A stretch of DNA of 64,000 nucleotides from an archaeon (GTDB taxonomy: Archaea; Nanobdellota; Nanobdellia; Pacearchaeales; GW2011-AR1): the NCBI GenBank assembly GCA_021107855.1, contig JAIORZ010000002.1, positions 245,425 through 309,424 of the forward strand, given 5' to 3'. Shown here in pieces: positions 1 through 64,000 of this stretch. How positions within the stretch are numbered: position 1 is the stretch's first letter; each line of letters begins with the position of its first letter. The notes below the pieces were generated by a model. It worked only from the letters and a program-made list of their open reading frames with translations, was not told the origin of the DNA and made no database searches. Made by a program: the position numbers and the translations under genes.

Positions 1-122
1 AGATTATTCGGGTTAATGATGTTATTTGGGCTGCTATGAAGTTGGATGAGCAGGGGAATTGTGATTTCATGAAATTGATGAGGAAGAGGATTGGGTTGGT
101 TGAGAAATTAAAGAATAAATAG
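1..122 (+). CDS. 3' end of a hypothetical protein truncated by the window edge
   Basis: Open frame from position 3 (IIRVNDVIWAAMKLDEQGNCDFMKLMRKRIGLVEKLKNK) to TAG at 120-122, converging on the next gene. Confidence 0.55.
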   Translation, partial: IIRVNDVIWAAMKLDEQGNCDFMKLMRKRIGLVEKLKNK

Positions 123-124
123 TA

Positions 125-922
125 TTATTTTTTCTTTAATACCAATATACAATCGATAAAATTATCAAAATTCAGTTTCTTTAAAATTCTGTGCTGATTA
201 ATTATACTAAAAAAATCTAAAAAGAAAATTCTTAACTTAGATAATTTTTTTCCCTCTAAGTCCACAAAATAAGTTTCATGTTCTTTTAAGACAAATCCTT
301 TCCTTTCTAATTTTTTAATTAATTTGCCTTTATCTAATTTCTTTACTGGCAATATCCCCTTTAAACTCCTTTCTGCAATCAAATTAAAAATCTCTTTTGG
401 GATAGGAGTGAATTTTTTTTCACCTTTAGCTAGCCATGAAATATTATATTCGTCGAAGTATTTGGTTTTAAAAGTAAATCCTAAAATTAATAATCCGTTC
501 TTCTTTAACGCCTTAGTAGCCTTATTAAGCATAATCTCATGTGTTTTATCTGAGACGTGTTGCAATACATGAATACAGAAAATTGCATCCGCTTTATTTT
601 TACCTAAATTTATATCTTCAATTTTTTTATTGATGACCTTTATTGGCAGATTACCCTTATTAGTAATCTTTTTTGATCTTTTCCTATCAGGCTCAGTAGA
701 AATAATTTTTTTAAAGAATTTCCCGTATTCCCTAGTGTATCGACCCTCCCCAGCGCCAATATCAATCATTAAATTTCTATGTTTTTTATCAGAAAGATAA
801 GGTAAAACAATTTTATCCATTATATTTTTTTCAAGTATGTTCCAATTTTTTTCAAGAGATGTATCAGCATTAACAACTCCCCTTTCACTTTCCCCAGCAG
901 GATAACAATATTCTTTATTCAC
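125..922 (-). CDS. Class I SAM-dependent methyltransferase
   Basis: Motif I MIDIGAGEGRY, post-II ADAIFCIHVLQHV, KKNGLLIL; GTG start; AT-rich. Confidence 0.85.
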   Translation of the reverse strand: MNKEYCYPAGESERGVVNADTSLEKNWNILEKNIMDKIVLPYLSDKKHRNLMIDIGAGEGRYTREYGKFFKKIISTEPDRKRSKKITNKGNLPIKVINKKIEDINLGKNKADAIFCIHVLQHVSDKTHEIMLNKATKALKKNGLLILGFTFKTKYFDEYNISWLAKGEKKFTPIPKEIFNLIAERSLKGILPVKKLDKGKLIKKLERKGFVLKEHETYFVDLEGKKLSKLRIFFLDFFSIINQHRILKKLNFDNFIDCILVLKKK

Positions 923-1001
923 AAAGCAATAAAAATAAATTAGTTTATAGCCTTATCCATCCAAACATTTTTAATCAACCAGACCCTCTAATCCCTAAGA
1001 G

Positions 1002-1922
1002 ATGATGGCAAAATTAGACATAGTAACTTTCGGCAGCGGCGTAATAGACGTATTCGCCTCAACTTCCATCCCAGAAAAAAAAGGAAAACTAGACCTAGAA
1101 ATCGGCTCCAAATATCTCATTGACAATTTAAGGACGGACGTTGGAGGGGGGGGGACTAATGTTGCGGTTGCTTTTGCAAGGTTCGGATTTAAGACAGGAT
1201 GTGTTTGTGGGGTTGGTAAGGATGCGAATGGGCGTGAGGTTTTAGGGTGCCTGAAAAAGGAGAAAATAAAATTCTTGGGTAAGATTGGGGGTGGCAAAAC
1301 TGGGTATTCGGTGATAGTGGACAGTAAGAAAAACAATAGGACGATTTTGACTTTTAAGGGAGAGAGTAATGAGGTCGGCGGGAATAGTATCAAGAGGTTT
1401 GGGTCGAAGTGGTTGTATTTTTCGTCGTTGTTGGGGAAGAGTTTTGTTGCTCAGAGAAGGTTGGCTGCTAAGATGGTCGGGGGTGGTGTTAAACTGGCGT
1501 TTAATCCGAGTTCGTATTCTATTGAGAGGCAGAATATTGGGGGGCTGTTGAGATTGAGTTATGTTTTGGTTTTGAACAAGGAGGAAGCGGTTAGTTTGGC
1601 GAAAAGATATTATAAGTCTAGGAAAAAATTAGGACTTTTGGAGAAGTTGCATAGTTTGGGGCCGAAGGTGGTTGTTGTGACGGATAAGAATAAGGCCGTT
1701 AGGTGTTTCGATGGGAAAAAGGGATATAGTGTTGTGCCGAACAAGTCTAAGAAGGTTGTCGAGAGAACTGGAGCTGGAGATGCTTTTGCTGCGGGATTTG
1801 TTGCTGGGATGATTCGGGGGTTTGAGATAAGTAAGTGTTTGGAGTTGGGAATTGAAGAAAGTGAAGCTGTACTCGGGCATTTTGGGGCGAAGAATAATTT
1901 AATTAGAAGAAAATTAAAATGA
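1002..1922 (+). CDS. PfkB/ribokinase-family carbohydrate kinase
   Basis: N-terminal GGGGTNVAVAFARFG and C-terminal ERTGAGDAFAAGF PfkB signatures. Confidence 0.93.
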   Translation: MMAKLDIVTFGSGVIDVFASTSIPEKKGKLDLEIGSKYLIDNLRTDVGGGGTNVAVAFARFGFKTGCVCGVGKDANGREVLGCLKKEKIKFLGKIGGGKTGYSVIVDSKKNNRTILTFKGESNEVGGNSIKRFGSKWLYFSSLLGKSFVAQRRLAAKMVGGGVKLAFNPSSYSIERQNIGGLLRLSYVLVLNKEEAVSLAKRYYKSRKKLGLLEKLHSLGPKVVVVTDKNKAVRCFDGKKGYSVVPNKSKKVVERTGAGDAFAAGFVAGMIRGFEISKCLELGIEESEAVLGHFGAKNNLIRRKLK

Positions 1923-2683
1923 GACTAAAAAAATTCATTAACATGAAAAAGATTATGAAGAAAGGGAAAATTTTGTTGTTGGCATACGACCAAGGGATTG
2001 AACACGGTCCCACAGACTTTAATGATAAAAATGTTAATCCGGCGTATGTAATTAACATTGCAGGGAAGGGCGGTTATACTGGCTTGGTCTTACAGAAAGG
2101 TATCGCAGAGAAATATTATGATGAAGTCAAAAAAGCAAAAGTCCCATTGGTTTTAAAGTTAAATGGGAAGACCTCTCTTGTGAAAGGTGACCCCGTTTCA
2201 AGACAGCTAGCAACCATCGAAGAAGCCATTGACCTGGGGGCCGTCGCTGTTGGATATACGATTTATATCGGAAGCTTTCATGAAGAAGAAATGCTAGCCG
2301 AAGCTTCAAGAATTCAAAGAGAGGCACACAAAAAAGGTCTACCTCTAATTGTCTGGATTTATCCACGAGGAGCAGGAGTCAAAGACATCAAAAAATCAGA
2401 CTTAATGGCGTATGCCACCCGTGTTGCATTAACCATTGGAGCAGACGTCGTAAAAATTCACCCTGAGGGCAATATGGAAGATTTCAACTGGGCTGTCAAA
2501 TCTGCCGGGAAGGTTAAAGTGATTTGTGCTGGCGGTTCGAAGATGAAAGAGAAAATGCTTTTGGAAAAGATTTCTGGCTATATAAAAGAGGGTGGAAGTG
2601 GGATGGCAATTGGGCGAAATGTTTGGCAGGATGAGAAGCCGTTGAAGTTAACAAAAAAAATAAGAAAGATGGTCTGGGGATGA
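1919..2683 (+). CDS. fba: Archaeal/DhnA-type class I fructose-bisphosphate aldolase
   Basis: LAYDQGIEHGP, LKLNGKT, WIYPRG, GADVVKI (Schiff-base Lys), AGG, AIGRNVWQ. Confidence 0.92.
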   Translation: MRLKKFINMKKIMKKGKILLLAYDQGIEHGPTDFNDKNVNPAYVINIAGKGGYTGLVLQKGIAEKYYDEVKKAKVPLVLKLNGKTSLVKGDPVSRQLATIEEAIDLGAVAVGYTIYIGSFHEEEMLAEASRIQREAHKKGLPLIVWIYPRGAGVKDIKKSDLMAYATRVALTIGADVVKIHPEGNMEDFNWAVKSAGKVKVICAGGSKMKEKMLLEKISGYIKEGGSGMAIGRNVWQDEKPLKLTKKIRKMVWG

Positions 2684-3306
2684 AGCCATTAATCGTTGTC
2701 AATCTAAAAACCTATCAACAAGGCAAAGAAGTTTTGAAATTGTGTAAGAAAATTGAGAAGGTGGATAAGAATATCGTCGTCGGGGTCCAAGCTAGTGACA
2801 TTCTTGAAATTACCAAGGGGACGAAGTTGAAAGTGTATAGCCAGCATGTTGATTATGCCGAACCTGGGAGAAATACAGGGTTCATTTTGCCTGAGGCTGT
2901 TAAAGCGGATGGGGCGAAAGGAGTTTTCTTAAACCATAGTGAGCATCCCTTGAGCTGGAGTGTTTTGAAGAAAAGTATTTTGAGGTGTCAGAAGATTAAA
3001 CTAAAAACAATGGTTTTTGCGAAAGATTTGAAAGAAGGAAAAAAATTAGAAAAGTTAAAAGTCGATTATGTTATTATCGAGCCGCCTGAATTGGTTGCTG
3101 GGAAAGTTTCGATTAGTGAAGCACGACCTGAATTGATTGAGAAAATTGGGAAGAAATTAAAATGTAAGTTTTTGGTTGGCGCTGGGGTTCATTCAGAAAA
3201 AGATGTTGAAGTTGCGATGAAGTTTGGGGCAGTTGGGGCCGCTTTGTCGTCGGCTGTGACGACGGCTAAAAATCCCGGGAAAGTTTTGAAAAAACTATTA
3301 AGTTAA
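2680..3306 (+). CDS. tpiA: Triosephosphate isomerase, archaeal type
   Basis: VNLKTY, LNHSEH, IEPPELVAG, GAGV, SSAV motifs; short archaeal length of 208 aa. Confidence 0.95.
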   Translation: MKPLIVVNLKTYQQGKEVLKLCKKIEKVDKNIVVGVQASDILEITKGTKLKVYSQHVDYAEPGRNTGFILPEAVKADGAKGVFLNHSEHPLSWSVLKKSILRCQKIKLKTMVFAKDLKEGKKLEKLKVDYVIIEPPELVAGKVSISEARPELIEKIGKKLKCKFLVGAGVHSEKDVEVAMKFGAVGAALSSAVTTAKNPGKVLKKLLS

Positions 3307-3307
3307 A

Positions 3308-3628
3308 ATGCACGAACACACATTCATAGAAGCCATCGTCAGAAACATCAAAGACAAAGAAGACGTAAAAGGGATTATTCTAGAAGTCGGTGAACTAGCC
3401 GGAATCGAACCCGAACACCTAAAAGAACACATCCAAGAAAAATTTGATTGGGATGTTGAAGTCCTAAAAAAAGACGCTCTAGTTAAATGCGAATGCGGAT
3501 TTGAAGGCAAACCCAAGGTTTTGGAAAGGTTGCATGATTTAGTTATATTCGAATGCGAAAAATGCGGAGAAGTCCCAGAAATTTTAGAAGGCAAGGATAT
3601 AAAAATTGTGAAGATTATCTATCGCTGA
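3308..3628 (+). CDS. hypA: Hydrogenase maturation nickel metallochaperone HypA
   Basis: MHE N-terminus, LEVGEL, two Cys pairs (CEC, CEKC), G-x-D-I-x-I C-terminus. Confidence 0.9.
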   Translation: MHEHTFIEAIVRNIKDKEDVKGIILEVGELAGIEPEHLKEHIQEKFDWDVEVLKKDALVKCECGFEGKPKVLERLHDLVIFECEKCGEVPEILEGKDIKIVKIIYR

Positions 3629-3837
3629 TGTGTTTAAGTATACCTGGCAAAGTAATTGAAATTAAAAAAGATGGAAGTTGCGTCGTTGATTACGAAGCAG
3701 AAAAAAGAACAGCAACTATTTTTACAGACGATATAAAAGTGGGAGATTATGTAATCGTCAGTGCAAAAGTTGTAGTCATGAAAATTCCGAAAGACCAAGC
3801 TCTCGATTATCTAAACGCCATAAAGGACTACTCATGA
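3628..3837 (+). CDS. hypC: HypC/HupF family chaperone (start corrected to ATG 3628)
   Basis: MCLSIPGKVIEI N-terminus, KVGDYVIV; ATG overlaps the hypA TGA; the usual His of VHxGxA is missing. Confidence 0.85.
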   Translation: MCLSIPGKVIEIKKDGSCVVDYEAEKRTATIFTDDIKVGDYVIVSAKVVVMKIPKDQALDYLNAIKDYS

Positions 3838-4319
3838 TGTCTTCTGAAGAGCTTTTTCTAAAATATTCATTCCCGTGTGCACATGTCTTATTGCAAGCTG
3901 GTGCGATGACGAAGGAAAGATATACAGAACTCGAGGAAAGTGCAAAAACAGGGAAATCATTATCTAGAGAATTAATGGAATCATCCTTCCCGTCGGCATT
4001 TAGAAGACTTGAAGAACTTGCCAAAGAGATGAAAATTGAAGACCACTGGGACATTAGAGTTATGAAAGAATATTGGCACAAAAGACATAATAAATTTATA
4101 GACAATAGAGACGGAAGTTACGCGAAATTCCCCGAAGTTTTTTGTGATTATTGCAAAGTTCATATAGCAGAGATTGTGGATATTTTGCCGAAGGGATTTT
4201 TAATGGTTGAATACAATAAAACAAGACGACCCGTTTCTGGTGATTATATTTCAAACGCGAAAATCAAAGATAAAGTCAGAATTCATCACGGTCATGCAAT
4301 AGAAAAAGTTGATGACTAA
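3834..4319 (+). CDS. Hypothetical hydrogenase-associated protein with a C-terminal HypC-like domain (DUF6390-like N-terminus possible)
   Basis: C-terminal ~55 aa CKVHIAEIVDI...RRPVS...KIKDKVRIHHGHAIEKVDD aligns by eye with HypC; LFLKYSFPC recalls the DUF6390 N-terminus. Confidence 0.55.
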   Translation: MMSSEELFLKYSFPCAHVLLQAGAMTKERYTELEESAKTGKSLSRELMESSFPSAFRRLEELAKEMKIEDHWDIRVMKEYWHKRHNKFIDNRDGSYAKFPEVFCDYCKVHIAEIVDILPKGFLMVEYNKTRRPVSGDYISNAKIKDKVRIHHGHAIEKVDD

Positions 4320-5233
4320 ATTTCATCCAATTTTCTCTCGCTCTTCGTCTTTATCACCAAATACGCCCCTATCAAAATCAATATCGAACCGATTAACTGC
4401 GTCGCCAAAACCTGCTCCCCCAACCAAACCACAGCCAGAATCAACGAAATCACCGGAGATATCAACAATATCGTCGCAGCCTTCGACAAATTAATATATT
4501 TAAGCCCCCAATACCAAGTCAGAACATAAGTGAAAAGCAGAGCTCCAGATATTACAATATAAAGAATTTGTTGTGAAGTTAAAGTTGCGATTAGCTGAAT
4601 TTTCCCTGTTAAAAATATTATAGAGAAAAGCACAAGAGACCCGAAAAACATCCTCGAGAAAGTTACCATCCAATTACTTTCCTTATTCAACATGGCTTTT
4701 TTGGAAATCGTATTTTCTATCGCCCAAAGAACCGTTGCTCCCAAAATCAAAAAATCGCCCATCCTAATCTCCGCAGAGAGTTTTGTGAATTCCATTATAA
4801 AAAGCCCAATCAACATTATTCCAAGAGCCGTTAGTTGTTGTTTTGTTATTTTCTCTTTTAAGAAAACAAATCCTAAGATTAATGCGTAGATTGGCAATGT
4901 CTTATGAAGAAACGCCGCCCTCCCGCCAAGCGTCATTTTAAGCCCCGTAAAGAACAACCAAAAAGCGAAGCCCCCACCGATAATCCCGATTGATAAAAGA
5001 GCTTTCCATGATCTTTCTTTCGGCTTCTTACATCCTCCTCTTCTATAAAAATAAAGCGAAATCAAAAAAAATATTATTCCAATTCCAAGACCTCTCATCG
5101 CCGTTAAAAGCAACGGGTCAATTTTCACCACAAAGAATTTATTCGCTATAATCGAAAAACCAGAAACAATCGCCGTCAGCAAAACAAGAAGTGTACCCCG
5201 AATCTCATTCTTAGAAAACTTCACCTTTTTCAT
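4316..5233 (-). CDS. DMT/EamA-family transporter
   Basis: About 10 hydrophobic helices in two repeats; P-I-Y-A-L-I-L-G-x-x-F-L-K-E-K-I and P-V-I-S-L-I-L-A-V-V-W-L-G-E motifs. Confidence 0.9.
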   Translation of the reverse strand: MKKVKFSKNEIRGTLLVLLTAIVSGFSIIANKFFVVKIDPLLLTAMRGLGIGIIFFLISLYFYRRGGCKKPKERSWKALLSIGIIGGGFAFWLFFTGLKMTLGGRAAFLHKTLPIYALILGFVFLKEKITKQQLTALGIMLIGLFIMEFTKLSAEIRMGDFLILGATVLWAIENTISKKAMLNKESNWMVTFSRMFFGSLVLFSIIFLTGKIQLIATLTSQQILYIVISGALLFTYVLTWYWGLKYINLSKAATILLISPVISLILAVVWLGEQVLATQLIGSILILIGAYLVIKTKSERKLDEI

Positions 5234-5283
5234 ATCCCCCCGAACTTGAAAATGTTTTTATATCTTTCTTTCTAAATTATTTT

Positions 5284-5670
5284 ATGGTTAAAATCATCTG
5301 CCTAGGGAACGAATTCATCGAAGAGGATTCTCTCGCGAAGGATATAGGTAAAAAATTAAAAAATGATTTCGAAATTATTAATATCAAAGACAGCTTCCAG
5401 TTGATGAGTATTCTAAATGACGATAGTGATTTCGTTTTATTAGACGTCGTGCAGGGATTAGACAAAGTTTGCTTGTTGGAAATAAAAGATTTGAAAAAAG
5501 ACACAATCACAAGTGCACACGATTTTGATGCCGCCTATGTTCTAAAGTTATTAAATAAAGACGTAAAAATTATTGGCATTCCAACGACGGGGAACTTAGA
5601 AGAAATCAAAAGAGAAGTCATCCAACTAATCAAATCCATTCAACTTCCAAAAAATGTGTCGAACAACTAA
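5284..5670 (+). CDS. Hydrogenase maturation endopeptidase (HycI/HyaD-like)
   Basis: IICLGNEFIEEDS, VLLDVV, SAHDF, IIGIP; converges on hydA with a 41-bp overlap. Confidence 0.8.
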   Translation: MVKIICLGNEFIEEDSLAKDIGKKLKNDFEIINIKDSFQLMSILNDDSDFVLLDVVQGLDKVCLLEIKDLKKDTITSAHDFDAAYVLKLLNKDVKIIGIPTTGNLEEIKREVIQLIKSIQLPKNVSNN

Positions 5671-6907
5671 AGCAAGGGTCATAAGCCCGAATTAATTTCT
5701 CTATCTGATTTACAATTTTCTTCTGTGAAGCTTTTTGTCTAAGGAGATTATCCACCAGCGACGTGATATCCACTTCCATCATATTAAGATTCTGCGCAGT
5801 CGGAGTTATTATATTACAATATTCTATTTCGCCCTTCCCATTTATTTTATATTCATGGAAAAGAGTTCCTCTAGGTGCCTCAACAGCCGAGACCCCAACA
5901 CCAGCCTTAATCTCAAGCCTCGAACTCTCCTCGTGAGCCGGCGGACTTTCCAAAAGCTCTATTATCCTATTAGTCGCATTCAAAATTTCAAGAGCCTGAC
6001 AAACTAAGTTATAATACGGATTTACAAAAGGAAGTTTCAAGTCAAGTTCCTTCAAAACAAAAGAAAGTTGCCGTTTGCTCTCAGGGTCCAACTGCTCCGA
6101 ATTATTACTTATCCTCGCAATCGCTCCCGCCGAATACGGCTTATCTTTATGCAAAACAAATTTAGAAGTTGCATATTCCTTAATATTCTCGGTCAGATGA
6201 GTCTTATAATCATCGTCTATAAAAGTCTCTTCTTGCGAAGCCACCCTCCCAGAGATATTCGCATACATACCCTCTTCCTTCAACGAAAGATACTCCGACT
6301 TCCTCTCCAATTTTTGATAGTGCAAACTCGAAAATAATTTAATCGTCTTTAGAATAACAGGCTTAGACTCTTTCAGATGAATTAAAATATTAGAAAAATC
6401 TCCGTGAGGAGAATCTTCATTAATTTTCAAAAACGGATGCATATCTCTCCCACCAAATTCTTCTACAACTTTATTTCCTAACGTGATTACTTTCAAAGCA
6501 TCATTCACCTTCCCCTTATCCTGTTTTTTCAAAGTCAAAGCAGAAGAAGCACCCAAATAATCAGGAAGCGACATAAAATAAAGATGCGTCGCATGACTCC
6601 GAATTCTCTCCCCTAAAAGAAGAATCTCTCTTATAAATTTCTGTTTCGGCGACGGATTTATCCCCAACGCCTCTTCCAATCCTTGAACAGACGCAACAGA
6701 GTGCGAACACGAACAAATTCCACATATCCTAGAAACTATCTCCTGAATATCCTCAATCTTTCTCCCAAGAACCAACGCCTCAAAAAATCGCGCACCCTCC
6801 GAAGCCTTCAAACAACATTCCTTCACTTTATCCTTCTCTATTCTTAGAGTTAAATGCGCGTGCCCTTCTATCTTACAAATATGATTCAAATTTATCTCTC
6901 TAACCAT
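5630..6907 (-). CDS. hydA: Group 3b NiFe hydrogenase large (alpha) subunit
   Basis: KIEGH, L1 SRICGICSCSH, EAPRGTLFH, L2 RAYDPCFSCSTH followed by a 7-aa cleavable tail. Confidence 0.95.
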   Translation of the reverse strand: MVREINLNHICKIEGHAHLTLRIEKDKVKECCLKASEGARFFEALVLGRKIEDIQEIVSRICGICSCSHSVASVQGLEEALGINPSPKQKFIREILLLGERIRSHATHLYFMSLPDYLGASSALTLKKQDKGKVNDALKVITLGNKVVEEFGGRDMHPFLKINEDSPHGDFSNILIHLKESKPVILKTIKLFSSLHYQKLERKSEYLSLKEEGMYANISGRVASQEETFIDDDYKTHLTENIKEYATSKFVLHKDKPYSAGAIARISNNSEQLDPESKRQLSFVLKELDLKLPFVNPYYNLVCQALEILNATNRIIELLESPPAHEESSRLEIKAGVGVSAVEAPRGTLFHEYKINGKGEIEYCNIITPTAQNLNMMEVDITSLVDNLLRQKASQKKIVNQIEKLIRAYDPCFSCSTHFLEVEWI

Positions 6908-7665
6908 TTCGACGACTCACCCTCCTCCTCTTTAAATGCTAACCCCGCAAAAGTCTCAAGTTTATCCTTTATCTCCTTATTGGTGTGCCCCATTTCTTTC
7001 AGCATCTTAAAAAAAGCTTCGTAATTCGCATCCTTACAGGGCCCCCGACACCCATAACAAGTCGTATCATTACTAGGACAAAGTGCACCACACCCTCCAT
7101 TCGTAATCGGACCCAAACATATTTTGCCCTCTTCTAACAAGCACGGGTTACCTTTTTTTCTACATTCAAAACATACAGGACTAGTATAAGACTTAAATTC
7201 TCTACCCGTCAAAATACATTTTACAAATTCCAAAATTTCCTTCTTATCTGGAGGGCATTGTGGAAGATAATAATCAACTTTGATATGGTCACCGATTGGC
7301 GTCGGGTCGACCTCTTTCAAATGATTATATTTTGGATAAACGAAACTCATTATTTTTTCCTGGTTATGGAAATTTCTAATCGACGGCACACACCCAAAAC
7401 ACGCACAAGAACCCAAAGCCACCACCTTATCCGAACGCTTCCTTAATTCATTTATTGTCACAATATCCTCATCAAAACAAACCGTCCCCTCTATAAAACA
7501 ATAATCAAATTTACCCTTATACGAATCTTCTTTAATAAAAGGAAACGACTTAATATCAACCATCTTTACCAACTCCTTAAAACAATCTTCATACAGAACC
7601 GTAAGCAAACAGCCCGAACATCCCGAAACCCCATAAAACCCAACCTTAATTTTTTCCTTCATCAT
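6892..7665 (-). CDS. hydD: Group 3b hydrogenase small (delta) subunit
   Basis: GCSGC, EGTV, GSCACFG, PQCPP, VCFEC, CLGPIT..GCGALCP, CYGCRGP Fe-S ligands. Confidence 0.93.
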   Translation of the reverse strand: MMKEKIKVGFYGVSGCSGCLLTVLYEDCFKELVKMVDIKSFPFIKEDSYKGKFDYCFIEGTVCFDEDIVTINELRKRSDKVVALGSCACFGCVPSIRNFHNQEKIMSFVYPKYNHLKEVDPTPIGDHIKVDYYLPQCPPDKKEILEFVKCILTGREFKSYTSPVCFECRKKGNPCLLEEGKICLGPITNGGCGALCPSNDTTCYGCRGPCKDANYEAFFKMLKEMGHTNKEIKDKLETFAGLAFKEEEGESSKWLER

Positions 7666-8471
7666 CTCCCCTCCTGACTAGAATTCTCATTATCCAGCCT
7701 CGGTTTTATTACATCGTATCTAAATATCGGTCCATCCTTACAAGCATACAAATCCTGAATCTGACATCTCCCACACGAACCAAACGCACACTCCATTCTC
7801 CGCTCCATCGACCAATATATATTTTCATTTTGCATCCCCAACTTATTCAATTCCCCCGTCGCAACATTCATCATAATTTCCGGACCACAAAGAAGCGCCA
7901 CAGTATTTTCCACATCCGGCTTATGCCTTTCCATAATATCATTTATGAAACCCTTCTCGTATTCGTGAGAATCAGGGTCGGAAGAAAGCCCAACAAAAAC
8001 ATGAAATTCCTCTTCCCATTTTTTTATCCTCTCCTTCAACAAAACATTCTCTTCATCCCGAAATCCGAAATAAATAAAAATCTTTCCAAACAACTTTTTG
8101 TTTTGCTCAATATAATTTATCATAGACGTTATCGGAGCAATCCCAGTCCCACCCGCTATCAAAATCAAATTCCTACTCTTCAACTCCTCTATCGGAAACC
8201 CCTTACCATACGGACCTCGGACAAATATACTACCATTTTTTCTCAAATTAAATATCGCAGAAGTCACATTGCCAGCATTCTTCGTTAAAAGTTCGAGATA
8301 ATCTCTGCTATGAGAACACGACGCAAGAGGACACTCCCCAATCCCGGGAACCGACACTTCCACAAAAGTTCCAGGACTCGGATTCAAATTACACTTTATC
8401 TTGAAAAGCTTCACGTCCTTCGCATAGCTCTCCACCGACGATATTTTATAGGATTTTGGTTGGTAACTCAT
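7662..8471 (-). CDS. hydG: Group 3b hydrogenase gamma subunit (FAD/NAD(P)-binding, 2Fe-2S)
   Basis: RGPYGKGF, AGGTGIAP, CGPEIMM, ERRMECAFGSCGRC...CKDGP. Confidence 0.92.
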   Translation of the reverse strand: MSYQPKSYKISSVESYAKDVKLFKIKCNLNPSPGTFVEVSVPGIGECPLASCSHSRDYLELLTKNAGNVTSAIFNLRKNGSIFVRGPYGKGFPIEELKSRNLILIAGGTGIAPITSMINYIEQNKKLFGKIFIYFGFRDEENVLLKERIKKWEEEFHVFVGLSSDPDSHEYEKGFINDIMERHKPDVENTVALLCGPEIMMNVATGELNKLGMQNENIYWSMERRMECAFGSCGRCQIQDLYACKDGPIFRYDVIKPRLDNENSSQEGR

Positions 8472-9418
8472 GATTTTGATATTTTATTTATTGTTTCGAC
8501 CCAGTCGATTTTTGTCGGACACACTCTCAAACATCTTCCACATCCAACACACATCGGGCGATTATATATTTTCTTATAATAAGATATTTTATGATACACG
8601 AAATGCTTGAATCTCGAAAGACGCGAATCCCGATATGATTTTCCCCCAGCCACACGCGAAAATGATTTCAACTGACAAGAAGCTTGACATCTTTTTCTCT
8701 CGCCATTTTTTAAATCGAGGTCAAGATCATCTTTTATATCAAAACAATTACACGTCGGGCAATATACCGTACAAGCCGAACAACTCAAACATTTATCCGC
8801 GTCCCCTTCCCAAATTTTATCCTTATAGTTTTCCCCTATCTCTAAATTTTCAAGTTTCTTAAAGTTCGCAGGATTCGGAATTTTGATCTCTTTTTTAACA
8901 GAAGAAAGATTTTTTACCAAGGCTCCCCCTATTTTAGAACCCACATCAATATAATAGTTCTCCCCCTTTAGGTAGAAAAAAAGGTCATGATAATCCTGAA
9001 GTTGCATCGAGTTACAAAAGCAATACTCGTCCGGATTCTCACAAAATAAACCAATTAAAACAGTATTCTTTCTTTTCGCAAGATATTGCTGGTCATACAT
9101 AACTTTATCGACTATCTGAATCGCATTAAGGTCACATTTTCTTAACCCAAAAAGAATCGTTTTCTTTATCTCGCCTTTCGTCTCTACCGCCTTTTTATTT
9201 TTAAATTCCAAAAGCGTTTCATCCTCTGGAAGAAATTGAATTTTTGCTGGGACCTGAGTTATACTATCAAAATAAATTTCATCAAAAGAACTTATCTTTT
9301 GGAATTTAGAATTCGGAGATTTCACCGGAGCCACAACCTCATATTTTTTAATTAAACTATCAATAAATTCCGGGAACTCTTTTTTCGGTAATATTTTCTG
9401 CATTTTATCATCTCTCAA
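8468..9418 (-). CDS. hydB: Group 3b hydrogenase beta subunit (4Fe-4S dicluster)
   Basis: GLRKCDL, CFCNS, CLSCSACTVYCPTCNCF, CVGCGRCLRVCP. Confidence 0.92.
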   Translation of the reverse strand: MRDDKMQKILPKKEFPEFIDSLIKKYEVVAPVKSPNSKFQKISSFDEIYFDSITQVPAKIQFLPEDETLLEFKNKKAVETKGEIKKTILFGLRKCDLNAIQIVDKVMYDQQYLAKRKNTVLIGLFCENPDEYCFCNSMQLQDYHDLFFYLKGENYYIDVGSKIGGALVKNLSSVKKEIKIPNPANFKKLENLEIGENYKDKIWEGDADKCLSCSACTVYCPTCNCFDIKDDLDLDLKNGERKRCQASCQLKSFSRVAGGKSYRDSRLSRFKHFVYHKISYYKKIYNRPMCVGCGRCLRVCPTKIDWVETINKISKS

Positions 9419-9458
9419 TTGGGAGAAGTATTATAAAGTTATAAACCTTTTCCAGGAT
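9419..9458. promoter_or_regulatory. Compact divergent promoter between hydB and the ROK kinase
   Basis: 40-bp gap containing ATTATAAA (9430) and GTTATAAA (9438), which can be read as TATA boxes on both strands. Confidence 0.6.
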
Positions 9459-10289
9459 ATGATTTTTAAAAAGAGAAAGAAGGTGATTGCTTTTGATATT
9501 GGAGGAACAAGCATCCGTTGCGGACTTGTTCAAGGAAAAAAAATTCTAAAACTTGTCCAGTGTGAAACTCCCAAATCTAAAAAACTATTTTTAGATAAAA
9601 TTTGCGAATTTACTAAAGAATTTATGGAAAAAGATATTGCTGGTATTGGCGTTGGATTTCCCGCCCCAGTTAAAGACGGCATCGTCAAAAACCCACCAAA
9701 TGTCAAATTAAAAAATTTCGATTTAAAAAAATATTTAAAACAAAAGTTTAGAAAACAAGTTGAAATTGCAAATGACGTAGATTGTGTTGCCTTAGCCGAA
9801 TTAAAACTTGGAATTAAGAAAAAGAATTTTTTCGTAATTGCACTTGGAACCGGAATCGGCGGTGGCGTTATTGTTAATGGAGAACTTTATCACGGAGGCG
9901 GAGGCTATGGAAGTGAACTCGGACATATAATCATTAATGAAAAGGATTTTGAATCATTATGGAAAGGGACGAAAAAAAGAATTGAAAAAGAATTTGGAAA
10001 GGGGATGTTAGTTCGAGACTTGGTTAAAATGAAAGACCCTAAGGCAAAAAAAATTTTAGAAGAAGCAGCGGATTATTTAGGCGAAGGAATTGCTTCTGTT
10101 ATTAGCGTTTTAGATTCTGAAGTCGTTGTTTTAGGGGGCGGAATTAGAGATTCCGGAAAAGTTTTCTTAAAAATGGTCAACAAAGGTGTAAAGAAATATT
10201 CTTTTTTACCGAAGAAAGTCCGAGTAATTTTTGGCAAGGTTAATATGCCCGGTGTTCTTGGAGCTGCTCTTTTACTAGACGAGAAATAA
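9459..10289 (+). CDS. ROK-family sugar kinase (glucokinase-like)
   Basis: AFDIGGT, GIGVGFPAP, ANDVDC, ALGTGIGGG, GSELGH, VVVLGGGI. Confidence 0.92.
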   Translation: MIFKKRKKVIAFDIGGTSIRCGLVQGKKILKLVQCETPKSKKLFLDKICEFTKEFMEKDIAGIGVGFPAPVKDGIVKNPPNVKLKNFDLKKYLKQKFRKQVEIANDVDCVALAELKLGIKKKNFFVIALGTGIGGGVIVNGELYHGGGGYGSELGHIIINEKDFESLWKGTKKRIEKEFGKGMLVRDLVKMKDPKAKKILEEAADYLGEGIASVISVLDSEVVVLGGGIRDSGKVFLKMVNKGVKKYSFLPKKVRVIFGKVNMPGVLGAALLLDEK

Positions 10290-11411
10290 TTAAAATCTAT
10301 GCTGGATATAATCAATCAACGCGTTCCCCCCTAACCTAACACTCGCCGGACCATTCCGAATATAAAATTTTTCCTCATTATTCATCCTCAAAAAAACCCG
10401 CTTTCGACTTTCCTTACAACTTACCAAAAGAACCTTCCTGCCCTGCATATTTATTATTCCAAATTTCATGAACGGCAAAAACTCATTCCCAATATGAGAC
10501 TTAATCAGATTAGTCACATGAAGCCCCAACTTGTCATCAGTCTGAAATTTGTCGTCCTCTAATCCAAGAATTTCCCCCTCATCGTTCACCCCAACTAAAA
10601 GATTCCCACCTTTTGTATTCAAAAATGCAGTTACCGTTTTCAGAATTTCAAATTCCATTTTCTTATCAAATTGCTTTGTAAACAAATTCGTTCTCACACT
10701 CGATTTAAATTCTACTTCAGAACTTTCACCCGCCTGAATTAAATCCAACACTCTTTGTTCCGGGTTCGTCGCAATTCTTTTGGGACCAAGCAAAAAAACA
10801 CTTCTCTCTATCGCATTCGTCAAAAAAGTACTCGCCAATATCGAGTTACCTTTCCTAACATGATTATACCCAGCTATCGAAACAAGAAGAGCCCCCAAAA
10901 CATTTATCGAAAGGTCCTGCATCGTGTCAATTAAATCTTTCTGCAGACCAGAATGGATTAAAGTATCAAGAACGTATTCAAAAATTTCCCAAAGAGTTCC
11001 AAAAGACAAAGAAAGACTAAAAATAAGTATTGCCGCAAAGAGCGGGTTTTTACTAATCCGATTAGTTTTATGCAATACGTGAATAATACTCAAACCAGTA
11101 AACCCAAGAGCCAGAGAAGCTGTAAATGTCATCAAAATATTCCACCATAAAAGCCCATGATAAAAGCCCCTCAACTCACCCAACATCAAAAGACCATAAA
11201 TAAACATAAGATAAATAATTTCAAAACTAGAAGGAATTTTGATATTGAAAAGTTTTTCAAGTGTCGAGGGAATGAAAGTTATTAAAAGAGCAACTATAGA
11301 AACCACTTGCACAAGAGTTCTTTCGGATGTTAAGGCGTAGATAAAAGTGAGAAAAAGGATAAGACGAATTAGGTTTGTGATGATTAAATGAACAGCTTTA
11401 GGAGTTTGCAT
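10290..11411 (-). CDS. Multi-pass membrane protein fused to a C-terminal Schlafen/AlbA_2 domain
   Basis: About 6 TM helices with LWEIFEY (YjdF/DUF2238-like), then GESSEVEFKSS and AFLNTKGGNLLVGVNDEG. Confidence 0.85.
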   Translation of the reverse strand: MQTPKAVHLIITNLIRLILFLTFIYALTSERTLVQVVSIVALLITFIPSTLEKLFNIKIPSSFEIIYLMFIYGLLMLGELRGFYHGLLWWNILMTFTASLALGFTGLSIIHVLHKTNRISKNPLFAAILIFSLSLSFGTLWEIFEYVLDTLIHSGLQKDLIDTMQDLSINVLGALLVSIAGYNHVRKGNSILASTFLTNAIERSVFLLGPKRIATNPEQRVLDLIQAGESSEVEFKSSVRTNLFTKQFDKKMEFEILKTVTAFLNTKGGNLLVGVNDEGEILGLEDDKFQTDDKLGLHVTNLIKSHIGNEFLPFMKFGIINMQGRKVLLVSCKESRKRVFLRMNNEEKFYIRNGPASVRLGGNALIDYIQHRF

Positions 11412-11503
11412 GAAAAAAGATAGTTTTTGTATTAATAAGAATTATTGAGGTAAAAAAGAGATATTGGAGTTAGCTTTTTATAGCAAAAAACTGTTAATTT
11501 TTT

Positions 11504-12514
11504 ATGGAAGAAAGAAAAAGCTATTCAGAATATTTGAAAGAGAAATTCCCACCTAAGCCAGAATTTGTCGAGAGAATGAAAAAACTAATAGGAAAAGACG
11601 ACGCCAAAAAGTTTTTTGAGATTTCCTATACCAAATGCCCCAGTTCAATTCGATGCAATACACTAAAAATGAAACCAGAAGAATTACTAAAAAGACTTAA
11701 AAATTATGGATGGAAAGTGCGACAACCTTTTGAGAATTTTCCCGAAGTCATGATTATCGATTCAGGTCCAAAGCCCGGAGACTTAGGAAAAACAAAAGAA
11801 CATTTACTCGGATATTATTATGTTCAAGAAATCAGTTCAATGTTACCAATGATGGCACTGAAACCCAAAGAAGGAGATTCTGTATTAGACCTTTGCGCGA
11901 GTCCCGGAAGCAAAACCACACAAGCCGCAGCGATGATGGAAAATAATGGCTTTATTTTAGCGAACGAGATTTCAATGGGGCGAATTGGAATTTTAAACTC
12001 AAACTTAGAAAGATGTGGAATCATGAATACAATCGTAACTCGAAAAGAAGGAACCGCACTTTGCAACAAACTACTTAAAAAATCACAAGTTCGCTTCGAC
12101 AAAATCCTAGTTGATGCGCCATGTTCGGGAGAAGGAACCCTAAGAAAAAGCCCGAAAACTTTTCAGATGTGGAATCCTAATATGATTAAAAAAATCGCAA
12201 AAACTCAAAGACAATTAGCTGCAGCCGCTTTAAAATTATTAAAAGTCGGAGGTGTTATGATTTATTCGACCTGCACTTTGGCGCCTGAGGAGGACGAGAT
12301 GATTGTAAATTTTTTGTTGAAGAATTTTGACGTTGAGATTGAAGCACTGAGCTTACCGTTGAAGTTTAGAAATGGAATTTGTGAATGGAACGGGGAAGAT
12401 TTAGACAAGAATGTAGAGAAGTGCCTGAGATTATACCCACAAGATAATAATACAGACGGGTTTTTCGTGGCGAAGATTCGAAAATTAAGCGATGAGGTGA
12501 AAAATGAAAATTAA
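11504..12514 (+). CDS. RsmB/RsmF/NOP2-family RNA m5C methyltransferase
   Basis: YYVQEISS, LDLCASPGSKT, LVDAPCSGEG, YSTCTL, DGFFVAK. Confidence 0.95.
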   Translation: MEERKSYSEYLKEKFPPKPEFVERMKKLIGKDDAKKFFEISYTKCPSSIRCNTLKMKPEELLKRLKNYGWKVRQPFENFPEVMIIDSGPKPGDLGKTKEHLLGYYYVQEISSMLPMMALKPKEGDSVLDLCASPGSKTTQAAAMMENNGFILANEISMGRIGILNSNLERCGIMNTIVTRKEGTALCNKLLKKSQVRFDKILVDAPCSGEGTLRKSPKTFQMWNPNMIKKIAKTQRQLAAAALKLLKVGGVMIYSTCTLAPEEDEMIVNFLLKNFDVEIEALSLPLKFRNGICEWNGEDLDKNVEKCLRLYPQDNNTDGFFVAKIRKLSDEVKNEN

Positions 12515-12995
12515 CATCCTAAGCCGAGCAAAAAAGAAAAAATTCATCGAAGGATTAAGCAATTTAGGAATAAAAAAAATCCCACAAATATTAGTCCGAA
12601 GCGGGAAAGAAAGAATTAGAGCATTTTCCGGAAACCTAGATAGAGAACAGATTATGGATATTTGGAGACTATTACCAATTGAAGGTGTCGGACTTTATGT
12701 CGGTAAAGATGTGGTGAATCGAAATGGAGTTCGAGAGGTGAGGCTGAGTTTAGACGGGATGCATGTTTGGAAGGAACAATTGACGAAAAGGGTTTTGTTC
12801 CTAACAGAAGAACAAGAAGTTGATTGGTTTCTAGGGAGAAATATTGAGTTGAATGAAGAACAAAAAATGAAAGAAGGTTTTGTCAATGTGAAAGCTAGTG
12901 AAGATTTTGTTGGAATTGGAAAGGTTGGGGCTGACAGGGATAAATTATTTTCGTTTTTGCCAAAGGAGAGAAGAAGGAAAGAGAGAATGAGTTAA
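12504..12995 (+). CDS. RsmF C-terminal PUA/NIP7-like partner protein
   Basis: EEQEVDWFLGRNI...GFVNV...VGIGK...LPKERR pattern; overlaps the methyltransferase stop. Confidence 0.7.
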   Translation: MKINILSRAKKKKFIEGLSNLGIKKIPQILVRSGKERIRAFSGNLDREQIMDIWRLLPIEGVGLYVGKDVVNRNGVREVRLSLDGMHVWKEQLTKRVLFLTEEQEVDWFLGRNIELNEEQKMKEGFVNVKASEDFVGIGKVGADRDKLFSFLPKERRRKERMS

Positions 12996-13041
12996 GCGAC
13001 AAATAATAAAATTTATAAACTAGTAACCATTATAAAGTAGT

Positions 13042-13353
13042 ATGGTATTTGAAGTCCCTGAAAACTATATACTCTACTGGCAAGTTCCAATGTTCGACAA
13101 AAAATCTAATATAGAAGAGCACAAAAGAAAAAAAATGCTTTTTGATTCTGGTTCAAAATTAGTCAACGATATACTCCCAAGACTCGAAGAGCAAGAAATT
13201 CATTGCATTATAAAAAAGAAAGAAGAAGAGTTCAAAGAAATAACTGGGATATGCCGAGAAGCGAAAACCTTCGGAAAAGATGATTATTTTATCGGACCTG
13301 AGATTTTTAATGCGGGTGATATATATACTGTTTCTTATAAAAATAGACAATAA
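13042..13353 (+). CDS. Hypothetical protein
   Basis: 103-aa ORF with TTTATAAA 30 bp upstream of the ATG. Confidence 0.6.
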   Translation: MVFEVPENYILYWQVPMFDKKSNIEEHKRKKMLFDSGSKLVNDILPRLEEQEIHCIIKKKEEEFKEITGICREAKTFGKDDYFIGPEIFNAGDIYTVSYKNRQ

Positions 13354-13435
13354 GGTTTTTGCATACCCACCCAAAACGAAACATTTAAATAGTTTTATGC
13401 ATTGGTATTCATAACTAAATACGGAGAAAAATAAA

Positions 13436-13579
13436 ATGCCAAATAAAGACAGAACTGGCCCAGAAGGGAAAGGTCCTAAAACTGGAAGGCAAATGGGAGA
13501 CTGCGAAGGTGCAGAGCCTATTGCTGGAAGGGGCGGAGGACGAAGGGTCGCTCGCGGAAGAGGTCCTAGGAGAAACTGA
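13436..13579 (+). CDS. DUF5320-like small Gly/Arg-rich protein (absent from the ORF track)
   Basis: MPNKDRTGPEGKGPKTGRQMGDCEG...GRGGGRR (47 aa); GGAGA SD upstream; typical position before DUF134. Confidence 0.8.
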   Translation: MPNKDRTGPEGKGPKTGRQMGDCEGAEPIAGRGGGRRVARGRGPRRN

Positions 13580-13580
13580 A

Positions 13581-13856
13581 ATGCCAAGGCCACGTAAAAG
13601 AAGAAGAGTTATGGGTAGACCAAACTCTTCTTACTTCAAACCTGCAGGGGTGAGAATGGCTAATTTAGCAGAGGTAGCCTTGTCCATGTCAGAATTTGAG
13701 GCAATAAGATTAATTGATTTTGAAGGAATGTCTCAAACAAAAGCAGGAGATAAAATGCATATTTCTCAATCCACCCTATCAAGAATATTGTCGTCCGGAA
13801 GAAAAAAAATAGCAGATGCTATAATCAACGGCAAAGCGATTAAAATCGAAAAATGA
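13581..13856 (+). CDS. DUF134-family HTH protein (start corrected to 13581)
   Basis: MPRPRKRRRV..P...FKPAG, EFEAIRLID.EG..Q..A...M.IS.ST.SRIL..GRKKIADAI. Confidence 0.9.
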   Translation: MPRPRKRRRVMGRPNSSYFKPAGVRMANLAEVALSMSEFEAIRLIDFEGMSQTKAGDKMHISQSTLSRILSSGRKKIADAIINGKAIKIEK

Positions 13857-14191
13857 GAATATTAATTGCAATAGACAAAAACAAAGGAAGTGATTCAGCA
13901 CTAAGTGAACATTTTGGGCATTGCCCTTATTTTGCAATTTACGAAACAAAAACCAAAGAACTAAAAATCGTAAAAAACGAATTAGACCATTCCAATCCAA
14001 ACATGACTCCCGTCGACCAAACGATGAAATTTCACCCAGATATAGTTTTCTCCAAAGGTATGGGGCAGAGAGCTATTAAATTATTCAATGAAAAAAATGT
14101 GGAGATTAAAACAGGAGAGCATAACACAGCAAAAGAAGTTATTAATGATTTAAAAAATCTCAAAAAATTAGATTCAGGATGTGAGCATTGA
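13853..14191 (+). CDS. NifB/NifX (FeMo-co binding domain) family protein
   Basis: SEHFGHCPYF, KGMGQRA. Confidence 0.85.
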   Translation: MRILIAIDKNKGSDSALSEHFGHCPYFAIYETKTKELKIVKNELDHSNPNMTPVDQTMKFHPDIVFSKGMGQRAIKLFNEKNVEIKTGEHNTAKEVINDLKNLKKLDSGCEH

Positions 14192-14604
14192 TGATAAAAT
14201 CAGCACGTAAAGCAGCGAAAGGATTATGGAAAACATTCCCTATGATTTTTGGAACCATTCTCCTCGTCAGTCTTATTTCCACAATAATTCCAAAATCCAT
14301 TTATACAACTATATTCAGCAAAAATTCGTTTTTAGATTCCTTCATCGGTAGTGTAGTTGGAAGCATCTCCGCAGGCAGTCCAATAACAAGTTACATCTTT
14401 GGAGGAGAAATGCTAGGTCAAGGAGTAAGTCTAATCGCAGTGACGGCATTTCTAGTTTCATGGGTAACCGTAGGACTAATACAACTCCCTGCAGAATCCG
14501 CAATACTCGGCAAAAAATTCACACTATTAAGAAATTCAGCCGCATTCCTATTCTCAATTATCGTCGCAATATTAACAGTATTAATACTAGGAGTAATAAC
14601 ATGA
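14188..14604 (+). CDS. Putative permease, first half
   Basis: Hydrophobic; GSISAGSPITSYIFGG..L..GV...AV.AF.VSWVTVG..QLPAE. Confidence 0.75.
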   Translation: MMIKSARKAAKGLWKTFPMIFGTILLVSLISTIIPKSIYTTIFSKNSFLDSFIGSVVGSISAGSPITSYIFGGEMLGQGVSLIAVTAFLVSWVTVGLIQLPAESAILGKKFTLLRNSAAFLFSIIVAILTVLILGVIT

Positions 14605-15113
14605 AATTCAAAGACAGATTAAAACAAATCCCGGGTTCCTGGTATTTCCTAATAACAATAGTATCAATTTACATTTTATTTTTAATATTTCGTCAAGAAA
14701 TTTGCCTGAATAGTTTGATTTTTTTCTACCAACTCATCTACAAAATGATACCTATTTTCATTTTCATTTTCATCCTCATGACCCTATCAAATTATTTTAT
14801 AACTCCCGAATTTATTATAAAACACTTAAAAGAAAAAGGAATCAAAAAATGGTTCTTCATGATTGTCGGCGGAATTTTATCCTCGGGACCAATTTACATG
14901 TGGTATCCACTTTTGGCGGATTTGAAAAAGAGAGGATTAAGTCGCGGATTAATAGCTTGCTTTCTATATAATAGAGCAATAAAAATCCCGTTACTCCCGT
15001 TGGCAATTATATATTTCAGCTGGCAATATATCCTCGTCTTAACAATCATTATGATTATTGTTTCAGTCATCCAAGGAATATTAATAAATAAATTAATGGA
15101 GGTTAAGAAATGA
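14601..15113 (+). CDS. Putative permease, second half (start corrected to 14601)
   Basis: Hydrophobic; GILSSGPIYMWYPLL..L...G......FLYNRAIKIPLLP. Confidence 0.75.
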   Translation: MKFKDRLKQIPGSWYFLITIVSIYILFLIFRQEICLNSLIFFYQLIYKMIPIFIFIFILMTLSNYFITPEFIIKHLKEKGIKKWFFMIVGGILSSGPIYMWYPLLADLKKRGLSRGLIACFLYNRAIKIPLLPLAIIYFSWQYILVLTIIMIIVSVIQGILINKLMEVKK

Positions 15114-15412
15114 AAACTGCAATAGCATCTGAAGGAAAAACTACCGATTCAGAAGTTAGCCAGAGAGGTGGACGAGCGCCCTATTATCTCATCTTTGAAA
15201 ACGGAAAACTCATAGAAACGATAAAAAATCCTTTTGCAAAAGGTTCTGGTGGAGCTGGTTTTTCTGTGGCTTATATGTTAGCTGAGAAAAACGTTAAGTT
15301 AATAATCACTGAAAAGATTGGTAAGAACATGGAAAGTGCTTTAAATGAGAAAGGTATCAAATTTGAAGAAAGGAAAGGAAAGATAAATAAGATTTTAAAA
15401 AAGCTAGATTAA
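15110..15412 (+). CDS. Second NifB/NifX-family protein
   Basis: SQRGGRAPYY, NPF..GSGGAG, KIGKNM..AL..KGI. Confidence 0.85.
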   Translation: MKTAIASEGKTTDSEVSQRGGRAPYYLIFENGKLIETIKNPFAKGSGGAGFSVAYMLAEKNVKLIITEKIGKNMESALNEKGIKFEERKGKINKILKKLD

Positions 15413-15414
15413 AA

Positions 15415-16578
15415 ATGAAGATAGTAAAGAAAATTAGATTAGTGATTCTTCTAGGATTGATTATACCATTTTTTATTCCATTTAGTTTAGGTGAGGATGT
15501 GCAAAGTGACGAAAAGACAACATTGCATATTTTTTATGGAAAAGGATGTGCACACTGTGTAAAAGCTTTAGATTTTTTGAACTTAATAAAAGAAACACAT
15601 CCTTCTTTAATTATTGAGGAACACGAAATTTATTTTAATCAAAAGGAAAGAGAACTGTTTGAAGAAATAACTAATGCTTTTGGTGAGGAAATCGAAGGTG
15701 TCCCGACGATGTTTATTGATAATAAAGTTTTTGTGGGTTTTAGTGGCTCTATAGGTGATTCAATCGAAAGAGAAATTGAAGTATGTATGGAGGTGGGATG
15801 TGGTGATCCAGTTAACAAAATAAAAGACGAAAATACAACAAAGATAACAGGGGATAGTTCTCCAGATAATCCTGAAGAAGGAATCATCCAAAAATTAACA
15901 ATTCCCGCCGTACTTCTCGCAGCACTTGTAGACGCGATAAACCCATGCGCCTTCGCAGTCTTAATAATATTAATGTCCACAATTTTGGTCTCGGAAAACA
16001 GAAAAAGGTCATTACTCGCCGGCTTAGCTTTCTCACTTTCTATTTTCATATCTTATTTCCTAATGGGGATTGGTTTGTATTCTGCGATTCAGGTTTCTGG
16101 TTTAACCCATAATTTTTATTGGGTTGTCGCTATCTTGGCTATTTTTATTGGACTATTTAATTTAAAAGATTATTTATGGTATGGGAAGTGGTTTGTCATG
16201 GAAGTTCCAATGAGTTGGCGACCAAGACTACAGAAGTTAATTAAAAGTGTCACTTCCGTTCCCGGAGCTTTTGCCGTCGGTTTTTTGGTAAGTTTATTTT
16301 TACTTCCTTGCACCTCGGGTCCGTATATCGTTATCCTGGGTTTACTAGCAAAAGTCGCCACGAGAAGTTATGCCATATTCTTACTTGTTATATATAACCT
16401 CATTTTCGTTTTACCCATGATTCTAATCAGTTTCGCGATTTTCTTCGGACTCACAACCACCGAGAAAGCAGAAAATTTGAGAAAAAAGAAGCTAGAACTT
16501 CTTCATTTAATTGCAGGAATAATTATATTGTGCTTGGGAATTGGTATGATTATTGCTATGAAGCTGGGGATGATTTAG
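15415..16578 (+). CDS. Thioredoxin-like domain plus CcdA/DsbD-like membrane disulfide reductase
   Basis: Signal peptide, FYGKGCAHC, GVPTMFI, TM region with DAINPCAF and LLPCTSGPY. Confidence 0.85.
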   Translation: MKIVKKIRLVILLGLIIPFFIPFSLGEDVQSDEKTTLHIFYGKGCAHCVKALDFLNLIKETHPSLIIEEHEIYFNQKERELFEEITNAFGEEIEGVPTMFIDNKVFVGFSGSIGDSIEREIEVCMEVGCGDPVNKIKDENTTKITGDSSPDNPEEGIIQKLTIPAVLLAALVDAINPCAFAVLIILMSTILVSENRKRSLLAGLAFSLSIFISYFLMGIGLYSAIQVSGLTHNFYWVVAILAIFIGLFNLKDYLWYGKWFVMEVPMSWRPRLQKLIKSVTSVPGAFAVGFLVSLFLLPCTSGPYIVILGLLAKVATRSYAIFLLVIYNLIFVLPMILISFAIFFGLTTTEKAENLRKKKLELLHLIAGIIILCLGIGMIIAMKLGMI

Positions 16579-16617
16579 AAATGGGAAAGACTAAATAGTT
16601 TCTTGTGATGTTATTTT

Positions 16618-17514
16618 ATGGAAAAATCCGAAATTGACTCATACAAAAAAGCTGGTGCAATTGCCAAGCAAATCAAAACTTTCACCAAAGATTTAATCAA
16701 ACCTAAAATGAAACTTCTCGATATCGCAGAAGCCATAGATTCAAAAATCCTAGAACTAGGTGGAGAATTTGCCTTCCCCGTAAACCTAAGTATGAATGAA
16801 ATCGCAGCACATTATACTCCCGCCTCCGGAGACGAAACGCTAGCCGAAGGAATTTTAAAAGTTGATGTCGGCGTAGCCATCGACGGTTTTATTGCAGACA
16901 CAGCTTTATCAATTGACCTAACCGAAAACAAAGAATTCAAAGAAATGATTGAACTAAATCAAAAATTATTAGAGAACATTTCCAAAATCATAAAAGTTGG
17001 CATGGAAGTTCAAAACGTCGGAGAGAGTTGTCAAAAAACACTAGAAGAATGGGACAAAGAAAAATTCTCTATAATTAAAAGTCTAAGCGGACACTCCCTA
17101 GCCCAAAACACAATTCACGCCGGACTAACAATTTCGAATTATAAAAATACCAACAAAAAAGTCCTAGACGAAATCGCTTTCGCAATCGAACCCTTCGTAA
17201 CGACAGGAGTAGGAGATATTTATGAGGGCGAACCGGGAGGAATTTATATTTTGAAAAATGACGGACAAACAAGAGATAGGGATGCGAGGAAAGTTTTGGA
17301 ATTCGTCCGAGAAGAATATGGGACTCGCCCGTTTTGTGCTAGGTGGTTAGCAAAAGAAGGTTTCGATAAATTGAAATTTGTCTTGAAAATACTTGTTAAA
17401 CAGGGGATTTTGTACGAGTATCCGATGCTGATTGAAAAGAGTCGAAAGCCGGTGAGTCAATTTGAAAATACGTTTGTTTTGGCGAATGGTGAGGTTGTTT
17501 GTACGACGGGGTAG
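16618..17514 (+). CDS. map: Methionine aminopeptidase type II
   Basis: AFPVNLS.NEIAAHYTP, KVDVG..DGFIADTA, SGH, AIEPF, SQFENT. Confidence 0.95.
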   Translation: MEKSEIDSYKKAGAIAKQIKTFTKDLIKPKMKLLDIAEAIDSKILELGGEFAFPVNLSMNEIAAHYTPASGDETLAEGILKVDVGVAIDGFIADTALSIDLTENKEFKEMIELNQKLLENISKIIKVGMEVQNVGESCQKTLEEWDKEKFSIIKSLSGHSLAQNTIHAGLTISNYKNTNKKVLDEIAFAIEPFVTTGVGDIYEGEPGGIYILKNDGQTRDRDARKVLEFVREEYGTRPFCARWLAKEGFDKLKFVLKILVKQGILYEYPMLIEKSRKPVSQFENTFVLANGEVVCTTG

Positions 17515-17700
17515 GGTTTAACTGTTGTTGCTTGACCCGAACGAAGTGAGAGCCTGCAAGGCGTGGCAAGAAATTATGAAATAATTTCGCAGAGTTTTAA
17601 TTTTTCTTTTCAGGTTGGGGAAGGACGGTGGGACGACCAATGTATTTGAGAGATAAGCCCGCTTTTTGTTTCTTTTTTCTAAAAAGAAAATGAAATAATC
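17515..17700. repeat. Structured intergenic element with several hairpins (REP/MITE-like)
   Basis: CCGAACGAAGTGAG core, GCC-TGCAA-GGC, GAAATTA-TGAAA-TAATTTC, TTTTCT-AAA-AAGAAAA. Confidence 0.35.
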
Positions 17701-17747
17701 TTTTAATTACATAAATCTTTTTAAATAGAATCATAATTCTTTATATT

Positions 17748-18083
17748 ATGGGATTATCTTTACTTTCAGCATTACAAATACAAGGAAATGAAACTTTAGT
17801 TGATACTTATCAAGATAAAGAATCTGGTAAATATGGTTATGCTATTATTCATAACGAAGATAAATATTGTCGTCCGATAGTTTCATGTAATCCAGCTTAT
17901 GATTCTAGAGAAGATGCATTGAAAGCAGGAACTGAATTAATGGGACAAGTAAAAAAATTAGATTTGAGTCCTCAAGGAAAATCTCTTGTTGATATAATAG
18001 GCGGTGAAGAAACAGCAAAAACTGTTGAATCCATTGTTCAAGCTTCAATTAAAAATATAAAGTCTCCTTTGGATAATCTCTGA
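17748..18083 (+). CDS. Hypothetical protein
   Basis: 111-aa ORF, TTTAAATA 28 bp upstream of the ATG. Confidence 0.65.
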   Translation: MGLSLLSALQIQGNETLVDTYQDKESGKYGYAIIHNEDKYCRPIVSCNPAYDSREDALKAGTELMGQVKKLDLSPQGKSLVDIIGGEETAKTVESIVQASIKNIKSPLDNL

Positions 18084-20315
18084 TTATTGTTTCTCAGCTT
18101 TCTTAACCACTTTCTTTTCCGTAACTTTCAGCGGCTTCTCAATCGTCTTCGAAATCTCACTTATCGCCTTCCCAAAATCTTCCGAAGTAATTTTTATCTT
18201 CTTAACATCTTCTTCCTTGTAATTTCTCCTTATCGCATTCAAACCCGCCCTCCGACAAGCACTCTCCACTTCCGCACCATTCCATCCAGAGGTCTTCTTC
18301 GCTAATTCCGAAAGCGACACCGACTTTTCCAACGGCATATTCTTCGTATGAACCTTAAAAATTTCCTCAATCGTCTTATCATCCGGATTAGTCAATTCAA
18401 CATGAGCCTCAATCCTCCCAGGTCTAAGAAGCGCAGAGTCAATTAAATCTTTCCTGTTTGTCGCCGCTATAACTATAACATTCTCCAACTCTTCCACCCC
18501 GTCCAACTCAGTCAAAAGCTGATTAACTACTTTCTCCGAAGAACCACTCCCTATCCCAGAACCACGGGATTTCGAAATTGAATCAAACTCATCAAAGAAA
18601 ATTATAGAAGGTGAAACCTGATTCGCCTTTTTGAAAATCTCTCGCACATGTTTTTCCGATTCTCCCACCCATTTTGAAATCAACTCCGGACCCTTAACCG
18701 AAATAAAATTCGCATTCGATTCATTCGCCACAGCCTTCGCCAAAAGCGTTTTCCCCGTGCCAGGCGGTCCGTGAAGGAGAATTCCCTTACTCGGTTTAAT
18801 CCCAGCAGCCCTGTATAAATCCGGACGAAGAAGCGGAAACTCCACCAACTCTCGCAACTTCTCCTTCGCCTCCTCCAACCCCGCAACATCAGTCCATTTC
18901 ACATTCGGCTTCTTAATCAAAACTTCCCTCATCGCAGAAGGCTCAACCATCTTCATAGCATAAACAAAATTATCCCGCGATATCATTATCTTCTCCAGCA
19001 ACTCCCTTTTCTTCAACTCCAAATCCCCACATTTTTCCTCATCCTGCTCCTCCAACTGTTCTCCAATCGAAATAATCTCACTATAAAATGGCTTTACCGA
19101 ATGAAGCGCCGCCTCTTTACACAAAACCTCAAGGTCAGCCCCCGTATACCCAATCGTCTTATTAGAAAATTCCTCCAAAAGCTTCTCCTTATCATTCAAA
19201 GGCATATTCCTCGTATGAATTTGTAAAATCTCTTTCCGGCCCTCTTCCGTAGGCGGATTAATCCTCAACTCCCTATCAAATCTCCCTGGTCGCCTCAACG
19301 CTTCATCCAAATCCTCCGGTCGATTCGTTGCTGCCATAACCACAACCTGCCCACGAGATTTCAAACCATCCATCAAAGTCAAAAGTTGAGTCGTAACCCG
19401 CTTCTCCGCCTGGTCATGTGACTCCCCCCGCTTCGGAGCTATCGCGTCTATCTCATCTATAAAAATTATTGCCGGAGAATTCTTCTCAGCTTCCTCAAAT
19501 TTCTTCCGAAGATTCTCCTCAGAACCCCCATGATATTTAGACATAATCTCTGGACCGGCAATCGAAATAAATTTAGCATCCGTCTCCGTCGCCACAGCTT
19601 TCGCAAGAAGAGTCTTCCCCGTTCCAGGCGGACCCGTCAAAAGAACTCCCTTCGGCGCGCTAATCCCCAATCTCTGAAAAATATCCGGATGCTTCATCGG
19701 AAACTCAACCATCTCCCTAATTTTCTCCATCTCTTCCTTCAACCCACCAATATCTTCATAGTAAATATTCGCCCCAGAACCCTCTCCAATATCATCCGCA
19801 ATTCCAATTTTCGTCACTTCCGCAACAAATCCAAATTCCGTTTTCTTCGGCAAAACCCTTGTTATCGAATACGCCAATTTCCCAACCGACGTCGGAATTG
19901 TAATTTTCTGCCCAATCGAAACCGGAGAATCCACCAACATCTTTTTGAATTCATCCGAATCCTTTAACTGGGAATTATAGGATTTCAATTGCTCGTTCGA
20001 AAACGATTCATGTGGCAATATCGCCAATGTCACGGATTTCAACGTCGGAATCTTCTCCACTTTTGACACTGTCGCTTTCTCTCCCACCGACAAACCCAGC
20101 ACCGACCTCGCCTCCCCATCGAGACTAATTCTCCCCTGAAATTCATCACTTATTTTTATCGCCCTAAGATAAAGCTCCTTCTTCCCACTTATCCTTACAA
20201 TATCACCCGAAACTATTCCCAACGCCTCCATGTCCTCACCCGAAATCGTCGCCAAATTCCTCCCAACATATTTCTGATTCGTTTCTATCACTTCAAGAAT
20301 TATTTTACTTTTCAT
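18084..20315 (-). CDS. cdc48: CDC48/VCP-family AAA+ ATPase, divergent second copy
   Basis: N domain plus two AAA modules (GPPGTGKT twice; IFIDEID, IFFDEFD; RRPGRFD, LRPGRIE). Confidence 0.93.
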
Positions 20316-20671
20316 TTTCTAAGAGAAACCTCCAATATCCCGTTAGAAAAAGTATAGTCAACTTTTCTTTTTGAGAGTGCTTTGGGAAGATTATATCTCA
20401 AAATTTCATCATTTCCAAATCTTACCGCTAAAATTTTCTGTCCACCATAAACTCTTTCCCCATATTCGTTTGTTTCTAAATTATCTTCAATTCCTACGGA
20501 AACTATTTTTCTTCCAGATAAGTCAAAAATTAAAATTGTTTCCCTTTTCGATTCAATCGTGTTCAAAAGACTCTGAGTTTGGTTCCGCGAATCCTGAGAA
20601 TGAGACCTTTTGCCTCCAGATAATTGATTAAACAAATCTTCTATCCCCATAAATGAATCATCGCCAAACAT
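20312..20671 (-). CDS. Small heat-shock protein (Hsp20-like), divergent
   Basis: MFGDDSF N-terminus, YNLP...., [14 protein letters not shown] alpha-crystallin end. Confidence 0.65.
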   Translation of the reverse strand: MFGDDSFMGIEDLFNQLSGGKRSHSQDSRNQTQSLLNTIESKRETILIFDLSGRKIVSVGIEDNLETNEYGERVYGGQKILAVRFGNDEILRYNLPKALSKRKVDYTFSNGILEVSLRK

Positions 20672-20673
20672 TT

Positions 20674-22977
20674 TTACCCCGTGTAACTAGCACTTGTATC
20701 CGACAACGCCGCCCTGGCACTTTTCAAATATTTCTGCTCTACTTGTTTATATCTTTTCTGGTCGTTTTCCGAAACCGACGGCTGAATCTTCCCCAACGCC
20801 TCATCAAAATGTTTCTTCATGACTTTTTTAGCATTGATATCTTCCCTCAAAGCCAACATCGCAGCCTCCCGAGCCAACGCTTCCAAATCTGCCCCAGTAT
20901 ACCCAATAGTTTCCTCCGAAATCTTTTTTATATCAACCAATTTATCCAAAGGCGTTTTCGCAGTATGAATTTTCAAAATTTCATGTCGCCCTATCTCATC
21001 CGGAACCGAAACGTAAACTATCCTATCAAAACGACCCGGACGCATCAAAGCCGGGTCCAAAATATCCGGTCGATTCGTCGCTCCAACCACTATAACATTC
21101 GTCAAATCCTCAATCCCATCCATTTCCGCAAGCATCTGATTCAAAACATTTTCCGCGACTTTCGTACCACCACTCATTCCCCCACCTCGTCTACCAGCCA
21201 AAGAATCTATCTCATCAAAGAAAATTATACAAGGCGAAACCTGCCTAGCCCTCTCAAATATTTTCCTAACTCCTTCCTCAGATTTCCCAACCCACATACT
21301 CAAAAGACTCGGTCCCTTAATCTGAATAAAATTTGCCTCAGACTCATTCGCCACTGCCTTCGCCAAAAGCGTCTTACCCGTGCCAGGCGGACCGTAAAGA
21401 AGAACACCCTTAGGCGGAGATATTCCCATAGCTGAAAATGAATCCGGATATTTAAGCGGCCATTCAACCGCCTCCTTCAAATCCCGTTTCACATTCTCAA
21501 TCCCACCGATATCATCCCACTTTATATTCGGAGTCTCTACCAAAACCTCTCGCATAGCAGAAGGTCTAACCATTTTCAACGCCTCATCAAAATCCTTCCC
21601 AGAAACCTTCAACACATTCAAAATCTCTTGCGGAATTTCATTATCCTCCTCGAGATTAAACTTATGGATATTTTTTCTCAAAACATTCATCGCCGCTTCT
21701 TTCGCCAAGGAATTTATATCGGCTCCAACAAACCCATGCGTTTTCCGCGCAAGTTCAACCAAATCCACAGACCTCGTAAGAGGCATCCCTCGTGTATGAA
21801 TTTTCAAAATCTGCAACCGTCCAACCTTATCCGGAACCGAAATCTCCACCTCTCTATCAAACCTTCCAGGACGACGTAAAGCCGGATCAATCGCACTCGG
21901 TCGGTTAGTCGCTCCAATCACAACAACCTTCCCCCTCGCCTGAAGCCCATCCATCATCGTCAAAAGCTGAGAAACCACTCTCCGTTCCACCTCGCCCCCG
22001 ACATCCTCCCGCTTCGGAGCCAAAGAATCTATCTCATCAATAAAAATTATCGCCGGCGCATTCTTCTCCGCCTCTTCAAATATAGACCGAATCTTCTTCT
22101 CAGACTCACCATAAAATTTAGACATAACCTCAGGTCCGTTAAGTAAAATAAAATGTGCATCAGATTCATTCGCTACCGCTTTCGCTAAAAGTGTTTTCCC
22201 CGTTCCAGGAGAGCCATAAAGAAGAACACCTTTCGGAGGCTCAATTCCCAATCTCGAAAAAATCTCTGGACGTTTCAACGGAAGTTCCACCATCTCCCTA
22301 ACTTTCTTAACCTCTTCCGTCAGCCCACCAATATCCTCATACGTTATCTGCGGAATCGACTCTTCAGAAATTTCCACAGCTTTCGGATTCAAAATTATCT
22401 GCGTATTCTCAGTTATAACACAAGGCTGATTCGGCGCAGTTGATACTATCGCGAACCTGACCTGCGTAAGCCCACCCGGCATTCCCCCAAATCCCATCTG
22501 ATTAAACAAATCCCCCATATCTCCAAAAAAATCCTCTGACATCAAATCTTTTCTCTGCTGAGCACCACCCATCACCACAATATCTCCCCTATTAACCGGC
22601 TTACCCAAAAGCCCCCGTCTAAAACTATCCGAATTACCCTTAACCACAATCCCTTTCTGAGCCGGCGCAATCGTAACCTTTTTCGCCTCCCTAATGTCCC
22701 CTTTCCCTATCTGAACATGCTCACCAATCCCCGTTTTAGCATTTTTCCTAGTTATCCCATCCATCCTAATTATATCCTCACCCCTGTCTGCCGGATACGC
22801 CTGGTCTATAATACAACAAGTCTCCCTATCTCCCTTTATCAAAACAATATCCCCTCTCTCCAAATTAAACTTCCGCATCAAATCGGGGTCAATCCTAACT
22901 ATCCCCTTATACGCATCATCCTGCAAAGCCTCCACTACCCTCAACTTCATCGTGCCAATCTCCTTTCTATCTACCAT
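20674..22977 (-). CDS. cdc48: CDC48/VCP-family AAA+ ATPase
   Basis: [50 protein letters not shown] twice. Confidence 0.96.
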
Positions 22978-23309
22978 TTAAAATTTAACGAAACCCTCCC
23001 CATTTCTTCCATGCAAAGATTTACCATTTTATTCATTTCTTCTTCCTGCTCATTCATAAAGTCAATTATCTCCCTCGGAATCGAGACCGCGTAAGAATTT
23101 CCCACGAACCTGAGTTTGACCTTAAAGTTTTTTTTCTTGAGATTCTGAAAACTTTCATACTCTTTTAAATCTTCTGGATGGATAATCAAATTCTTACACG
23201 GCTCACATTTCAAAGTCCTCAAAATAAACCCCTTCCTAGTTATCTGCTCGGGCTGCATTTTCTTATTACAATGCTTGCACAGAATCGTGTTTTCAAATAT
23301 ATCTTGCAT
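22971..23309 (-). CDS. Zn-ribbon plus AbrB/MazE-like protein
   Basis: CKHC...CEPC, then VKLRFVGNSYAVSIPREI. Confidence 0.65.
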   Translation of the reverse strand: MQDIFENTILCKHCNKKMQPEQITRKGFILRTLKCEPCKNLIIHPEDLKEYESFQNLKKKNFKVKLRFVGNSYAVSIPREIIDFMNEQEEEMNKMVNLCMEEMGRVSLNFKW

Positions 23310-23383
23310 GTATATATATTGTGTGTATACTTTATAAAGTTTATCGTGGCAAAGGTTATAAATAGAAATTAACTAATTGAACC

Positions 23384-23953
23384 ATGAAATATTTTAAGAG
23401 AGTGTGGAAATTTTTACAAGAAGACAGTTGGCCATCATTTTTCGTAACACTTGCCCTAGCCTTTGTCATAATCAAATTCATCTTCTTTCCCGGATTATCA
23501 TTTCTAACCGGAACGAGTTTGCCACTTGTAATTGTCGAGTCATGCAGCATGTATCACCACGAGGACGGACTCGAGAAAACTTTTGAAAGTTCTGTTTACG
23601 CAGATTACGGATTAAACTTAGCAAACACAATCAACTGGGATTTCCAAAACGGCTTTACCAAAGGCGACGTAATTTTTGTTACTGGAGTTAAAAACATTGA
23701 AATTGGAGACGTGATTATCTTTGAAGGTGGAGCGCGATACCCCCTAATTCACCGAGTTATTGAAAGCGGAGAAACTTACGCCACAAAAGGAGACAACTAC
23801 AAAACCAATTCAAAACAATTAGAAAGCGAGAAAAAAATTTCCGAAGACCAGCTAATTGGGAAAGCCTTATTCAAAATCCCCGTAATTGGTTGGGCAAAAC
23901 TAATCTTTTTCGAACTAGGAAGACCCAGTCGGGATCGCGGGATTTGTAGATAA
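23384..23953 (+). CDS. Signal peptidase I (S26, archaeal Ser/His type)
   Basis: N-terminal TM, IVESCSMYH, KGDVIFV, LIHRV, TKGDN. Confidence 0.85.
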   Translation: MKYFKRVWKFLQEDSWPSFFVTLALAFVIIKFIFFPGLSFLTGTSLPLVIVESCSMYHHEDGLEKTFESSVYADYGLNLANTINWDFQNGFTKGDVIFVTGVKNIEIGDVIIFEGGARYPLIHRVIESGETYATKGDNYKTNSKQLESEKKISEDQLIGKALFKIPVIGWAKLIFFELGRPSRDRGICR

Positions 23954-23983
23954 TTTTTTAAAGTTCGTATCCTGACCTTTTGA

Positions 23984-24292
23984 ATGGAATTTTGTCCAAA
24001 GTGCGGTAGTATTCTTATAATGAAAAGGACGAAAGTCGGTTGCCCTAAATGTAATTACATGGCAAAAGGAAAGGTTGATATGGAGATGAAGGAAGATGTT
24101 GATGAAAAAGTTGATGTTGCAGTTGTTGATGAGAAAAAAGAAAATGTGAATCCCGTTACGGATTGGGATTGCCATAAATGCGGGGGCAAAAAAGCGTATT
24201 TTTGGATTAGGCAGATGAGGAGCGGGGATGAGCCGGAGTCGAAATTTTATGAATGTGTGAAGTGCGGGAAGACTTGTCGGGTTGATGATTGA
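23984..24292 (+). CDS. tfs: Transcription factor S (TFS/RpoM)
   Basis: MEFCPKCGS, C..CG...AYFW..QMRSGDEPES.FY.C..CG. Confidence 0.95.
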   Translation: MEFCPKCGSILIMKRTKVGCPKCNYMAKGKVDMEMKEDVDEKVDVAVVDEKKENVNPVTDWDCHKCGGKKAYFWIRQMRSGDEPESKFYECVKCGKTCRVDD

Positions 24293-24309
24293 GAGGGGAA
24301 GATCAAAAA

Positions 24310-25107
24310 ATGAACAAAAAACAACTTGAATTTATTAAAAGATTACGTGAAGATTTAATAAGATATAGGATTGAAAATAGTAGGGAATTATCTTATGATG
24401 AATTAAAACATCTTTCTTCTTTAGTTGATTATAAAAAAGGTGAAATTGGTCTACGGTTTCTTCCCACAGGGAAGGAATATTCTCAAGAGTTTGGTGTAGT
24501 TGAATATACTTTAATTAGATGGGTTAAGAAACACCTAACAAAAGAAGAGCAACTCTTAAGAGATAAAGCAATTAAGGACAGAATAAAAAATGGATTTAAT
24601 TTACTGCCTTTAAAAAAACAAGGAAAAATAAGGAAAATTTCAAGGGAAAATCAAAAGAAAAATGTGATTAAGTCAAAAAAGGCGGAAGAATGGGTTAAAA
24701 AGAAACTTAAAAAAGAAGGATGGAAAGTTGAAAGATTATATGAGATTAAAGATTATTCTCTCATTGAGGGAAGGCCAAGTTTTGCAGGTTGTTTCAGGCA
24801 TGATGAATTAAAAGATTTTGTAAGGGGAACGGGGAGAGAGAAAGCAATTGATATTCTTTATGATTTTCACTCTACAAAAACAGATTGTATAACGACTAAT
24901 CACACAACTAAAAAAACTAAATATAATTATAAAAAAGGATATATGTTGCCTGATTTTATTTGTAGAAAGGGCAAAAGAATAAAGTTTGTAGAAGTTAAAA
25001 ATATGACAAATGGTTGTTCTATTGAAAATATTCCTCAATCAAAAACTTTAATGAAGTTGAGGAAAGAAGGGTTTGAAGTTGAATTGATAAATGTAACTGA
25101 TGTTTAG
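24310..25107 (+). CDS. Hypothetical protein with a C-terminal VRR-NUC-like PD-(D/E)xK nuclease domain
   Basis: LPDFICRKGKRIKFVEVK...Q......LRKEGFEVELI; AT-rich; ATG 24310 preferred over TTG 24289. Confidence 0.6.
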   Translation: MNKKQLEFIKRLREDLIRYRIENSRELSYDELKHLSSLVDYKKGEIGLRFLPTGKEYSQEFGVVEYTLIRWVKKHLTKEEQLLRDKAIKDRIKNGFNLLPLKKQGKIRKISRENQKKNVIKSKKAEEWVKKKLKKEGWKVERLYEIKDYSLIEGRPSFAGCFRHDELKDFVRGTGREKAIDILYDFHSTKTDCITTNHTTKKTKYNYKKGYMLPDFICRKGKRIKFVEVKNMTNGCSIENIPQSKTLMKLRKEGFEVELINVTDV

Positions 25108-25210
25108 AAATTACTTCCTTTGTTTTTTCTTTTAAAGATTAAGATTAAATAGTGTGCATAAACCCTTTTATTGCCTTAACCTCTTTTGGTTATCTTTGGA
25201 CTTACATAAA

Positions 25211-25242
25211 TCGGGGTTTATTAACAATTTGAATAAACCCGA
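25211..25242. terminator. Inverted repeat between the converging nuclease gene and tRNA-Lys
   Basis: GGGTTTATT (25214-22) / AATAAACCC (25232-40), a perfect 9-bp stem. Confidence 0.4.
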
Positions 25243-25268
25243 GGAGGGTCTATAAATGAAAATGAAAA

Positions 25269-25343
25269 TGGCCTCGAGGGGATTTGAACCCCCGACACCT
25301 AGATTAAGAGTCTAGTGCTCTAACCAGGCTGAGCTACGAAGCC
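25269..25343 (-). tRNA. tRNA-Lys(CTT), CCA not encoded
   Basis: GGCTTCG/CGAGGCC acceptor, CTAGA-CT-CTT-AA-TCTAG anticodon arm, GTTCAAAT T-loop. Confidence 0.97.
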
Positions 25344-25418
25344 ATGGGCGAAGTAGCGAAGTCCTTTTAGGCTGAGGGCCGCAGAGCGGGTCATCCCTGT
25401 GGGAAGCTACGAAGCCAT
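25332..25418. repeat. 14-bp direct repeat of the tRNA-Lys 5' end flanking a 59-bp GC-rich insert
   Basis: AGCTACGAAGCCAT at 25332-45 and 25405-18. Confidence 0.85.
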
Positions 25419-25452
25419 AAACATTCATGAGAAATTCAATTTAAAAAACTAT

Positions 25453-25719
25453 CTAACTAACTATCTTCCTAATCGCGGCAATATGCTCCGAAACCTCAGT
25501 CCCTCTCTTCGTCAACTTAATAATCTTAATCCTTCCCTTCTTCTCAAAACTCACAAGCCCAATCTCCTCCAAAGTCTGCAAAATCTTCACGGCATGCGAA
25601 TACGTACAATCGACCTCCTTAGCCAACTGCGAACCGTACTTCGCCCGAGAAACTTTCCCAAGCGCTATCAGCATCATCGCTGGTTTTCTCCTGAAAAATA
25701 AATCAAAGCTGGTTCCCAT
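25453..25719 (-). CDS. Winged helix-turn-helix DNA-binding protein
   Basis: SQLAKEVDCTYSHAVKILQTLEEIGLVSFEKKGRIKIIKLTKRG. Confidence 0.85.
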   Translation of the reverse strand: MGTSFDLFFRRKPAMMLIALGKVSRAKYGSQLAKEVDCTYSHAVKILQTLEEIGLVSFEKKGRIKIIKLTKRGTEVSEHIAAIRKIVS

Positions 25720-25889
25720 TGTATTGTTTAACGTATATATTATAACGTATATGTTAGAGTTATAATTTGCTTATAAGTTTTTCTGCTAATTTTCGCCCAC
25801 ACCCAGTAGAGACAGAATTTCGTTCCAGTGACAGAAAATTTCCGAGTAGCAACAGAAAAGTTTAAGTAATAATTCCCTATTCCCCTACC

Positions 25890-27173
25890 ATGCTAGATGT
25901 GAAATTTATTAGAGATAATATCGACATTGTAAAAGAGAATATGCGTCGGAAGAATCAAAAAGATTTGAAAATTGTCGACGAATTAGTTTCTTTGGATAGT
26001 AAATGGAGAAAATTGAAATATGATGAAGATGGGCTGAGAAGCGAGAGAAATAAGATTAGTGAAGAAGTTGGTGCATTGAAAAAGGCGGGTAAAAGTGCCA
26101 CCAAAAAATTGAAAGAAGCAAAAACAATTCCTAAGAAAATTGGTGAGATTGAAAAGAAAAGAAAAAAGTTGGAAATAAAAATTTTGAAAGTGCAAATGAA
26201 AATTCCCAACATCATGTCAGGCAATGTTCCTTTAGGAAAGAATGAGGATGAGAACGTTGAAGAGAGGCGAATTGGAGAACCTAAAGATTTAGGATTTGAG
26301 CCGAAGAGTCATGTTGAGATTTTAGAGAATCTGGAAATGGCTGATTTTGAAAGTTCAGCTAGAGTTTCTGGAACTGGATTTTATTATTTAGAAGACGAAG
26401 TTGCTATGTTAAATGTCGCCCTGATTAATTATGCAAGAGATGTCATGAGGTCGAAAGGATTTCGTTATGTCGAGACGCCGTATCTATTGAGAGAAGAAAT
26501 TATCGACGAGGTAACGGATTTAAATGACAAAGAGGCACAGATTTATTTGACCGATAATAAACCGAAGCTAGCTTTGATTGGAACGAGTGAGCATTCTTTA
26601 ATTGGGCGATTTGCCGGAACAGAAATTGATTTTAAAAAATTGCCAATTAAACAAACGAGTTATTCGATGTGTTTTAGAAAAGAGATTGGGGCACATGGAA
26701 TTGACGAAAAGGGTTTATTTCGAACGCACCAATTCAACAAAATCGAAATGATTGTAATTTGCGGACCCGACCTCCCTAAATCAGAATATTTTTACAAAGA
26801 AATGCAGGATATCACGGTTGAGATTTTTGAGAAATTGGGAATCCCGGTTAGAATTTTGAAAATTTGTTCTGGTGATTTGGGGGATTTGAAGTATGAGCAA
26901 ATTGATGTTGAGGCATGGAGTCCCAGGAAGAAAAATTGGTTTGAAGTTGGAAGTTGTTCTAATTTGACGGAAAGTCAGGCTCGGAAATTGAAGATTTTTA
27001 CAAGGAATAAAGGAGAGAGAGTCGTTCCACATACTTTGAATAATACAGCAATTGCGACTTCGAGGGCATTAGTTGCGATTCTAGAAAATTTTCAAAATGA
27101 AGACGGAAGCATCAACGTCCCAGAAGTTCTAATCCCTTACATGGGCGGATTAAAAAAAATCGAAAAGAAATAA
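25890..27173 (+). CDS. serS: Serine--tRNA ligase
   Basis: MLDVKFIR, coiled-coil arm, LIGTSEH, CFRKEIG, GLFRTHQFNKIE, EVGSCSN, HTLNNTAIA.SR. Confidence 0.97.
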   Translation: MLDVKFIRDNIDIVKENMRRKNQKDLKIVDELVSLDSKWRKLKYDEDGLRSERNKISEEVGALKKAGKSATKKLKEAKTIPKKIGEIEKKRKKLEIKILKVQMKIPNIMSGNVPLGKNEDENVEERRIGEPKDLGFEPKSHVEILENLEMADFESSARVSGTGFYYLEDEVAMLNVALINYARDVMRSKGFRYVETPYLLREEIIDEVTDLNDKEAQIYLTDNKPKLALIGTSEHSLIGRFAGTEIDFKKLPIKQTSYSMCFRKEIGAHGIDEKGLFRTHQFNKIEMIVICGPDLPKSEYFYKEMQDITVEIFEKLGIPVRILKICSGDLGDLKYEQIDVEAWSPRKKNWFEVGSCSNLTESQARKLKIFTRNKGERVVPHTLNNTAIATSRALVAILENFQNEDGSINVPEVLIPYMGGLKKIEKK

Positions 27174-28355
27174 TCAACTCGTCATAATTTCAATCCCATC
27201 CCGATGCCTCAACGCATGATCCTTCCCAACCGGCTGCTTCGTCCTAACATCAATCGCCTTAACAAACTTATCCCCAATATCACTATGAAGATGATACGCA
27301 AAATCAAGCGCCGTCGAACCGCTCGGAAGCAAAAAGCAATCGGGCAAAATGTTCCCCTTCGAATCAGCCAACTTAGAGCCAGCCGGAAAAATAGCGACAT
27401 AATCTAACAAATCAAAAACCGCCTTATCCAAAACCTCCTGAACCCCGGTCGAACCAAACTTCTCCAAAACATTCTCCCGTATCTGCTCCAAAGCCTTCTT
27501 CTGCTCCTCGCTTATCTTATCCTCATTAATTTCAAACGCGGACTCCCCCTGAACATATTCAATCATCCCCGCCTTCGCCGCCTGTCTCAAAGAAAGTTCC
27601 GAATCAGCAGAACACGGAATAATCTGAATCTCCGGAAACGCCAACTTCAACTTTTCCAAATTCTCCGAAGCACCCGGTTTATCTATCTTATTCGCAGCAA
27701 TCAACATCGGTTTCGTCGAGTGGCGCAAAGTCTTCGTAAAATTAGCCAAATCTTCAGGCGACCACGATGTCGGATTCTCAGGATTGAGCTTCAACTTAAT
27801 CAAAACCGATTTAACATCAGCCTCCTTAACCCGAAGCCCAGAAAACTGTTTAGCAACAGACTTAGCAAAATCCTGCTTCGTAGACTGAATCGTCCTCGAC
27901 AACTTATCCCAAACCTTCTCAAAAATCGAAGCATACCACTTATTCAACTCACCCTCCAACATCTCAACATCCGCAACCGGGTCCCCCTCGCCCTCGCGCC
28001 CCTCAACATCAGTCGTCGCAGAAATATCAACAATCTGAATAAACATATCAGCCTGCCTCAAATCGTCCAAAAATTTATTACCCAAACCCTTCCCCTCCGA
28101 AGCACCCTTAACCAACCCCGCAACATCCATCATCTCCACCGGCACAAACCTAACATCACCCGTACAAAACCCCGTCCTAGGATTACACCTCGTTCCCAAT
28201 TCCTTGCAAAGTGCCTTAACCCTAACATACCCAATCCCATGATTCGGCTCAATCGTGGCAAACGGATAAGACGCAATCAAAACATCTGACAGCGTCGCAG
28301 CTTTGAAAAACGTAGACTTCCCGCATGAAGGTTTCCCGACTAATCCTAATAACAT
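27174..28355 (-). CDS. ychF: YchF/OLA1-like OBG-family GTPase/ATPase with TGS domain
   Basis: GKPSCGKST, YPFATIEPN, DVAGLV.GA..G.GLGNKFL, ANKID, C-terminal TGS. Confidence 0.92.
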   Translation of the reverse strand: MLLGLVGKPSCGKSTFFKAATLSDVLIASYPFATIEPNHGIGYVRVKALCKELGTRCNPRTGFCTGDVRFVPVEMMDVAGLVKGASEGKGLGNKFLDDLRQADMFIQIVDISATTDVEGREGEGDPVADVEMLEGELNKWYASIFEKVWDKLSRTIQSTKQDFAKSVAKQFSGLRVKEADVKSVLIKLKLNPENPTSWSPEDLANFTKTLRHSTKPMLIAANKIDKPGASENLEKLKLAFPEIQIIPCSADSELSLRQAAKAGMIEYVQGESAFEINEDKISEEQKKALEQIRENVLEKFGSTGVQEVLDKAVFDLLDYVAIFPAGSKLADSKGNILPDCFLLPSGSTALDFAYHLHSDIGDKFVKAIDVRTKQPVGKDHALRHRDGIEIMTS

Positions 28356-28365
28356 TTTAACTAAA

Positions 28366-28484
28366 TGAGCCTGCGGAGATTTGAACTCCGGACCTCTAGC
28401 TTTCTTAGGCGAAAGCTAAACAACCCCCGTAGGAACTGCAGCCATATAAGACTAGCGCTCTAAACCAGACTGAGCTACAGGCTC
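28366..28484 (-). tRNA. tRNA-Ile(TAT) with a 43-nt intron at 37/38 (28402-28444)
   Basis: GAGCCTG/CAGGCTC acceptor; C32T33-TAT-A37; BHB formed by CTTA/TAAG central helix, two 3-nt bulges and GGC/GCC outer helix; TTTTTATA 31 bp upstream. Confidence 0.93.
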
Positions 28485-28523
28485 ATAGAATTAATGAATA
28501 ATTTAGATATAAAAAGATTGGGG

Positions 28524-29477
28524 TTACTTCTTACAAATAGCCAACGAATAAGCCCCATTCTCAGAAACCTTCACCGTCGACTCGTCAAAATACAAATTCA
28601 TGAAACTTATAAAATCCGACTTCTTATATTTATAAGAAACAATCACTATCACCTGGTCCCCAGCCTCGAACTTCAAGGACCTCCCCAAAAAAGAAATCTC
28701 CTTCGGATTTTTTATCGTGTAGAAAGACTCTATCCGCGAATTCTTGAACCTCACCCCAAACTCCACATCCTCTTTCTTCAACCCCAACTGAAGCAACGGG
28801 TAAATCGAGAACTTATTAAAATGCTCCGTATTATACGAATTCAAAATCTCCTCAGGCTTCCTATGGTCCAACCCATTCCCAATCAAGAGATAATCTCCTC
28901 CCTTCATAGAACTCCTTATCTCATAAAGAAGCTCATTAATCTCAAAATTCCCAAGCGTATTTCCGAGCAACAGAAAAACATTCTTCTTATATTCCCCCTG
29001 CCTCAGCAAAGTCGAAATATTATTTATATTCTCAAAATCAGAAATGTTCCACTGAAATTCTATAACCTCCACCGTATTCGTCTTACTCACTTTCTCAATA
29101 GCCTTATTAACCATATAACTACTAATATCAATCGGGCAATACCTTATCTTCGTCCCCTTAAGTTTCTCAATCAACATCGACGCCTTCCCCCCATCTCCAC
29201 ATCCAATATCAATTATATTTATCGGCTCGCCCCCAAATTTCTCCAAAATCTCCTTCGCATTATCATCTATCAAATCCAACTCCTGTTGAGTCACCGTTTT
29301 CTTATATTCTTCCTCATCCTCCAAATTCAAATATGCCTGAGCCTGTTCCGGAGTCAAATACCAAAGTTTCGAATCAGCAATATTCCAAATCCGCGTGTTG
29401 CCCTCGAGAGAATAGCCACGTTTAATAAGCTCACGAAAAATTAGGTCGTTGATTTGTTGGCTTTGTTTTTCTGCCAT
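28524..29477 (-). CDS. EgtD-like (Methyltransf_33) SAM-dependent methyltransferase
   Basis: IIDIGCGDGGK, YCPIDIS, FLLLGNTLGNFE, LLIGNGL, EILNSYN. Confidence 0.8.
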   Translation of the reverse strand: MAEKQSQQINDLIFRELIKRGYSLEGNTRIWNIADSKLWYLTPEQAQAYLNLEDEEEYKKTVTQQELDLIDDNAKEILEKFGGEPINIIDIGCGDGGKASMLIEKLKGTKIRYCPIDISSYMVNKAIEKVSKTNTVEVIEFQWNISDFENINNISTLLRQGEYKKNVFLLLGNTLGNFEINELLYEIRSSMKGGDYLLIGNGLDHRKPEEILNSYNTEHFNKFSIYPLLQLGLKKEDVEFGVRFKNSRIESFYTIKNPKEISFLGRSLKFEAGDQVIVIVSYKYKKSDFISFMNLYFDESTVKVSENGAYSLAICKK

Positions 29478-29549
29478 GATTTTACTGGGTTTTATTGGTT
29501 TTTATGTGTTTGTATTAGTTGTTAAAGAAGACAATAATTAAAAATTATT

Positions 29550-29972
29550 TTACACTAGTTCAGATAAAAATTCTTTCAACTTTCTGTGTATAGGAATATT
29601 AAAATAATCCTCAAGTTCATCTACGCTTACCCATTTCAATTCCACAAAATCATCCCCCGGACGCTCCTCTCCCTCAAAAACTTTTGTCAAAAAAGTGATG
29701 GACACTATTCTCGGTTTCTCTTCATAAGTTCTCGAAAAGAAAGTTCCTATATTTTTGACAGAATACCCCGTCTTAAGTTTCATTTTTTTCTTAAGAGCTT
29801 TATCTATATCCTCTCCCGGGCTCAATCTCCCTCCAGGAAAACACCATCCCAACAATCCAGCGTCCTCACCCTTCTTTCTTTTCCCAATTAAAATTTTCTT
29901 TCTAGTAGAATCCAAGATAATCCCCAAAACTATCACCTCAAAGTTCGGAACTTCTTTCTCCGTATTTTCCAT
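29550..29972 (-). CDS. NUDIX hydrolase (degenerate Nudix box)
   Basis: ILIGKR, WCFPGGRLSPGEDIDKALKKKMKLKTG; the catalytic Glu residues of REUXEE are replaced by Lys. Confidence 0.75.
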   Translation of the reverse strand: MENTEKEVPNFEVIVLGIILDSTRKKILIGKRKKGEDAGLLGWCFPGGRLSPGEDIDKALKKKMKLKTGYSVKNIGTFFSRTYEEKPRIVSITFLTKVFEGEERPGDDFVELKWVSVDELEDYFNIPIHRKLKEFLSELV

Positions 29973-30062
29973 AATATCCTAATGCGTTCTTTATTATTAA
30001 GCGTTTGCATTGATTGTCAGGAGGTAACAGGAGTAACTGTTTTGAATGAAAAGATTTCTAAT

Positions 30063-30161
30063 TTAATTTCTAAACAACAAATAAAAAACAACAAATAAAA
30101 GGAATAGCCCTATCCAGAAACCATATTTTTTCATAAATTCGTTTGTCTTGTTCCAATTCAT
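30063..30161 (-). CDS. 32-aa single-TM microprotein (absent from the ORF track)
   Basis: MNWNKTNEFMKKYGFWIGLFLLFVVFYLLFRN; TTTTTAAA 29 bp upstream of the ATG. Confidence 0.5.
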   Translation of the reverse strand: MNWNKTNEFMKKYGFWIGLFLLFVVFYLLFRN

Positions 30162-30195
30162 AGAATAATTAAGTAATTAATATTTAAAAATTTTA

Positions 30196-30268
30196 CGCTC
30201 CCACCGGGATTTGAACCCGGGTCACTGCCGTGAAAGGGCAGCATCCTTGGCCACTAGACTATAGGAGC
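30196..30268 (-). tRNA. tRNA-Glu(TTC), CCA not encoded
   Basis: GCTCCTA/TGGGAGC acceptor, CTGCC-CT-TTC-AC-GGCAG anticodon arm, GTTCAAAT. Confidence 0.97.
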
Positions 30269-30309
30269 ATCTACCTAATGATTGATTTTAATTTTTAAAG
30301 GTTGTTGTT

Positions 30310-30489
30310 GGATTTGAACCCGGGTCACTGCCGACCGTAAGGGCGAACTTTGAGCTGTCTGACTAATATATAGATATACAGATTGGTCGAAGTGAGTAGA
30401 GTAATTTGCTCGAATTTTCCCAACGGAGTGATTAGAAAATTTTAGAGTGAATTGCGAAAAGGTATCCTTGGCCACTAGACTATAAGAGC
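30310..30489 (-). pseudogene. Degenerate duplicate tRNA-Glu split by a ~120-bp insertion at the anticodon arm
   Basis: The 3' part GGATTTGAACCCGGGTCACTGCCG (30310-33) is identical to the intact gene; the 5' part 30464-91 has 1 mismatch in 28 nt; the promoter is duplicated; the 3' acceptor strand is missing. Confidence 0.8.
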
Positions 30490-30581
30490 ATCTCTTTAAT
30501 GGTTAATTTTAATTTTTAAAGGTTATGTTATATATATAGGGTAAGGGAATAATTTTAATAGCCAAAACATCTAACAAAGGA

Positions 30582-31997
30582 ATGGTCAAACTAAAAAAAA
30601 TCTCAGATTACGAATGGGAAATTCCTATCGAAAACGGAATGAACGTGCCAGGAAGAATTTTCGCAAGTGACAAATTAATCGAAAACATCAAAGAAGACAA
30701 AAGTCTCGAACAGGTAAAAAACGTAGCGCGATTGCCAGGGATTCTAGGAGCCAGCCTAGCAATGCCAGACATACACAGAGGATACGGATTCCCAATCGGC
30801 GGAGTCGCAGCTTTCGACTTAGAAAAAGGAATAATCTCCCCAGGAGGAGTAGGCTACGACATCAACTGCTCAGTAAGACTATTAAAAACAAATTTAACCG
30901 AGGAGGATTTGAAGGGGAAAGAAAAAAAATTAGCACATTCGTTGTCTAGGGCGGTTCCTAGTGGAGTTGGTCGCGGAGGAACTTTAAAACTAGACAACAA
31001 AGAACTCGATGAAGTCTTAAAAGGTGGAGCGCAGTGGGCTATTTCAAAAGGATACGGCAGCGAGGAAGATTGGAAGCATATCGAAGATGAAGGCAAACTA
31101 AATTTAGCAAATCCCTCCTTCGTTAGCCAAAAAGCGAAAGGCAGAGGCTCAAAACAACTTGGAACATTAGGCGCCGGAAATCATTTTTTAGATGTATTAA
31201 TTGTAGAAGAGATTTTTGACAATGAAGTTGCTAAAGTGTTCGGGCTAAAAAAAGGACAGGTCGTAATCTTAATCCATTGCGGCTCAAGAGGCCTAGGACA
31301 CCAAGTCGCCAGCGACTACATTAAACTAATGGATGAAAAATACGGGCATCCAGATTTTGACAGAGAACTCGTAAACGCACCAATCAATTCAGAGTTAGGC
31401 AAAAAATATTTCGGAGCAATGTGCGCCGCCGCAAACTTCGCCTTCGCCAACAAACAAATCATCACACATCTCATAAGAGAAAACATGAAACATTATTTCG
31501 CGGATTTCAAAGCAGGCGTCGTCTACGATATCTGCCACAACATCGCAAAAATTGAATCCCATTTCGTCGACGGGAAATCCCAAAACGTCTTAGTTATGAG
31601 GAAAGGTGCGACTCGTGCGTTTGCTCCCGGAAGAAAAGAAATTTATAAAGATTATAGAGAAGTTGGACAACCGGTTTTGTTACCTGGGAGCATGGGAACA
31701 CCGAGTTATGTTTTAGTTGGAACAGAAAAAGCCGAAGAAAAAAGCTGGGGAAGTTGTGCCCATGGGGCGGGTCGAGTTAGAAGCCGAAGTGAAGCACATA
31801 GAAAATTAAGTTTTAAAGAAGCTGTTGAAGATATGGAAAAAAGGGGCGTCTTTGTCGAAGCTGGAAAGAAAAAAGGGATGATTGAGGAATCGCCGTCTTC
31901 GTATAAGGATGTGAAGGAAGTAGTGCGAGTTTGCGATGAAGTTGAGTTAGGTAAAAAGATCATAAAGCTAAAGCCGGTTATAGTTGTAATTGGGTAA
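30582..31997 (+). CDS. rtcB: tRNA-splicing ligase RtcB
   Basis: MPDIHRGYGFPIGGV, GVGYDINC, LGTLGAGNHF, IHCGSRGLGH, HNIA, RKGAT, AHGAGR. Confidence 0.97.
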   Translation: MVKLKKISDYEWEIPIENGMNVPGRIFASDKLIENIKEDKSLEQVKNVARLPGILGASLAMPDIHRGYGFPIGGVAAFDLEKGIISPGGVGYDINCSVRLLKTNLTEEDLKGKEKKLAHSLSRAVPSGVGRGGTLKLDNKELDEVLKGGAQWAISKGYGSEEDWKHIEDEGKLNLANPSFVSQKAKGRGSKQLGTLGAGNHFLDVLIVEEIFDNEVAKVFGLKKGQVVILIHCGSRGLGHQVASDYIKLMDEKYGHPDFDRELVNAPINSELGKKYFGAMCAAANFAFANKQIITHLIRENMKHYFADFKAGVVYDICHNIAKIESHFVDGKSQNVLVMRKGATRAFAPGRKEIYKDYREVGQPVLLPGSMGTPSYVLVGTEKAEEKSWGSCAHGAGRVRSRSEAHRKLSFKEAVEDMEKRGVFVEAGKKKGMIEESPSSYKDVKEVVRVCDEVELGKKIIKLKPVIVVIG

Positions 31998-31999
31998 AG

Positions 32000-32007
32000 T
32001 TTAAATA
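32000..32007 (+). promoter_or_regulatory. TATA box 29 bp upstream of a leaderless start
   Basis: TTTAAATA, ATG at 32029. Confidence 0.7.
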
Positions 32008-32028
32008 GGAGAAGTTTGTTAAGAAAGT

Positions 32029-33369
32029 ATGAAAAAGAGGTTTACATTGGGGATTTTTGTTTTGCTAGTCGGTTTCGGATTTGTTACTGCGGGGACTTGC
32101 GATGATGACCAAACAATTATGAGATTGTACAACCCTTCCAATTCACACGTCTCCGCTTGGGATGTAAACAGCGATAGTTATCTCGAAGAAATTTGTTACG
32201 ACGAAATTTTCGGCTCGACCTATGCTGGAGCAGCCCCACATGATTGCACCGGAGAAAATAGAATTTTAAGTTTAAGTAGTTCTTCCAATGCACACGCTTC
32301 CGAAACGACCGATGCAGTCTACGCCTACGAAGTTTGTTATGGAAATTTGGCTTGCGTTTACGACAACAGCGCCGGGGATGGTTGTAGCAACGACGGAAGA
32401 ATCATAGCCAGAATGTATAGCTCCTCTAATTCCCATGTTTCTTATGCTTCGGATACAAATTATCCCATAAAAGTTTGTTGCCAGGTGGCTGGAGTTTATT
32501 GGGCAGATATGAATATGAATCCGATTACTGAAGCTGATTTCGGCGATTTAGTTTTACTGGTTAAACCTGGAGGAAGTTCGGGGATTTTTAATATAAAAGA
32601 GGAGGATACTTTGCTTGACGACGATATTAGGGATATAACTGGGGTTTCCACTGGAGGTAATCTTATTGGAACTTGGGAGATAGCTACAGAGGATTTAGAT
32701 AGAACTCCTGATGATTATGACGAATTTTATTTTGAAATTGGAGCAGACAGAAGCGAGCATTTAGCTATAGATCCAATAGGAAACGACGACCCCATGGTCA
32801 TTGACATCACATCACCATTTTGTGGGAATAATTATAGTGAGGGGGATAATGTTGATATTATAATTACTGCGTCCGATAGTGATGACGAAATATTTGGAGA
32901 GGTTCGGCTGGACGGAGAACTTATAGGTACTTTTAGCAATAATGGAGTGACTATCAATAGAATTCTTGATGTTCCTGGTAATTTGCAAATAATTGTTAAC
33001 GCAACAAATACCCAAGGGGAAAGGGCAAGAATCGTCTCAAATATTATGATTTTGGAGACGGACGCTGGCGGGAATTATGTTGACAGGGATTATCTTGCAG
33101 CGTGTATACGCGAGCCAAAAAGTTTTACTGATATTCAAGGAAAGTTTGTAAAATTTGATGCCTCTACCACTCGCGGAATAAGAGTTGTTAGTGGGGCAAT
33201 TAATGAACTTCTTCCTGGTAACCACCCGTTTAGTTGGTTTTGGATGTTTATGCCCGAGGGTCGTCCGAGAGTATTTCTAAGCAGTACCGATCCAGAGGCG
33301 TATGAGTTTACTGCATCATTCCCTACTCCTGGCGACAATTCTGCTTCATTAAGAGTTGAAATTGATTAA
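32029..33369 (+). CDS. Secreted Cys-rich surface protein with three SN(S/A)H repeats and Ig-like C-terminal region
   Basis: Signal peptide; RLYNPSNSHVS, SLSSSSNAHAS, RMYSSSNSHVS. Confidence 0.75.
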   Translation: MKKRFTLGIFVLLVGFGFVTAGTCDDDQTIMRLYNPSNSHVSAWDVNSDSYLEEICYDEIFGSTYAGAAPHDCTGENRILSLSSSSNAHASETTDAVYAYEVCYGNLACVYDNSAGDGCSNDGRIIARMYSSSNSHVSYASDTNYPIKVCCQVAGVYWADMNMNPITEADFGDLVLLVKPGGSSGIFNIKEEDTLLDDDIRDITGVSTGGNLIGTWEIATEDLDRTPDDYDEFYFEIGADRSEHLAIDPIGNDDPMVIDITSPFCGNNYSEGDNVDIIITASDSDDEIFGEVRLDGELIGTFSNNGVTINRILDVPGNLQIIVNATNTQGERARIVSNIMILETDAGGNYVDRDYLAACIREPKSFTDIQGKFVKFDASTTRGIRVVSGAINELLPGNHPFSWFWMFMPEGRPRVFLSSTDPEAYEFTASFPTPGDNSASLRVEID

Positions 33370-33410
33370 TTCTTAATAATGTTTATAAAGGTTAAGCTCA
33401 TCTATTACTT

Positions 33411-34346
33411 ATGAAATTAGGTGGTTATTTTATTTTATTTGGAATTTTTCTAATCAGTTTTACATGTGCTGATTCTTCTATCGAAACTAATTTCAGCATC
33501 TGGGGATGTAATTTTGAATTTAATGGAGGAACTGTCGCGGTCGCTGCCGAAGAATGTTCAACCGGAGATGCCGATGGATTTTTTTATTGTGGATTGGATC
33601 TTTATCCATGGATAACTCAAAATGAAGGACTAGGATGTTCAATGGGTTCTTCACCTTACGTCCCCGGAGAGAATTTTTGTTGCCCCGCGGGTATGTTTTG
33701 TAATGAAACATCAACATCTCCCTATCAATATACCTGTAACCGTAGACTTGAGAATTGTGAAGATCAATATAATGAAATAGATTGTTTAGATATTGGATGT
33801 TTATGGATGGATATTGAAGACATATGCACTGACAGTGCCAGAAATTATGATTGCGGTTATTATAATACGAGTGCCTTATGTGCGTTGGATGAATGGAACC
33901 TCGGAAGGACTGGTATTGGCACAGACCTCTGTGGAACGACAATAGAGTGCGGTGGAGAGACTTTTTCCATCCCAGAGGAAGACTGTGAGTGTACTTGGTA
34001 CGAAACCGCTCCTATCGGAGATAAATGTCAACTTAAGATGATGGCGGTACAATATTTCTGGACCGGCGAACCTAACCAATTTGAATGTTCTAATATTTAT
34101 AATCTTGGAGATTGCACTGACGGAGTTCAAAATGTTACTTGGTTTTCAAATCATAGCGTCGTAAACGGAAGTTTCCCTCCTATAGTTCTCGACGAATGCC
34201 TTGAAATTCTAGGATGTAACAGCGGGGAATCTACAAGATTCTGTGGCGAACCTATAATTAAATTGCCAGGATTTAGTTTATTTAGTTTATTTGTTTCCTT
34301 AATAATTATTGGGATATTTTTTTTAGGATTAGGAAAGTTTAAATAG
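33411..34346 (+). CDS. Cys-rich surface protein with a PGF-CTERM-like tail
   Basis: Signal peptide, more than 25 Cys, ends LPGFS + TM + GKFK. Confidence 0.75.
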   Translation: MKLGGYFILFGIFLISFTCADSSIETNFSIWGCNFEFNGGTVAVAAEECSTGDADGFFYCGLDLYPWITQNEGLGCSMGSSPYVPGENFCCPAGMFCNETSTSPYQYTCNRRLENCEDQYNEIDCLDIGCLWMDIEDICTDSARNYDCGYYNTSALCALDEWNLGRTGIGTDLCGTTIECGGETFSIPEEDCECTWYETAPIGDKCQLKMMAVQYFWTGEPNQFECSNIYNLGDCTDGVQNVTWFSNHSVVNGSFPPIVLDECLEILGCNSGESTRFCGEPIIKLPGFSLFSLFVSLIIIGIFFLGLGKFK

Positions 34347-34366
34347 ATAAAGAAAGTTATACATTT

Positions 34367-34642
34367 ATGAAAAGAGTGATTATTGGTAGTTTGTTCGTAT
34401 TCGCGCTGTGCAGTTTTGTTTTTGCTGGTTCCGAAACTGGTATGGATTTTGTGGTCAATTCTCCTCCTAAAGAAGTTGTAGATTATGTTCCTACCGAGAG
34501 TGGTGTTGGTCTTTTCGGATATTCAATTATTATTTTAATTGCCTTAGTTTTTATTTATTTTGTTTTTAAAATAAAAAAAGCAAAAGTAGGGAAAAGGAAA
34601 GTCAAAAGAAAAAAAGTTTCTTCTAAAAAGAAAAAAAAGTAA
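34367..34642 (+). CDS. Small membrane protein
   Basis: Signal peptide, short ectodomain, TM, poly-basic tail. Confidence 0.7.
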   Translation: MKRVIIGSLFVFALCSFVFAGSETGMDFVVNSPPKEVVDYVPTESGVGLFGYSIIILIALVFIYFVFKIKKAKVGKRKVKRKKVSSKKKKK

Positions 34643-34681
34643 TTTGAAATATTTATAAAGTCATGTTGCTAGTTTATTGTT

Positions 34682-37330
34682 ATGAAAAAGTGGTGGTTAG
34701 TTTTACTTTTATGTGGTTTTGTTTCGGCTTCCGTCGATATTCATAATAGTACGGTTGAAGGTGATTATTTTTTGTCGGAGATATTCAAGGGAACTATTAA
34801 TTTAACTATCGAAGATGAGAGGTATGATGAGAGAATTGTTTCTGGAAATCAGATAATTGAACTCGGAGATTTCTTAGAAAAAAATGGCGCGCTGTTCAAT
34901 TGCTCACCCTCTGACTGCTCCATGGGCTACGAAGCTTCTTCAGGTGTTGAAAACGGAAGTTTTACTATCGAATTCCTAGAAGATAAATATGTCGGTTTTT
35001 TTCTGGAGGGAGAAGATATTACTTTGGAAAGTATAAGTTTCAACATCGAAAGTGATTTCGAAAGAGGTGCATTCAAACCATTGATTATAGAATTTTTTGA
35101 AGAAGAAGAATGGAGTTTCAATATTTTTTCCGATGAATTCTTTGCGAAAAATTGGGGATGCTATGACCCCACCAATGGAGAAATAGGTCATATCCTTGGA
35201 CCTTCCCTCTACTGTGAAATGATTAATATCAGAGATAGTGGAACCATAAGAGTTGGGGCCGATGTTTATGGAGACGAATCTATTATGATCGATATGCACG
35301 TTTATCCAGAGAGTGGTTCAGGTGGTTCGTGGAGTTGTGAATTTAATTCTACTGCTGATGATGGCTGTCAAATTGAACTAACCCCCGGAGAAATTTTTGA
35401 TGCCGGGAATTATCAAGTTTGTATAACTGTCGATTTAGTAAGTGATACTAGGATTCATGAAGAAATAGGAGGTGACCATTGTGGATTTGTCCATGGTGCC
35501 AACCCAGAAGATAGCACCATGGATTATGGTATTTTTCTTCAAACTGTGAAATATGCAGATGCAAATGAACTAGAACCTATCAATTTTAATGAACCAATTA
35601 TTATTGCCGCAAATGGAATTATTACAGAAAAACATAACGGAGACTGTTCAGAAGGCTGCATTTTACCCTTAAAAATTTCCGGAGTTTCTCAAAATATGGA
35701 AATTAATAATATTCATTTGTCCTATACAGATGATGGCAACTGGGATACAAGTAATTTAATTTATGAGTTAGCAAGTGTTTCTGCAGAAGTCGATTTCAGC
35801 GGAGTTTTAGATTTCAGTTTTCTTGAGTTTATTGTTTCACAGGCTGGAGTATTTATTATTGAATTAGGGGAAATTATTTTATCAGAAAATATTGTAAAGA
35901 TAATACCTGCCCCCGTTATTTTATCGGTTTCGCCCCTTGACCCACCCGCCGGTGTCCCAATAAAATTCTACACACTAATTAATTATAGCAAAAATGATTC
36001 TCTAAGTTATAAATGGGATTTCGGAGATAACGGAAGCGTTGTCACGAATGTCCCCTATATCACACACACCTATAACGATTTGAAAAACTACACTTTATCC
36101 TTGGAGGTTACCGCAGGAGGAAATTTAAGTTCTAAAAAAACTTTCCAAATTCAAACTATCAGTCCAGAAGAAGCTGTTGCAAAAAATTTAGATTTAAAGA
36201 AAGATACCATTGCAAAAGTTAAAACAATTATTGAAGGATTCCCGAGTTGGTATGGAGCAAGCTTATTGAAAACTTTTGGAATAAATAGTTTTGAAGACGA
36301 TTTAGAGAGACTAGACAAAGAAAGAAATAATTCAGTCGATGCTGAAGATTTTCGAAATATCGCATTAGAACTTTATACCCTAAATATTCCTATCTCTGTT
36401 GGTATTGATAATTTCGAAATTCCGTTTATGATGACGGAACCCAATGACATCAAAGTTGAACCCGTTGTCGTAGTTTCCGGGGCAGGAACCGGGAGCAACG
36501 ACGACTATGTAAGTCCTATTTTAACTTGGCAAAACGAAAACATCGACGTAAGTCTTATTAAAAAAGATATCTCCATTTTACTTGTAAATGGAGAGAATAA
36601 AGATGCCATGACTGTCTATTCCTTCAATATTGCCTCTAAGAGCGACAGGGAGAGCTATTTTGTCATTAACAAGGCATTCAGTGAGCTATATTTTAATCAA
36701 AATGTCGGAGCTCGGAAAGCTGGAGATGCAACGGTAATTATTCTTGGAGCAGGAGAATCGAAAAAAATTGAATTCTATTATGAAGGGATAGAGCACGTGG
36801 GAACTTTCATTTCTCCAAAACTCAGTTCCCTAGTAATTGAAGCGAATATCGATACTGATTGTAATTATAATCTTGTTTGCGAGAAAGAAAAAGGGGAAAA
36901 TGTAGCTAATTGCAGAAGTGATTGTAAACCTACCGGGAAGGCCATAATGTTCCTGATTTTTGGAGTTATGTTTTTACTAGTTGTTTATACAGTATTGCAG
37001 GTTTGGTACAAGAAACATTATGAGGGATATTTGTTTAAAGATAAAGCACAATTATACAATTTATTGATGTATGTGACAAATGCACGAGCTCGTGGCGTGA
37101 AAGATGCGAGGATTGGAGCAGATTTGCGCGCAAAGGGTTGGTCTAGCGAAAGAGTGAATTATATTATCAAGAAATCTAAAGGAAGCCGAATCGGGATTCC
37201 CGAGATTATTCCTATTGAAAAAATTGCGGCTTATTTAAGGAATCGGAAAGCCAGATCAAAACAAACAAAAAAGGCTACTACTGAAATTCAACAAACAAAT
37301 AATGGCAACATTAATAAATCTAGATTTTAA
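34682..37330 (+). CDS. Large surface protein with a PKD domain and C-terminal TM plus cytoplasmic tail
   Basis: YKWDFGDNG...ITHTYNDLKNYTLSLEVT; C-terminal C...CNYNLVCE...GE...NC.SDC; TM; LRAKGWSSERVNY. Confidence 0.8.
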   Translation: MKKWWLVLLLCGFVSASVDIHNSTVEGDYFLSEIFKGTINLTIEDERYDERIVSGNQIIELGDFLEKNGALFNCSPSDCSMGYEASSGVENGSFTIEFLEDKYVGFFLEGEDITLESISFNIESDFERGAFKPLIIEFFEEEEWSFNIFSDEFFAKNWGCYDPTNGEIGHILGPSLYCEMINIRDSGTIRVGADVYGDESIMIDMHVYPESGSGGSWSCEFNSTADDGCQIELTPGEIFDAGNYQVCITVDLVSDTRIHEEIGGDHCGFVHGANPEDSTMDYGIFLQTVKYADANELEPINFNEPIIIAANGIITEKHNGDCSEGCILPLKISGVSQNMEINNIHLSYTDDGNWDTSNLIYELASVSAEVDFSGVLDFSFLEFIVSQAGVFIIELGEIILSENIVKIIPAPVILSVSPLDPPAGVPIKFYTLINYSKNDSLSYKWDFGDNGSVVTNVPYITHTYNDLKNYTLSLEVTAGGNLSSKKTFQIQTISPEEAVAKNLDLKKDTIAKVKTIIEGFPSWYGASLLKTFGINSFEDDLERLDKERNNSVDAEDFRNIALELYTLNIPISVGIDNFEIPFMMTEPNDIKVEPVVVVSGAGTGSNDDYVSPILTWQNENIDVSLIKKDISILLVNGENKDAMTVYSFNIASKSDRESYFVINKAFSELYFNQNVGARKAGDATVIILGAGESKKIEFYYEGIEHVGTFISPKLSSLVIEANIDTDCNYNLVCEKEKGENVANCRSDCKPTGKAIMFLIFGVMFLLVVYTVLQVWYKKHYEGYLFKDKAQLYNLLMYVTNARARGVKDARIGADLRAKGWSSERVNYIIKKSKGSRIGIPEIIPIEKIAAYLRNRKARSKQTKKATTEIQQTNNGNINKSRF

Positions 37331-37339
37331 TTAAAGGGG

Positions 37340-37978
37340 ATGATTAAGATAATTAGGAATTTTGCTAGGAGAATTTTTGCAGGTGTATTTAAGAAAAAGG
37401 GTGAAATTAAACTCGGTTTTTATGGTTCTCCAAATGCGGGGAAAACTAGTTTAGCGAATAGAATTTGTCAAGATTGGTTAGGTGAAGATTTAGGCTCGGT
37501 CAGTCGAATGCCACATGAAACACGGGAAATTCAAATTAAGGAAAAAGTTATTTTAGAAAGGGACGGAAAGAAAATTGAATTTAAATTAATTGATACGCCC
37601 GGTGTTGCGACGAGGATTGATTTTGAGGATTTTATGAAGTTTGGGCTGAAGAGGAAAGCAGCACAAGAGAGAGCTAAAGAAGCTACCCAGGGAATTATTG
37701 CTTCGATTAAATGGTTAGATGATATGGACGCCGTAATCGTTTTAATTGACTCGACGATAAACCCGTATTCCCAAGTTAATATTACAATTCTTGGAAATTT
37801 GGCCGCCCGAAACATTCCCGTGTTAGTTGTTGCGAATAAGATAGATTTAAAAAAATCAGATATTAAGAAGGTTAGAGGTGCTTTCCCAGAATATGATGTT
37901 GTTGGGATTTCAGCGAAGAACGGAGATAATATGGAAGAGTTTTATGAGGAGCTTTTCAAGTTAGTAAAAAAAGTATAA
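37340..37978 (+). CDS. oapA: Era-like small GTPase (OapA-like)
   Basis: GSPNAGKTS, PHETRE, DTPG, ANKIDL, ISAKNG; first gene of the conserved archaeal GTPase-DUF2073-DUF2072 operon. Confidence 0.85.
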   Translation: MIKIIRNFARRIFAGVFKKKGEIKLGFYGSPNAGKTSLANRICQDWLGEDLGSVSRMPHETREIQIKEKVILERDGKKIEFKLIDTPGVATRIDFEDFMKFGLKRKAAQERAKEATQGIIASIKWLDDMDAVIVLIDSTINPYSQVNITILGNLAARNIPVLVVANKIDLKKSDIKKVRGAFPEYDVVGISAKNGDNMEEFYEELFKLVKKV

Positions 37979-37979
37979 A

Positions 37980-38405
37980 ATGGTTAAAAAAAAGAGCGTG
38001 AAAAGACGTATTAAAAAGCCCAGTAAGAAAGATTTGACTATTCATTTTATGCCGTATTCAGCGATTAGTCACGAGGACGCAATCGGACGAATTAAGAAAA
38101 TCATGGGACTTATTCTAAAAAATAAAATTATCATTTTACAAGGAAAGTTAAAGCCGGATGAAGAAGTTAGGTTGATTGAAAACTCGATGACGTTAATTGG
38201 GAACATCCAAGGATTTCAGGGAATTGAAATCGCGGGACTTAATGGGGAGAATGAGAATCGAAGTTTATTTGAGGGTGTGAGGAGAAATATTGCGAAAATT
38301 CTAATAGGAGAACAGGATGCGATTACGGTGATTGGACCAGCTAGTGTTGTGAAAGAGATGACGAAAGACCCAAAGAAAGTTGAACTTATGCTTGCGAGAA
38401 AGTAA
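37980..38405 (+). CDS. oapB: DUF2073 protein (OapB-like)
   Basis: IIILQGKLKPDEE..LIE.SM..I....F.GIEI, ITVIGPA. Confidence 0.85.
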   Translation: MVKKKSVKRRIKKPSKKDLTIHFMPYSAISHEDAIGRIKKIMGLILKNKIIILQGKLKPDEEVRLIENSMTLIGNIQGFQGIEIAGLNGENENRSLFEGVRRNIAKILIGEQDAITVIGPASVVKEMTKDPKKVELMLARK

Positions 38406-38407
38406 TC

Positions 38408-38415
38408 TTTAAATA
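38408..38415 (+). promoter_or_regulatory. TATA box of paralog copy 1
   Basis: TTTAAATA, ATG at 38437. Confidence 0.7.
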
Positions 38416-38436
38416 GTATATATTGCTGTGTTAAAT

Positions 38437-38910
38437 ATGGTCGAGGTGAGATTCAGGTTAGTAAAAAGAGATTTTTTATGGATGGGATTGATTGTGGTTT
38501 TATTGGGCGTTAGTTTTGCTTATAGCTATGGGACTGGTGACCCTGTTGTTTTTGGACATAGTTTCGGAGAGCTAAGTGATTGCGGAGATAATGAATATTT
38601 ACGAGGAGACGGAGGGTGCGCTAACGCTTCTTATATAGTGGCTGAAGGCGGTGGAGTTGGCGGCGTGAATTGTACCGCCACAACCTGGGTTCCTGCGACT
38701 AGTACCGTTTGTTCTGGTGTTAGTTTTGACCAGTTAAGTAATTGTGGCGATAGCAGGACTGTTACGGGAACCGCAACGTGTTGTCCTTGTGGAACTTGTG
38801 GTAGTTATAGGAGTGTTGACGAATGTGGCTGTACCATTAATTATCAATGCACCACAAACGGTTGGCAGTATATAAGTGGTACGCTTGGCTGTTGTGCTGG
38901 CGGCAATTAG
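38437..38910 (+). CDS. Constant-N/variable-C membrane-anchored protein, copy 1 (start corrected to 38437)
   Basis: MVEVRFRLVKRDFLWMGLIVVLLGV...DPVVFGHS, then a Cys-rich variable tip. Confidence 0.8.
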   Translation: MVEVRFRLVKRDFLWMGLIVVLLGVSFAYSYGTGDPVVFGHSFGELSDCGDNEYLRGDGGCANASYIVAEGGGVGGVNCTATTWVPATSTVCSGVSFDQLSNCGDSRTVTGTATCCPCGTCGSYRSVDECGCTINYQCTTNGWQYISGTLGCCAGGN

Positions 38911-38968
38911 TTATCATTAATTTTATTTTTTCCGTTAGTTTTTTATACATCAAAGTTCTTGTCTCCCC

Positions 38969-39337
38969 ATGCCACACCAATGCGTTCACTGCTCCAAAAT
39001 CATCGAAGTCGGAAGTAGAGAAATTCTTGAAGGATGTGGAGATTGCGGCGGAAAGTTTTTCTTTTATATTAGGGACGAACAGGCACAACGGATGAGGGAG
39101 ATGAAAGAGCAGCCGATTCCAGAGTTTAATACAATTGACAAGAGAAAGGTCGAAGAAGATGTGCGAAGTATTTTGAAGGTTGAGGATGAGGAAAAGCCAG
39201 TAATTTTAGATTTAGAAAGCGTTAAAGTTGTTGGACCCGGGAAATTTGAGTTAGATATTGTTTCTTTAATGAATAGGAAACCAATTGTCTTTAAGGTTAG
39301 CGAAGGGAAGTATTTGATTGATATTGATGAGATGTAA
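38969..39337 (+). CDS. oapC: DUF2072 Zn-ribbon protein (OapC-like)
   Basis: MPHQCVHC...ILEGC.DCGGKFFFY, LDLES..V..PGKFELD...L, EGKY.I. Confidence 0.88.
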   Translation: MPHQCVHCSKIIEVGSREILEGCGDCGGKFFFYIRDEQAQRMREMKEQPIPEFNTIDKRKVEEDVRSILKVEDEEKPVILDLESVKVVGPGKFELDIVSLMNRKPIVFKVSEGKYLIDIDEM

Positions 39338-39340
39338 TGA

Positions 39341-39348
39341 TTTAAATA
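39341..39348 (+). promoter_or_regulatory. TATA box of paralog copy 2
   Basis: TTTAAATA, ATG at 39370. Confidence 0.7.
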
Positions 39349-39369
39349 GTTGTTATTAGTGATGATTAT

Positions 39370-40023
39370 ATGGTCGAGGTGAAGTTCGGAATAAAGAAAA
39401 GAGATTTTTTTTGGATGGGATTGATTGTCATTTTGTTGGGTGTCGGCTTAGGCTATGCTTATGGAACTTCTGACCCTGTTGTTTTTGGACATAGCGTAGA
39501 TGAGTTTGAAATTGATGATGCTTTTTGTAATAGAATAACTGGGGCTGATTGTGGGAATATTAGTGAAGGAAAAGGTATATGGACGCAAAGGTGGACTGGG
39601 TCTGGAGTTGTTCCAAATGAATGGGGGACTGGACTTTATGTGTTAAAAACGTCTTCATATTATGTAACAATGTCTTTGCCACGGACAGATATAGATTCGG
39701 TAAGTCATGATTATTCTGACAGCAATCGTTGTTATTATACTGCGGCTTCACAGCGGTTTAGTTGCGATGGCGCAATTACAGAAGTTTGGGAATGGGTAAG
39801 CAGTGAAGCTCCCGATGCTGGCACTTTAGATTGCACAACTGCAACTTGCTCTACCGGCTGGGCTTGCACAGCGACATGCCCTTCAGGTTATACTATGACC
39901 GGCGGCGGCGGTAACCCAAATACGAATGGAGATTTAATTCTATCACTTCCAAGCGGAAATGGTTGGCAGTGTGGTCTTGCGAGAGGCGGTTCTTGCTATG
40001 CCAGATGCTGTAAGATTAATTAA
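39370..40023 (+). CDS. Constant-N/variable-C membrane-anchored protein, copy 2
   Basis: MVEVKFGIKKRDFFWMGLIVILLGV...DPVVFGHS; tip CPSGYTMTGGGG...PSGNGWQC...ARCCK. Confidence 0.8.
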   Translation: MVEVKFGIKKRDFFWMGLIVILLGVGLGYAYGTSDPVVFGHSVDEFEIDDAFCNRITGADCGNISEGKGIWTQRWTGSGVVPNEWGTGLYVLKTSSYYVTMSLPRTDIDSVSHDYSDSNRCYYTAASQRFSCDGAITEVWEWVSSEAPDAGTLDCTTATCSTGWACTATCPSGYTMTGGGGNPNTNGDLILSLPSGNGWQCGLARGGSCYARCCKIN

Positions 40024-40030
40024 AACAAGA

Positions 40031-40038
40031 TTTAAATA
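40031..40038 (+). promoter_or_regulatory. TATA box of paralog copy 3
   Basis: TTTAAATA, ATG at 40060. Confidence 0.7.
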
Positions 40039-40059
40039 CTAACTATTATTAATAATTAC

Positions 40060-40548
40060 ATGGTTGAGGTGAAATTTCAGTTAGTAAAGAGGGACTTTTT
40101 TTGGATTGGATTGATTGTTGTTTTGCTGGGTGTCAGTTTTGGATATGCTTATAATTCTGGTGTTAGTCCCGATGTCATGGGGCATAGTTTGGAAGAGTTG
40201 AATGTTACTAGTCTTGCTAGTGTAGAATATGTTGAATTGCGTGTAGGTAATTTGCAAACTGATATAGTTGATTTACAAATTCAGTTAAATGATATTAATG
40301 GAACTATAAACGCGCCTTGTCCTGTCCGAACTAATTTCCCTTATGGCACTTGGTATCGTGCTACTTCAAACAACGACCTCACAGGTAACTGTTATGTCAA
40401 TTTGCCCGAAACTGCGCCGGGAGGTTTTGTTAAGTATAATGCTATCACTTCACTCAGTAGCGTATCTGGTTGGGTCGAATTTAGATGTGATGCTGGCGTT
40501 TGGGTGCAGGGCGATTCTTCTTGTCAATATTTGTATATTGGAATTTAA
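40060..40548 (+). CDS. Constant-N/variable-C membrane-anchored protein, copy 3
   Basis: MVEVKFQLVKRDFFWIGLIVVLLGV...PDVMGHS; short coiled coil; tip ...FRCDAGVWVQGDSSC. Confidence 0.8.
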   Translation: MVEVKFQLVKRDFFWIGLIVVLLGVSFGYAYNSGVSPDVMGHSLEELNVTSLASVEYVELRVGNLQTDIVDLQIQLNDINGTINAPCPVRTNFPYGTWYRATSNNDLTGNCYVNLPETAPGGFVKYNAITSLSSVSGWVEFRCDAGVWVQGDSSCQYLYIGI

Positions 40549-40587
40549 CTTAGTAAGTTTAATAAAGTTAGAGTTTGTTTTTTATTT

Positions 40588-41826
40588 ATGGCTATAAAAA
40601 ATATTTTAATGAAAGAATTAGAGATAATCTCAGTCCCTGAATCCAAAGTTTCTAAATTGAAAGGTATCTCCTCTGATTTTATAAAATCTTTGAAGGAAAC
40701 GGGACTAAAAGCGTTCATAGGGGGTAGCTTAGCGAAGGGAACACTCGTTGTGAAAGATAAACAGGACATCGATATTTTTGTTGTGTTTGATTATTCGGAA
40801 GACATTTTAAAATTGGGAGATATTTTGGAAAAAATGAATTTGCCTGGGAAATTGAAGAAGGTACATGGTTCACGGGATTATTTTCATGTTGTTTGTGAGG
40901 ATGTTATTTTAGAAGTTATCCCAGTTGTGAAGAATTCTGACCCTGAATTAGCTGAGAATGTGACTGATGTTTCTTTAAGTCATGTTAGGTATGTTGCAGA
41001 ACAAATTAAAAAACAACCGGAATTAGCAGATGAGATTAAATTGGCGAAAGCATTTTGTCAAGCACAGAAATGTTACGGAGCAGAGGGTTACATTAGGGGA
41101 TTTAGTGGTTATTCGCTTGAAATTTTGGTGATTCATTTTGGAAGTTTTGTTAAGTTTCTAAAGGGCATTTCTAAAGATAGAATAATCGACCCGATGAAAT
41201 ATTTCAAAGGAGAGCGAGAAATTATGAATGAGTTGAATTCAAGTAAGTTGCAAGGTCCGGTTGTTTTGGTTGACCCGACTTATAAATTTAGGAATGTTTG
41301 TGCGGGGTTAGGGTTGGAAACGTTTGGCAGATTTTTGGAAGTTAGTAAGGATTTTTTGAAAGGTCCGAGTTTAGAATTTTTTAAGAAAGAAGAGGTTGAC
41401 GTAGAGGAATTAAAAAAGTTTGCCAAAGGTAAGAAAGCGCGTTTTTTAGAATTAGAATTTTCTACTGATAGGCAAGAAGGTGATATTGCTGGGACGAAGA
41501 TGAGGAAGTTTTTTAGATTTTTTGTGAGTGAACTTAAAAAGAATGGGCAGGAGGTTTTGAGACAAGAATTTGATTATGACGGGAAGAGAAAAATGGCGAA
41601 AGGGTATTTGGTTGTTCTAGAAAAAGCTGAAATTGAAGTTCGGGGACCTTCGGTTGGGCTGAAGGAACAGGCTGAGGAGTTTTGTAAAGCTAAAGGCGAC
41701 AAAGTGTTTAAAAAAAAAGGTTTCTGGTGGTGGGGGAAGGGCGTTTCGGTTGAGAAAGTTTTGGAATTTGTTAAGAGGTTTGAGGGAGAGATGGGGGCGG
41801 GAATTCGAAATATTAATTACCAATAA
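40588..41826 (+). CDS. cca: CCA-adding enzyme (archaeal class I nucleotidyltransferase)
   Basis: GGSLAKGT...DIDIF, DVSLSH, YGAE....GFSGY.LEIL..HFGSF, DPT...RNV; none of the tRNAs here encodes CCA. Confidence 0.92.
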   Translation: MAIKNILMKELEIISVPESKVSKLKGISSDFIKSLKETGLKAFIGGSLAKGTLVVKDKQDIDIFVVFDYSEDILKLGDILEKMNLPGKLKKVHGSRDYFHVVCEDVILEVIPVVKNSDPELAENVTDVSLSHVRYVAEQIKKQPELADEIKLAKAFCQAQKCYGAEGYIRGFSGYSLEILVIHFGSFVKFLKGISKDRIIDPMKYFKGEREIMNELNSSKLQGPVVLVDPTYKFRNVCAGLGLETFGRFLEVSKDFLKGPSLEFFKKEEVDVEELKKFAKGKKARFLELEFSTDRQEGDIAGTKMRKFFRFFVSELKKNGQEVLRQEFDYDGKRKMAKGYLVVLEKAEIEVRGPSVGLKEQAEEFCKAKGDKVFKKKGFWWWGKGVSVEKVLEFVKRFEGEMGAGIRNINYQ

Positions 41827-42119
41827 AAAAGGGTCGGATGATCATGCCGTGTCCATGCTTCAAGAAATTTTTCTAATCTCACATTTTCTAATCCAGTTCC
41901 ACTTCTTAAAGTTACTCCCATATATACATATCCAAATGGGTTTAATCCTCTTCTAATCGTTTGTATTTTTGCAATAGTATCTTCTTTTTTATTTGAGTAC
42001 ACTTCTTTTAATGGGTGAGTAAAAAATAATCTTTTAAATCCGTTATTCTTTAATATTTTTCTAGCCTTATTCCCAAAACAACTTCCACCCGGTCTTGCCT
42101 CATAAGTTTGTCTTTCCAT
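41817..42119 (-). CDS. Hypothetical protein (start corrected to ATG 42119)
   Basis: ORF coupled directly downstream of trmB. Confidence 0.55.
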   Translation of the reverse strand: MERQTYEARPGGSCFGNKARKILKNNGFKRLFFTHPLKEVYSNKKEDTIAKIQTIRRGLNPFGYVYMGVTLRSGTGLENVRLEKFLEAWTRHDHPTLFYW

Positions 42120-42120
42120 T

Positions 42121-42903
42121 TCAATCCCTCCACGCAATCTCAAACATATAAGCCAGAGAACTCGTAAAAAATGGGGAATTTATCCAAACACCATAATCAA
42201 AATCTTCATGAACAGATGTTGGTTTAATTGTAAATATTAATTCGGATTTATCAACAATTACAAACCTCGCATGGATTGGTTTCGACTTGATTTTCACTCC
42301 TAATTTTTTGGATAGCTTTTTCGCTTCACTTTCATCATCCCCAATCATCACCATAATATCAACATTTCGCTTTTTCAGTTTTGCGAATGTGTCCTTGAAC
42401 ATTTTTTGTTTCTTGACCAGTTCAAATGCTGAAGAGCTCAGGTGAATTGTTTTACTTGCTGTATCCATAACGGATTTCATTTGAAGATATAAATTACTTC
42501 GACCTTTAATTGAGGTTGAAAGTTCGTGGTTTTTAATTGGCTCAATCCCGGTTTTGTGGAGTTCCTGGAGTTCTTTATATTCAGATGTATCTTTTAGGGT
42601 AGAAAGCGTATTGATTTTTTCTTCGGCTTCTTGTGTCGTATTATTCTTAAGTTTTTGAATCACAATTCCAGGTTTGACAGCAATGTATTTTACCGGCTTA
42701 CCCAATTTCTGTATTACAAAGCCTCGTTTCTCGAGAGATTCTAAAACATCATATGTCCTTGACCTTGGAACGGATGAAATTTCAGCGATTTCTCCTGCCG
42801 AAGAGATTCCTTTGGACAATAGAGCGAGCCATACTTTTGTTTCATAAATATTCAGATCGAAATATCCTTTCAATTTTTTTATTAGTTCTGGTTTTACTAT
42901 CAT
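42121..42903 (-). CDS. trmB: TrmB-family transcriptional regulator
   Basis: LNIYETKVWLALL..G..SAGEIAE.SSVPRSRTYDVL.SLEKRGFV....GKP.KY.AV.P. Confidence 0.92.
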   Translation of the reverse strand: MIVKPELIKKLKGYFDLNIYETKVWLALLSKGISSAGEIAEISSVPRSRTYDVLESLEKRGFVIQKLGKPVKYIAVKPGIVIQKLKNNTTQEAEEKINTLSTLKDTSEYKELQELHKTGIEPIKNHELSTSIKGRSNLYLQMKSVMDTASKTIHLSSSAFELVKKQKMFKDTFAKLKKRNVDIMVMIGDDESEAKKLSKKLGVKIKSKPIHARFVIVDKSELIFTIKPTSVHEDFDYGVWINSPFFTSSLAYMFEIAWRD

Positions 42904-43139
42904 TTACTTAAACCATCCCTCAGTTTCATCATGACACCCACATATTCTCTCATGAGAGATTCGCTGCCTTTTGATTTTTTATGAGCTTCATCTGACATGT
43001 CCTTTACGTATCTCCAATTTTTTTCTGTATACATCTTTGGGTTGTCATTATAGTATCCCGCTATTGTTTCAAGTGCGTTTAACAGCTTCTTAGCTTCGGG
43101 GATATCTAATGATTTACCGAATAATTTATAGTTTTCCAT
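42900..43139 (-). CDS. Hypothetical protein
   Basis: 79-aa ORF overlapping the trmB start. Confidence 0.6.
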   Translation of the reverse strand: MENYKLFGKSLDIPEAKKLLNALETIAGYYNDNPKMYTEKNWRYVKDMSDEAHKKSKGSESLMREYVGVMMKLRDGLSK

Positions 43140-43250
43140 TTTATTACTACTATGGAATAAAAACTTCTTTTATAAAGTTTTGGGTTATGTTGTCTTTTGA
43201 TAGGAGTTACATTTGGAAAAGTTTAAGTAGTTGAGCGTTTTATAGTTTTT

Positions 43251-43733
43251 ATGAACTGGAACAATGTATTGGTTTTTTTGCTTGGTTTTTTTAGTTGTAC
43301 ACTTTTTGTTTTTAGTATTAATTCTTCTAATCTAGAAATTCCATTTGGGACGGGATTCGTAGTTTCGAATTATCTAGAGAAAGCACCTTCAGATTGGCTC
43401 GGGGAGGAGGATATTTTAATTTTAGATGATAGAGTCATTTTAAAACTAGAAGGAGCGACACTATCGAGCTATATTGATTCAGGAAGCATGAATCCGACCT
43501 TGGATGAAAACGCGAATGGGATTCGGGTCGTTCCGAAGTCTGAAAAAGATATAGAGGTCGGAGATATTATAAGTTATAGATTTGCTGGGATGTTGATTGT
43601 GCATAGAGTTATTGAAAAAGGGGTTGACGACGACGGGGTCTATTTTATTGTAAAGGGTGATAATAATTTAATTGGAGACGGAAAAATTCGATTTGAAGAT
43701 ATTGAGTATGTGACTGTAGCCCTAATATATTAG
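43251..43733 (+). CDS. Second signal peptidase I-like (S26) protein
   Basis: N-terminal TM, DSGSMNPTL, VGDIISY, IVHRV, VKGDNN. Confidence 0.8.
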   Translation: MNWNNVLVFLLGFFSCTLFVFSINSSNLEIPFGTGFVVSNYLEKAPSDWLGEEDILILDDRVILKLEGATLSSYIDSGSMNPTLDENANGIRVVPKSEKDIEVGDIISYRFAGMLIVHRVIEKGVDDDGVYFIVKGDNNLIGDGKIRFEDIEYVTVALIY

Positions 43734-44680
43734 TTAAAAAAGATTTTCCAAATTAGGAGCATAAAAAATATTCCTGTTGTTATGTAGGGCATCGCTGGGT
43801 AAGCTTTTTCTTTTTTGGAGGAAAGGAATATTGCAAGAAGCCCGAGGAATGCTCCTGCGATTATAAAGAGTGCTGGGACTATGGAGAAATAAGCTCGCAT
43901 GAAGACACCGGCTGTGATAATTGGAAAAATAACGTCGCCACCTCCGAGAATTGCAAGACTGACTTTGAATTTCTTATTTTTGATTGACTTTGGAATTTTC
44001 TTATTTTTATATTTTGTTCTTATTTTTTTAATTTGTTTTTTAACTTTGTCCGACGCTGACGGAACCAAAAACCCCCCAAAGATTTTAACTTCTTCCATTT
44101 GAAACTTCGCCATTTTTTGCATAATTCCCGATTTCCAAACTGCCCATGCGTCGTAAATTGAGATTAGGATTAAGAGAGCTATAATGGAAAATGGCGTTAA
44201 GATTGGGACGAAAACTGCAGCAATCCCAGGATAGATTAGAAGCTCAGTCGTGTTATGAAGATATACATTTGGCTTGAAGATTTTTAAAAATGACAGGGGA
44301 ACTGCGATTGCGATTGCAATCATTGAAACATTTGTTAGTATGGAATATTTTAAGAAGGCATTTAGTGAGATTGCGAGGGCTAAAGTGATAACGAAGAAAA
44401 ACCAAAGTCGGATTATCATTTTCCATTTATATTTCATCAAGAGAAAAATCAGGGCAAAGGCGAGGACGAATGCTAAAATGATTGATGAGAAAGATGGAGT
44501 TGGTTCGTCTTCTGGTGTCTGGAGTCCAAATGGGAGGTCACCGGAAGTTAAGATAACTTCTCCCGTTGTTTGATTGATTTCGGAAGTAGGCGAGTAAGCA
44601 TTAACTACAAAGAGTCCGATACCTTGGGTTACCAAGAACATCGTCAAAAGAAGTAGAGTTATTGAGAGTCTGTGTTTCAT
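43730..44680 (-). CDS. Presenilin/SPP-type intramembrane aspartyl protease (PSH)
   Basis: IYDAWAVW, LGGGD, YPAMP; about 9 TM. Confidence 0.92.
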   Translation of the reverse strand: MKHRLSITLLLLTMFLVTQGIGLFVVNAYSPTSEINQTTGEVILTSGDLPFGLQTPEDEPTPSFSSIILAFVLAFALIFLLMKYKWKMIIRLWFFFVITLALAISLNAFLKYSILTNVSMIAIAIAVPLSFLKIFKPNVYLHNTTELLIYPGIAAVFVPILTPFSIIALLILISIYDAWAVWKSGIMQKMAKFQMEEVKIFGGFLVPSASDKVKKQIKKIRTKYKNKKIPKSIKNKKFKVSLAILGGGDVIFPIITAGVFMRAYFSIVPALFIIAGAFLGLLAIFLSSKKEKAYPAMPYITTGIFFMLLIWKIFFN

Positions 44681-44831
44681 AGTTTTTATTTCAAAGGCTG
44701 GTCGGTATATAAGAGTTTTGGGGGACTATATGTCTAATATTTGTTGTAATTACAGAGTAACAAATAATAGTAAAGTTTATAAAGTTCTTTTTTCTGAAAG
44801 ATTTGTAAACTTTAGTAGTAACAAAACAAAA

Positions 44832-45473
44832 ATGGAAAATGAAATCGGTCGACGAGAATTTTTAAAAGGGGTAGCTGTAACTGGCGTATATTTAGGACTG
44901 ACCTCTGTTCCTTTTATTTCCGGGTGTGGAAGGGCTACATTTGATAATATTAAAATAGAGTCTGCAAAGAGCAGGGGATATCGCCACCTCCAACCCTCTC
45001 AGAATCCAATTTATTATCACGTTGATAAATTAAAAATACCTCGTATAATTGTAGACCTCCAAGACCTCATTTCTCTCAAAAAAGGAGGCAAGAAAGGAGG
45101 GAATTTATATCGTTTAAAAAATACTGTAGAGCTTGTTCCTCCTAAAGGAAGTAAAAGAATTTGGACTAGAAAGGGGTTAGAGGAAGTGACAAATGGCATA
45201 TATTACAAGCCCCTTGAAATAATTACTACCATTTCTCCCAAATCTAAAGAGGAAATTATTGCTGGATATGCCCACGAGGGTAGAGACCCCGATCAGTTTG
45301 ATGGCAAGTATTCTAAACTTGAAGCGGAAAGGTTATCTTGGAAGAAGATTTTGCTTGATGTAAAATACTATGAAGAAAGAAAAGAGGGCGGTGACGGCGG
45401 AAACGGCGGAAACGGAGGCAATGGCGGCGGAGTCGGAGGCGGCGGAGGAACCGGAGGTTCCGGCGGAGGTTAA
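44832..45473 (+). CDS. Hypothetical twin-arginine/lipoprotein-like protein with a Gly-rich tail (start corrected to 44832)
   Basis: MENEIGRREFLKG...FISGC; C-terminal GGNGGNGGNGGGVGGGGG. Confidence 0.6.
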   Translation: MENEIGRREFLKGVAVTGVYLGLTSVPFISGCGRATFDNIKIESAKSRGYRHLQPSQNPIYYHVDKLKIPRIIVDLQDLISLKKGGKKGGNLYRLKNTVELVPPKGSKRIWTRKGLEEVTNGIYYKPLEIITTISPKSKEEIIAGYAHEGRDPDQFDGKYSKLEAERLSWKKILLDVKYYEERKEGGDGGNGGNGGNGGGVGGGGGTGGSGGG

Positions 45474-45475
45474 AA

Positions 45476-47728
45476 ATGAAAAAGATATTCCTATTCTTAG
45501 CTTTAACTTTTATTCTTTCTAGTTTTGCCAGTGCACAAGTTAATGAATATAATTATTTCAAATTAGGGGAACTTGATTCAAATACTAATTTAATTAAAAC
45601 CAGCACTCCCGTGAGTGGAGTTAATGTCAGAGGCTTCATCTGTTCCGATAGTGGTTGTTCTGGAACCCTCGGGAATTTGTGGGGCGGAGAACTTTATACT
45701 TCAACTAGCGGGATGAATCTTGTTTATCCGACTTATCTTCAATCTGTTTACGGATATGGTTTCTGGGTTTATAAAAATGGATACGTGCCCTATTGGGTCA
45801 AAGGTGTTACGTGGTATGGAACGGGAACGGTTCCTGCTGTTAATAGATATTTAGCCAAAAAACAAGTTTGCATCTCAGCTGTTTCCATAGTAGACACTTC
45901 CCAAACCGGTAGAGATTTATCCGTAGATGTTCGTGTTAATTCTCCTATCGTCAAGAAATACGGTTCAATGTATGTCCCAACAGAAATTCGTTCCCACTTG
46001 AATACTTTAACAGATGTCTATGCCGAGGTCCGAGACGATGGCGGCTCTCTAATTTGGAGCAACAGCAGGCAAGCTAATTTACATTATTCCGGAAACACAA
46101 TAGAATCCTTTTCAGTTAATAACCTTAAAGATGGAAACTATACCTTTACCGTATCCACCAGTTCGGGCAATGAACCCAAATGTTTGAGCTACAACCCAGA
46201 TTCAGACAGTTTTGATTTTGAAATATACGTGGACTTATTCCCATCGGTTTCTGCTAGCGCAGACCCCTTGAGCGGAACTTTTCCTTTAGACGTTTCCTTT
46301 AGCTGTCAAGGCACTGGAGGGAATGGTATTTTGACATATTTTTGGGAATTTGGTAATGGAGACACAAGCGCTCTTCAGAATCCGGAGTATACCTACTTAT
46401 ACGCTGGTGATTTCGATGCAAGTTGTAGGGTTCGTGATGAGGATGGAGATGAAGCTTTTGATTATGTCACCATTGAGGTCGGAACACCAGAACAAGAATT
46501 AAAAATTACTAATTTAGTCTGCCTCGATGAAGTTATTGAAGGGCACAACCAAAGCTGTAGTATTTCTGTCGAAGATTCTTTAGGTGATGTTACCATAGAA
46601 GTTTTTTATTCAGATGATAGTCCTTTTGGTACTTGTTTAACTGATGGAGTCACGGGCACATGTGGGGTCAAAGATTTACAAAATGTAGTCGGAAGTTTTG
46701 AGGTTTATGCTATCGCTTCCAAGACAGGATATATATCCGACGACGACAAAGAACCAAAATTCAATTATAATGTTGTCGCAGAAGAATACAAGATTGTCAA
46801 TTTAAAAGTTTATAATGATTCAAACTTTACTAATGAAGACTACGATTTTTTCAGAGGAGAAAATATGTTCGTAAGTTTTGGCATTGAAAATTCCGAAGGA
46901 GAAGAAATTACAACTGATTTAATCTCGAACGTAACCCTTATCAGTTCTCTTGCTGGTGGTCGTGTCGGCCTTGAGAGAATAGAAAAAATTGGAAATAAGT
47001 ATTATTATAAATTAATTCCAATTCCAATTACTCATGATTTTTTAGGAAATGAAACTATTTTTGTTTTTGATATTGTTGATAGTAGCGAGATACAAAAAGA
47101 AGTTACCCTGATGATTAGAAATAATTTACCCATTATTTCTCCCGACATTCCATCGCAGACTATTGAAGAAGGAGACGTCGTTTACTTAAATCTAAGTTTA
47201 TACGAGAGCGACGTTGAAGACTCTGGGGATGATTTGAGATGGGAGATTATGTCGTCCGGTTCCGGAGTTAATGTAAGTTTAACTGGGAAAGACTTAAGAA
47301 TCGAAGGATTAGATGATGGAGATTTTGAGATTGTCTTGAGATTATTCGATTTGGATGATGATTATGATGAGTTCGTCGTCGAGGTTTTGGTTGAAAAAGA
47401 GAGTACTGGTGGCGGTTCTTCTGGGTGTCGTAATGAATGGGAATGTTCTGCTTGGAGTGAGTGTGAAAATGGTGCTATGACTAGGACTTGTATAGACAGA
47501 AAATATTGCTCAAAAGAAAGAAATAAACCTATCGAATTCCAGAGTTGTTTTGATGAAGGCGCTCAAATTTACTCTGGTGCCATAGAATTAGGCAACGCTT
47601 CCTTTAATGAAAAGAGTTCAAGCAATTTCCTTGAGAAGTTAACATTGGGGGATTTTATTTGGATTTTAGTTTTCTTAATTCTTGTAATTATGTCTTTTTT
47701 GATATGGATTCTTTGGACCAGATTCTAA
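45476..47728 (+). CDS. Secreted surface protein with PKD/Ig-like domains and a C-terminal TM
   Basis: Signal peptide; YFWEFGNGDTS...PEYTY; C..EWECSAWSEC.NG..TRTC.D...C; C-terminal TM. Confidence 0.8.
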   Translation: MKKIFLFLALTFILSSFASAQVNEYNYFKLGELDSNTNLIKTSTPVSGVNVRGFICSDSGCSGTLGNLWGGELYTSTSGMNLVYPTYLQSVYGYGFWVYKNGYVPYWVKGVTWYGTGTVPAVNRYLAKKQVCISAVSIVDTSQTGRDLSVDVRVNSPIVKKYGSMYVPTEIRSHLNTLTDVYAEVRDDGGSLIWSNSRQANLHYSGNTIESFSVNNLKDGNYTFTVSTSSGNEPKCLSYNPDSDSFDFEIYVDLFPSVSASADPLSGTFPLDVSFSCQGTGGNGILTYFWEFGNGDTSALQNPEYTYLYAGDFDASCRVRDEDGDEAFDYVTIEVGTPEQELKITNLVCLDEVIEGHNQSCSISVEDSLGDVTIEVFYSDDSPFGTCLTDGVTGTCGVKDLQNVVGSFEVYAIASKTGYISDDDKEPKFNYNVVAEEYKIVNLKVYNDSNFTNEDYDFFRGENMFVSFGIENSEGEEITTDLISNVTLISSLAGGRVGLERIEKIGNKYYYKLIPIPITHDFLGNETIFVFDIVDSSEIQKEVTLMIRNNLPIISPDIPSQTIEEGDVVYLNLSLYESDVEDSGDDLRWEIMSSGSGVNVSLTGKDLRIEGLDDGDFEIVLRLFDLDDDYDEFVVEVLVEKESTGGGSSGCRNEWECSAWSECENGAMTRTCIDRKYCSKERNKPIEFQSCFDEGAQIYSGAIELGNASFNEKSSSNFLEKLTLGDFIWILVFLILVIMSFLIWILWTRF

Positions 47729-47730
47729 GA

Positions 47731-49620
47731 TTATCTCAATCTAATTGTTTCTAAGTTTTTTGGCACAGTCGTCTCAGTTCGTTGTTGCTTGTAGATTGAG
47801 GAAGCTAAGTCAAGACATTTTGACTGCTCACCGTGATTGATTATTATTTTTCGTGGCTTTGGATTGATGTTGTTTGTAAATGCCATGAGTTCGTTTCGCG
47901 AGGAGTGTCCAGAGAATCCATCTATCGAAATAACTTTAAGTTTAATCGGGACAATTTCAGTTTTTCCATTAACGTCAAATTTCACTTCTTTTATTCCGTC
48001 TTTTATCTGTCGACCCAACCCGCCCGCTGGCTGATAACAAGACAGACAGAGTCCATTATTTGGTGAGTCCGCAAATTCTCTTAGATATTCCACAGAAGCT
48101 CCACCCACTAACATTCCTGATGTTGCCAAAATAATACAAGGCCCACCTTCTATCACCTTTTTCCGTTCTTGTGGAGAGCCAACTTGGGAGAAAATTTCGG
48201 ATGTAAATGGATTTTTGTCTGCAAAGATATTAGCTCGGAGTGCATTTGAAAGGAAGTCTGGATATGCAGTATGGATTGCATTAATATCCCATATCATTCC
48301 GTCGATATAAACTGGAACCTTTGGGAGTTTGCCAGTTCGCATCGCATCTTCTAAAATTAACATTTTCTCCTGGGCATGTCCAGTCCCTAATTCTGGAAGT
48401 AAAACTTTTCCTTTATTTTGAACTATTTCATTTATGAATTTCAGAAGTTCTTCTTCGGATTCTTTTCGTGTCGGGTAATTGTTGTCTTTCCCCCCATATG
48501 TCGCCTCTAATTGCAAAGTTTCAAGTCGTGGGAAATATGACGATGCGGCCTCAAGAGCTCGAGATTTTCCAAATTTAATGTCACCGGAATAAAGATAATT
48601 ATGAAGTCCATTCCCGATATTGAAATGAATCATTGAGGAACCCAAAGTATGACCAGCGTTGTAGAGAGTGATCCGGATGTCTGGCGTAATATCGGTTACT
48701 TCCTGATAATTTAATGTGATTGAATGTTTGACCATGTTCCTTATGTCCGTTGATTTGAAGAGCGGGGCTGCGGCTTGTTTATATGCGACACCGATGAAAT
48801 CGAGTGCCATTAATGCCGAGATGTCCCTCGTCGGTGCGGTCATATAGACCGGTCCCTTGTAACCCATTTTATAGAGATATGGGATTAAACCTGAATGGTC
48901 GAGATGTGCGTGGGATAAAATAACAGCATCAATCGCCGTAAGATCAAGTTCCGGTGCCTCAAGATATGGATATTTATCTTTTCCCTGAGATGATACATCT
49001 ACTCCACAATCAATTAAAACCTTCGAAATTGGAGTCTGCAATAAAAAACAACTTCTCCCAACCTGTCGTCCACCGCCGAGCGCAGTTATTCTTATCCATT
49101 CTTCCATTTTGTCCGGATTCCATTCTTTGTAGATTTTTTCTCCAATTGCATTCAAGAATTTTTTACGATACGAATTATCTTGATAAAGAACCTCCCGAAT
49201 TTTATCTGTGATTTTAGATTTGATTGCGGACGAACGCTGAGCTTGTGGTGTCCAGAATGTACTGACTTTGACCTCTCTCAAAAGAGAACCCCCTTTCCCA
49301 ATTGCGAGTCCAGGTTTTTTAGCTTCAATTATAACAGAGCTTCGTTGTGGGTCAAATATAATCTGAGTCAATTCAGCTTCTTTTGGAAGAATTTCCCTTA
49401 TCCTTTGCTCAGTTTTTTCCTGAGAAAGAAGCAAAGATTTATCGGCCCTAAGCTCGATTCTTTTTTTAATTGTGTTGACGGCTTCTTTAATTTGTGAATC
49501 TCCGTTCTTGAAAAACGCTGTGTCTGTCGTATAAACTACGATGTTCGCCCCTTCAAATATTGTCGAACCCACGACACCTCTCGGCAACAGGTCTTCAATT
49601 GTTTTCAGAATGTCTGCCAT
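47731..49620 (-). CDS. fttA: Beta-CASP ribonuclease aCPSF1 (transcription termination factor)
   Basis: N-terminal KH domains, LGGGRQVGRS, SHAHLDHSG, AGHTLGS, FSGHS. Confidence 0.96.
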   Translation of the reverse strand: MADILKTIEDLLPRGVVGSTIFEGANIVVYTTDTAFFKNGDSQIKEAVNTIKKRIELRADKSLLLSQEKTEQRIREILPKEAELTQIIFDPQRSSVIIEAKKPGLAIGKGGSLLREVKVSTFWTPQAQRSSAIKSKITDKIREVLYQDNSYRKKFLNAIGEKIYKEWNPDKMEEWIRITALGGGRQVGRSCFLLQTPISKVLIDCGVDVSSQGKDKYPYLEAPELDLTAIDAVILSHAHLDHSGLIPYLYKMGYKGPVYMTAPTRDISALMALDFIGVAYKQAAAPLFKSTDIRNMVKHSITLNYQEVTDITPDIRITLYNAGHTLGSSMIHFNIGNGLHNYLYSGDIKFGKSRALEAASSYFPRLETLQLEATYGGKDNNYPTRKESEEELLKFINEIVQNKGKVLLPELGTGHAQEKMLILEDAMRTGKLPKVPVYIDGMIWDINAIHTAYPDFLSNALRANIFADKNPFTSEIFSQVGSPQERKKVIEGGPCIILATSGMLVGGASVEYLREFADSPNNGLCLSCYQPAGGLGRQIKDGIKEVKFDVNGKTEIVPIKLKVISIDGFSGHSSRNELMAFTNNINPKPRKIIINHGEQSKCLDLASSIYKQQRTETTVPKNLETIRLR

Positions 49621-49645
49621 TGTAAGTATGAGTAAATAATTAATT

Positions 49646-50311
49646 CTATTTGTAGAGTTTTTCTACTTTTTGTTCTGCAACGTGTTTTATGCCATCGGAT
49701 GTAATAGTAAAAACATCAATACCGCTCCCTGATGCAGTATCCCGTTCTGACGAAGATTTGATTGCATCTATCGCCAATTCCATTCCTTCCTCCATAGATA
49801 GTCCTTTCTTGTACATTTTTTCGAGCATTCCCAATATGTAAGGCATCCCAGATGAAAAATTAGCATCGTAGTCCTCTACTTTCATAGTACTTCCCGCTGG
49901 CTCAACTGAATAAAGTTCCGTAGTTCCGTCTTTATTTAGTCCACCAATCATTAACCCTGCCATGAAGGGAATCATCGCTGGTTGTCTGATGTTCCGATAG
50001 TTTGTTGCAGCGATTAGGTTTGCTGCTTCTTTTACAGTTGGTCGTTGTTTGTCTCTCAATTCTTTTAATTTAAGCTGGGCCCGAATTAATTTCTTTGCGA
50101 TTTCTATATCTGACGCAGTTCCTGTCCCTGAAATTACAAGATAATCATTAATTAAGCAAACTTTTTGCGTATTCTTACTCATAATAATATGTCCGCCTAC
50201 TGTAGTCCTACGATCGCCAGCCATAACTACTCCACTCTTACAAACTATTCCGACTAAACTAGTCCCTGCCGATAATATATTTTTCTTCAAATCTTTATCC
50301 ATTTTAATCAA
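49646..50311 (-). CDS. psmB: Proteasome beta subunit
   Basis: G|TSLVG propeptide junction, AGDRR, SGTGTASD, RDTASG. Confidence 0.93.
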   Translation of the reverse strand: MIKMDKDLKKNILSAGTSLVGIVCKSGVVMAGDRRTTVGGHIIMSKNTQKVCLINDYLVISGTGTASDIEIAKKLIRAQLKLKELRDKQRPTVKEAANLIAATNYRNIRQPAMIPFMAGLMIGGLNKDGTTELYSVEPAGSTMKVEDYDANFSSGMPYILGMLEKMYKKGLSMEEGMELAIDAIKSSSERDTASGSGIDVFTITSDGIKHVAEQKVEKLYK

Positions 50312-50426
50312 GAGATATCTCTAGAATTTATAGAATATCAAGTTTTTATTTATTTATAAATTTTTTGGTGAGGTAAAATATCCCAAATAGAAATGTTTAT
50401 ATACCATTGTTACCAATAGGATATAT

Positions 50427-50609
50427 ATGGTAACAATATCAAATAAAAGAAGCGATACGGCTGTGAGAATTAGTAGATGGTTGGATGAGGCGGTAGAGAA
50501 TTATATTTCTGATAAAAGAGTTCGTGTTAGTTTCCCGTCGAAGCGAAATTTCGTCGATACGGCGGTGATGCAACTCCTGGAGGAAAAGAAGGTGAAATTA
50601 AATGTGTAA
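50427..50609 (+). CDS. Ribbon-helix-helix (CopG-like) DNA-binding protein
   Basis: TAVRISRWLDEAVENYI...FPSKRNFVDTAVMQLLE. Confidence 0.7.
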   Translation: MVTISNKRSDTAVRISRWLDEAVENYISDKRVRVSFPSKRNFVDTAVMQLLEEKKVKLNV

Positions 50610-50618
50610 AAATTTATT

Positions 50619-50744
50619 ATGGATAGATTAGAACAGGCACGAAAAATGTTTCGAAAGCTTGAGTCACAGAATGTTGGGCATGCGGCAGAAGTTGCTCGTC
50701 GGGCGTTTTTTATTGGGACTAATTTAAGTATTTGCAAAAAGTAA
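50619..50744 (+). CDS. Possible 41-aa small protein
   Basis: MDRLEQARKMFRKLESQNVGHAAEVARRAFFIGTNLSICKK fills the gap to the converging gene. Confidence 0.35.
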   Translation: MDRLEQARKMFRKLESQNVGHAAEVARRAFFIGTNLSICKK

Positions 50745-50747
50745 GAT

Positions 50748-51788
50748 TTATACAATTAATTTTGTCTCAAGTTTTTTATAACCAAAAAAATCTGTTGTAT
50801 AATTATAAGCTCCGGCGTTTAAAAACGTAATCTGGTCTCCGACTTTTGGCGCAGATTTGAGTTTAACTTTATACCGAAAAATATCGTCTCTCGTCGGAGA
50901 ATTTCCTTTTAAAAGATGGTATTGTCCTTCTTCCTCTTCTGAAATTTCTTCTTCCACTAACATTTTCGTTTCAGTCAAAATATTGTCAAGTGCGCAGTTG
51001 TAAATTGTCGTATTTAAAATTATATTGGGATTCTGGATTTGAATTATATTCGTATGGAGCTTAATTGGTGGAGCTGCGATAAACCTACCAGGTTCAATTA
51101 TCGTTTGAATATTATAAACATCGAGAAATTTTTTTACATTTTCCAGTTTTCGTAAAATATAAGGCAAGGTTGAATTCGTGTAAGATTTATATTGAACAGG
51201 AAGCCCACCTCCAAGATTTAAAGTTGAAATTATTTCCAAAGTTTCTTTTGTTAATGAATCCTTTAATTCCTCGACGATTTCCCATTCCGATGTATTTTGA
51301 GATTTTCGATGAATATGAATTCCAAGTTGGCTGATATTTACATTATCTTTTAATTTTGAGATTAGTTCATTCACCTTGGAAGAGGGCATTCCATAAACAA
51401 AATATTTTCCTGTGCCAATCCTATGTTCTTGGAATTTCATTCTAAGAGAAATTTTGATTTTCGTTTTAGTTTGCTCAGCTGCTTCTAATATTTGTTCTAA
51501 ATCGATTTCGTTGTCAACCACAAAGGTCGTAATTCCGGTTTGAATTATCTGCTTAAGCTCTTTCAAATTTTCTGCTTGAGTGAAGAATGAGATTTTAGAT
51601 TTATCTTGAATCATTGATATTTCGTCGTGAGCGTGGATTGAGAAAAAAGTTTCTGGTGAGATTTCTTGGAGGATATTGCCAATTTCTCTATTTGTTTTAT
51701 AAGAATATGAAATTTTCAAATTCAAATTTGTAAGAATTCTAAGTTGCTCTAAGAGTTTTGATTTTGAAAGTGTGAAGTAAGCTTTCAT
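50748..51788 (-). CDS. Group IV PLP-dependent decarboxylase (ornithine/DAP/arginine family)
   Basis: YSYKTN (PLP Lys), HIHRKSQ, NLGGG, EPGRF, NAGAY. Confidence 0.85.
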   Translation of the reverse strand: MKAYFTLSKSKLLEQLRILTNLNLKISYSYKTNREIGNILQEISPETFFSIHAHDEISMIQDKSKISFFTQAENLKELKQIIQTGITTFVVDNEIDLEQILEAAEQTKTKIKISLRMKFQEHRIGTGKYFVYGMPSSKVNELISKLKDNVNISQLGIHIHRKSQNTSEWEIVEELKDSLTKETLEIISTLNLGGGLPVQYKSYTNSTLPYILRKLENVKKFLDVYNIQTIIEPGRFIAAPPIKLHTNIIQIQNPNIILNTTIYNCALDNILTETKMLVEEEISEEEEGQYHLLKGNSPTRDDIFRYKVKLKSAPKVGDQITFLNAGAYNYTTDFFGYKKLETKLIV

Positions 51789-52723
51789 TTTAGCAATCCT
51801 TCTTTCCCCATCTTATCCAAACTTGAAGTTATAAATAGCGGGAAAGTTATAGAAACATCCCCATTCACCGTCGCTGCTTGCCCATCATCCTTTATCTTAC
51901 CCCACGATTTCGCCTCTTGTGTAGTCGCACCTGACATTGAACCGGATGAAGCATGAGAAGTTGTCATATAAATTGCGTAATCTAGTCCACCCGATAAGAG
52001 AGATGCAAATACTGCGTAATGTTTTGATATTGAGCCACCTAAAGAAATCAATCCTTTTTTTTCGTCGAAAGAAAGATCTGTTGTTATTCTTTGCATGTCT
52101 TGAATTGTATCAACTATAAAATCTGAATGTTTTTGTTGGAACATATAAAGTTGAAATCCAAACGAGGAATCGGCAATTCCTGGGCAGTATATCGGGATAT
52201 TATTTTTTGCGGCTTGATACAGAATTGAGTTTTCATCTGAAATGAGTATACCTATCTCGTGGAGTAGTTCAGATGCCGATATTCTTTTATGTTTTTGGTA
52301 TACCAAGGTTAAATATTCTGCCATTTTATCTTCAAATTTCATATAAGCTTCAGTTTTGATTATTAAATTACCAATTCTGTTTTCGCCTTTTTCGTGTAAC
52401 GCGGTATCATCTGCATGGAAGGATGAAATCTCGAAAGAAGCACCTAAAGATTTCATAATGTCTTCTTCTATCGAGCCAGATGTTGTTACGAGGATATTTG
52501 GAATTTTCATAGAGCAAAGTTGCGCGAATAGACCACGAAGACCAGAAGTCACCATATTCGACGTGAAAGTTAAAAAGATTTTACAATTTTCTCTTTTCAT
52601 TTTTAAAAAAACTTTCTGAGCTTCTTTTAATTCAATAGCCTGATAACCGAGATTCCCAAATGCGTCGACCATTTCCTCAGTGGTCATGCTTGGTTTATAC
52701 AGAAAATCTTTTACTTTTTTCAT
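51785..52723 (-). CDS. dys: Deoxyhypusine synthase (start corrected to 52723)
   Basis: FTSNMVTSGLR, TSGSIEED, NRIGN, GGSISKH, GSMSGA...EAKSWGK. Confidence 0.93.
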   Translation of the reverse strand: MKKVKDFLYKPSMTTEEMVDAFGNLGYQAIELKEAQKVFLKMKRENCKIFLTFTSNMVTSGLRGLFAQLCSMKIPNILVTTSGSIEEDIMKSLGASFEISSFHADDTALHEKGENRIGNLIIKTEAYMKFEDKMAEYLTLVYQKHKRISASELLHEIGILISDENSILYQAAKNNIPIYCPGIADSSFGFQLYMFQQKHSDFIVDTIQDMQRITTDLSFDEKKGLISLGGSISKHYAVFASLLSGGLDYAIYMTTSHASSGSMSGATTQEAKSWGKIKDDGQAATVNGDVSITFPLFITSSLDKMGKEGLLK

Positions 52724-52832
52724 TTTAAAAATCAGATAAGAGTTGTGACTAGGGTGGACTAGTGAAATAGAATTGGTATTGCTAAACTCATGTAAGCTTG
52801 AGAGATTTGGGGTTTTTAAGATTTGGGGTAAG

Positions 52833-53174
52833 TTATGGATTATACAAAAGTATCCTATATAGATTACTTTCTCTTTTTTTATCCCCATATACGTAAAACA
52901 AAAAGATTCTTTTAATCCCAAATTCTTTTTCTATAAATTCCTTATCATATCTAAGTTGAGAAAGTGCTTTTCTGCGTCCCTTTGATGAATTTGTGGTTTT
53001 AACTTCTATTGCATATGCACATCTTCGGGGCTTTATTACTATAATGTCTGCTTCGTGCGGACCTTCGAAATAGTATTTATATTCAGGTAGAACAATACTT
53101 CTTTCAGATTTTAATCGAGCTTCTAATGACGTTATTATTTGGTCATGGATTGGTATTGCAATATTGCTCTCCAT
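52833..53174 (-). CDS. Small PD-(D/E)xK-like nuclease-fold protein
   Basis: EY...HEADII...YAIEVKT......KA..QL. Confidence 0.55.
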   Translation of the reverse strand: MESNIAIPIHDQIITSLEARLKSERSIVLPEYKYYFEGPHEADIIVIKPRRCAYAIEVKTTNSSKGRRKALSQLRYDKEFIEKEFGIKRIFLFYVYGDKKRESNLYRILLYNP

Positions 53175-53205
53175 GCTGGGAGAAATTTTTTTGACTTATA
53201 AATTT

Positions 53206-54240
53206 TTATTGTGTTAGATGTAGTATGTTAGATTTAAACCTTTCAAAATCCGAAATCGGAACCATCGCCCCTGTCGCCTCTTCATGCCCGCCGCCCGTCG
53301 CCCCAAGTATACCTTCTATTGCTGTCTCCGTAATTTTTAGCGCGTTTTTTCCTCGGACTGATATATTAGCTTTTTCTGGTCGAAGAAATGCCACAACTAT
53401 AAGTTTGTCTTTATGATTAAACGCGAGACGGTTCGAGATTTCGGATGACATTGAAGTATTACCAGAATAACTGAAAAAGACAAGGGACGAATTTTCATCA
53501 ATCTGAGATTCTGCCTTTTGAATTTGTTTTTGAAAGAACTCCTCTAACTGATTAACCCGTTTATGAAATTGTCTGGTGTAATTATTTTCCTCAAGGAGGT
53601 CATATGGAGTTGTTGCTTTGAATAGATATTTGGTTAAATTGAGAATGTTTGTCGTCGTGTCCATCAATCCAAAATTTAGCATCCTTGCAATTTTACCTAT
53701 TGTCGTTGTTTGAAGTATGGTGAATGCGTCGGTATTTTTTGTAAGTAAGTCTGGATTTTCTTCTGCGAATTTCTCTGCAAAAGAAGGCAAATACACATCG
53801 CCTATACATCCAATTATTGCAAGCCAGATATCTTGAGGACGATTAAAAATTTTCTGCACTATATAAGAAACTGGTTCGGCCGATGGGTGAGATGTAAAGT
53901 AAGACGTTTTCTGAATTGTTTCTTTCGCTGTTTTAGTTTCGTGATGGTCAATCCAAATTATCGGAATATTTTTTTCCTCCACATAACTTGCAAACTCTTC
54001 GCTTAATTCAGCCTTATCTAAAATTACAATTGTATCCGGATTGAGCTCATCAACCTTTTTCGTATATTGTACTTTTAAATCTGGAAATGATTTTATTGCG
54101 ACGCCCTTACCTCTATCTAACGCTCGACGCAAAATAAGAAACGAACAAAGCCCATCAACGTCGTTATCATAAAAAAAGAGTGGATTCTGCGAAGCTTCCA
54201 ATTGCTGACGAATCTGCTCCAATTGATCAAGAGTTAGCAT
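53206..54240 (-). CDS. DHH/DHHA1 phosphoesterase
   Basis: YDNDVDGLCS, WIDHHE, SVRG, GGGHEEA.G. Confidence 0.9.
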   Translation of the reverse strand: MLTLDQLEQIRQQLEASQNPLFFYDNDVDGLCSFLILRRALDRGKGVAIKSFPDLKVQYTKKVDELNPDTIVILDKAELSEEFASYVEEKNIPIIWIDHHETKTAKETIQKTSYFTSHPSAEPVSYIVQKIFNRPQDIWLAIIGCIGDVYLPSFAEKFAEENPDLLTKNTDAFTILQTTTIGKIARMLNFGLMDTTTNILNLTKYLFKATTPYDLLEENNYTRQFHKRVNQLEEFFQKQIQKAESQIDENSSLVFFSYSGNTSMSSEISNRLAFNHKDKLIVVAFLRPEKANISVRGKNALKITETAIEGILGATGGGHEEATGAMVPISDFERFKSNILHLTQ

Positions 54241-55277
54241 GTTATTTTCCCGTTTATGATTTGTTCTCGGAGGTTTCTTATTTCTTCGTATATATTCGAA
54301 CTTCTATTTTTCAGTATCGACTCTAAAGAGGAAGGTTCCAATTTCAAAATATTATCTAAATTTTCATTTAGCCTAATTATTTGAGAAGTTTCTTTAGCAG
54401 AAAGTGGCAGATGGGATAAAAATCTGTATCCTTTTGGTTGGATAGTTTCTTCGAGAGATTTCTCTAAAATTAATCGTGCTATCGATTCGGTATCCAACAA
54501 CCCATCAAATGTTAAATTTGCTAGAAGCGTTTTTGCCCTCTTCAGCGGGATATTTGCATAATCCCTTATAATTTCATTTTCAGACCTCTCTACACCCCTT
54601 AGAATCTCTCTATATCGCATGTGCATAATACTTCCTTCTTTCCCCAATTCAGTGAAATTTCGTTTTATTGACTCAGATATTTTCAAAATCATCTCAGTTC
54701 GCTGAATTACCTTACACACGTCGCTGACCGAGACCAATTCAGACATTTCTAAGATATTCAAATTTATCCTGTGTTCAGTCAGAATTTCCTTTTGCTTTTC
54801 CAAGATTTGAAGATTTGAAGTAATATTTCGGATAAGTTCTTCGGTTGATTTTAAATAATATCGAGACGAGCCATGATAAAGAGTTGTCTTCTTCCGTCGC
54901 TCTGAAATTGCTATTACAAAAGTCTGAGCCTGTCTCGCCGTTCTTTCTGCTGCCTTATGCCTTGTCCCAGTTTCAATTGAGCGGATACCAATGTCGGGAT
55001 TCATCAATATATTAGCATAAAGAATTCGTTTTAAATCAGACGAAATGATTATTGCCCCATCCATTTTACAAAGTTCAAAGAGTTTTTGAGATGTGAATCT
55101 GCAATTGATTCTAAAGCCACCTTCGAAGATGTTTTCTTTCTGAAAAAAGGGGGTATCAAAAACTATCATCGCACCGAGGTCGGATCTGAGTATGTCGTCT
55201 ATAACCGTCCTTAAAGATGTCCCTGGCGAAACTAATTTTAAAAAATCCATAAATGTTTTCTCTTTTTCAATTGCCAT
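54234..55277 (-). CDS. disA: DisA-type diadenylate cyclase
   Basis: PGTSLR, ELCKMDGAII, ETGTRHKAAER.A, ISERR...TLY, linker ALELG.EG-like, GYRFLS. Confidence 0.9.
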   Translation of the reverse strand: MAIEKEKTFMDFLKLVSPGTSLRTVIDDILRSDLGAMIVFDTPFFQKENIFEGGFRINCRFTSQKLFELCKMDGAIIISSDLKRILYANILMNPDIGIRSIETGTRHKAAERTARQAQTFVIAISERRKKTTLYHGSSRYYLKSTEELIRNITSNLQILEKQKEILTEHRINLNILEMSELVSVSDVCKVIQRTEMILKISESIKRNFTELGKEGSIMHMRYREILRGVERSENEIIRDYANIPLKRAKTLLANLTFDGLLDTESIARLILEKSLEETIQPKGYRFLSHLPLSAKETSQIIRLNENLDNILKLEPSSLESILKNRSSNIYEEIRNLREQIINGKITC

Positions 55278-55388
55278 GACCTAAATGAGTTGTCCTAGTA
55301 TTTATAGTTTGTGCGAAAAAATTAAATTTTACAAAATTTTCCGATTTAAAATGCGATATTTTTTAAATTTGAGTTTATTGAAAAGATT

Positions 55389-56372
55389 ATGAAATATATT
55401 GTGGGGATTGAATCGACGGCGCATACTTTTGGTGTCGGAATTTTAGATTTAGATGGGAATATTTTGGCAAATGTCCGAGATTCTTATACCACGGATGAAG
55501 GAGGGATGATTCCGTTGGATGTTCGAACTCATCATGCCAGAGTCAGCGACGAGGTTTTTACAAAAGCTCTAAAAGAAGCCGGAGTCCACGAGAAAGATTT
55601 AGAGGTTGTTGCTTTTTCTAATGCTCCTGGTTTGGCACCCTGTTTATTAGAAGGAATGGCTTTTGCGAAGAAGTTAGCGAAAAGATTGAATGTCGATTTA
55701 GTTGAAGTTAATCATTGTGTCGCACATTTAGTTATAGGAGAAAGTATTGGAGCGAAAGACCCGGTGATGCTTTATGCCAGCGGAGCAAATACCCAGATCG
55801 TTGCATACGAAGGTGGACGATTTCGGATTTTTGGAGAGACCTTAGATTTGGGTGTTGGGAATTTTATCGATACTGTCGCGCGATTTATGGGACTGGGTTT
55901 TCCTGGAGGACCAAAGATTCAAGAGTTGGCAGAGAAGTATAAAGGTGATTTGTTAGATTTACCATATTCTGTTAAGGGGATGGATGTTTCGTTTTCTGGG
56001 ATGCAGACTAAGATTAGGAATTTAATTTCCAAGGGTGAAAATAAAGAGAGAATTGCTTTTGCTTTACAAGAGACGGTCTTTGCAATGTTGGTCGAAGTCA
56101 CAGAAAGAGCACTTGCACATACTGGGAAAAACGAATTACTGATTGCTGGCGGGGTCGGCTGTAATTCCAGATTGCAAGAGATGTGTCAGAAGATGTGTGA
56201 AGACAGGGGTGTTAAGTTTTTTTGTCCAGACAGAAGTTTGTTGGTTGATAATGCTGCAATGATTGGGTATTTAGGGTTGAAGATGTTCCAGTCCGGAATG
56301 GGGACGAAGGATTATGACAGAGTTGATATTGCACCAAGAGAAAGAACGGACGAGGTCGAGGTTTCGTGGTAG
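55389..56372 (+). CDS. kae1: tRNA t6A synthase Kae1/TsaD
   Basis: GIESTAHT, HH, PGLAPCL, VNHCVAH, SGANTQ, GETLD, GFPGGP, DNAAMI. Confidence 0.96.
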   Translation: MKYIVGIESTAHTFGVGILDLDGNILANVRDSYTTDEGGMIPLDVRTHHARVSDEVFTKALKEAGVHEKDLEVVAFSNAPGLAPCLLEGMAFAKKLAKRLNVDLVEVNHCVAHLVIGESIGAKDPVMLYASGANTQIVAYEGGRFRIFGETLDLGVGNFIDTVARFMGLGFPGGPKIQELAEKYKGDLLDLPYSVKGMDVSFSGMQTKIRNLISKGENKERIAFALQETVFAMLVEVTERALAHTGKNELLIAGGVGCNSRLQEMCQKMCEDRGVKFFCPDRSLLVDNAAMIGYLGLKMFQSGMGTKDYDRVDIAPRERTDEVEVSW

Positions 56373-56407
56373 GAAGTTTTATAAACCAAAATCTCACTTA
56401 AATTATA

Positions 56408-56430
56408 CCAATGAACGCTTCGGCGCGAGG
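56408..56430 (+). promoter_or_regulatory. Kink-turn in the rpl7ae 5' leader (autoregulatory element)
   Basis: CC-AAT-GA-ACGC-TTCG-GCGC-GA-GG matches K-turn geometry; it starts ~30 bp after TTTATAAA at 56378. Confidence 0.75.
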
Positions 56431-56466
56431 AGGAATTCTCGATTGGAACTAAAATACAAGGAAAAA

Positions 56467-56763
56467 ATGGTATCGGTATATGATGTTATAGAGAAAGCGG
56501 CTAAGACCGGAAAGGTTGACAAGGGTGTAAACGAAGTAACTAAGGCGGTTGAACGAGGAATCGCTAAGTTAGTTGTTGTTGCGTCAGACATTGACCCAAA
56601 GGAAATAACGCAGCACTTGCCTATTCTCGCGAAAGAGAAAGGCATTAAGTTTGTCGAAGCTGATTCTAAAGAGAAGTTAGGAATTTCTGTTGGAATCAAT
56701 AGGCCCACGGCGGCAATAGCTGTTGTTAAAGAAGGCGAAGCGAAGCTTGACTCTTTGAATTAA
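56467..56763 (+). CDS. rpl7ae: 50S ribosomal protein L7Ae (start corrected to 56467)
   Basis: TGKVDKGVNEVTKAVERGIAKLVVVASDIDPKEITQHLP. Confidence 0.95.
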   Translation: MVSVYDVIEKAAKTGKVDKGVNEVTKAVERGIAKLVVVASDIDPKEITQHLPILAKEKGIKFVEADSKEKLGISVGINRPTAAIAVVKEGEAKLDSLN

Positions 56764-56806
56764 TTTCCTTAAATTTTCGAGCGAATAAATAACACTTAAA
56801 TAAAAA

Positions 56807-57109
56807 ATGGCAAAAACAACAACAAAGACAGATAATCAAGAAAAGAAAAAGGCAAGCGGGTCTAAGGGTTCGGAAAAATTAACTGAGGGTGGTGCGGTTC
56901 CGGCGATTGTTGAAGCTTGTTTAGCTCGGGGTGGGACTAGAGGAGAAGTTACTCAAGTTATGTGTAAAATTTTACAGGGGAAAAATAGAGGGAAGTCTAT
57001 GAGAAGGAATGTTCGGGGTCCTGTTAAGAAGAGAGATATTTTAATGTTGAGGGAGACTGAAATTGAAGCTCGGAGAATGGGAAAGAGACCTCGGAGGGGG
57101 AGTAAATAA
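56807..57109 (+). CDS. rps28e: 30S ribosomal protein S28e with a basic N-terminal extension
   Basis: RGGTRGEVTQV.CKIL.G......RRNVRGPV...DIL.LRETE.EAR. Confidence 0.93.
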   Translation: MAKTTTKTDNQEKKKASGSKGSEKLTEGGAVPAIVEACLARGGTRGEVTQVMCKILQGKNRGKSMRRNVRGPVKKRDILMLRETEIEARRMGKRPRRGSK

Positions 57110-57360
57110 TGGGAAATAACTTAAAGAGTGCTGTTGAAAGTGCTATAACTTCTATAGTAGAAATGAAAATAGATAAATTAAGGATAGGAAATGTTCCTAA
57201 AAGTGAAATTACAGAAGGTACCTTAGAATTTTCTAAAAAAGCTCCGTTTAAAGATAATTATTATATTACCATAGAGGAAGGTTTTTGTGATTTTGAGCGT
57301 TCTCCTCATATCGTCAAATATGATGTTGTTGTAAGAAAAATTGATAGGAGTGGTTGTTAA
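57109..57360 (+). CDS. Hypothetical protein inserted in the r-protein operon
   Basis: 83-aa ORF coupled to the rps28e stop and 1 bp before rpl24e. Confidence 0.6.
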   Translation: MGNNLKSAVESAITSIVEMKIDKLRIGNVPKSEITEGTLEFSKKAPFKDNYYITIEEGFCDFERSPHIVKYDVVVRKIDRSGC

Positions 57361-57361
57361 A

Positions 57362-57592
57362 ATGCCAGTCTGCACCTTCTGCAAAAATAGTTATGAATTC
57401 CCAAAAGGAACAACTGTTGTCCAAAAAGATTCCTCAGTAAGATTTTTTTGCAGTAGCAAATGTCGGAAAAATATGGAGATGGGGCGAGTTTCTAAGAAGG
57501 TTAAATGGATTATTAAGAGCGATATTATAAAAACAGAAAAAACGAAAAGAGAGGCAGATTGGAAGGCCAGACAAGAAAAAACAAAGAAATAG
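57362..57592 (+). CDS. rpl24e: 50S ribosomal protein L24e (start corrected to 57362)
   Basis: CTFC....PKGTT.V..D......FCSSKC.KN..MGR...KVKW. Confidence 0.95.
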   Translation: MPVCTFCKNSYEFPKGTTVVQKDSSVRFFCSSKCRKNMEMGRVSKKVKWIIKSDIIKTEKTKREADWKARQEKTKK

Positions 57593-57718
57593 AACGAGAT
57601 TTTTTAGGTGCATGCAATTTTACTTATTTTGTAATTCGTCGTCGACGATTTCTGATTTTACCACCTAAACGTTTATAAAGAAAGATTGTTTTTTTTGTGT
57701 AACTAAGAGGAATTCATC

Positions 57719-59623
57719 ATGAGCAATAAAGATTATTCGGCACGAGATATCAAGGTTTTGGAAGGGCTCGAGGCGGTTCGGAAGAGACCCGGAATGTATA
57801 TCGGTTCTACTGATAAGTATGGACTCCACCACTGCGTTTACGAAATCGTGGATAATTCTGTTGATGAGCACATGGCTGGGTTTGGAGATGAAATCAGGGT
57901 TACAATTAATAATGACAATTCTATAATAGTTGAAGATGACGGCCGAGGTATGCCAGTAGATATACATCCCGTTTACAAAAGACCGGCGATGGAAATCGCT
58001 ATCACAAAACTTCATGCAGGCGGTAAATTCGACAACAAAACTTATGCGGTCTCAGGAGGCCTACATGGCGTCGGTATTTCAGTCGTATCCGCTTTATCCA
58101 AAAAAATGACGGCCGAAGTTCGAAAAGATGGCAAAGTTTATGCGCAAAGTTACAAAATTGGTATACCTATTGCAGATTTGAAAGTTGTTGGCAATTGCGA
58201 CAAAAAGAAACACGGAACAAGGATTAGATTTACACCAGACGATAGTATTTTTACGACGCTGGATTTTGATTATAAAACTTTGGCGACCCGATTTAGGGAA
58301 ACTTGTTTTTTGAATGCTGGACTTAGAATTACTTTTACAGATTTAAGGAACGAAAAAATTCGAAGTGATTCGTTTTGTTATGAGGGTGGCTTAGTTGAGT
58401 TTGTAAAGTGGTTGAACAAGACTCGGAAACCGATTCACCAGAAACCGATTTATTTTAAGAGAAAAGAAAATGGGACTGTCGTTGAAGTTGCAATTCAGTA
58501 TAGTGATTCTTATAATGAGAATATCCAAGGTTTTGTAAATACAATTAACACGATTGAAGGCGGAACGCATGTTGTTGGATTGAAGACGGCCTTGACGAGA
58601 GTGATTAATGATTATGGGGCGAAGAAGGGGACGTTGAAGAATGGAAATAAGTTGATGGGGAATGATGTTCGGGAAGGGATTACGGCTGTGATTTCCGTTA
58701 AAATGTCCGAGCCGCAATTTGAAGGACAGACGAAAACGAAACTTGGGAATGGGGAAATTAAGGGAATCATTGATTCGATGGCGAGCACTGCTTTAACTGA
58801 TTTTTTAGAAGAGAACCCTGCGGTTGGTAAGGCGATTTTGAATAAAGCGACTGCTGCTTTGAAAGCGCGGGAAGCTGCAAAAAAGGCAAAGGATTTGATT
58901 CGTAGGAAGAATGCTTTGAGTGTTGGATCTGGGCTTCCTGGTAAATTAGCAGATTGTTCAAGTAAAAAAAAAGAGAATACGGAGCTTTATATTGTCGAGG
59001 GGGATTCTGCTGGTGGCACGGCAAAAGGTGGACGTGACAGAGAAACCCAAGCAATTTTGCCTTTGCGTGGTAAGATTTTGAATGTTGAGAAGTCAAGCCC
59101 GGCTCGTGCTTTGTCAAGTGAGATGATTTCGAATATGATTACGGCGATTGGGACGAGTGTTGGAGATTCTTTTGATATCAATAAGTTGCGTTATAATAAG
59201 ATTATAATTATGACGGATGCGGATGTTGATGGACAGCATATTAAGGCGTTGATGCTAACTTTATTTTTTCGTTATGTCCCGCAATTAATTGAGGCTGGGC
59301 ATATTTTTGTCGCAGTTGCCCCGTTCTACAAAATTAAGAAAGGAATGAAAGAATATTATGTTTATAATAACGAAGAACTGAAAAAGAAAACCGCCGAGCT
59401 TGGTGGAAAATTGGAGATTGGACGGTTTAAAGGTCTGGGTGAAATGAATGATGAACAGCTATGGGATACGACGATGAATCCGAAGACGAGACGGTTGAAA
59501 CAGGTCTCAATTGAGGATGGCGTCGAAGCGGATGAAACTTTTTCATTATTAATGGGAGATGCGGTTGCTCCACGACGAGCTTTTATTGAAGAAAATGCAG
59601 ATAAGGCGGAGGTTGATTTGTGA
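57719..59623 (+). CDS. gyrB: DNA gyrase subunit B
   Basis: EAVRKRPGMYIG, EIVDNSVDE, DDGRGMP, GGLHGVG, IVEGDSAGG, PLRGKILN, MTDADVDG, RFKGLGEM. Confidence 0.97.
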   Translation: MSNKDYSARDIKVLEGLEAVRKRPGMYIGSTDKYGLHHCVYEIVDNSVDEHMAGFGDEIRVTINNDNSIIVEDDGRGMPVDIHPVYKRPAMEIAITKLHAGGKFDNKTYAVSGGLHGVGISVVSALSKKMTAEVRKDGKVYAQSYKIGIPIADLKVVGNCDKKKHGTRIRFTPDDSIFTTLDFDYKTLATRFRETCFLNAGLRITFTDLRNEKIRSDSFCYEGGLVEFVKWLNKTRKPIHQKPIYFKRKENGTVVEVAIQYSDSYNENIQGFVNTINTIEGGTHVVGLKTALTRVINDYGAKKGTLKNGNKLMGNDVREGITAVISVKMSEPQFEGQTKTKLGNGEIKGIIDSMASTALTDFLEENPAVGKAILNKATAALKAREAAKKAKDLIRRKNALSVGSGLPGKLADCSSKKKENTELYIVEGDSAGGTAKGGRDRETQAILPLRGKILNVEKSSPARALSSEMISNMITAIGTSVGDSFDINKLRYNKIIIMTDADVDGQHIKALMLTLFFRYVPQLIEAGHIFVAVAPFYKIKKGMKEYYVYNNEELKKKTAELGGKLEIGRFKGLGEMNDEQLWDTTMNPKTRRLKQVSIEDGVEADETFSLLMGDAVAPRRAFIEENADKAEVDL

Positions 59624-59880
59624 TGGGATGTAAATATTGCGACGGATGCAAAAAAGATATTCAAGTTTCCTTTTGTCCAAAATGCAAATCACGAAATGTT
59701 GGATATGTTTTTGGATTTGGAAATTTATTTGGCGTTGTTCCGAAAATGAGATGTAAGGATTGCGGTTTTGAAATGGCGAGTTTCCCCATCTTGTCTATCA
59801 GTGAAGAGAAGTTACATAAGGCTGTTGATAAGATGAAAAAGAAAGCTGTTAAAAAAACTAATAGGAGGAAAAAGAAATGA
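59620..59880 (+). CDS. Small Cys-rich Zn-ribbon protein between gyrB and gyrA
   Basis: CKYCDGC, CPKC, CKDC and a basic tail; overlaps both neighbours. Confidence 0.7.
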   Translation: MMGCKYCDGCKKDIQVSFCPKCKSRNVGYVFGFGNLFGVVPKMRCKDCGFEMASFPILSISEEKLHKAVDKMKKKAVKKTNRRKKK

Positions 59881-62396
59881 GCACCGCCGTTAGCATTGAA
59901 GAAGCCATGAAGGACGCGAGTGAGTTTGAAGCGAAGAGAAAAGAGATGAGGGATTCCGTTAAAGCGAAAGTATTGCTTGATGCAGAAATTTCTGGTGAAA
60001 TGCGCGAAGCTTATTTGAATTATTCAATGAGTGTTATTGTTGGGAGAGCCCTTCCTTCTGCCGAGGACGGATTGAAACCTGTTCACCGTAGAATTCTTTG
60101 GGGGATGAATGAGATGGGAGTTTTCCATAATAAACAAACCAAGAAAAGTGGACGTATTGTTGGAAACGTTATGGGTAAATATCATCCACATGGCGATGCT
60201 TCGATTTATGATGCAATGGTTAGAATGGCACAGAGTTGGAGTTTGAGATATCCATTAGTTATTGGTCAGGGTAATTTCGGTTCTATGGACGGAGATTCTG
60301 CGGCTGCGTCTAGGTATACTGAGGCGAAAATGGAGAAGATTTCTATGGAATTGTTAGCAGATATCGAAAAGAACACGGTCAAGATGATGACAAATTATGA
60401 TAATACATTGGAAGAGCCCGAAATTATGCCTGGGAAATTACCGCAGCTTTTTTTGAACGGAGCATCCGGCATTGCAGTTGGTATGGCTACTAATATTCCG
60501 CCTCACAATTTGAACAATACTTGCGACTCCATTATTACTTACCTAGATAATCCTAAATGCGAAGACAAAGAGTTAATTACCGCTATCAAGGCACCTGATT
60601 TTCCGACAGGAGGAAGTGTGTGTGGAGAAATTAAGAAAATTTATACCGAAGGTAAAGGTAGATTGACACTTGATGGAAAAACTATTGTTGAAGAACCTAA
60701 GAGAGCAAAAGGGAAGACCAAAATTATAATTACAGAGATTCCGTACCAAGTTAATAAGGCGAACTTAGTTGAGCAGATTGCGAATTTGACGAGAGATAAG
60801 AAGTTACCTGATATTTCAGATATTCGAGATGAGTCGAGTAAGGGGAAAATTCGAGTTGTAATTGAACTGAAGAAAATGAGTGAACCGAAGTTTACCTTGA
60901 ATCGATTATATAAGTATACCCAATTGAGGATTTCATTTAATGCGAATATGTTGGCGTTGGTTGATAGGGTTCCTAAGATGTTGACCTTGCGTGATTATGT
61001 TCAAGTTTATGTCAAGCATCGACAGGGTGTGATTCGGAAAGCGAAAGAATTTGATTTGACGAAAGCGGAAAAAAGGTTGCACATTGTTGATGGGTTGTTA
61101 ATTGCACAATCAAATATCGATGAAGTTGTCCGTCTGATTCGGGCAGCGAAGGGGAAAAGTGATGCTGGGGCACAATTAAAATTGAAATATAGTCTGAGTG
61201 ATAAACAAACGGAAGCGATTTTGGAAATGAAATTACACCAGATTACTTCGTTGGAGTTTGAGAAATTGAAGAATGAAGAAGGTGAGCTAAAGAAGTTAAT
61301 TGAAAAGTTGAAGAATATTTTAGGGAACGAAAAATTGATTTTGAAAATTATTCGTGAAGATTTGAATGAATTGAAAACAAAATATGGAGATAATAGAAAG
61401 ACTAAGTTGATTGGAAAAATTGGTGATTTTGAAGAGGCTGATTTGGTTGATAAAAAAGATGTTGTCGTAACGTTAACAGCGAAGGGCTATATTAAAAGAT
61501 TGGATTTAGCGCAATACAAAGAGCAGAAGAGAGGCGGGAAGGGCGTGATTGGCTCGGGATTGACCGAGGGCGATTTTGTTAAAGAGTTGCTAACTTGTTC
61601 GACTCATGATTACATGTTGTTTTTTACCGATAAAGGAAAAGTCCACTGGCTGAAAGCTTATGAAGTTCCGGCCTCTGCTAAGTCGACCAAAGGGCAGGCG
61701 ATTATTAATTTATTGCATCTAAAAGATGAAAAGATTACGAGTGTTTTGGCTGTGAAAAAGTTCGATGACTTATTAATGATGGCGACAGCTAAAGGCGTTG
61801 TGAAAAAAATTGAATTAAACCAATTTAGTAATCCAAGAAATGGCGGCATCAAGGCGATTAAAGTTATGGAAACAAATGATTTATTGATTGGTGTTAAACG
61901 AATGAAGAAGAATCAAGAAATTTTACTTGTGACTAAAAAAGGGAAGGCGATTCGATTTAAATCCAGTGAGGTTCGAGCAATGGGTCGAGCAAGCTATGGT
62001 GTGACCGGAATTAAAATGAGCGAGGGAGACAAAGTCGTATCACTGGAAGTTTTACCAGTTGAGGATAGAGATAAATTTTCGATTTTAACTGTAACGAGAA
62101 AAGGATATGGGAAGAGAACCGCGATTGACGATTACAGATTAACTGGTCGAGCTGGGAAAGGTGTAATTAATATGAACGTGACGGAGAAAACTGGTGAAGT
62201 TGTAACATCGAGGTCAGTCCTAAAAAAGGATAATGTGATTATTACGACAAAAAAAGGAATTGTAATTCGAACGCCTTTATCAAATGTGAGAGTAATGGGA
62301 CGAGCAACGCAAGGAGTCCGAATAATTAATCTATCGGATAAAGACAGGGTCAGCGATTTAAGTAGGGTTCCGATTGATGAAGTAATTGAGGAATGA
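59877..62396 (+). CDS. gyrA: DNA gyrase subunit A
   Basis: DGLKPVHRR, YHPHGD, AAASRYTEA (catalytic Tyr), GyrA box QKRGGKG, six-blade CTD repeats. Confidence 0.97.
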   Translation: MSTAVSIEEAMKDASEFEAKRKEMRDSVKAKVLLDAEISGEMREAYLNYSMSVIVGRALPSAEDGLKPVHRRILWGMNEMGVFHNKQTKKSGRIVGNVMGKYHPHGDASIYDAMVRMAQSWSLRYPLVIGQGNFGSMDGDSAAASRYTEAKMEKISMELLADIEKNTVKMMTNYDNTLEEPEIMPGKLPQLFLNGASGIAVGMATNIPPHNLNNTCDSIITYLDNPKCEDKELITAIKAPDFPTGGSVCGEIKKIYTEGKGRLTLDGKTIVEEPKRAKGKTKIIITEIPYQVNKANLVEQIANLTRDKKLPDISDIRDESSKGKIRVVIELKKMSEPKFTLNRLYKYTQLRISFNANMLALVDRVPKMLTLRDYVQVYVKHRQGVIRKAKEFDLTKAEKRLHIVDGLLIAQSNIDEVVRLIRAAKGKSDAGAQLKLKYSLSDKQTEAILEMKLHQITSLEFEKLKNEEGELKKLIEKLKNILGNEKLILKIIREDLNELKTKYGDNRKTKLIGKIGDFEEADLVDKKDVVVTLTAKGYIKRLDLAQYKEQKRGGKGVIGSGLTEGDFVKELLTCSTHDYMLFFTDKGKVHWLKAYEVPASAKSTKGQAIINLLHLKDEKITSVLAVKKFDDLLMMATAKGVVKKIELNQFSNPRNGGIKAIKVMETNDLLIGVKRMKKNQEILLVTKKGKAIRFKSSEVRAMGRASYGVTGIKMSEGDKVVSLEVLPVEDRDKFSILTVTRKGYGKRTAIDDYRLTGRAGKGVINMNVTEKTGEVVTSRSVLKKDNVIITTKKGIVIRTPLSNVRVMGRATQGVRIINLSDKDRVSDLSRVPIDEVIEE

Positions 62397-62401
62397 TTTG
62401 A

Positions 62402-63019
62402 CTACATTGTTTTAGGACTAGGTGACTGTTCTATGGTTTGCTCCGGTGAATTTGGTTGGTTTTCTGGTTCAGGGACGGGAAGCTCTTCTTTAAATACCTT
62501 TTTTGTAATCTTGTCTGCAATCGTTGCTTTTTGAGCTTTGAATATTGCCGGTTGCTTTTTAAGGTCCTCTTTTGATTTTATGAGCTTAGTCTTTGAGATA
62601 ATCTTTATGAACATGTCAATTATGTAAGCTAAAATTATGTAAACGATTAAATCCAAAAATAATTCTTTCAGTTGCAAAGGTGAACTCGGATCTATTAACC
62701 CGAGTTTTAAGAAAGGCCATGGGTATCCTGCCTTTACCTCTACATTCATATCCCCAGATATAAGTTTGTTAAATGGGAACTGGAAAAGAGCTAGAATTAT
62801 TACAGCCAGAAAAATGAATCCAAGAATCACCGCCATCCTGTCTGTCGGGGCAAGTCGTTTTAAAATTGCCTTAAAGCTATCTGGAACGGTATTTCCTCCT
62901 CCTCCAGCATATTTGTATTCAACTTTTTTTTTCGATTTTGGAGTTGCATTTCCCGTGGGAGTTGGAACTTCGGATTTATTATCTACAGACTTTTTACTCA
63001 CTTCTTTTTGGACTGGCAT
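62402..63019 (-). CDS. Hypothetical membrane protein
   Basis: Two TM segments flanking G-Y-P-W-P-F; Pro/Glu-rich tail. Confidence 0.65.
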   Translation of the reverse strand: MPVQKEVSKKSVDNKSEVPTPTGNATPKSKKKVEYKYAGGGGNTVPDSFKAILKRLAPTDRMAVILGFIFLAVIILALFQFPFNKLISGDMNVEVKAGYPWPFLKLGLIDPSSPLQLKELFLDLIVYIILAYIIDMFIKIISKTKLIKSKEDLKKQPAIFKAQKATIADKITKKVFKEELPVPEPENQPNSPEQTIEQSPSPKTM

Positions 63020-63041
63020 ATCCTAACTGCGCATTTTAAGT

Positions 63042-64000
63042 TTAAATAATCTCTCCAAATCCTATTAGTCGCCAATGCCCGTTCAGATTCCGTGCAATTC
63101 CGATTGATTCTCCTTTCAGAGGAACGACCGGGATTTTAAGAGAAAGGTCCACTGCATTTTCGTATGTCTTAAAAACTTGCCCAACGGTAATTGAAGTATT
63201 AAGACTTAACATCAGCATCTCATTTGGCTTTAGTCCCTCTACAGCTTCGTGTTTCCCAGTGCCGAAAACTTCTTCAAAAAGAGTATATTTTATCTTTATA
63301 TTTTCTGTAATTTCTGGAAGAACTCCCTTTTTTGAAGCTACTGAACCAGAAATTGAATCCGCTTTTGTCAAGGTTGGGTCAAGTTCGGTTTCTATTGCTA
63401 AAGATCCTCCAGAAGTCGCCTGAGATATCGGGTAATTGCCTTTTTGCATTGAAACGATTTTTGATTTTACGGTTTTGTAATGATATTGGTTGTTCTTTTT
63501 ATAAGAGTACCCAGGCTTAATCTCTATTGTGTCTCCAACTTTCAACGTTCCTTGTTTTAAGGCTCCACCAAGCACTCCGCCATGGAGCTCTTTTATCGAA
63601 GTTCCAGGCTTATTAATATCGAAACTTCGAGCAACTAAAAAAAGAGGTTCCTCGTTTTTATCTGGTTTTGATATTTCTATATCACATAATTCTTGAAGTA
63701 TTTTATCGAGGTTGACTCCTTGAATTGCAGAAACGGGAATTATGGGCGCATCTTCAGCGATGGTTCCTTTAAGGAATTCCTTAATTGCCTTGTAGTTATT
63801 TAGAGCCTGGTCTTTTGATAAGAGGTCTATTTTATTCTGGACGATTATGATTTTTTTGATTTTTTTTGCCTTAAGTGCTATAAGGTGTTCTTGTGTTTGT
63901 GGTTTTATTCCTTCATTTGCTGCAACGACTAAAATTGCAGCGTCCATAATTGCAGCACCCGAGAGCATCGTTGCCATTAACATTTCGTGTCCGGGAGCGT
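63042..64000 (-). CDS. eif2g: Translation initiation factor 2 gamma subunit (5' part outside the window)
   Basis: APGHEMLMATMLSGAAIMDAA, PQT.EH, QNKIDL, RSFDINKPG, GGVLGG, WRLIGFG. Confidence 0.96.
   Translation of the reverse strand, partial: APGHEMLMATMLSGAAIMDAAILVVAANEGIKPQTQEHLIALKAKKIKKIIIVQNKIDLLSKDQALNNYKAIKEFLKGTIAEDAPIIPVSAIQGVNLDKILQELCDIEISKPDKNEEPLFLVARSFDINKPGTSIKELHGGVLGGALKQGTLKVGDTIEIKPGYSYKKNNQYHYKTVKSKIVSMQKGNYPISQATSGGSLAIETELDPTLTKADSISGSVASKKGVLPEITENIKIKYTLFEEVFGTGKHEAVEGLKPNEMLMLSLNTSITVGQVFKTYENAVDLSLKIPVVPLKGESIGIARNLNGHWRLIGFGEII

Follow-up and report, generated by a model that had tools for sequence, protein, structure and literature searches.

Gene organization of the hydrogenase locus

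In the window, the stretch of 64,000 nucleotides that was analysed as a whole, a small set of maturation genes lies next to the genes of a [NiFe]-hydrogenase. We use X as the name of the 161-amino-acid open reading frame at 3834-4319 and HypC* as that of its His-less partner HypC. The features are as follows.

3308..3628, + strand: hypA, nickel metallochaperone, 106 amino acids, with the N-terminus MHE and a zinc motif CxC...CxxC (Pfam HypA 35.3 bits, cut-off 28.9)
3628..3837, + strand: hypC*, His-less HypC, 69 amino acids (Pfam HypC 51.9 bits)
3834..4151, + strand: N-domain of X, residues 1-106, all helical, with conserved C15 (FPC), Y80, and H85-N86
4152..4319, + strand: C-domain of X, residues 107-161, HypC-type OB fold, with an internal Cys107 and an invariant His151
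4316..5233, - strand: EamA/DMT-family transporter, 305 amino acids, convergent with X, the 3' ends overlapping by 4 nt
5284..5670, + strand: divergent hydrogenase maturation endopeptidase, 128 amino acids (weak Pfam HycI match, E = 0.02)
5630..6907, - strand: [NiFe]-hydrogenase large subunit, 425 amino acids, with RICGICSCSH, EAPRG, and DPCFSCSTH, then a 7-residue tail
6892-7665, - strand: open reading frame of the small subunit of the four-subunit, group-3b-type enzyme
7662-8471, - strand: open reading frame of the gamma subunit of the same enzyme
8468-9418, - strand: open reading frame of the beta subunit of the same enzyme

The coordinates and sequences given for hypC and the 161-residue protein in an earlier note on this DNA are correct. 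hypA and hypC* share one base at the hypA stop, and hypC* and X share 4 nt (ATGA) at the hypC* stop. The four-subunit, group-3b-type [NiFe]-hydrogenase spans 5630-9418 on the - strand; the orthologues of its small, gamma, and beta subunits in a related locus (L005) match Pfam Oxidored_q6, NAD_binding_1/DHODB_Fe-S_bind, and Fer4_22. Upstream, three sugar-metabolism genes adjoin hypA-hypC*-X, each junction being an overlap or a gap of 1 nt, namely a pfkB-type kinase (1002-1922, +), a DeoC/aldolase-type gene (1919-2683, +), and triose-phosphate isomerase (2680-3306, +). The isomerase gene also lies within ~2 kb upstream of hypA, usually immediately before it, in the relatives L005, L007, L009, L012, L033, and L097.

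HypC* lacks the conserved histidine

HypC* begins with MCLSIPGK and continues as GDYVIVSAKVVV. It scores 51.9 bits against Pfam HypC, above the cut-off of 28.5, and 36.8 bits against TIGR00074, for which the cut-off is 48. The N-terminal Met-Cys is kept, and a serine (VIVSAK) occupies the position at which the HypC consensus VLVHaGFAi has histidine, just as the earlier note had described. The histidine is absent from all 31 X-linked HypCs, that of the window included, and from all 19 HypCs linked to DUF6390, a family treated below; in these 50 proteins, its position is taken by S, T, Q, N, G, V, M, or L, and the Met-Cys is kept in every one. In comparison, the eight HypD-linked HypCs all keep it in the form VL(V/I)H(A/V)GFAI. 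No second, His-bearing HypC was found in any of the 25 X genomes. A His-less HypC working with a standard HypD in a genome devoid of the partner protein would have spoken against a division of HypC function between two proteins; we looked for this combination among the 31 + 19 His-less and 8 His-bearing HypCs and never found it.

Structure and conserved residues of X

The AF2 model of X (pLDDT 91.3, pTM 0.82) has seven helices in residues 4-107 and, after them, five strands. In Foldseek, the modelled C-domain aligns with HypC from the HypCDE complex (3vyt_A) over 51 columns with a TM score of 0.86 and an rmsd of 1.3 Å. A profile of 107 members of the X family, when searched against the PDB, matches the T. 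kodakarensis HypC (2z1c) with E = 3e-9, and in this alignment, C107 of X falls on Cys2 of HypC and H151 falls on the HypC histidine. By profile and by Foldseek alike, the HypC-like domain with which the protein had been said to end does adopt the HypC OB fold. The last strand of the model comprises residues 154-158, and since X is only 161 residues long, it has no counterpart of the C-terminal helix of HypC.

The single-sequence scores are lower. Residues 113-160 match Pfam HypC with E = 1e-4 at 22.7 bits, under the cut-off of 28.5, and X reaches 14.1 bits of the 48 demanded by TIGR00074; 66 of the 107 family members match Pfam HypC at E < 0.01. Among metagenomic representatives clustered at 50% identity, the X family comprises 288 relatives at E <= 0.001. 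Some of its members are labelled as HypC-family proteins at NCBI and others as hypothetical. A decaying hypC duplicate was considered as an account of X and rejected in view of the 288 clusters, the invariant residues, and the confident two-domain model.

The N-domain, modelled alone, reaches a pLDDT of 95.4. It gave no fold match in a Foldseek search of the PDB (best E = 5.8), and the whole of X matched only HypC and generic OB folds there; the confident helical model with no PDB match agrees with the suggestion that this domain is novel. That the N-domain might be a remnant of HypD was rejected, the hhalign probability being 0.7%.

Two histidines are invariant in the X family, H85 in the N-domain and H151 in the C-domain (each 107/107). 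C107 is Cys in 102 members and Ser in four, C15 is kept in 99 members and replaced in the other eight, and N86 and Y80 of the N-domain are each found in 98. C104, H17, H152, and H154 are not conserved among the 107 members. Each domain of X thus has one nearly invariant cysteine and one invariant histidine. These counts refine the three short segments that had been singled out from the single sequence: in FCDYCKVH, the second cysteine (C107) is conserved but C104 is variable; in YSFPCAH, C15 is conserved but H17 is variable; and in the His-rich IHHGH segment, H151 is invariant but the other histidines are variable. The invariant H85 of the N-domain had no place in that account. The occurrence of Ser in 4/107 members indicates that the cysteine matching Cys2 of HypC is not strictly required in X.

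Some variants deserve description. In the X genes of L038, L039, L042, L043, and L047, Ser replaces the equivalent of HypC Cys2, with C15, H85, and H151 retained; the partner HypCs of L042, L043, and L047 have the N-terminus MCL(A/K)YP(V/I) and end in Gly-Cys. Distant X members (25-30% identity) lie beside a minimal two-subunit hydrogenase in L031 (10001-12700) and L032 (9120-11793), the small subunit of which has 160 amino acids, like the CPR 'hyd2' type. L031 has no hypC open reading frame upstream of X, and L032 has a 61-amino-acid open reading frame there.

X is related to DUF6390

Against Pfam DUF6390 (PF19927), X of the window gives a weak match (E = 0.028, 14.3 bits) that does not reach the cut-off of 25; other X members score up to ~22 bits, and true DUF6390 proteins of the same phylum score 101-163 bits. 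The match is collinear at both ends, with residues 6-82 of X members on profile positions 7-76 and residues ~133-163 on 191-223. A profile-profile comparison (hhalign) of X with the DUF6390 proteins of the phylum gave a probability of 98.6% and E = 1.4e-15 over 165 columns, which turns the weak match, put forward earlier as something to be checked, into real homology. In this alignment, C107 and H151 of X fall on the invariant C152 and H210 of DUF6390. X is, as judged by these profiles, a shortened archaeal DUF6390 homologue that is missed by Pfam.

Absence of HypD, HypE, and HypF

Our survey covered 301 Nanoarchaeota genomes, all of them metagenome-assembled genomes of probable symbionts. Six related DPANN loci that bear names are assigned to Nanoarchaeota, Woesearchaeota, or Pacearchaeota. 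X is carried by 25/301 genomes; the genome of the window has 936 kb and is 85% complete, and the other 24 are 92-100% complete. In the 85% complete genome of the window, we found none of HypD, HypE, and HypF and only two HypC-like genes.

HypE and HypF were scored in the 25 X genomes and in eight genomes with standard HypC only. The X genomes, which have the short form of the protein, yielded no HypD, HypE, or HypF over the cut-offs, whereas the standard-HypC genomes have HypD and HypE in 8/8 and HypF likewise in 8/8 (six over the cut-off and two split or truncated). X and HypD are therefore mutually exclusive in 33/33 genomes (Fisher p = 7e-8), all of which encode a NiFe large subunit. HypB is uninformative as a discriminating marker; it is absent from all 25 X genomes, but only three of the eight HypD genomes carry it.

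A further 20 genomes with full-length DUF6390 were recovered via their EamA transporter orthologue and scored for HypD. A hydrogenase large subunit lies nearby in 18/20 of these loci, and HypD occurs in one genome (G247). X or DUF6390 is present in 45 of the 53 hydrogenase-bearing genomes found, and 44 of these 45 show no HypD. G247 (locus L078), the sole genome with both the DUF6390 module and HypD, has the latter at the start of another contig (C24:128-1180), and this HypD may belong to a second system or reflect a binning error.

Conserved neighbourhood, EamA transporter, and gene fusions

The order hypA-hypC*-X is conserved, and hypC* and X overlap or abut in most loci. Among 34 related loci, hypA lies upstream of hypC in 30, and the protease gene lies beside that of the large subunit in 29. 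Clustering of the open reading frames within ~8 kb of X in the 34 loci returned only hypA, hypC*, X, eamA, the protease gene, and the hydrogenase subunit genes as conserved, and no gene for making CN or CO is part of this conserved neighbourhood. In L007, an MmeI-type restriction-modification gene (7006-10044) stands between the protease and hydrogenase genes.

Orthologues of the EamA transporter (E <= 1e-30) are found in 40/301 genomes, and all 40 are linked: in 20 genomes the gene lies no more than ~1.2 kb from X, and in the other 20 it immediately precedes DUF6390. Since every orthologue-level copy adjoins X or DUF6390, we rejected the idea of a chance neighbour. The orthologue is absent from the eight HypDEF genomes and from five X genomes, which shows that EamA is not obligatory. 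The transporter may be relevant to ligand supply, although any such role is a guess. In all 20 DUF6390 loci, the DUF6390 gene directly follows eamA and is next to a HypC, with HypA, the protease, and the hydrogenase nearby in most of them. In G232 (L087), two tandem DUF6390-like genes follow eamA (6810-7601 and 7634-8269), the second being divergent (211 amino acids, 28.5 bits).

Fusion of two genes is a classic indication that their products work together. We found two independent in-frame HypC*::X fusion genes in metagenomic loci, P0036 (L096, 6001-6672) and P0044 (L097, 6001-6702), both of which keep the N-terminal Met-Cys and have the same genomic context; an apparent third fusion, P0053, looks truncated. 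The 4-nt gene overlap, the conserved synteny, and the two fusion genes lend indirect support to a putative HypC*-X heterodimer.

The hydrogenase keeps its active-site motifs

In the X loci, RxCGxCxxxH, DPCxxCxxH, and a short tail are kept in every large subunit for which the relevant region was recovered, and EAPRG is kept, with one exception, in the complete large-subunit sequences. The first of these motifs in the window (RICGICSCSH) has an extra cysteine at a place that is variable among the relatives (CSCAH, CSSAH, CSVSH). In a maximum-likelihood tree, the large subunits of X genomes intermix with those of HypD genomes, and the well-supported branches require no fewer than four changes between maturation types; hence, both maturation sets are found serving the same clades of the enzyme.

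A proposed role for HypC* and X

HypC, HypD, HypE, and HypF are generally regarded as the universal machinery by which the Fe(CN)2CO moiety of [NiFe]-hydrogenases is built, and the pattern described above suggests that this enzyme is matured in a manner not described so far. We lean towards the reading that X and the translationally coupled HypC* are an accessory maturation pair that replaces the HypC-HypD scaffold. X is best read as the iron scaffold partner of HypC*, being analogous to HypD and not homologous with it. HypC* would supply the free N-terminal cysteine, and X would supply the histidine lost from HypC*, together with C15 and H85 of the N-domain, so as to hold the iron unit at the interface. 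HypC* would pass the iron unit on to the large subunit, after which HypA would insert nickel and the small protease would trim the 7-residue tail. The earlier suggestion that the larger protein stands in for part of HypD in a reduced pathway finds strong support in the distribution of HypD, HypE, and HypF (0/25 X genomes versus 8/8 genomes without X), but the N-domain is unrelated to HypD, and with an hhalign probability of 0.7%, any replacement would be by analogy.

Several observations weigh against this proposal. The chemistry of HypC is thought to need an N-terminal cysteine, and the cysteine of X is, by alignment, internal (residue 107). C107 is Ser in 4/107 members and C15 is replaced in 8/107. 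The origin of all the genomes from metagenome assembly, the 85% completeness of the assembly of the window, the HypD of G247, and the five X genomes that have no EamA orthologue are also counted against it. Furthermore, the HypC*-X pair alone cannot explain cofactor synthesis, there being no evident CN-/CO route when HypE and HypF are missing.

One competing view is that X is a specialised HypC paralogue, comparable with HupF, HoxL, and HybG, whose task is to hold or protect the large subunit in its apo form. The iron cofactor or the activities of HypD/E/F would then be provided by other genes or by the host of the episymbiont, and EamA might bring in either a precursor or a unit assembled beforehand. 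HupF is an example of a HypC paralogue with additional domains, and DPANN archaea depend on hosts; the C-domain of X is a true HypC homologue, the eamA gene is closely tied to the module, and the neighbourhood conserved among the 34 loci contains no gene that makes CN or CO, all of which suits such a paralogue. Nevertheless, we regard it as rather unlikely, for it leaves unexplained why the partner HypCs have lost their histidine exactly where HypD is absent and why the N-domain of X has an invariant histidine and a nearly invariant cysteine, and the HypC*::X fusions point to X acting with HypC* and not instead of it.

It is less probable still that the metal site of these hydrogenases differs from the standard one or is simpler, lacking cyanide ligands for example, with X or DUF6390 as the assembly factor of the variant site. 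The absence of HypE and HypF from 25/25 X genomes would fit, as we know of no route to cyanide other than that of HypE and HypF, and so would the conservation of a replacement module. However, the retention of RxCGxCxxxH, EAPRG, DPCxxCxxH, and the cleavable tail argues for the same active site, and the large subunits intermix phylogenetically with those of relatives that bear HypCDEF. Finally, the missing hypD, hypE, and hypF could be an artefact of incomplete metagenome bins, with X an extra beside a normal pathway. The completeness of the window assembly (85%) and the one DUF6390 genome with HypD on a contig end could be taken in this sense, but we give it very little credence: 24 other X genomes at 92-100% completeness have none of the three genes (0/24), all eight comparison genomes of similar quality carry all three, and the loss of the HypC histidine follows the same split exactly.

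Returning to the scaffold reading, a broader claim can be made tentatively, as one that we find possible and would not yet call probable. The majority of Nanoarchaeota with a hydrogenase (45 of the 53 found) might dispense with HypD, HypE, and HypF in maturing a [NiFe]-hydrogenase of standard appearance, relying on a self-contained module of HypC*, X or DUF6390, usually EamA, HypA, and the small protease. The pair of HypC* with X or DUF6390 would be a new iron scaffold in this module, and a novel route of synthesis or import would supply the diatomic ligands.

Missing hypDEF genes in a genome are often read as a sign of a non-functional hydrogenase. Here, archaeal lineages keep intact hydrogenases, and HypD, HypE, and HypF are swapped for a conserved, uncharacterised module centred on X. 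A sufficient module would amount to a second maturation route; it would change the inference of hydrogen metabolism from genomes, and it would allow hydrogenases to be expressed in other hosts from far fewer genes. If the module is insufficient, the symbionts must obtain the cofactor or its ligands from their hosts, which would also be new. Either way, DUF6390 and its short relatives gain a testable function.

Comparison with known systems

In its C-domain, X shares the OB fold of the HypC/HybG/HupF chaperones (PF01455, TIGR00074; 2z1c, 3vyr-3vyu), the cysteine and histidine of this domain align with Cys2 and the conserved histidine of HypC (His45 in T. kodakarensis and His51 in E. coli), and X is likewise encoded in a hyp/hydrogenase cluster. 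Unlike these chaperones, X has its cysteine in an internal position behind a helical domain of 106 residues and has no C-terminal helix; it falls under the Pfam and TIGRFAM cut-offs and coexists with a separate HypC in genomes that have no HypD.

The role proposed for X resembles that of the HypC-HypD scaffold in the HypCDEF pathway, in which the iron unit sits between the N-terminal cysteine of HypC and Cys/His residues of the partner and then passes to the large subunit. The two differ in that the N-domain of X has no sequence similarity to HypD (0.7%) and lacks the [4Fe-4S] cysteine motif, GPGCPVC, and GFETT, and HypE and HypF are also missing from the X genomes.

DUF6390, a family of ~240 amino acids with unknown function, is homologous with X over its whole length, in both domains, and occurs in the same Nanoarchaeota context of His-less hypC, hypA, eamA, protease, and hydrogenase, with HypD absent. 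X is ~80 residues shorter and lacks the central PHHxFNVxYVGVG segment with its invariant histidine, the OB-domain insert, and the C-terminal helix. The N-domain Cys and His lie at positions that do not align, C15 and H85 in X as against C24 (the YCGP cysteine) and H126 in DUF6390. The gene order differs as well, since X follows hypC and is convergent with eamA, whereas DUF6390 follows eamA on the same strand. In the literature that we searched, DUF6390 is not mentioned, and no paper combines HypC, HypD, and DPANN.

Group-3b-related hydrogenase loci of the 'hyd1/hyd2' type with a nearby hypC-like family have been described in CPR by Jaffe et al. 2020 (PMC7304191), according to whom some may 'support function with unknown genes'. 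Those loci share with the present ones the small-genome organisms, the group-3b-type hydrogenases, and the nearby hypC-like family; that paper gives no account of the maturation genes, DUF6390, the His-less HypC, or the absence of HypDEF, and the case described here is archaeal.

Follow-up and report, generated by a model that had tools for sequence, protein, structure and literature searches.

Hairpin repeats of two unrelated families lie within duplicated tRNA-gene segments in an archaeon of the Pacearchaeales

Within a 64,000-nucleotide stretch of an archaeal genome (hereafter, the window), three neighboring tRNA genes, those for Lys, Ile and Glu, carry or adjoin inserted sequences. Do these inserts belong to a single family of small, non-autonomous elements that invade tRNA genes and occasionally give rise to introns, as the preliminary description of this locus proposed? 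Our analysis shows that the three structures are real, whereas the likeness claimed among them is not.

The intact tRNA-Lys(CUU) gene occupies positions 25269–25344 (ARAGORN call; 69 bits with the Rfam tRNA model; this and all other tRNA-related features in the window are on the minus strand) and, in agreement with the preliminary description, is preceded by an insert flanked by a 14-nt duplication, ATGGCTTCGTAGCT, with the two copies separated by 59 nt. The proximal copy, X2 (25332–25345), comprises the first 12 nucleotides of the tRNA and two leader nucleotides; the distal copy, X1 (25405–25418), is a perfect match to nucleotides −2 to 12 of tRNA-Lys. From X1 towards the intact gene, the leader consists of the ~32-nt element A, the core of which (25370–25404; 57.5 bits with model R1) contains two hairpins, TCCC-ACA-GGGA and CCGC-TCT-GCGG, and the conserved sequences GGGATGAC and CCTCA, followed by a degenerate remainder, TAAAAGGACTTCGCTACTTCGCCC (25346–25369), with a (G)CTTCGC box and the motif GCTAC..GCC, which repeats tRNA nucleotides 1–11 imperfectly and in inverted orientation. 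Element A is located in the D-loop of the vestigial copy, between positions 12 and 13, immediately after D-arm position 12 (AGCT^CAG). A putative TATA box, TTTTTTAAAT (25439–25448), was read from the sequence 23 nt upstream of the first G of X1, a spacing that equals the distance from the TATA box to +1 at tRNA-Glu and at those tRNA-Lys orthologues that lack an insert, and X1 occupies the place usually taken by position +1 of the tRNA relative to the promoter. The sole other tRNA-Lys gene of this genome, Lys(UUU) (C1:170205–170385), repeats the whole leader with 86% identity (E = 7e-54), including a second copy of element A (C1:170241–170275); X1, X2 and base 68 are altered there in concert, and X1 tracks the tRNA 5' end in other genera as well. 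Most relatives possess a tRNA-Lys gene without such a leader, and empty sites of the kind that the preliminary description suggested looking for are indeed found in G390, G242 and G007, where nothing separates the tRNA-Lys(CUU) gene from its promoter.

The duplicate tRNA-Glu, which had been described correctly as split, lies upstream of the intact tRNA-Glu(UUC) gene (30196–30268; ARAGORN and Rfam calls). The intact gene has its own promoter copy (30285–30303), and this sequence is repeated at 30506–30524. Together with the duplicated promoter, the vestigial 5' fragment (nucleotides 1 to ~29; 30461–30489) spans 30461–30524 and is separated by a 128-nt filler from the 3' fragment (30310–30332), which extends from the 3' strand of the anticodon stem to the T-loop, is identical to 30207–30229, and ends there, without the 3' strand of the acceptor stem. 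The filler includes the core of element B (30404–30453; nhmmer E = 8e-14), an A/U-rich hairpin repeat, AATTCACTCTAAAATTTTC...GAAAATTCGAGCAAAT, and a second repeat module (30344–30403) that has matches in G002 and G390 and, judged by eye, is homologous to the sequence following element B at a tRNA-Asn gene of G013. The split tRNA-Glu is a tandem duplicate, promoter included, that is filled with element B.

The tRNA-Ile(UAU) gene (28366–28484; 57.4 bits with the Rfam tRNA model, which places a 44-nt insertion at 37/38) contains, as previously noted, a 43-nt intron at 37/38 (28402–28444) with a bulge-helix-bulge (BHB) motif that we read from the sequence as a CUUA/UAAG central helix, 3-nt bulges and a GGC/GCC inner helix. 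The intron is present in a single copy in the genome and has full-length alignments in 33 other genomes of the genus, which contradicts the suggestion that it is a member of an element family or a recent gain. It is an ordinary, ancient, vertically inherited canonical intron.

The proposed kinship of the inserts fared no better. Local alignments of the three inserts and of the intergenic element at ~17540, to which they had been compared on the basis of short hairpins and CTTCG-type motifs, scored no higher than dinucleotide shuffles (p 0.17–0.76), whereas true relatives in the same test scored 71 and 82 against about 12–15 for shuffled sequences. The ~17540 element itself has no second copy in the genome. 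Elements A and B are unrelated in sequence and, moreover, follow different orientation rules, A being tied to the direction of the tRNA and B to the chromosomal GC skew. What stands is the association of small hairpin repeats with tRNA genes, accompanied by end duplications that spare an intact gene, at the Lys (element A) and Glu (element B) loci; the single family and the inclusion of the Ile intron do not.

A covariance-model search detected element A, a ~32-nt two-hairpin module located at T^C(A/G) in a D-loop or T-loop, in 18 of the 301 genomes of the family, representing 15 genera. Within the genus, it is found at five places in five genomes: 5' of tRNA-Lys (G000), in the T-loop at the 3' side of tRNA-Lys (G008), in a tRNA-Met tandem (G003), at tRNA-Thr (G342) and in a D-loop copy of tRNA-Lys (G013). 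In the loci that we read, the tRNA genes beside element A are mostly those for Lys, Met, Ile, Thr, Val, Gly or Leu, and the element invariably runs in the direction of the tRNA; among the fetched loci, X1 fits the local tRNA 5' end (GGCTTCG, GGCTCCG, GGCTCTG, GGTCCCG or GAGCCTA), and the CTTCGC box follows the element at Lys, Met, Ile and Thr genes of other genomes. The arrangement 5' of tRNA-Lys, with X1 tracking X2, recurs in at least 7 genera. All 4 pairs of the second hairpin show compensatory changes, with 98.9% of the cells paired, and G-U pairs are confined to the tRNA-sense strand. With respect to the GC skew, element A keeps to neither strand (11 of 19 copies).

Element B (~52–68 nt) is represented by 7 copies in this genome (nhmmer), each located 29–135 nt from a tRNA gene, an arrangement with a chance probability of about 5e-13. 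It was detected in 26 of the 49 genomes of the genus, with up to 14 copies per genome, many of these at contig ends; in 17 of the 20 fetched loci, a tRNA gene lies within about 170 nt. In the fetched loci, tRNA-specific T-arm sequence flanks the element on both sides, and some loci are tandem arrays (a 107-nt unit repeated 3–4 times at tRNA-Ser; two units of tRNA-Met plus B). Pairing in the hairpin amounts to 92.4%, and compensatory cells number 22, compared to 8.6 in shuffles. Element B occurs in either orientation and on either side of the tRNA; regardless of the tRNA direction, its forward orientation is on the G-rich strand for all 7 copies here and for 20 of 23 copies in 9 other genomes. 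A Tyr plus B arrangement with the same breakpoints is shared by G000 and G342 and, therefore, some copies of B are old. No Rfam family matches A or B, and the two elements are apparently undescribed. An assembly artefact is an unlikely source of the duplications because the same architectures are seen again elsewhere in this genome, at a second locus, and in MAGs that were assembled independently. The Lys and split Glu loci are two cases of a phenomenon that extends across the Pacearchaeota/Woesearchaeota lineage.

How such arrangements arise is a separate matter. The explanation that we favor, and to which we assign about an even chance, is that A and B are small non-autonomous elements that enter tRNA genes as DNA, at segments coding for loops, and are retained solely in vestigial duplicates. 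The targets would be conserved loop regions prone to hairpin formation (the D-loop, anticodon region and T-loop), and insertions would survive only where the tRNA end is duplicated (as a perfect repeat of 13–21 nt, sometimes along with the promoter), so that an intact gene remains. At the Lys locus, the old promoter would now initiate transcription at the vestigial copy, and the resulting 73-nt leader would be removed by RNase P; a full-length candidate for RNase P RNA is encoded in the genome (72.5 bits, E = 1e-20). Recombination between the direct repeats might either delete the insert precisely or build up tandem arrays. Both elements lie within the duplicated tRNA segment rather than between simple target-site duplications and, hence, classical cut-and-paste transposition does not fit.

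The preliminary description cast these loci as snapshots of intron gain, that is, as introns, present or emerging, for which EndA would do the cutting and RtcB the joining. In favor of this reading, the intron of tRNA-Ile is of the genuine BHB type, and the hairpin module in the leaders of tRNA-Gln(CUG) and tRNA-Ser(GCU) bears a weak resemblance to the beginning of the canonical tRNA-Thr(GGU) intron (p = 0.05 and 0.10, respectively). However, a scan of every splice register at the Lys insert that yields mature tRNA-Lys detected no strict BHB: the repeat renders both strands of the central helix identical, and the only self-pairing register, GGCU, is devoid of a flanking helix; AGCU, which we read as the one 4-mer of the repeat that is completely self-complementary, would result in an incorrect D-loop. 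Given also that the Glu copy is a truncated pseudogene lacking the 3' acceptor strand and that the Ile intron is ancient, this reading is already largely refuted for Lys and Glu and, overall, is very improbable. Under a different, in our estimate rather unlikely scenario, A and B are functional RNA modules that are co-transcribed with tRNAs, as leaders that aid processing or prevent misfolding, as terminators or as small RNAs, and are kept together with the matching tRNA-end copies by selection. A selected RNA function would also fit the recurrence of the Lys 5' arrangement, shared by both Lys genes here, and the sense-only G-U pairs, along with the constant co-orientation of A and the covariation in the hairpins of both elements. 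Furthermore, the T-runs in B could terminate archaeal transcription, and the inverted copy X' could block the competition of X1 for the acceptor 3' strand; indeed, in the minimum free energy fold of the whole tRNA-Lys precursor, the 3' end pairs with X1, not with X2. The distribution of the elements argues against this scenario: both are patchy, A visits five tRNAs or positions within one genus, B appears in both orientations, on either side and in arrays, the flanking tRNA pieces decay, and most relatives produce tRNA-Lys without a leader.

The duplicated tRNA ends could alternatively be attL/attR scars of tyrosine-recombinase elements (viruses or plasmids), with A and B being element arms left over after deletion, a possibility that we regard as unlikely. 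Integration of this type, known in archaea for SSV-type and pNOB8-type integrases, leaves partial tRNA copies beside intact genes and direct repeats of the tRNA end, as observed here (13–21 nt), and the genus commonly encodes integrases of about 400 aa. A classical case exists in this very genome at tRNA-Arg(CCU) (C3:25194–25268), which adjoins a 426-aa integrase ORF and has 20 nt of its 3' end repeated at a distance of 11.2 kb, and an integration route has been proposed for the disruption of tRNA-Thr in Caldiarchaeum (Sugahara et al. 2012, PMC3293823). However, an element arm would flank an uninterrupted att core, whereas A and B reside inside the vestigial loop with tRNA-specific stem on both sides. 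In addition, the inserts here are 40–130 nt long, the same ~30–70-nt element is found at more than 10 tRNA identities although an integrase normally has a single target, some cases are on the 5' side or include a duplicated promoter, and the orientation of B follows the GC skew rather than the tRNA. No integrase gene was seen beside the A and B loci, and element B is absent from both junctions of the integrated element on C3. It is also conceivable, albeit quite improbable, that no mobile element is involved, and that the duplications stem from local slippage during replication or from unequal recombination, both favored by the tendency of tRNA DNA to form hairpins, with A and B spreading by gene conversion through D-arms and T-arms. 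The tandem arrays, including one of 2–3 units at tRNA-Met in G003, are compatible with such a course of events, as are the TAGCT^CAG sequence common to all targets of A and the '(G)GCTTCGC' box that follows A at the genes for Met, Ile and Thr, which resembles a carried-along fossil of the tRNA-Lys 5' end. Moreover, downstream of the tRNA gene in Escherichia coli tyrT, tandem units each repeat the 3' terminal segment; this is a single locus as opposed to a hairpin family dispersed over many tRNAs and genomes. Gene conversion does not explain the strict orientation of B by GC skew, and the presence of the same element in the T-loops of tRNAs that share only ~10 nt, as well as up to 14 dispersed copies per genome, is left without an account.

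Insertion of small elements, the preferred reading, invites comparison with several known systems. Like PATEs (non-autonomous IS200/IS605 derivatives) and REP-type palindromes, A and B are very small, hairpin-built, non-coding and multi-copy, and would be presumed to act as single-stranded DNA. A strand bias is expected from the insertion of IS200/IS605 elements into one replication strand, and 27 of the 30 copies of B are on the G-rich strand. Unlike PATEs, A is not strand-locked, both elements are confined almost entirely to tRNA-gene loops, and both reside within duplicated tRNA ends; the insertion of IS200/IS605 elements, by contrast, creates no duplications. The Y1 nuclease of the TnpA/RAYT type that the preliminary description suggested looking for elsewhere in the genome was not found; Y1_Tnp is present in only 12 of the 49 genomes of the genus and is missing from the other 37, including the B-rich G342 and G390. 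More generally, we detected no transposase or recombinase linked to A or B. Fujishima and colleagues (2010) reportedly described non-canonical tRNA introns in archaea and proposed intron transposition. These introns and their proposed transposition have been reviewed (PMC4090602); they resemble A and B in that related short sequences occur at the D-arm, anticodon and T-loop of different tRNAs in one lineage, and differ in that the boundaries of A and B lack a BHB and the interrupted copies are vestigial, each beside an intact, uninterrupted gene. Casposons integrate in a Cas1-dependent manner into the 3' ends of tRNA genes, with target duplications of 14–15 bp (PMC5137440, PMC4779613), close in length to the repeats at A and B loci. 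However, Cas1 was found only in the genome studied here, on a single 9.5-kb contig, the other 48 genomes of the genus yielding none, and inspection revealed no casposon-like terminal inverted repeats in A.

The rtcB gene (30582–31997) does adjoin the tRNA cluster, as was pointed out in the preliminary description; this neighborhood is missing in all 20 relatives examined, and a role for it is not supported. The host is a tiny DPANN archaeon in which two of the three tRNA genes considered here adjoin partial copies of themselves; genome-wide, at least 11 of the 38 tRNA genes have a nearby end duplication.

The tRNA-Lys, tRNA-Ile and tRNA-Glu genes of the window all lie on the minus strand, and the preliminary description had assigned their inserts, together with a hairpin-rich intergenic sequence at ~17540, to one motif family. 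Shuffle tests and genome BLAST led us to reject such a family. In pairwise Smith-Waterman comparisons of the three inserts, and of each with the ~17540 element in either orientation, the scores were no higher than dinucleotide shuffles give (p 0.17-0.76), true relatives scoring 71 and 82 on the same scale, and BLAST with the ~17540 element (window 17520-17640) found no further copy in the genome. The neighboring rtcB gene had also been pointed out; because tRNA-Glu lies upstream of rtcB in 0/20 same-genus genomes, this adjacency is incidental, and the junction, not being syntenic, was discarded as a conserved locus for an empty-site search. The relatives matched via RtcB are metagenome-assembled genomes (MAGs) labelled Candidatus Pacearchaeota, Woesearchaeota or Nanoarchaeia, which places the organism among the DPANN archaea.

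The anatomy of the tRNA-Lys(CUU) locus (25269-25344, minus strand; ARAGORN; Rfam, 69 bits) was described correctly: the string ATGGCTTCGTAGCT, comprising two leader nucleotides and tRNA-Lys nucleotides 1-12, is present as two 14-nt copies, one at 25332-25345 and one at 25405-25418, which are 59 nt apart. The 95-nt region upstream of the gene recurs entire before the sole other tRNA-Lys gene of the genome, tRNA-Lys(UUU) (contig C1:170301-170377; match over query positions 1-181, 86% identity, E = 7e-54). Between these genes, the distal and proximal copies of the tRNA end (X1 and X2) co-vary, reading GGCTTCG in one and GGCTCCG in the other, with acceptor base 68 changing accordingly, and two small hairpins in the leader keep their stems while their loops vary. 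This ~32-nt two-hairpin module, which we denote element A, has the core TCCC-nnn-GGGATGAC-(hairpin)-CCTCA. Its second hairpin shows compensatory changes at 4/4 pairs; the proportion of paired cells is 98.9%, compared with 88% for shuffles, in an alignment fitted to the model and hence favoring the structure. The core has no Rfam match at E <= 1, and a K-turn (C/D box) or hammerhead, considered for GGGAUGA...CUCA, was rejected by eye since the sheared G-A partner and GAAA are missing.

A putative TATA box of tRNA-Lys(CUU) (25439-25448) lies 23 nt upstream of X1. The same spacing is found at tRNA-Glu and at the insert-free tRNA-Lys(CUU) genes of three relatives (G390, G242 and G007), so that genomes lacking the insert do exist, and their promoter regions are visibly homologous to that of the window. 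Given the equal spacing, the insert appears to lie inside the former gene, and the old promoter would now point at a 14-nt decoy. Because both tRNA-Lys genes of the cell carry the leader, it must be compatible with function. The simplest inference is that RNase P removes it at X2; the genome contains a candidate RNase P RNA of full length, which scores 72.5 bits (E = 1e-20), below the Rfam cut-off of 84 bits. In the minimum free energy fold of the whole pre-tRNA-Lys, the 3' acceptor strand pairs with X1 rather than X2. An inverted copy of tRNA nucleotides 1/2-10/11 directly precedes the Lys-CUU and Gln-CUG genes of this genome, as well as a Met gene in the related genome G003 and an Ile gene in G280, and, speculatively, might sequester X1 during transcription. 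Both tRNA-Lys genes are predicted to be transcribed through a 73-nt structured leader opening with a decoy of the tRNA's own 5' end, which would make gene finders and promoter mapping misplace the tRNA-Lys start.

The preliminary description had raised the possibility that the loci are snapshots of intron gain. The tRNA-Ile(UAU) gene (28366-28484, minus strand; Rfam tRNA model, 57 bits) does contain, as claimed, a 43-nt intron of the canonical archaeal bulge-helix-bulge (BHB) type (28402-28444, minus strand; a 44-nt insertion at 37/38 in the Rfam tRNA alignment). Read from the sequence, the BHB is strict, at position 37/38, with splice sites in two 3-nt bulges (UA^U and AA^A), a central helix between exon nucleotides 32-35 (CUUA) and intron UAAG, and an inner helix GGC/GCC. 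Across the genus, 33 other genomes match the intron-bearing gene along its entire length (119 nt), and genome BLAST found no second copy of the intron; it is old and conserved, not a recent gain. At tRNA-Lys, the intron explanation fails: a scan of all nine splice registers yielding a mature tRNA gave no BHB or relaxed BHB. Owing to the duplication, a central helix would have to join two copies of one 4-mer; GGCU alone can do this, by means of two G-U pairs, and both of its flanking helices have 0 bp.

The tRNA-Glu locus comprises an intact tRNA-Glu(UUC) gene (30196-30268) and an upstream partial copy, all on the minus strand. The copy consists of a duplicated promoter (30506-30524, matching 30285-30303), tRNA nucleotides 1 to ~29 (30461-30489), a 128-nt filler, and a stretch from the 3' strand of the anticodon stem to the T-loop (30310-30332). 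The copy breaks off there (..TTCAAATCC, then AACAAC) with no 3' acceptor strand and has a degenerate anticodon arm, and it is called neither by ARAGORN with the intron option nor by Rfam. Given where it ends, it is a truncated tandem duplicate. Of the earlier picture of a split tRNA-Glu, the duplicate, the filler and the non-functional copy hold, and the snapshot of intron gain does not. A BHB-interrupted gene would be an otherwise complete tRNA, and this copy lacks its acceptor strand; split or permuted genes, with BHB halves in trans and no intact gene, were likewise rejected, intact Lys and Glu genes being present. Elsewhere in the genome, tRNA-Glu(CUC) carries an intron.

About 50 nt of the filler (30404-30453), which we denote element B, recur six more times elsewhere in the genome (nhmmer E 4e-16 to 7e-3). 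The distance to a tRNA gene is 29-135 nt for 7/7 copies; with 1.8% of the genome within 200 nt of such genes, the chance probability is ~5e-13. B is present in 26/49 genomes of the genus, at up to 14 copies each and often at contig ends, and 17/20 loci retrieved from other genomes have an intact tRNA gene no more than ~170 nt away, the neighbors including Gly, Met, Thr, Lys, Glu, Ser, Trp, Leu, Tyr, Asn and Arg genes. The usual order is intact tRNA, short trailer, copy of the variable arm and 5' strand of the T-stem, B, and a perfect 13-21-nt copy of the 3' part of the T-loop, the 3' strands of T-stem and acceptor, and the discriminator. B thus occupies the T-loop of a vestigial copy, a partial duplicate beside the intact gene. 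Upstream versions that include the promoter occur at Glu in this genome and in G022 and, with identical breakpoints, at Tyr in this genome and in the B-rich G342, and the upstream version at tRNA-Arg(UCG) of this genome is identical at 55/55 nt. Tandem arrays are also seen; at one tRNA-Ser gene, a 107-nt unit stands 3-4 times in a row. Evaluated on a hand-written structure, B forms a long imperfect hairpin, with 92.4% of cells paired against 86% in shuffles and 22 compensatory cells against 8.6; RNAalifold on a MAFFT alignment, in which the A/U runs are misaligned, returned no structure. As a separate observation, two contigs of G340 (loci L083 and L084, on C31 and C24, respectively) carry segments of ~4.5-4.9 kb bounded by identical 100-140-nt units of B plus a tRNA 3' end, which may be repeat-collapsed contig ends. 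C24 (5031 bp), with a direct repeat of ~136 nt at its termini, may be circular or repeat-collapsed.

Element A has 2 copies in this genome, and the covariance model R1 detects it in 18/301 family genomes from 15 genera; the strict core pattern occurs in 4/401 genomes at order level, each of which belongs to this genus. In G003, A lies 5' of tRNA-Met in 2-3 tandem units, each starting with the first 12 nt of tRNA-Met; in G008 a vestigial 3' copy located downstream of tRNA-Lys has it in the T-loop, and in G342 it interrupts a vestigial copy of tRNA-Thr(GGU) in the D-arm. The Lys 5' architecture occurs in at least 7 genera, X1 matching the local tRNA (GGCTCTG, GGCTCCG, GGTCCCG and others) with one mismatch in two cases among the fetched loci; the same architecture is seen at tRNA-Ile(UAU)-like and tRNA-Thr(UGU) genes, and 3' versions at tRNA-Gly and tRNA-Leu genes. 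A tRNA-Val gene in G227 has A on both sides (locus L153), and a relic in G499 (L154) retains only X1, A and the tRNA 3' end, whereas for some copies, such as loci L151, L152 and L155, no adjoining tRNA could be identified. Read by eye in the fetched sequences, all insertion points have the form T^C(A/G), with AGCT^CAG for D-loops and GGTT^C(A/G)A for T-loops. Generally, the insertion points, promoter boxes and several homologies reported here are by-eye readings.

The two elements follow opposite orientation rules. A is co-oriented with the tRNA wherever one is identifiable and shows no relation to GC skew (11/19 on the G-rich strand). B, in contrast, is oriented independently of the tRNA and tracks chromosome skew: in this genome (936 kb, 14 contigs, ~38% G+C), 5/5 copies on C1 are on the plus strand and 2/2 on C2 on the minus strand, where the skew in 20-kb windows is positive (+0.3 to +0.5) and, over most of the contig, negative (-0.25 to -0.5), respectively. 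B runs forward on the G-rich strand in 7/7 cases here and in 20/23 in nine other genomes. The skew was taken in windows of 4-20 kb for A and ~10-20 kb for B, loci of 0.5-0.8 kb being uninformative; it is extremely strong in this genome, about +-0.3 in others of the genus, and weak and sign-changing within the window itself, which spans C2:245425-309424.

Duplicated tRNA ends extend beyond A and B, a perfect copy of one end lying near at least 11/38 ARAGORN tRNA genes of this genome. At tRNA-Gln(CUG) (C1:154154-154279) and tRNA-Ser(GCU) (C1:223778-223912), a perfect 14-15-nt copy of the 5' end lies upstream, followed in the leader by a 39-nt hairpin insert, module C (AAGTAACAT..ATGTTTCRTGAAT). 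The two copies of C are interrelated (p <= 5e-4) and weakly resemble the start of the canonical tRNA-Thr(GGU) intron (p = 0.05 and 0.10).

With confidence and doubt in roughly equal measure, we read A and B as small elements, non-autonomous and not related to each other, whose insertion takes place in DNA, at the segments of tRNA genes that encode loops, and which persist only in vestigial duplicates beside an intact gene; recombination between the direct repeats would then yield precise loss, arrays and relics. Mobility is suggested by the patchy distribution, the occurrence of A at different tRNAs in sister genomes, the filled and empty sites, the copies at contig ends and the fixation of B to one chromosome strand. 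These observations have to be weighed against three further, less likely rivals besides introns. Were A and B selected RNA modules, the conserved pairing and the presence of A before both tRNA-Lys genes would be natural, and the distribution just listed less so. Local duplication with gene conversion has the tandem arrays in its favor; the orientation of B along the GC skew and its up to 14 copies per genome speak against it. Integrase scars would leave an uninterrupted att repeat with an integrase, and tyrosine recombinases are ubiquitous; yet this configuration is found only at tRNA-Arg(CCU) (C3:25194-36505), where a 426-aa tyrosine-recombinase ORF (about C3:25819) comes after the gene and 20 nt of the tRNA 3' end recur 11.2 kb downstream (C3:36486-36505), apparently a classical integrated element. 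At Lys, Glu and the other B loci, in contrast, the vestigial tRNA segment is broken in a loop by A or B and no adjoining integrase gene was seen. Conversely, no B was seen at either junction of the C3 element.

Known classes of mobile element fit our preferred reading of insertion into tRNA loops only in part. Like MITEs, A and B are multi-copy and dispersed within and between related genomes. B, being one long imperfect hairpin, has inverted repeats; none that are terminal were seen in A. The flanking direct repeats are 13-21 nt of tRNA end, not simple duplications of fixed length, with tRNA-derived sequence on both sides, and no related autonomous element encoding a transposase was found in the binned genomes. 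With GC skew as a proxy for replication direction, B would have the strand-biased orientation of IS200/IS605-derived PATEs and A would not. The preliminary description had suggested looking for a TnpA/RAYT-like Y1 nuclease elsewhere in the genome; the Y1 transposase family (PF01797) has 0 matches in this MAG, which is ~85% complete. It is present in 12/49 genomes of the genus and does not track B, being absent from the B-rich G342 and G390. A Cas1 match (PF01867) was found in a 306-aa ORF (C4:1044-1700, minus strand) on a 9.5-kb contig of 41% G+C, and in 0/48 other genomes of the genus; this ORF could belong to a CRISPR locus, a casposon or a mis-binned contig. Neither Y1 nor Cas1 tracks A or B, and both were rejected as general drivers. 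That neither candidate enzyme accompanies the elements, and that tRNA-derived sequence lies on both sides of them, speaks against a simple transposon model.

How archaeal tRNA genes gain introns, split and scatter fragments is an old open question, for which integrative elements and intron transposition have been proposed; to our knowledge, neither route has direct support. A further proposal, which we regard as rather unlikely, is that hairpin elements targeting loops represent a previously unrecognized route of interruption, duplication and fragmentation of archaeal tRNA genes. Under this proposal, the elements would recognize the D, anticodon and T hairpin loops of single-stranded tRNA-gene DNA, and insertion would create, or select for, duplications of tRNA ends. 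Recombination between copies would then give rise to arrays, minihelix-like relics such as L154 and tRNA genes flanked on both sides such as L153, which in principle could be excised as cassettes. If true, this would provide a concrete source of raw material for non-canonical introns and split tRNAs, whose arrival route is still described as open (bioRxiv 10.64898/2026.10.13.758758). With two unrelated families at defined loop positions, and many datable events in the form of filled and empty sites in close relatives, tandem arrays and decaying vestiges, this lineage opens the question of how tRNA genes gain introns, split and scatter to tests on population metagenomes and on metatranscriptomes from DPANN archaea. 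The literature searched, the coverage of which is incomplete, contained no description of tRNA-loop elements of the A or B type, and we call them undescribed only provisionally.

Several minor observations concern the tRNA complement. ARAGORN, with the intron option included, finds just 38 tRNA genes in the genome and none for several isoacceptors, for example Gly-UCC/CCC, Pro-GGG/CGG, Ala-GGC/CGC, Arg-GCG/CCG, Leu-GAG/CAG and Val-CAC; some of these may be concealed by non-canonical interruptions or lost to the incompleteness of the MAG (~85% complete). On the 9-kb contig C5, tRNA-Ala(UGC) and tRNA-Ile(GAU) lie 25 nt apart (C5:8301-8478), a pairing typical of the bacterial 16S-23S spacer, and because of this arrangement the contig may be bacterial contamination. 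Within the window, an 88-aa ORF (25453-25719, minus strand) lies between tRNA-Lys and the seryl-tRNA synthetase gene, and a similar sequence occupies the same position in G003. There, a locus syntenic with the tRNA-Lys of the window and adjoining the same small gene (L023, G003:C13:9700-10200) has a promoter but, of tRNA-Lys(CUU), no more than the 5' half, which ends at the anticodon loop, with a complete copy 7 kb away; this half could represent a truncated or a split gene.

Follow-up and report, generated by a model that had tools for sequence, protein, structure and literature searches.

A promoter-proximal tRNA-Lys relic split by a conserved hairpin module in a DPANN archaeon

Mobile DNA classically lands in tRNA genes, and the question of how those of archaea come to be broken up or split is a live one. 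Correia, RPE and ERIC are small, MITE-like, non-autonomous structured repeats that enter transcripts. In Nanoarchaeum equitans the transcription of tRNAs is reported by Randau and colleagues (2008) to be leaderless. Archaeal integrated elements of the SSV1 and pNOB8 types have partial tRNA duplications at their borders, and in Caldiarchaeum subterraneum a 5' fragment of tRNA-Thr is found together with a 1.8-kb recombinase element, for which the proposed model explicitly permits an attP with extra intervening sequence (PMC3293823). Intron transposition in the tRNAs of Thermoproteales involves the spread, at the DNA level, of intron-like sequences among tRNA genes (Fujishima 2010, as summarised in PMC4090602). 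A full-text literature search returned papers on att sites and on intron transposition, and among its results there were no relics split by a conserved hairpin module and no description of leaders that run from a promoter to a relic. Here, we describe a tRNA-Lys gene whose promoter points at a relic of the gene's own 5' end.

The gene lies on the minus strand of a 64,000-nucleotide stretch of DNA (the window, in which positions are counted from the first letter) that belongs to a metagenome-type assembly of a DPANN archaeon (G000; 0.94 Mb in 14 contigs, 38.5% GC, 85% complete). Read 5' to 3', the locus is made up of a canonical promoter, a 5' relic of tRNA-Lys that is split by a module here called M, a tail and the complete tRNA-Lys(CUU), or CTT in the notation of the gene. 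The intact gene (25269..25343, minus strand) has no intron and no encoded CCA, scores 69 bits with Rfam RF00005 against a gathering score of 29, is assigned the anticodon ctt by ARAGORN and is 96-100% identical to the tRNA-Lys of congeners; a T-rich stretch (25268-25253) follows directly on its 3' side. The true 5' end of this tRNA, with 2 upstream bases, forms the second copy (25332..25345) of an exact 14-nt repeat. The first copy is the relic (25405..25418), which likewise holds 2 upstream bases and tRNA-Lys positions 1-12, so that on the minus strand 25418-25405 is repeated at 25345-25332 with a period of 73 nt. The chance of an exact 14-nt repeat within 100 nt is roughly 1e-6 or less.

The 59-nt insert between the repeat copies (25404-25346) has three parts: M, tRNA positions 13-17 and the tail. 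M takes up 30 nt (25375..25404) between relic positions 12 and 13, and is matched by our covariance models R1 and R2 at 55-64 bits. Behind it the relic continues into the beginning of the D loop with tRNA positions 13-17/18 (25369..25374, equal to 25331-25326 of the intact gene; positions 13-17 themselves lie at 25374-25370), and this continuation is invariant across all five aligned Lys loci. The presence of the D-arm continuation inside the insert had been pointed out in an earlier note on this DNA; it is seen as an 8-mer at 25376-25369, and the positions given in the note are correct throughout. The tail (25346..25368) consists of an A/T-rich box and then a C/U/G-rich block that is conserved in the alignment of the five Lys loci. 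Between the repeats there is no ORF, no integrase and no element body, and a search of 25230-25480 against Rfam at a permissive threshold matched tRNA alone, with no ribozyme, box C/D or other family on the insert. Readings of M as a box C/D or K-turn, as a hammerhead or as an integron attC-like structure were rejected by eye against consensus features, the required G.A or core bases being missing. In the CTT copy a small internal duplication gives the tail complementarity to relic positions 1-3 and 7-11; a tail-relic minihelix was considered, which has 8 of 11 pairs in this copy but is absent from the tRNA-Lys(TTT) copy and from the related genomes G092 and G131, and is therefore not general. 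By nearest-neighbour folding the leader alone reaches -22.1 kcal/mol. The relic, with 0-1 changes in 12 nt, is better conserved than the loops of the surrounding module and the tail.

The BRE/TATA box (25441..25450, minus strand) is the sole canonical promoter of the locus, and the earlier note had proposed that it is aimed at the duplicated 5' fragment and not at the intact tRNA-Lys. We built a 10-nt position weight matrix from the upstream regions of 31 further tRNA genes in G000, and its best match falls at -34 to -36 in 27 of them, a near-fixed spacing. Counted from the first base of the relic, the box of tRNA-Lys(CTT) scores 10.4 bits at -34, the modal position, whereas at -34..-36 of the intact tRNA, which starts 73 nt further on, the matrix returns -18 to -20 bits, the best match anywhere being 3.4 bits at -31. 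The proposal is upheld, and the intact gene has no box at the working distance. The T-rich box starts at 25447/25448 and the relic's first G is at 25416, and the 31-nt distance from box to G1 is indeed common to tRNA-Glu (30299 to 30268) and tRNA-Ile (28515 to 28484). The box of tRNA-Lys(CTT) is also present at the tRNA-Lys(TTT) locus and in relatives; at tRNA-Lys(TTT), tRNA-Gln(CTG) and tRNA-Ser(GCT) a 10-bit box lies at -34/-35 of a relic, and none is found at that spacing for the intact gene. Since the box spacing is so tight, and given the usual archaeal distance from TATA to start, transcripts in this genome would be expected to start at or beside tRNA +1. The primary transcript at tRNA-Lys(CTT) would then most likely start at the first base of the relic or an adjacent one.

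The only other tRNA-Lys of the assembly, tRNA-Lys(TTT) (C1:170192-170385), has an identical layout and is 87% identical to the CTT locus over promoter, relic, insert and tRNA. Each relic matches its own tRNA, with C5 in both TTT copies and T5 in both CTT copies. Other tRNA genes of the genome carry relics with different inserts. tRNA-Gln(CTG) (C1:154154-154279) and tRNA-Ser(GCT) (C1:223778-223912) each consist of a promoter, a relic (positions 1-14 and 1-15, respectively), a 39-nt hairpin insert and the intact gene; the two hairpins are related to one another and differ from the M insert of the Lys loci. A third copy of the 39-nt hairpin is located at C1:183040, between two promoter-like boxes before the gene of a small basic protein. 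Within the tRNA cluster C3:24793-26610, Leu(CAA) has both a 5' relic of 11 nt (80-nt insert) and a 3' relic (insert of ~95 nt), and 3'-end relics with inserts of 90-105 nt are found at Arg(TCT), Cys, Leu(CAA), Gln(TTG) and Met. Partial upstream copies that include a duplicated promoter belong to Arg(TCG) and to the window's tRNA-Glu(TTC). In all, terminal self-duplications affect at least 10 of the 39 tRNA genes detected in the genome, and at least four tRNAs would have leaders of 53-73 nt. Remote 12-13-mers that match tRNA ends elsewhere in the genome lie within coding regions and look like chance, and the neighbour of tRNA-Arg(TCG), considered as a possible integrated element, is aIF5B/IF-2.

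A further class of insert, the family-4 module, is an intron in one tRNA gene and an insert in truncated tRNA copies elsewhere (C1:55655, C1:204126, C1:365568, C1:365788 and about 30400-30455 of the window), with at least six tRNA-associated copies. The copy in the window belongs to the second tRNA-Glu(TTC) (30310-30524, minus strand), which lies upstream of the intact gene with a duplicated promoter of its own. This second copy is broken after about position 37 by ~105 nt that include the module, and it ends in the T loop; the anticodon stems of its two halves are mismatched, which marks it as a chimeric pseudogene. Elsewhere in the genome (C2:135250-135400, minus strand), a 393-nt 'tRNA-Asp with a 300-nt intron' called by ARAGORN is a miscall, the 3' part of which is tRNA-like, with the anticodon UGC and the family-4 module at the canonical 37/38 intron site.

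M is laid out as a first hairpin (25404-25394, minus strand) with a sequence-conserved 4-bp stem, a conserved linker of 3-4 nt, a second hairpin (25389-25379) in which the 4-bp stem is kept while the sequence varies, and a C-rich 3' end. Among 20 aligned copies, the stem of hairpin 2 has 16 cells changed on both sides, compared with 4.7 +/- 1.6 in shuffles and with none of 500 shuffles reaching that number; sliding the partners leads to a sharp loss of pairing. The alignment of this hairpin was model-fitted, and the raw sequences display the same swaps. With R1 and R2, a sample of 151 genomes from the order gave matches to M in 10, all of them members of the host's family; in a sample of 151 genomes (150 genera) from the family, 25 genomes (24 genera) had M, at no more than nine copies each. 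Some weak matches in coding repeats that enter these counts are probably false. G000 has two copies, both at tRNA-Lys. We read 70 matches in context, and most lie beside tRNAs (at least 20 genomes and at least 16 genera). None of these 70 is in a complete tRNA gene; M sits in truncated tRNA copies, at position 12/13 or 55/56. In the 5' type, M interrupts at 12/13 a relic that precedes tRNA-Lys, -Met or -Thr. In the commoner 3' type it stands behind an intact tRNA (Lys, Leu, Arg, Gln, Gly and others), the order being intact tRNA, a second conserved piece, a copy of the tRNA-specific T-stem 5' strand, M at 55/56 and a copy of positions 56-73, and such units are often repeated two or three times. 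Three copies in G191 (L068, L092 and L093) form a class in which M is flanked by the 5' and 3' acceptor strands alone, 6 nt on each side, which amounts to 'acceptor stem plus M' mini-hairpins without a tRNA body.

Across genera, the tRNA copies that M disrupts range between an almost entire gene and a relic of 12 nt. The repeat is 12, 12, 12, 14, 16 or at least 18 nt long in the 5' type, where it spans from the first base of the tRNA (plus a few upstream bases) to position 12, and 17-24 nt long in the 3' type, and it always reaches the terminus of the tRNA. Because the duplication runs exactly to the end of the tRNA, the intact gene is always preserved, and because tRNA sequence continues past M, the conserved or mobile unit is the 30-nt M inside a decayed upstream copy of the tRNA. 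M and its sisters belong to a family-wide class of gene-free, hairpin-rich mini-modules at tRNA ends in these DPANN archaea, one that is apparently undescribed. They occur solely within truncated terminal tRNA copies that have an intact copy of that tRNA as neighbour.

An uninterrupted allele, which the earlier note had suggested looking for in relatives, is present at the syntenic site in three genomes of the same genus (G018, G005 and G004), where the promoter directly abuts tRNA-Lys and the matches to promoter and tRNA overlap by exactly 14 nt. An attempt to date the insertion from these congeners was abandoned, the flanks being only ~75% identical and too diverged. Within the genus, the M layout is found at tRNA-Met in G003, where the unit is in tandem, and at tRNA-Thr in G041. 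The order relic, M, tail and tRNA-Lys recurs in other genera, in G092 (at both isoacceptors), G131, G268 and G254, and is spread over at least four other genera; G254 has a longer relic, up to about position 33, and a duplicated promoter. The inserts of the CTT and TTT loci are 87% alike in G000 and ~92% alike in G092, and ~70% alike between G000 and G092 (the last two values by eye). The inserts cluster by genome and not by isoacceptor, which suggests that the two Lys loci within a genome exchange sequence. A third kind of truncated copy, a mirror image of the window's relic, exists in G013 (L042, C2:2149-2257, minus strand), where a 5' relic is missing and tRNA-Lys positions 13-76 join M directly, ~300 nt downstream of the intact tRNA-Lys(CTT) and behind the end of an ORF. 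In G131 (C9, L043) and G254 (C33, L082), one tRNA-Lys gene has a 5' relic unit together with one or two 3' relic units, and the intact tRNA-Lys of both genomes has an intron at the canonical position.

How could a tRNA be matured from such a locus? Transcription that begins at or beside the relic's first base would give a precursor with a 73-nt structured leader and, as the earlier note held, this leader would need to be handled, given that the sole canonical promoter precedes the relic. Both tRNA-Lys genes of the assembly have this layout, and so the cell must be able to mature them. We lean, if only just, toward a route in which RNase P would cut at 25344/25343, ahead of the second, intact 5' end, with the relic excluded from the mature tRNA-Lys. 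Of RNase P RNA and HARP, named in the earlier note as enzymes to look for, the former has a candidate next to tRNA-Phe (C2:211894-212206; RF00373 at 72.5 and 65.1 bits, E 1e-20 and 4e-17, model positions 1-288, the full length), with scores below the Rfam gathering score of 84. PIN_5, which we take to be HARP-like, was not found in this 85% complete genome, nor were Pop5, Rpp29 and Rpp21, and Rpp30 (36.2 bits against a Pfam cut-off of 35) is the only RNase P protein detected. tRNA-Ser(TGA) and tRNA-Ser(CGA) (C2:30648-30810) abut without a spacer and the latter has no promoter of its own, which suggests that Ser(CGA) is cut from a longer, dicistronic precursor. Folding calculations weigh against the RNase P route: the 3' acceptor strand would rather pair with the relic than with the intact 5' end, by 2.9 kcal/mol (CTT) and 8.0 kcal/mol (TTT), and correct folding is not guaranteed. 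Neither is the high conservation of the relic predicted for pure junk, and it counts against viewing it as a plain relic. The same two properties would suit removal of the 73 nt as an intron, with the endonuclease cutting after position 7 in both copies and RtcB joining the ends without RNase P, so that relic positions 1-7 would become the mature 5' end. In this fold the two copies of positions 1-17 would form a BHB-like, pseudo-symmetric duplex with three 4-bp helices separated by two 3-nt bulges, the middle helix being palindromic and made of positions 9-12 from both copies, and RNAalifold on the five Lys loci does pair 1-4 with 14'-17', 9-12 with 9'-12' and the inner 14-17 with 1'-4'. A splicing endonuclease is encoded as a single 175-aa ORF (PF01974, 95.5 bits), a type compatible with splicing, since alpha4-type endonucleases that bear an additional loop are reported to accompany, in DPANN lineages, a higher number of disrupted tRNA genes (PMC5829648). 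Transcription that seemingly starts at the relic +1, and a relic near-identical to the intact copy at most loci, would also agree with splicing. Against this, the pairs of the BHB-like fold are all invariant and offer no covariation support, each flanking helix has a mismatch beside the bulge, and the 30-nt M lies opposite the second bulge. Moreover, the Gln and Ser relic loci are, by reading, unable to form such a fold, and M never occurs in an otherwise complete, sole-copy tRNA. The borders of M (12/13 and 55/56), compared by hand and in both mirror versions with the strict BHB that tRNA-Ile has in the window, gave no fit. The tRNA-Lys(CTT) relic equals the intact copy, hence the locus itself is uninformative on exon use. 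In G268 the relic has C5 and the intact copy T5, with an A as 3' partner, and in G041 the relic has A6 where the intact copy has G6 paired to C, the relic base breaking the pair, so that splicing would place a mismatch in the acceptor stem of both. These mispairing variants argue that the relic is not an exon of the mature tRNA, and we regard splicing as unlikely. An internal promoter would remove the need for either route: the A/T-rich box after relic positions 13-17 could serve the intact gene, and the upstream promoter and the relic would be irrelevant. This box is conserved in all Lys loci, reaches 7.8 bits in the TTT locus and is, by our own count, at the canonical distance in G092 (CTT); here, however, it has 3.4 bits at -31 compared with 10.4 bits for the upstream box, it lies anywhere between about -25 and -36 relative to +1, depending on the locus, whereas genuine tRNA promoters of the genome vary by no more than 3 nt, and the Gln and Ser relic loci lack it, which makes its use decidedly improbable. 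Finally, a mis-joined repeat could be imagined in a metagenome-type assembly of 14 contigs, and a related locus in G003 is tandemly repeated and partly masked. Since the layout recurs at a second locus that is 13% diverged and in independent assemblies of other genera, the chance that it is an artefact of assembly appears close to negligible.

Three origins can be envisaged for the unit: a mini mobile unit served in trans, eroded integrations, or tandem duplication followed by insertion of the module. The earlier note had suggested an element inserted in the D stem with a 14-bp target duplication, which would amount to a conventional MITE-like transposon of 59 bp, and the exact 14-nt repeat, the empty sites in congeners and the occurrence of related modules in different tRNAs all speak for it. 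A foreign structured piece does sit at position 12/13, and that part of the suggestion stands. The fixed duplication does not, since the repeats at sister loci are 12, 12, 12, 16 or at least 18 nt long and are always bounded by the tRNA terminus, in the 5' and the 3' type alike. Nor does the extent of 59 bp: tRNA sequence resumes past the module, namely positions 13-17 at this locus, positions 13-33 in G254 and almost all of the gene in G041. Terminal inverted repeats are lacking, for on reading the two ends of the 59-nt insert are unrelated; both copies in G000 lie in tRNA-Lys, with matches across the family nearly all beside tRNAs. A transposon of this kind is thus very unlikely. Doubtful, but worth serious thought, is the idea that the locus is either the fused attL/attR scar of a tyrosine-integrase element, whose attP would have been a tRNA-like segment interrupted by M, as in the model for tRNA-Thr of Caldiarchaeum, or a tandem duplication of tRNA-Lys whose promoter-proximal copy was struck by M and afterwards eroded. 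A repeat that reaches the exact end of the tRNA, with the intact gene restored, is what integrase att sites look like (PMC3293823), and relatives offer suggestive cases. Two 3' relic units in G008 enclose a stretch of 1.1 kb that contains two ORFs, of 100 aa (with an HPFxxGNxR-like motif, Fic-like by eye) and 174 aa, neither of which was recognised as an integrase on reading their sequences. In G041, M and a second (family-4) module disrupt an old, almost entire tRNA-Thr that has an intron; its neighbour is a tRNA-Thr that lacks an intron, looks foreign and has a promoter of its own. The long relic and duplicated promoter of G254 fit as well. G000 itself has three tyrosine recombinases, one of them a 424-aa gene that starts 68 nt after tRNA-Arg(CCT) in the cluster C3:24793-26610; all lie away from the tRNA-Lys locus. 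On the other hand, an element body or integrase is missing between the repeats here and at most other loci, the same short unit size is seen in many genera and unrelated tRNAs where independent decay predicts otherwise, and in every case M divides the relic copy of the core. Of the ideas already described, this integrase model and the DNA-level spread of intron-like sequences come nearest, and the G008 and G041 loci and the family-4 module fit them. Neither model accommodates the uniform short size of the body-less units in many genera and unrelated tRNAs, the constant splitting of the relic by M, or its high conservation compared with its surroundings. Models of a retro type are weakened for G000, as no reverse transcriptase was found in the 85% of this genome that is covered. 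We tentatively entertain, at no better than modest odds of being right, that M and its sisters are new gene-free mobile elements that remake the end of a tRNA gene, and that the Lys leader has since been retained for a function. Insertion would occur in the D or T loop region and the end of the gene would be remade to the terminus of the transcript, either through an integrase supplied in trans and a tRNA-like attP or through repair that uses a leaderless tRNA transcript as template, so that the essential tRNA gene would survive beside an element-split relic. The leader formed by relic and module at the Lys loci might steer the folding or processing of the precursor, a notion suggested by its being kept across several genera with a relic almost unchanged and hairpins that covary.

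With at least 10 of 39, about a quarter of the tRNA genes in a 0.94-Mb genome combine short structured inserts with terminal self-duplication. M, traceable through at least 16 genera, provides a graded natural series in which the origin and tolerance of tRNA disruption can be followed. The promoters are seemingly set for tRNA +1, yet both lysine tRNAs would depend on the removal of a long leader. A decoy 5' end that competes for the acceptor stem would make RNase P, or an alternative to it, indispensable, which is directly testable.

The locus has likenesses to each of the described systems and fits none of them entirely. As at the borders of integrated elements (PMC3293823), a terminal tRNA segment is repeated to the terminus and the intact gene stands beside a displaced fragment, and as in the Caldiarchaeum case a 5' fragment with the host promoter has been left upstream. 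Unlike those elements, the Lys locus has 59 nt between the repeats, with no integrase and no body, the fragment itself is split by a conserved hairpin module, and the unit recurs across genera and tRNAs. The family-4 module, which serves as an intron at the canonical position and also interrupts truncated copies, recalls intron transposition in the Thermoproteales (PMC4090602); M differs from this in having no BHB at its borders, in never occurring in a complete gene and in coming with a terminal duplication that keeps an uninterrupted gene. With Correia, RPE and ERIC, M shares a gene-free, hairpin-forming sequence of tens of nucleotides, multiple copies per lineage and co-transcription with host genes, but it lacks terminal inverted repeats and a fixed target-site duplication, is found strictly at tRNA ends and is much smaller, with 30 nt for M and about 60-70 nt for whole units. 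Finally, the promoter boxes of G000 stand at a near-invariant distance from tRNA +1, which resembles the situation in Nanoarchaeum equitans, whereas G000, unlike that organism, keeps an RNase P RNA candidate, Rpp30, predicted leaders of 53-73 nt and abutting tRNAs.
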